From positions 1 to 14,769 of the forward strand of contig CBDFIJ010000001.1 in assembly GCA_965248055.1 (NCBI GenBank): a DNA stretch of 14,769 nucleotides, written 5' to 3'. Of the stretch, positions 1 to 14,769 are shown one piece after another. This DNA is from Candidatus Multivoradales bacterium. GTDB taxonomy: Bacteria > Acidobacteriota > Thermoanaerobaculia > Multivoradales > JAHEKO01. The notes under the pieces were generated by a model that was given only the letters and a program-made list of their open reading frames with translations, did no database searches and had not been told where the DNA came from. Positions within the stretch are counted from its first letter, which is position 1. Each line of letters begins with the position of its first letter. The position numbers and the translations under genes were made by a program.

Positions 1-1
1 T

Positions 2-3000
2 TTCTGTGACTGGCATACTTTCAACGACTGGTACAATTTCTTGGACAACATTATCTTGTTCCATTATCTCTACAGCACTTAAATCTGGAACTTCATCTGT
101 ATCTTCAAGGTCCTCTCCTGATTCCATGATGAAAGGCATCGCAGTTTCTTCTGGCTCTGTATATCTACAAACAAGGGCTTCTGGAGCAATGTCATCTGAG
201 TTGTTTACCTCTACACCTTCTTCACTGTAAGACTCTTGTTCTTGAACAATTTCCTCTGTAATCTTTGGCTGAGCTCCTTCATCATCAGGAGACACAACAT
301 GACCAATATATTCTTCTGCAGCTTGTTCAAAGATGGCAGATGCTGTAGCTTCTGGAATCATGGTAGAACCAATGTCTTCATCATTTGACATTGCTTGCTG
401 ATCTGAAGACATTCTATATGAAACAGCAGCATCCATGACAACTTGGTCAACATATTCTTTTGCCACTGAGCGAACAGCCTCTTCATCAGGATCTGTTTCT
501 GTGTTTCCCTGGTTAAGTGTGGAAGTGGTGTCTATGGCTTTATGTGTTTCTCCTTCTCTCTCCTCACTGAAACTGATGTCATCGGAGGGCAGCTCTCCGT
601 CTTGATCCGTCTTATTGCTATCTGCATCTGATACATCTTCATTTAAGGAATTTTCAAAGTACTTATCCTGCAGGTAAACTTCTCTTGAGTTCTCCACATC
701 TCCTGTTTCAACACCGTCTTGAATCCATTCCTTGGTGCTAGAAGACTCAACTTGAGAACTTGAGATGGCAACAACTTCTTCAGGAATTTCATTGGCATTT
801 GGAGGTACCATCTGTGTTTCTTCAATGACTGCATTGATACTGGAATCTGCTGCAGTTCTAACATCCTTGTCATTGCCAGATGTCTCACTCTGATCGTTCT
901 CTACCAGTTCTCCCCATTTTTCATAGGCTTCTTTTTGTCTGTTTTCCTCTTCTGTAAGTCCTTCACCAAACTCAGAAGATAAACTCTGTGTTTTAAACCA
1001 GCTTTCAACAACATGATCAGAATCCTTTCCCTCTGTTACTTGATAACTTCTTGATCCAGCACTACCCTCATTCTCTTCATCAGCTTCATCTATGTCTGAA
1101 ATCATGAATCTTTCATATGGTTCTACCACGAGGTAGGACTGACTGCTTGAACCATCTGATTTAGTCTCTTGCTCACTTATTGAAACATCCGTTATACTGG
1201 CATCTGTTGCTGTATGATCTTGGGTCCCAACTGTCTCAGATTCAATGTCATCAGCTGGAGTGCTGTCCTCAGCATCACTTTCTGGCTGTGGGATATCATC
1301 ATTCATAGAAACTGTAATGTCATACGAGCTACTGTTATCCATTACTCCATCTCCGAGGTCCTGTGATGTGTCTTGTCGACTACCATCATCGGTCATTTGG
1401 TTGCTGTCATAGATGGCACCTGCTGATTCTGAAGGAGAACTCTCTGTTACATTGACCTCCTGGCTGCTGATGGTAATGTCTTCTTGACTTTGAGCCTCTG
1501 AACCAATGTCAGCATTCTCATCTTTAGCATCCGATCCACCACTTTCATCGATGATATTATTTCCAGCTCTGATCTCATGTAGCTTAAAGTCTTCTTCTGT
1601 TTCTTCTTTTTGAATTGCAGACACTTCTGCAATTTCATTTTCATCTTCACTAGGTACATACTCAGTGGTGGTCATATCCTCAGCTAACATTCTGACAAGT
1701 ACTTTGTCTACCAGAGCTGATCTTGGAACCGTTTCTTCCTGGCTGAACTCTTCCTCATAAGCAGATTGCTGACTGTAAGGATCATCCTCCACATGATATA
1801 GGTCTCCCTCTGGCATGCTCTGTTCGGTACTGCTCACTTGCGCACAGATGACATCATCTCTTTGATCAATGTCAGTGTCTTGAACCATATCACTTGCCAG
1901 GGTTTCAGAGACAACATTTGTCACTTCAACGTTTTCCTGCTCCTCATCCTTATCACTTAGATCTTCCTCACCTGAGTCATCATTGATAACATCTTTGACC
2001 ATCAAATCTGGAAAGGTAGTGTCTGATGCTTCATGGTCCTCATCGTTCCACTTGGTAGGATAGGAGAATATTTTGGCATCTCCATCACTGATAGATTCAT
2101 TCCCCTCTTCATTTTCTGAGGTGATTTCTTCTTCTTTTTCATGCAAGTCTGTGTTCAACTTGCTGTGTACGATTTTTGCCTCTTCCAGGTTTGTCTCTTT
2201 CTCTGCCTCATCCTTTTCAGATACATCTTCTTCAGCAGAGTCATCATTGATAACCTCTTTGACCATCAAATCTGGGAAGGTAGTGTCTGATGTTTCATGG
2301 TCCTCATCAGTCCACTTGGTAGGATAGGAGAATATTTCGGCATCTCCATCATGAACTGATTCCTTCTCCTCTCCATTTTCTGAGGTAATTTCATCTTTCT
2401 CATAGAAGTCTGTGTTCAACTCGCTGTGTACAGGAGCACTGACAGCAGCAACTACCATTTCTTCTTCTACAATGTCAATCTCAACATTTTCTGGACGCTC
2501 CTCAACATCTCCTTCCAATCTATTCTCATTCATTCCAAGAATGAGCTCATTTGAAGGTGATTCATTGGCATCTGGAAGGGTTGATTCCCGAGCTTCGGAG
2601 TGGTCTAACTCATCGTTATGAACAGTTGTGTGCATGCTTGTGGCAATAGCTGGAGTGTTATCTGCATTAGGCATTTCTTCAGCAAAGCTTTCAGACACCA
2701 TGCTGGCATGCGACGTTTCAATGAATTTACTCTGTCCCTCATTATCGTACCCCCCATCCCAAGAATGTTTATCACTGTCTCTGTCTGACCCATCTTCATC
2801 ATTACCCATTAACTCAAGATGCTCATTCTCAACCTCATGCTCTCTCTCATGCTCTCTCTCATGGTCATGCAACTTGTTTGATCCCTCCCCCTCAAGGTCT
2901 CTATCTTCATCCAGATAAGTCTGCTGCTGAGGATAATCCTCAACAGCTTCATCTGCTTTAACCCTTGTTTCTTCATCCCCTGAATCTTCCTCTAAATCAC

Positions 3001-6000
3001 CCATCAACCCACCGACATACCCTCTCTGTTCATGTACAATGTCCTCTGAGATCATATCTACAACAACATTGCCCTGTTCAGCTCCAGACTCTGGATACTC
3101 TGATCCTTCTTCCCTATTATCAAGATCAAACATGTTAACCCCAGCTTCTGTTTTCTGGAAATTTTGGACACCAATATCGTCAGTAACCCCTGTATCATCC
3201 CTCCTTTCATTCCAGAGATCATTTTCTTCATATTGCACATCTGGGACTGCCTCTGAATCCCCAGAAAACTTTCCTACAGGGGTTTTGTGATCAACTTGAA
3301 CCTCTTCATTGCCTTGGGGTTTTAAGGAGGTTTCTTCAGACTGATCTACAATTTGGGCAACTTCATTAGCCTTATTTTCTTCATCTGACGTGGGATCTAT
3401 TCCTTCCTCAATTTCTTCATCAATTTCATCACCAAGAATATCATATGTTTTATTTGTAGCACTAGGGGCAATTTCTTCTTCAACCTTATCTACGCTATCC
3501 ATGACATCATCACCATGACCTGCATCAGACCCATTCTCTGTCTCATTTGAAACCAAAACGGTAACACCAGAAGCACTACTACCAAGAATGTCAATAGCCT
3601 CAGGACCAACAGAAAGTACGTCAGGGGTAAGATCAACTATCTCATCATGATCTTGGATGTCTTCTTCCCAGTCCTCATCTTCACTATAGCTTTCATGGCT
3701 ATGGGGGACCTTTTCATTCTCTCTTTCCAGCTGTACTGTTGAATCTATGCATACATCCTCAATACTTGTGACTGAAACATTTCTGAGTATTTCTTGAGAT
3801 GTCTCTGACTCCTCTGGTAGAGGTGACAAAGGTGTTCCTGTTGTTGCACATAGCTTGTTCATTGTCAAAGTGTCATTGACAGTATATTGCTCAGTGGACA
3901 GTTCAACCTTTATGTCATTTGGAGACCAATCATTCTCAATATCTATAAACCCATCTTCATCAGCTTGGATCTGATCTCTAGATTCCTCTTCATCACTTTC
4001 TGAGAATGGCTGATCCTCAAAAGTATCCTTGGCAACAATGGCATTTTCCTCATCATCGCTGCCTTGTGGAGAGGAATGTTCTGCATTGCTTATGTTCTGA
4101 AAGAAATCATCTTTCAAATCAGTCTTTGCAGAAAACAGGAGATCAGGTGTACTCATCATACTCTCACCTTCTTCAAAGGTTATATCGTCAGCAAGCATTG
4201 CAGCTACAACATTATCATCATCATCATCCTCATCTTCTTTAAACCCACTCTCCTCGTCTTCAATGACATCCCCATCATTTGCTTCCTCTCTAGAGAATTC
4301 ATCCTCTCTTAATGAAATGGCAACCTCTTCTGGAATATTTGCCTGATCATCCCTATGTTCAAGTATCATGTCTTCAGATAATATGTCTGCAACAACATTA
4401 CCTTTCTCTCCCAACACTTCATCGTCTTCTGTTCTTTCAACATGTTGGGAGTCTAACAGATTAAGCTCATCAGGAACTGGAGCATGAACTTCAGTACTGA
4501 GAACAAGAGAAATCTCATCTCCAAACAGATTATTATTGGCATGAGTGTCAGAGCTAATATCTCCATCACCTTCCACATCATCAAGATCAACCCTTTGTTC
4601 TTCATTTGGAATAATATCTGGCATTTCATCAACATCATAGTTCACAAGAACACTTGAACCAACATCAGCATTGTAGGCAAGAATATCTGCATTTACTTCT
4701 TCAACCATTTCATCAGTGATCATATCAGTAACGTTATTCCTTTCTTCTTCGTTTTTGGCAAGATTAATCCCATCACTTTCATTCTGGGGATTTAAGGATA
4801 CATCTAGAAGATCACTTGTCCCAAGGTCTGGTATTTCATTCATCTTGTTACTCATACCATCTGAGGAATCTAAAATGGAACCATCTGAAGGGGCTGTTCG
4901 TCTTGCTTCATTACACATATCATCAGCAAGCATTTCAGCAATGTGGTTACCTTCATTCCCTCTACCACTGACAAACATGTGTTCAGTTTCTTGGGCCTGG
5001 ATATAGACAGATGGATCAGGATTTGGTTCCATGATATCCTGCCTGTAATCAGATGTTGTACGATTGTACATACCAATGTCTTCTCTCTCATCCACCACTT
5101 CATCTTTGGATCGGTATGTGTGGACGTCTATTGCATTTTCCACCATACTCTTGGCAAGCATATCAGCCACATGATTAACATCTTCTTTGCTATCATCCAG
5201 GTCAGCCTCATCTTTTCCAGGATGTAGGCTACTTGTATTATCACTCTGAACAGGTGAAGCCTCCAGATCAGCATTCACTACAGGGGAACACATTTCTTCA
5301 ATGACAATGTCATCACCATCAACCTCATGATATGAAGTGACTGCTGTGTCCACGATGTTCATAGACTCATCTGCTTTCTGGTCACTGTGGAAAGGTGGAG
5401 TATCTATTTCGAAACTAGATACTGGTTCACCATGCTCTGCTTCAAAGATCATCTCATCAACATGATTTGGCTCACCTTTCATCTTCTCAAACAGACCTTC
5501 TGTTTCTTTTGCTTGGATGTAGACAAGAGGGTCAGGGTTTGGTTCCATAACCTCAGGCCTGTAAACAGGTCTGGGAGAATTGTATTCAGGAAAATCATCC
5601 TCATCATCAGAATATACCCTATCACCAGAATTGATTGTATTAATGTCAACTGCATTATCAACCATATTGCTCTTGAGAGTATCAACAATGTAGTTATTAT
5701 CTTGTCTGTTAAACAATTGAATATCAACATCCTGTCCCCTTGTTTCATCACTGCCTTCTGATCTCAAATCATCTGTGTCGTCATGAGGAAGGTGTGCCTC
5801 CTCAGATTCCTCTACAACAGGCACTTCTTCATCACCTGTCACTACTCCATCCCCACTTGTTATATCATCGATTTCAGGAGGAGAAGCAAACACATTTGAT
5901 ACTTCATGACCTTTGACCAATTCTTCTGTTACAATCTCTCTTTCTTCAACGCCACTATCTTCACCTAACTGATTTGCAACACTTTGATCATCTGGGAAAT

Positions 6001-8569
6001 CTTCTTCATTACCACTGATTACATCCATTTGTTCAGGTTCTTGATCTTCAGTAGGGAAAACATCATCTTCTTCAAAATCATCCTCATAGTTTACCTCAGC
6101 ATCAGACTGTCTATCCTCCAGATGGGAAAATCTTGCTGACAACTCTCTCTCATTCAGTTCTTGGCTGAATCTCCTATCATCTTCTTCTTCAGCCACACTT
6201 GATTCACTGAGAGAATTTCTTGGGGTCTTTGGGATGGATACACCATCCTCTTCCTCCTCCCCAGAGACACCATGCAATTCAGCAGGGACAGATTCAGTAT
6301 CTACTTGTTCACCCAAATGGATTTCATCCTTCTCTGATACGGGTACAAGATCATCATCGTGATGCGAAAGAACATCAAATGGTGGTGGATTCTGAACTTC
6401 TTCAAAAGGGCTCATCCCGAATGGATCAACATCAGTCTGATCCTCAGTTTTATTCAGTGCAGGATCCTGGGAATCATTTAAAGCACTGAAGGGATCATGG
6501 AGCTGTTCTTCATTCACCACACTAGTCTGTCCAATGAACTCCGGCATACCAAATGGATCTAGATCACTTTGATTATCTGGTGAGTTATCATGGGAACCAC
6601 CACCAAATGGATCCACTTTGTTTGGGTCTAAATTCTCTACATTTGCATCACTGCCTGCATTGAATTCTTGTAAAATGGACTCTCCAACAGACAATGACGT
6701 ACCATGAACATCTTCAGAATCAACCTCACCTTCGACAGTAAGATCTTCCACAGAGATATGGTCTGCAGAATCGGACTGAAGTTCAATATCAACTGCATCT
6801 TCAGTGACAGGCTCTTCACCAGGTAAGACACTCTCGTCATTAAATTCTACCTCTCCAGGTGAAGTTTGCCTCTGAGCACTTTCTAGTGCACTTGACTCAC
6901 CCACGTAGTGGTCTTCTGCAGGAGTACTGCCAATATTACCAGAAGGATCAACAGCTGATAATTCACTCATACTAACCATACCAAAGTCATCATCAAAACC
7001 TTCAGAAGTTTCCATAGCTTCACCTTCAACTTCCATTTCATCATCATAGGCAGACAATGACATACCATTAACATCTTCAGAATCAAGCTTACCTTCGACG
7101 GTAAGACCTTCCACAGAGATATGGTCTGAAGAATTGGACTGAAGTTCAATATCTAATGCATCTTCAGTGACAGACTTTTCACCAGGTAAGACATTCTCAT
7201 CATTAACTTCTACCTCTCCAGGTAAAGTTTGTCTCTGAGCACTTTCTAGTGCACTTGACTCACCCACGTAGTGGTCTTCTGCAGGAGTACTGCCAATATT
7301 ACCAGAAGGATCAACAGCTGATGATTCATTCATACTAACCATACCAAAGTCATCATCAAAACCGCCAGAAGTTTTCATAGCTTCACCTTCAACTTCAATT
7401 TGATCATCATTGGCAGATGGTGCTTGGACATCGAATGGGTACATACCAAAAGGGTCATCTGTATGAAATTGATCACTTGATTTTTGTGCAATCGTTTGAG
7501 ACAGAGAGAATGGGTCAGAATCATCAACTGGTGATTTAATGCCTACAACCTCAGGTTGTTCCTCATGGATGTCTTTGGATTCAGTAATGGTCAGACAAGG
7601 ATCTGAAATTGAAATTGAATTTTCATCTGCACTTGATGCTCCATCAGGTACTTGTGCTAAAGAATCACTAAAGCTAATGGAGGGGTCAGATTTTGTCATG
7701 GACAGATCATATTGGTCATTTAGGGAATCAGACATTAGATCATCTACACTTGCCTGGGATTCAAATTGTGAGGAGGAAGAATCTCCTCTGGTTGGATCCG
7801 GATTGTCTACAAAAGAAGGAAGGTCACTTGAAATTGAAATGGGGTCCAGGAATGAACCCAGCAGGACCCCTGTGGATTGGGCAGATGGGCTAACAGTAGA
7901 GTCTGCTGGCTCAGGGTTGTCTGGAGTGATAGGATCTAGATCCAGAAGGCTTGGAGAAGGTTCTGGATCATCCATAAAAGGGTTGCCTGTGGTAGGATTT
8001 GGATCTGATGTTGGAATCAATAGATTGTCATTATTTGAAAAGGGATCAGAATTCATCTGAAAAGGATTGGAAGAATTTAGGTTCGAGTCTGGTCCAGGAC
8101 TACTTCCAGCTGAAAATGGATCTAGAGATAAGCCAAATGGATCGTTGTTATCATCAATGCTCTGTGTATTGGAAGAATTTAAGTTTGAATCTGGTCTAGG
8201 AGTACTTTCGGCTGAAAATGGATCTAGAGATAAGCCAAATGGATCGTTGTTATCATCAATGCTCTGTGTATTGGAAGAATTTAAGTTTGAGTCTGGTCTA
8301 GGAGTACTTTCAGCTGAAAATGGATCTAGAGATAAGCCAAATGGATCGTTGTTAACATCAATGCTCTGTGCAGGGTCATGTACTTTGTTCATCGACTGGA
8401 ATAATGGGTCTAAAGAATCATCCCCACCCTCATCTACACTTCCTGTCATTACATTAAATGGATTCCCTCCCAGTAAATCAGTACTATCTGATCCCACAAA
8501 AGGATTAGCTGAACTTGATCCAGCTCCTAAATCTATTCCCACCAAGTCAGAAACCTGATCACTTGATTT
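2..8569 (-). CDS. Giant acidic, low-complexity open frame (2856 codons, incomplete at the window edge); PRUNE2/BMCC1-like disordered region; +1 frame relative to the DHHA2 part
   Basis: The frame opens after TAG at 8570-8572 (KSSDQVSDLVGIDLGAGSSSANPF...) and is still in the same phase at base 2 (...EIVPVVESMPVTE). I found no stop in the stretches I translated. The ORF track lists no stop-terminated ORF in this frame, which is consistent with it running off the edge. It is strongly D/E/S-rich, and all internal repeats have periods divisible by 3. The first in-frame ATG is at 8447-8449. Confidence 0.85.
1943..2431 (-). repeat. Coding duplication, offset 264 bp (copies ~1943-2170 and ~2207-2431; …IFSYPTKW[N/T]DEDHE.SDTTFPDLMVK.VINDDS)
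   Basis: GAGTCATCATTGATAAC occurs at 1974 and 2238. The offset drops to 261 at the far end, an in-frame 3-nt indel. Confidence 0.92.
4985..5700 (-). repeat. Older diverged coding duplication, offset ~516-519 bp (YR...MEPNPDP.VYIQA.ETE in both copies)
   Basis: TGGTTCCAT occurs at 5024 and 5540. The copies read DYRQDIMEPNPDPSVYIQAQETE and VYRPEVMEPNPDPLVYIQAKETE. Similarity continues to about 5180 and 5700. Confidence 0.8.
6688..7417 (-). repeat. Coding tandem duplication, 2 x 363 bp (121 aa), each copy containing GFDDDFGMVSM…DPSGNIGSTPAEDHYVGESSALESAQRQT
   Basis: CAGACAATGAC occurs at 6688 and 7051, FDDDF codons at 6983 and 7346 (offset 363), and there are long identical stretches. Confidence 0.95.
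8066..8370 (-). repeat. Coding tandem repeat, 3 x 102 bp (34 aa: TQSIDDNNDPFGLSLDPFSAESTPRPDSNLNSSN)
   Basis: ATTGGAAGAATTTA recurs at 8066, 8168 and 8270, and the units are nearly identical. Confidence 0.95.
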
Positions 8570-9059
8570 CTATCTTATCATTCCCACTATCAATCTCATG
8601 CAGACTTTCTGGGTTACTTCTTCCCCATTCATCAGGCATTACCTTGCCATTCTGTGGTTCTTCTTCAGCCATATCATTTGCATTATTCACATTGCTCGAC
8701 AGTTCCTCCACGTTCTCTTCAAGTCCATTTTCCCCATGCTCGTCATCTTCATCATGATCACCTTCACCAAGCGTTCTTAGAATTTCTCCTACGAGGGGTA
8801 ATACAACTTTTCTTGATGCTTTCCTGTTCTGTTGATCAAAGGCACTTAAATTTGAAACATTGGAGTCTATTCTCTCAAGATCTAACACAGACCCTTGCAG
8901 TCTTTCTTCCATCGTCTCCCTAAGGCTTTGATCCTCCGAGTAGATTGCTAGTTGTCTGGTGCCTTCAAGGTCAATTGTCATGATAATGTTCACATCCAGA
9001 AATCTATGCTCACAAAAGTTCTTCAGACTGGTTTCCAAGTCCTGCCTGTCCAAGACGTC
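8559..9059 (-). CDS. prune: 5' part of the large exon: C-terminal portion of the prune DHHA2 domain plus a ~75-aa acidic tail, ending at TGA 8559-8561
   Basis: Acceptor tcttctatttgtttgcag|GAC at 9060/9059. The MSSICLQ start given in the ORF track is intronic. The translation DVLDRQDLETSLKNFCEHRFLDVNIIMTI...RQLAIYS...LDLERI...AFDQQNRKASRKVVLPLVGEIL shows prune hallmarks (FC....DV...MTI, RQLAI, Q.N...SRK..LP). Confidence 0.9.
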   Translation of the reverse strand, partial: DVLDRQDLETSLKNFCEHRFLDVNIIMTIDLEGTRQLAIYSEDQSLRETMEERLQGSVLDLERIDSNVSNLSAFDQQNRKASRKVVLPLVGEILRTLGEGDHDEDDEHGENGLEENVEELSSNVNNANDMAEEEPQNGKVMPDEWGRSNPESLHEIDSGNDKIEIK

Positions 9060-10903
9060 CTGCAAACAAATAGAAGACATAAAACAGATAGGACTGTAAA
9101 TCTAATAATCCATTTCATAATACAGGCACAAAACAACAGTCCCAATTTCTATGATCTACATGGTTGTAAAATGTATGAGGAAATTAAATTTGCTAAATCA
9201 CATATATACAATTGGTTGGTGTATATTGTCATTTGATAGGCCTGCCTTCATCAGCTCAAGTTGGCCAAATAGCCCGCTATTTCTGATCCAGGAAATTAGC
9301 CAGATCACAAAATAACGGGCTTTTTGCTTTGGTAATCTTCCTAAGATATCTGTGGCTAGTTTGCAAAATAGCCCGCTATTTGACCTTCGTCTTCACCAGC
9401 TCGAAGACTCGCACTATGCGAGAACACTGAGCAAATTTCTCAAGCTAAAATCTCGAACTCGAGTTTCGATGTTGTCGTTGTTGAAGTTGATGGTGTTTCC
9501 ATCGTCATTGGATGATTTTCGAGCTGATTAAGACGCAATTTGTAACTTCTGGCTTATTTTTCCCGGATCACAAAATAGCAGGCTATTTGGCCAACTCGGG
9601 CTGATGTAGACAGACTTGCTAAGTTCCTTTATCCCCAGGAATATTGAAAAAGGAACAAATGAGATATATTTCATGCCAAAAGCTGAAAGAGATGTCAGAT
9701 TCATATTGTAAACAAATCTGATGGCATTCATATCAAGCCAACATTTACACCAGAGCTGCACTTTTCATGTTACTAACTGATTTTAGAATCACAATCCTGC
9801 ATGAAAACTATGGTAGCTATATGTATTGTTTGCCTTATACCATAAAATATGAAAAGGCATGTAAATGTATGTACAAATTATTTTTCCAAATGACGCCAAA
9901 ACTTAGAAAGTAATTTTTAGAATCAACATCATACATAGACGTCAGTGCAGAGATTTTCAGGAGAAATGAAATTCTAAACTGATCATCTTTGTTTCAATTT
10001 CAGCGTACATACAGTACATATCTTCCAAATTTAAACCTATCATACCAATGGCCCTAGGAAAGACACGTACATGTACACTGTACATATACAAGTCACATGA
10101 GCCTTAAGGTTCCCACAGCCTTAGAAAGTGTGTCAATACAATAGAAGGAAATCAATATACCCAGGCATATTTGAGTTTCCTTGCTCGCATGTTTATACAA
10201 CACCTGTCAAAACGCAATTAACTCTCATCAGTCTCATTGTATCACTGTGATATGTAATGAATCAATGTACAGACAGCACCTTAAATATATTCTTTACAAT
10301 GCAGGACATTAAAATGTATTTTAACAAACCTTCTACTTTCCAAATTTTACATTAGTACACATTATTCCAAGCACACAAATTTTTTGTAACTTGAGCAGTC
10401 ATTAAATATAGAGTACCGGTACAGTTCTTGTACAGAATACAAAAGTAGTTTTTTGCCTTTGCTTGTACTTGCACACATTGTACTCGCAAACATGTAGTCA
10501 TTTCAATATTCCGGTCAGATAGTACAAATTTAAGAGATCATATTGCTTGCTTTATTGGCTATGATCTCATTTTGTAAGTAGCATGATATGATTTCCTTAA
10601 AATGTTTGTACATGTACATGTATATGCTAGTCATGCTGGTCAATGAAGTTCATGAATATGTGGCAATTTTTATTTCTTCATTATTTTTTCTAAACAGAGT
10701 CACAGACCCTTCTTCATTCATCTCCTTTTTAATTTTACATTCAAATTCTCCAAATTTAATATTCACGGCATAATTGAACACGTAAAGGCAGATTTAAAAC
10801 AGGTTTAATACATTCACCCTGGAAATACTCTTGATTTATAAATATCTAAAAGGCGACTTCCATCTCCCTCATGACTCTACATGTATGTATGGCAGTGACT
10901 CAC
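9060..10903 (-). other. GT-AG intron (1844 nt, phase 0) of the prune gene
   Basis: Donor GTGAGT at 10903 and polypyrimidine-CAG acceptor at 9060. AT-rich and non-coding. Joining the flanking exons gives continuous DHHA2 homology (…TLPLQ|DVLDRQ…). Confidence 0.9.
9240..9615. mobile_element. MITE-like non-autonomous element with ~65-bp imperfect terminal inverted repeats and a nested inner inverted-repeat pair
   Basis: 9240-9304 (gcctgccttcatcagctcaagttggccaaatagcccgctatttctgatccaggaaattagccaga) aligns with the reverse complement of 9548-9615 (gtctgtctacatcagcccgagttggccaaatagcctgctattttgtgatccgggaaaaataagccaga). The element is richer in GC and CpG than the surrounding intron and has no coding capacity. 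I could not resolve a target-site duplication. Confidence 0.7.
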
Positions 10904-10998
10904 TTGAAGTGGTAACGTGACTGAGCTGAATCCTACTTTGCATGATGTACTCGATGTAGACTTGAAATCTTTCCTCAGCATCTGTGCAGTGGTCAGAC
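10904..10998 (-). CDS. prune: Internal coding exon (95 nt, phase 1 in / phase 0 out) of a prune-family exopolyphosphatase gene; start of DHHA2 domain
   Basis: The minus strand reads ttctgtttattttttcctgtag|GT CTG ACC ACT GCA CAG ATG CTG AGG AAA GAT TTC AAG ... CCA CTT CAA|gtgagt, with canonical acceptor and donor sites. It translates as (G)LTTAQMLRKDFKSTSSTSCKVGFSSVTLPLQ, closely matching my recollection of human PRUNE1 GLTTEQMLRKDQK...VKVAISAIYMDLE. It splices in phase 0 to the exon at 9059. Confidence 0.93.
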
Positions 10999-13803
10999 CT
11001 ACAGGAAAAAATAAACAGAAATGGAGAAAAGATGAGCGTCTTTGAAGAATAATAGTATTAGAGGGTTCACATATGAGTGTAGGTTATGAAGGTCAATTGA
11101 TAGTCATCTATGAAGGCTTCTTCAGATAGGCATGGTAAATGGTTGCAAAAAAGCAGCTGACCATGTTACATGTGAATAAATGGAACTGTGCACATACATG
11201 TACATGTACATTCATTAGGGATATTGCTTTCATCAACTTCACATTTAGTCCTCACTAATGCATGCTTGGATGCTTTCCATACATTTTCCTTCTAGCCAAA
11301 AATGGATGAAAATATGAGGTTAAATCAAAGTCCCAAAGCTGCAAAGTTCATGTTTGCTACCGCGCCGCCGGAATACATGAAGGCCAGCAACTTGGCAAAT
11401 GTTTCAAACTTGACTTGATTTTGTACTTAGGGATTGTGAATTCTTCCCAAAGTTCTATATCCTAGATGCATTCATACATGTACTGCTTATTTATATCAGT
11501 AATTATTATATATTTTGAAGAAGGAATCTGTAAAATGTCACTTTTAAAGCAAAGTGATAATGTGATTCATTTGTTTAAGATACATGTAGCACAAATTTCT
11601 CTAGCAATACTTCAGAATAATTTTCTATGCCATGAAGTTGCTAATACACATAGCTGCAATACTCCTTTGAAAGCAGGACAATTTTAGAAAATGACAGTTT
11701 TCAAGTATCAATTCAAAATTTCAAATACCACAAACTCTTATTCAGGAATGATGCAGCTTGTTCTTTATAAGAATTTACAGTGCTTGATACAGTACACAAA
11801 TATGAATGCACAAAGTCATTGCTTCCTTATCTGTAGTCAACCCAAATGTCCCAGAAGAATCATTAATGTGCAGTGTCAGGGCTACTATTCTACATTTAAC
11901 ATGGCCACTGATAAGCCTGGCTTAGCTTGCAGCAGACTTACAGTGACTCATGGATCACATTTCGATCTGGCGCTAATGTGAAGCGTTGCTCATATTGACC
12001 CTCCCTCCCCACCCTCGTACAATGAACATATGTAAGCCCTTCTATTGTCTGATAAGCATATATTTATAGATTTGAGATAAAAATGTGTAAACATATGTAC
12101 GGAAGTAATTCAGTAGTTAAACATTATTTTGTTCTTCTTTTAAAATGGTGTTGATAAATGAATTATTACTGGAATTTCCAGAGATTGCATGAGATCGATC
12201 TGGAGGGATTACCGGCCTACTCAGAAACGGAGCATATGTTTGATTGCAATATCAGGGATTTTTGTTAGATTTCCATAATTATGTTATATGTTGACATACA
12301 GTCCATCTAAAGTCTGAAGTCTCTTTGCAAAGGACATCTGAAAATCTATTCTTCATAGGGAACATCAAATGGGGCAATGCTATCAAATGAGTTTTAAGTT
12401 TATAATACACCCTGCACATGGAATGGGCGCAGGCATCCACATATAATTGATAAGTCTCATACTTTGCATACATGTAAATACAAAAGGCTACACCCTCTTT
12501 GACCAAAGGTCTCCGAGAAAGATAGCTCAGAAGACCAAAGGTCTGTCAAACTGAAATATTCCATTCTCTCATACCTTCTTACAACTTGCCATATGGTTCA
12601 CCAGACTCAAAGTTCTCAAACAGTAGGCTACATGGTCTACAATTCAGTTTCATAGATCTACAATCAGCTAGGATGATCTGAAACAAACTTCTTATAAATG
12701 CTATTTTTGGAACTATTTAGGCAGTAGTCATCCAACTACCAAGCACCTATACCTAAATAATATTTGTTTATCCCAGAAAAAAACGATCTAATAACAGATT
12801 ACACATTTACCCTACATTAAAGTTGGGGGTCCTTTTTCTATGCTTGAAAGCAGATGTGAAAGAAATACATCCTATATTACTTTCTCATGACCTGAAGAGT
12901 GTGACAATCATATCAAAACCTGTCACTTTTGATATTCGTTCATTTCCTTCCCAATAGGTTGATAGCAGTTTAAATAAACCTCAATTCCAGGCCACAGCCG
13001 GTTCATCGAGAGGATGACACTACAGAATACTATCTGTCAGTCGAAAATAGCAATGCAGCATAATTGGTCGGCTTAATGTATGTAGCAGCGTTACCAACAA
13101 AGCAAAACAAAATTGTTAGAGTTTACTTTCAAACATGACATCACAGTCTAATAAGGTTGATGAATGACATGACATATCTGAGAATATATTCTCACATTTA
13201 AATCAGTTTTCACAAACTTTTACCCATCCTTTTCTCTGATTTTTCTGCTTTTTCTCCAAGCAATTCCAAATTAAGCTTGTATTGCCCTTTATATATGTTG
13301 ATTGTTCACATTGGTGTTCATGTGTACATGACTACAAGTTTAATACGTGTAGAAAAACATGGCCTGTAAAGCCACAAATTAGCACCATGAATAGAATATA
13401 ATACAAAACTCTTGACTTTTGATTTGAAAATATTTGAAATGAGAATCAATGATGATGATTATTATTAACAGCATTTATATTGTAACAAATTTTGGTATTT
13501 ATCAGAGAAAAGATAAAAAATCTCATTCACTGGTATTAACCTATCATAAATCATACGCCTCTCAGTATGATATATTTTGAAGAAAATCTTAAAATTCTCT
13601 TTTGACTTGAATCTCTAATCCTGAGCATAAATTGTTTAGTATTTGATTTGTATTGTTTAGTACCATTGTACACAGATCCGTGTAATTTCTAACATTCAGC
13701 CAATTGTGGTCACAATGACAAATGCCTATGGAATGCAGACATGTGTTATGACGTAAACAGTCATAGTTTGATCAAATTATCTTGGCTAATATTTGTCTGT
13801 GAC

Positions 13804-13821
13804 GCCCGTCCGTCCGTCCGT
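13804..13821. repeat. Short (CCGT)n microsatellite
   Basis: gcccgtccgtccgtccgt in otherwise AT-rich intron. Confidence 0.6.
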
Positions 13822-14572
13822 GTGTTCCAAATTTTGAAGGCTCACATTTTTGTATCCTTCAACATATTTCAGACATATCTTAAAATTGAAAATGAATTTT
13901 ATATTTTCTCTACCTTGTCCTCACAAGTAAATAAATCTGACCCTGTAATAGATAGACATAGGCTATATAGCATTTGATGTGTTAAATTTGTTCTCCTTTT
14001 GTGGGTTGTTGCAATTTTAATTGTTTGATACTCAGCACTGTACATGTTGCTTGTTGGGTATGTTACATTTGATATGATCAGAGAAATACCCAGCTTCTGT
14101 AGATATTAAAATGTATGAAGTTCCATAATATTTACAGTGCAATACCACTCCTAGCTGCAACCACATCTACACAAATGCAAATAAACTAGATTTGAGTGAT
14201 TCACTACATAACCAATGACATTGCACATTGGAATTCTCTTTCAAATCAAATCACTGACGCTACAGTAGTCATTAGAATAAATATCTTTCAATCTGTTCAC
14301 AACCATGGAATCAATTTGCACCAGCTGTATATTGGATATCATGCTGTACCATACATCCTTGAAACTTATGCTGTCAATATATGATTTTAATATTTATTCA
14401 ATCAAACAGTTTGGTAACTTTGGTTAACCACTGGCAAGGGTGCTGCATACATGTACATGAACAGGTAAACATTCTACAAGCAAATCTTTTAATAAAGAAC
14501 ACATCACCCCATATTTATGTAAATGCAAATTCTGAAATTATGCACCACAATTTAGCAATCAGTTTATATTCT

Positions 14573-14657
14573 GCAGATCACGGTATGAATGCGCCAGGTT
14601 TGATTAAAGAAAGGCAGATCACGGTATGAATGCGCCAGGTTTGATTAAAGAAAGGCA
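14573..14657. repeat. Exact 41-bp tandem duplication (GCAGATCACGGTATGAATGCGCCAGGTTTGATTAAAGAAAG x2 + GCA)
   Basis: Units start at 14573 and 14614 and are identical. Confidence 0.95.
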
Positions 14658-14769
14658 ATGGAAGCTATGTGTGGCTAATGAAATCACAGTATTTTAAAAA
14701 TTACCCCCCAAAATAGGGTTGTCTTGTCTGGTCTTAGAGGCTATAATATCACCAAAAACATCAAAAAGA

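Follow-up and report, generated by a model that had tools for sequence, protein, structure and literature searches.

A sea-urchin gene within a bacterial assembly

The window, that is, the whole stretch of 14,769 nucleotides analyzed here, is a sea-urchin contig within a bacterial assembly. It carries part of a PRUNE2-like gene that is either Strongylocentrotus purpuratus LOC578539 or that of a very close relative. The assembly comprises one contig of 3.35 Mb with 57% GC and three short contigs with 39-43% GC, one of which is represented by the window over its entire length; in practical terms, a public bacterial assembly contains sea-urchin contigs. A prokaryote-style gene call of 173 aa has been placed on one sea-urchin exon in this assembly.

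The window corresponds to residues 261-3365 of a 4217-aa S. purpuratus protein model (P0005) and holds the following parts of the gene.

10904..10999, minus strand: upstream exon, at minimum the coding portion of it, with the first part of DHHA2 (GLTTAQMLRKDFKSTSSTSCKVGFSSVTLPLQ)
9060..10903, minus strand: intron separating the two DHHA2 exons; its acceptor (...tttgtttgcag/GAC) ends at 9060
8643..9059, minus strand: exon common to both isoforms, with the C-terminal part of DHHA2 and an acidic linker, ending ...EEPQNGK
8637..8642, minus strand: GTAATG following AAG, an alternative 5' splice site that is read as the codons Val-Met when unused
2..8642, minus strand: giant alternative coding segment, in which the 9059-8643 exon extends beyond the donor at 8642; it runs off the window
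8066..8370: in-frame tandem repeat in the giant segment, 102 nt x 3.0
6688..7417: in-frame tandem repeat in the giant segment, 363 nt x 2.0

The upstream exon was located by tblastn, in which residues 227-258 of a related protein model (P0003) matched the window at 10999-10904 with 100% identity, and the same peptide appears in the list of open reading frames. The start of the common exon is marked by two RNA contigs (X18 record 21 and X19 record 31) whose fit to the window ends exactly at 9059, with 669 and 228 letters beyond that point unmatched. RNA contigs cover this exon over 8642-8936, 8907-9031 and 9002-9059, and its product matches S. purpuratus XP_030828007.1 identically from residue 261. 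Within the intron lies a highly repeated element, at approximately 9236-9394; the summed contig depth over 9220-9394 reaches thousands in all four public runs aligned.

The giant segment is acidic, bears repeats and has no Pfam match. Its frame corresponds to residues 424-3365 of isoform X4 of LOC578539, and against the same residues of P0005 it shows 84.6% identity over 2987 columns, including 176 gaps. The repeat unit beginning NDPFGLSLDPFSA is present in three copies in the window and in two in P0003.

Frame layout in this contig

At the point where the DHHA2 region meets the giant segment, the minus strand of this contig reads GAT AAG ATA GAA ATC AAG TGA TCA GGT, and three short elements define the layout.

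8570..8572, minus strand: TAG that bounds the giant frame on its upstream side in this contig; ahead of the extra base it is not in frame
8567..8569: TTT in plus-strand letters, AAA as read in the coding direction, containing one extra base; without it the frame is restored, as in four of four runs
8559..8561, minus strand: TGA at which, in this contig alone, the DHHA2 frame stops; out of frame in other data sets

The initial annotation had described an enzyme frame stopped by the TGA, a giant frame of at least 8.5 kb closed upstream by the TAG, and in-frame duplications within the latter. All three are present in the sequence: the first frame runs from stop to stop over 8559..9101 (minus strand, 180 codons), the second over 2..8569 (minus strand, 2856 codons, still open at the window end), and the duplications are the 102-nt and 363-nt repeats listed above. 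The overlap between the two frames amounts to 11 bases (about 3 codons). An open frame of 2856 codons is far beyond what chance would produce. A Pfam search identified DHHA2 in the first frame (E 1.3e-07, 32.4 bits against a cut-off of 27, residues 12-106) and returned no family at E<=0.01 for the giant frame. Other elements read by hand are an ATG at 8449-8447 in the giant frame, a CAG at 8557-8555 and a donor-like AAG/GTAATG whose GT starts at 8642.

A single extra base interrupts the frame

Four public runs from three studies (X10, X13, X18 and X19), all in the form of Logan contigs, were aligned to the site. One base is missing at 8567 in all four, in every contig that covers the site, and the contigs without the base account for the full depth there (21.6 of 21.6, 15.9 of 15.9, 2.6 of 2.6 and 2.5 of 2.5), bearing in mind that Logan contigs drop rare variants. 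These four runs amount to fewer than four independent witnesses, since X10 and X13 agree in five other letters and three gap letters and possibly represent one haplotype, while X18 and X19 are oligo-dT RNA runs of a single study, from a relative or haplotype diverged by 3-6%. X10 and X13 had been guessed to be RNA, yet they behave as unspliced, with a single contig each that extends from 8380 into the intron at 9269-9275; we therefore treated them as DNA-like witnesses only. A search of public metagenome and GTDB genome contigs for the pattern with either two or three A's gave no match, the window's own genome possibly being excluded from that set, and so added no independent witnesses to the site.

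Protein models of sea urchins agree with the runs. The three models that span the site all read straight through it in the manner of ...KIE-SSDQV...: S. purpuratus XP_011673218.1 and XP_030828007.1 are continuous as ...DKIESSDQVSDLVG..., and Lytechinus pictus LOC129255418 X1 as ...VKIETSDHLMG.... The fourth model found, from Lytechinus variegatus, starts shortly beyond the site, leaving the break uncovered. These RefSeq models are predictions, and none of those shown carries a 'low quality' label.

With one base removed from the window, none of the 3019 codons between the start of the exon (9059) and the window end is a stop. The corrected reading shares a stretch of 229 identical residues with P0005, in which the break site is residue 164. 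In the uncorrected sequence, tblastn of P0003 yields two pieces (9089-8568 and 8569-4880) that adjoin at residue 422, the pattern expected of a single-base shift.

The frame break is thus a single extra base found in this contig only. Because the base is private to the contig and the gene is otherwise continuous, it represents an ordinary sequence flaw or a private variant and not a recoding switch. This is the explanation that the initial annotation had ranked first, namely one extra A in GAAATC with a true reading of ...KIESSDQV..., and the spanning models bear it out with ...KIESSDQV... or ...KIETSDH.... The same annotation had named reads with two A's and uninterrupted orthologues as the observations that would count against recoding, an exitron or a separate start, and both were found. 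The supposed switch between a short enzyme and a giant scaffold therefore vanishes against other data for the same gene and carries little biological weight.

Isoform choice at the 8642 donor

The locus yields short and giant PRUNE2-like forms through ordinary alternative splicing, since the donor at 8642 joins a distant exon and thereby drops the giant segment. The donor is in use in RNA: X18 record 18 (depth 31.7) fits the window over 8642-8936 and then carries 27 loose letters, whose reverse complement reads in frame as AEALDTGSR, and X19 record 28 (depth 48.6) stops at the same place. The contig that reveals this use differs from the window in 9 of 295 letters and derives from a diverged relative or haplotype. 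The same junction, NGK/AEALDTGSR, occurs in two unnamed Logan proteins, P0004 and P0045. The 27-letter end gave no match to the window with up to 3 mismatches, nor to any of the four assembly contigs with up to 4 substitutions, which places the acceptor exon beyond the contig.

Comparison of the proteins defines what is removed. Residues 1-399 of P0004 equal residues 1-399 of P0005, and residues 399-843 of P0004 equal residues 3771-4215 of P0005; P0004 is therefore P0005 minus residues 400-3770, with the reading frame preserved. An internal donor in sea-urchin PRUNE2-like genes thus removes 3371 codons in frame, of which about 405 residues fall beyond the window. The resulting short form has 844 aa and the order DHH-DHHA2-BNIP2-BCH, and the DHHA2, BNIP2 and CRAL_TRIO_2 domains, including the BCH end, are present in short and giant forms alike. 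DHHA2 scores 75.5 bits in P0004 and 72.7 bits in P0005. DHH, encoded beyond the window, scores 27.5 and 27.9 bits, respectively, just below the curated value of 28.1, so this half of the N-terminal module is marginal. The C-terminal end, also outside the window, is well supported in P0005 (BNIP2 77.8 bits against a cut-off of 27; CRAL_TRIO_2 82.6 bits against 23), with the same result in P0004 and P0007. The initial annotation had proposed that one locus makes a PRUNE1-like enzyme and a PRUNE2-like giant product. This proposal fails on the nature of the short product, which is the 844-aa protein with both ends and not an enzyme ending at the TGA.

In the giant form the donor is read as codons. 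P0003, P0005 and P0007 have Val-Met at this position, and the K-V-M at the donor is kept in L. pictus. The segment 8642-8555 is kept as protein between Strongylocentrotus and Lytechinus (L. pictus), which argues that it is coding. RNA contigs of low depth lie on 8393-8648 and 8460-8627; none from X18 or X19 has at least 31 letters on each side of the donor (X19 record 27 has 24 and 29 letters about it, and record 25 only 6 beyond it), so the case for read-through in RNA rests on the protein models and conservation.

Three further comparisons were set aside. The common exon is deeper than the read-through part (31.7 versus 2.6 in X18, 48.6 versus 2.5 in X19), which hints that the short form dominates in these samples; contig depth cannot rank gene parts, however, and the hint was not relied on, so that how abundant the two forms are relative to each other is at most a matter of inference. 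The contrast in X18 and X19 between an uncovered stretch at 9080-9219 and a covered one at 8393-8648 was rejected as proof of mature mRNA, as absent contig cover proves nothing. Word-share differences between DNA runs and runs labeled 'RNA?' were dropped as an uninterpretable hint of a missing intron.

Interpretation and alternatives

We propose, with a probability of about 0.68, that the extra base breaks a normal gene with one frame, that it is a consensus error, and that the choice between isoforms lies in splicing and involves no recoding. According to this proposal, a fragment of a sea-urchin PRUNE2-like gene was carried into the bacterial assembly. The exon starting at 9059 can, in the normal gene, be read past the internal donor at 8642 into the giant acidic segment in a single frame. 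One surplus base in the AAA run at 8567-8569 of this contig brings the TGA at 8559-8561 into frame and so creates the apparent two-frame layout; it is most likely a consensus error of a host contig with low coverage, the alternative being a private allele. Where AAG/GTAATG at 8642 is used, the common exon is joined to the distant exon starting AEALDTGSR to give the 844-aa protein; where it is ignored, GTAATG supplies Val-Met, and approximately 3371 residues are inserted between the same two ends to give 4217 aa. One point against an error is that homopolymer errors typically affect runs longer than three bases. The giant frame of 2856 codons contains no other frame error, indicating that the contig is not generally error-ridden.

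That last observation also favors a different origin of the base, as a genuine allele, private or rare, in the animal that was sampled, which we consider unlikely but the first alternative to be weighed. Sea-urchin haplotypes do differ by indels, as illustrated by a 2-nt difference in a (TA)n run at 9202, and repeat copy number varies within the giant exon. The site also lies downstream of the 8642 donor, in a part spliced out of the short form, so such an allele would truncate the giant isoform only. Against this, the extra base occurs in none of the four other runs and none of the three spanning models, and every other indel between the window and the RefSeq model preserves the frame, which indicates selection on the giant frame. 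Moreover, consensus quality would be expected to be lowest in a short host fragment of a bacterial assembly. An error is most likely the correct choice of the two. If the allele were real, read-through transcripts would encode a truncated PRUNE1-like product with DHH and DHHA2 only, ending ...KIEIK, while the 844-aa BCH isoform would be untouched. Such an allele would amount to a natural isoform-specific knockout of the form of approximately 4200 aa, and its carriers would offer a natural test of the giant disordered segment.

An internal promoter, with a transcript starting in the giant exon at or near the ATG at 8449-8447 and encoding a giant product without the prune domain, is an improbable account of the break. 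The L. variegatus model LOC121410326 X1 (4161 aa) does start just downstream of the site, with MGIDPG..., and has neither DHH nor DHHA2; vertebrate PRUNE2/BMCC1 is likewise reported to use distinct promoters for C-terminal-only forms (PMC3327665, PMC2655648). However, the L. variegatus start is perhaps an annotation artefact, and the window has Val at the position of that model's Met. No start was observed in the contigs, which cannot show starts, and an internal promoter is not needed to explain the break. A transcript of this kind could coexist with the consensus-error reading.

If a short intron (an exitron) were excised between the 8642 donor and the TAG at 8570 (73 nt) or the CAG at 8555 (88 nt), the frame would be restored in this contig, where the GT...AG ends are present and the frame arithmetic works, and the donor itself is in use. 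This half of the exitron proposal stands, whereas its acceptors do not, because the evidence of donor use points to another exon that is absent from the window. No joint between 8642 and 8570 or 8555 occurs in the four runs, although a minor event could escape contigs that drop rare variants. Given also the conservation of 8642-8555 as protein in L. pictus and the lack of a polypyrimidine tract, we regard either excision as very improbable.

Programmed +1 ribosomal frameshifting at AAG-UGA-U, proposed to link the DHHA2 and giant frames in an antizyme-like layout, draws on the layout of this contig, where two long frames overlap by 3 codons at a stop, and is refuted to the point of being negligible, since its defining property, a conserved break, is absent, the frame is continuous in four of four runs and three of three spanning models, and no other data set has the TGA in frame.

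Comparison with known systems

The closest known counterpart is S. purpuratus LOC578539, the same gene or an orthologue in a very close relative, given that identity is complete over 229 residues counted from where the common exon starts. The window differs from it in the extra base at 8567-8569, in three copies of a 34-aa unit instead of two, and in the giant segment, where identity is 84.6% with gaps included. LOC578539 has RefSeq isoforms X1-X5 of 4216-4488 aa, and the earlier model XP_011673218.1 was named 'protein prune homolog 2'. The 844-aa short form is not among these five current isoforms and was found only as the Logan proteins P0004 and P0045. Our literature search found no paper with sea urchin and PRUNE2 in its title or abstract, and nothing on the echinoderm gene.

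Antizyme-type +1 frameshifting resembles the locus only in local layout, a frame-0 stop with a long +1 frame behind it; here the break is neither conserved nor present in other data for the gene, and the motif differs as well. The locus resembles exitrons, defined as coding introns within protein-coding exons (Marquez et al. 2015, PMC4484396), in that the donor lies inside coding sequence, the frame is kept by both retention and removal, and the optional part is disordered and repeat-rich. It differs in that the removed part spans 3371 codons and its acceptor lies outside the window; a strict exitron has its acceptor, too, within one and the same annotated exon. Some transcripts use the coding 8642 donor and others read it as codons. 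A fitter name for the event may be an alternative 5' splice site, whether accompanied by exon skipping or not.

By domain architecture the gene is PRUNE2-like, and one-to-one orthology (PRUNE2 versus PRUNE1) is putative. Among the homologues listed, ticks and Saccoglossus are represented by 'prune homolog 2-like' proteins that carry BNIP2/BCH domains, and vertebrate PRUNE1 is present with 38-43% identity over the N-terminal module. Vertebrate PRUNE2/BMCC1 and this gene have in common an N-terminal DHH-DHHA2 'prune' module, a C-terminal BNIP2-homology region with BCH (CRAL_TRIO_2), and one giant middle exon that is fast-evolving or poorly conserved. In humans this is exon 8, described as 6598 bp and 2199 aa (PMC2655648); here it is at least 8.6 kb of open frame without a Pfam family, and the giant segments show no detectable family match.

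In vertebrates, alternative splicing and promoters are reported to give several isoforms, N-terminal-only and C-terminal-only forms among them (PMC3327665, PMC2655648). The sea-urchin short form, by contrast, keeps both ends and drops the middle, a type of product that goes unmentioned for vertebrate PRUNE2 in the available text of these two sources. Echinoderms have the PRUNE2 layout in which an optional middle, giant and disordered, lies between two conserved ends, and the sea-urchin gene could help to ask what purpose this middle serves.

Origin of the window and its reading frames

The DNA of the window is from a sea urchin, and it sits in an assembly with a bacterial chromosome of 3.35 Mb (57% GC) as its main contig. 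The other three of the four contigs measure 14.8, 16.7 and 28.4 kb at 39-43% GC, and the window covers the 14.8-kb one from end to end. Its DHHA2 exon matches the Strongylocentrotus purpuratus "protein prune homolog 2" (XP_011673218.1, 1619 aa), while its giant frame matches isoform X4 of S. purpuratus LOC578539 (XP_030828007.1, 4217 aa) and two Lytechinus orthologues, of 4161 aa in Lytechinus variegatus and 4174 aa in L. pictus. With one base left out, translation from 9059, where the exon starts, agrees with the S. purpuratus model at every one of the first 229 residues; across the giant segment, agreement with the RefSeq isoform drops to 84.6% identity, and 176 alignment columns are gaps. 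A prokaryote-style gene call of 173 aa (P0055, MSSICLQ...KIEIK) stands in the public record on this exon. The relevant features are as follows.

Features of the locus in the window
10999-10904, minus strand: upstream exon, located by tblastn
Directly before 9059, minus strand: acceptor ...tttgtttgcag; the fit of the RNA contigs also ends exactly at 9059
9101-8559, minus strand: DHHA2 frame, 180 codons stop-to-stop, ending at TGA 8561-8559
From 8642, minus strand: donor AAG/GTAATG (slash at the splice site)
TAG 8572-8570 to the window's first bases, minus strand: giant frame, +1, 2856 codons open
8557-8555, minus strand: CAG
8449-8447, minus strand: ATG in the giant frame
8066-8370: tandem repeat of 102 nt x 3, in-frame, giant exon
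6688-7417: tandem repeat of 363 nt x 2, in-frame, giant exon

The initial annotation had described the stops, both frames, the donor, the CAG, the ATG and the in-frame duplications accurately. The Pfam match of the 180-codon frame is to DHHA2 (E 1.3e-07), of which it covers the C-terminal two thirds, and the giant frame, which is acidic in composition, matched no family in the Pfam search. The NDPFGLSLDPFSA... unit occurs three times in the window and twice in the older S. purpuratus model XP_011673218.1; repeat copy number therefore differs between haplotypes. Separately, the intron holds a highly repeated element at 9236-9394, which is probably a sea-urchin short interspersed repeat. Summed contig depth there reaches thousands to ~31,000 in runs X10 and X13; in the RNA runs it is hundreds to 1,500. 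Loose contig ends are numerous at 9236-9238 and 9282-9287.

The frame break is one extra base

The break between the two frames is caused by one extra base at 8567-8569 and should not be counted among the gene's biological features. We compared positions 8380-9400 with four public runs from three studies, all as assembled contigs. Every covering contig in all four has one letter fewer at 8567, with depths of 21.6/21.6 (X10) and 15.9/15.9 (X13) in two runs that share all their other differences from the window and may be one haplotype, and of 2.6/2.6 (X18) and 2.5/2.5 (X19) in two oligo-dT RNA runs labelled echinoderm metagenome, which differ from the window by 3-6%. Similarly, all three protein models extending across the site have a continuous frame: the two from S. 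purpuratus read ...SGNDKIE-SSDQVSDLVGIDLG... and the one from L. pictus reads ...RGNVKIE-TSDHLMGIDPG... (the L. variegatus model begins just past the site and is not among them). In tblastn, the older S. purpuratus model falls into two pieces, 9089-8568 and 8569-4880, which abut at residue 422, the pattern expected from a one-base shift. If one base of the run is omitted, the frame is open from 9059 as far as the window's end, 3019 codons, and the peptide spanning the junction recurs without a mismatch in the two S. purpuratus models. Together, the missing base in the runs, the continuous models and the open codons place TGA 8561-8559 and TAG 8572-8570 out of frame in the normal gene. The initial annotation had named just such reads and orthologues as pointing to an assembly error or private allele, against its more exotic readings. 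One extra A, ranked first in the initial annotation, is thus borne out.

As to how the base arose, a consensus error has a probability of roughly two in three: the base falls within a homopolymer and in no other data set, every other length difference from the RefSeq model is frame-keeping, and the contig is a short piece of host DNA in a bacterial assembly whose make-up indicates probably low coverage. A real allele is less likely, at about one in four. In its favour, the homopolymer counts only two to three bases, the 2856 codons that remain show no fault, and small indels do separate sea-urchin haplotypes, as in the 2-nt difference in the (TA)n run at 9202. The X10 and X13 contigs are two letters shorter in that intronic run (9202-9208), which is either normal microsatellite length variation or another small consensus error. 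Recoding is involved in neither case, error or allele, and a DHH-DHHA2-only product would come only from the window's broken version, if real. The +1 frameshifting once proposed at this stop finds no support, as runs and relatives show one continuous frame.

The donor at 8642 joins a distant exon

The initial annotation had also proposed an exitron from 8642 to TAG 8570 or CAG 8555. The donor is genuine, and its partner is a distant exon, not either of these acceptors, for which no joint is listed in the four runs (contigs, in which rare variants are dropped). Abundant RNA contigs, record 18 of X18 (depth 31.7) and record 28 of X19 (depth 48.6), fit 8642-8936 and then stop. The former carries 27 further letters beyond 8642, which matched nothing in 8380-9400, the window or the assembly's other contigs; on the coding strand they keep the frame and read AEALDTGSR (hand translation). 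The junction ...NGK/AEALDTGSRLLPMSPF... also occurs in two unnamed proteins, P0004 (844 aa) and P0045 (845 aa), both predictions from 3.2-3.3-kb Logan contigs. P0004 matches the 4217-aa isoform at residues 1-399 (97.2%) and 3771-4215 (97.1%), and is therefore that protein minus 3371 residues.

When the donor is unused, GTAATG (8637-8642) encodes Val-Met, and L. pictus conserves K-V-M; these positions are therefore constrained both as splice signal and as coding sequence. The donor-to-break segment is likewise conserved as protein between Strongylocentrotus and Lytechinus, which marks it as coding. Direct RNA proof of read-through is weak, since none of the low-depth contigs on 8393-8648 and 8460-8627 bridges the donor by 31 letters on each side.

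Isoforms and comparison with known proteins

We propose that one locus would give at least two PRUNE2-like proteins with a common enzyme-like N-terminus and a common BCH scaffold C-terminus, differing by an optional giant disordered insert of ~3371 residues according to whether the internal 5' splice site is used or ignored. In our reading, such a choice falls under ordinary alternative splicing, as an alternative donor or exitron. DHHA2, BNIP2 and CRAL_TRIO_2/BCH domains are found in both forms, with DHH just below the cut-off in both; the suggested switch between a PRUNE1-like enzyme and a PRUNE2-like giant fails, because the short form retains the BCH end.

RefSeq already lists five isoforms of the giant form, 4216-4488 aa long. 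Among the protein clusters shown in our look-ups, the 844-aa form appears only as unnamed Logan proteins, so the present S. purpuratus annotation may lack it. The L. variegatus model (P0006, LOC121410326 isoform X1, 4161 aa) has its first Met a little downstream of the break, at about window position 8540, and lacks DHH and DHHA2 domains; this start is an artefact of annotation or else hints at an internal promoter of the kind reported for vertebrate PRUNE2. Outside the window, two 172-aa Logan proteins (P0054 and P0056) are alternative C-terminal pieces. Their shared end with the Lytechinus models (...SATESHGQLELSS) and their clustering with LOC578539 suggest alternative 3' exons following the BCH domain, a feature that the vertebrate gene is described as having.

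A search of titles and abstracts found no published work on this PRUNE2-like gene in echinoderms. Proteins of DHH-DHHA2-BNIP2-BCH layout, 770-1180 aa long, are common in invertebrates, for instance in ticks and Saccoglossus (protein cluster look-up). Judging from the isoform descriptions in PMC2655648 and PMC3327665, vertebrate PRUNE2/BMCC1 is like the sea-urchin gene in its end domains. Its 6598-bp exon 8 encodes 2199 residues, and its forms include the N-terminal-only BMCC1-2, made of the first six exons with exon 6 extended, and the C-terminal-only BMCC1-3, BMCC1-4/BNIPXL and Bmcc1s.
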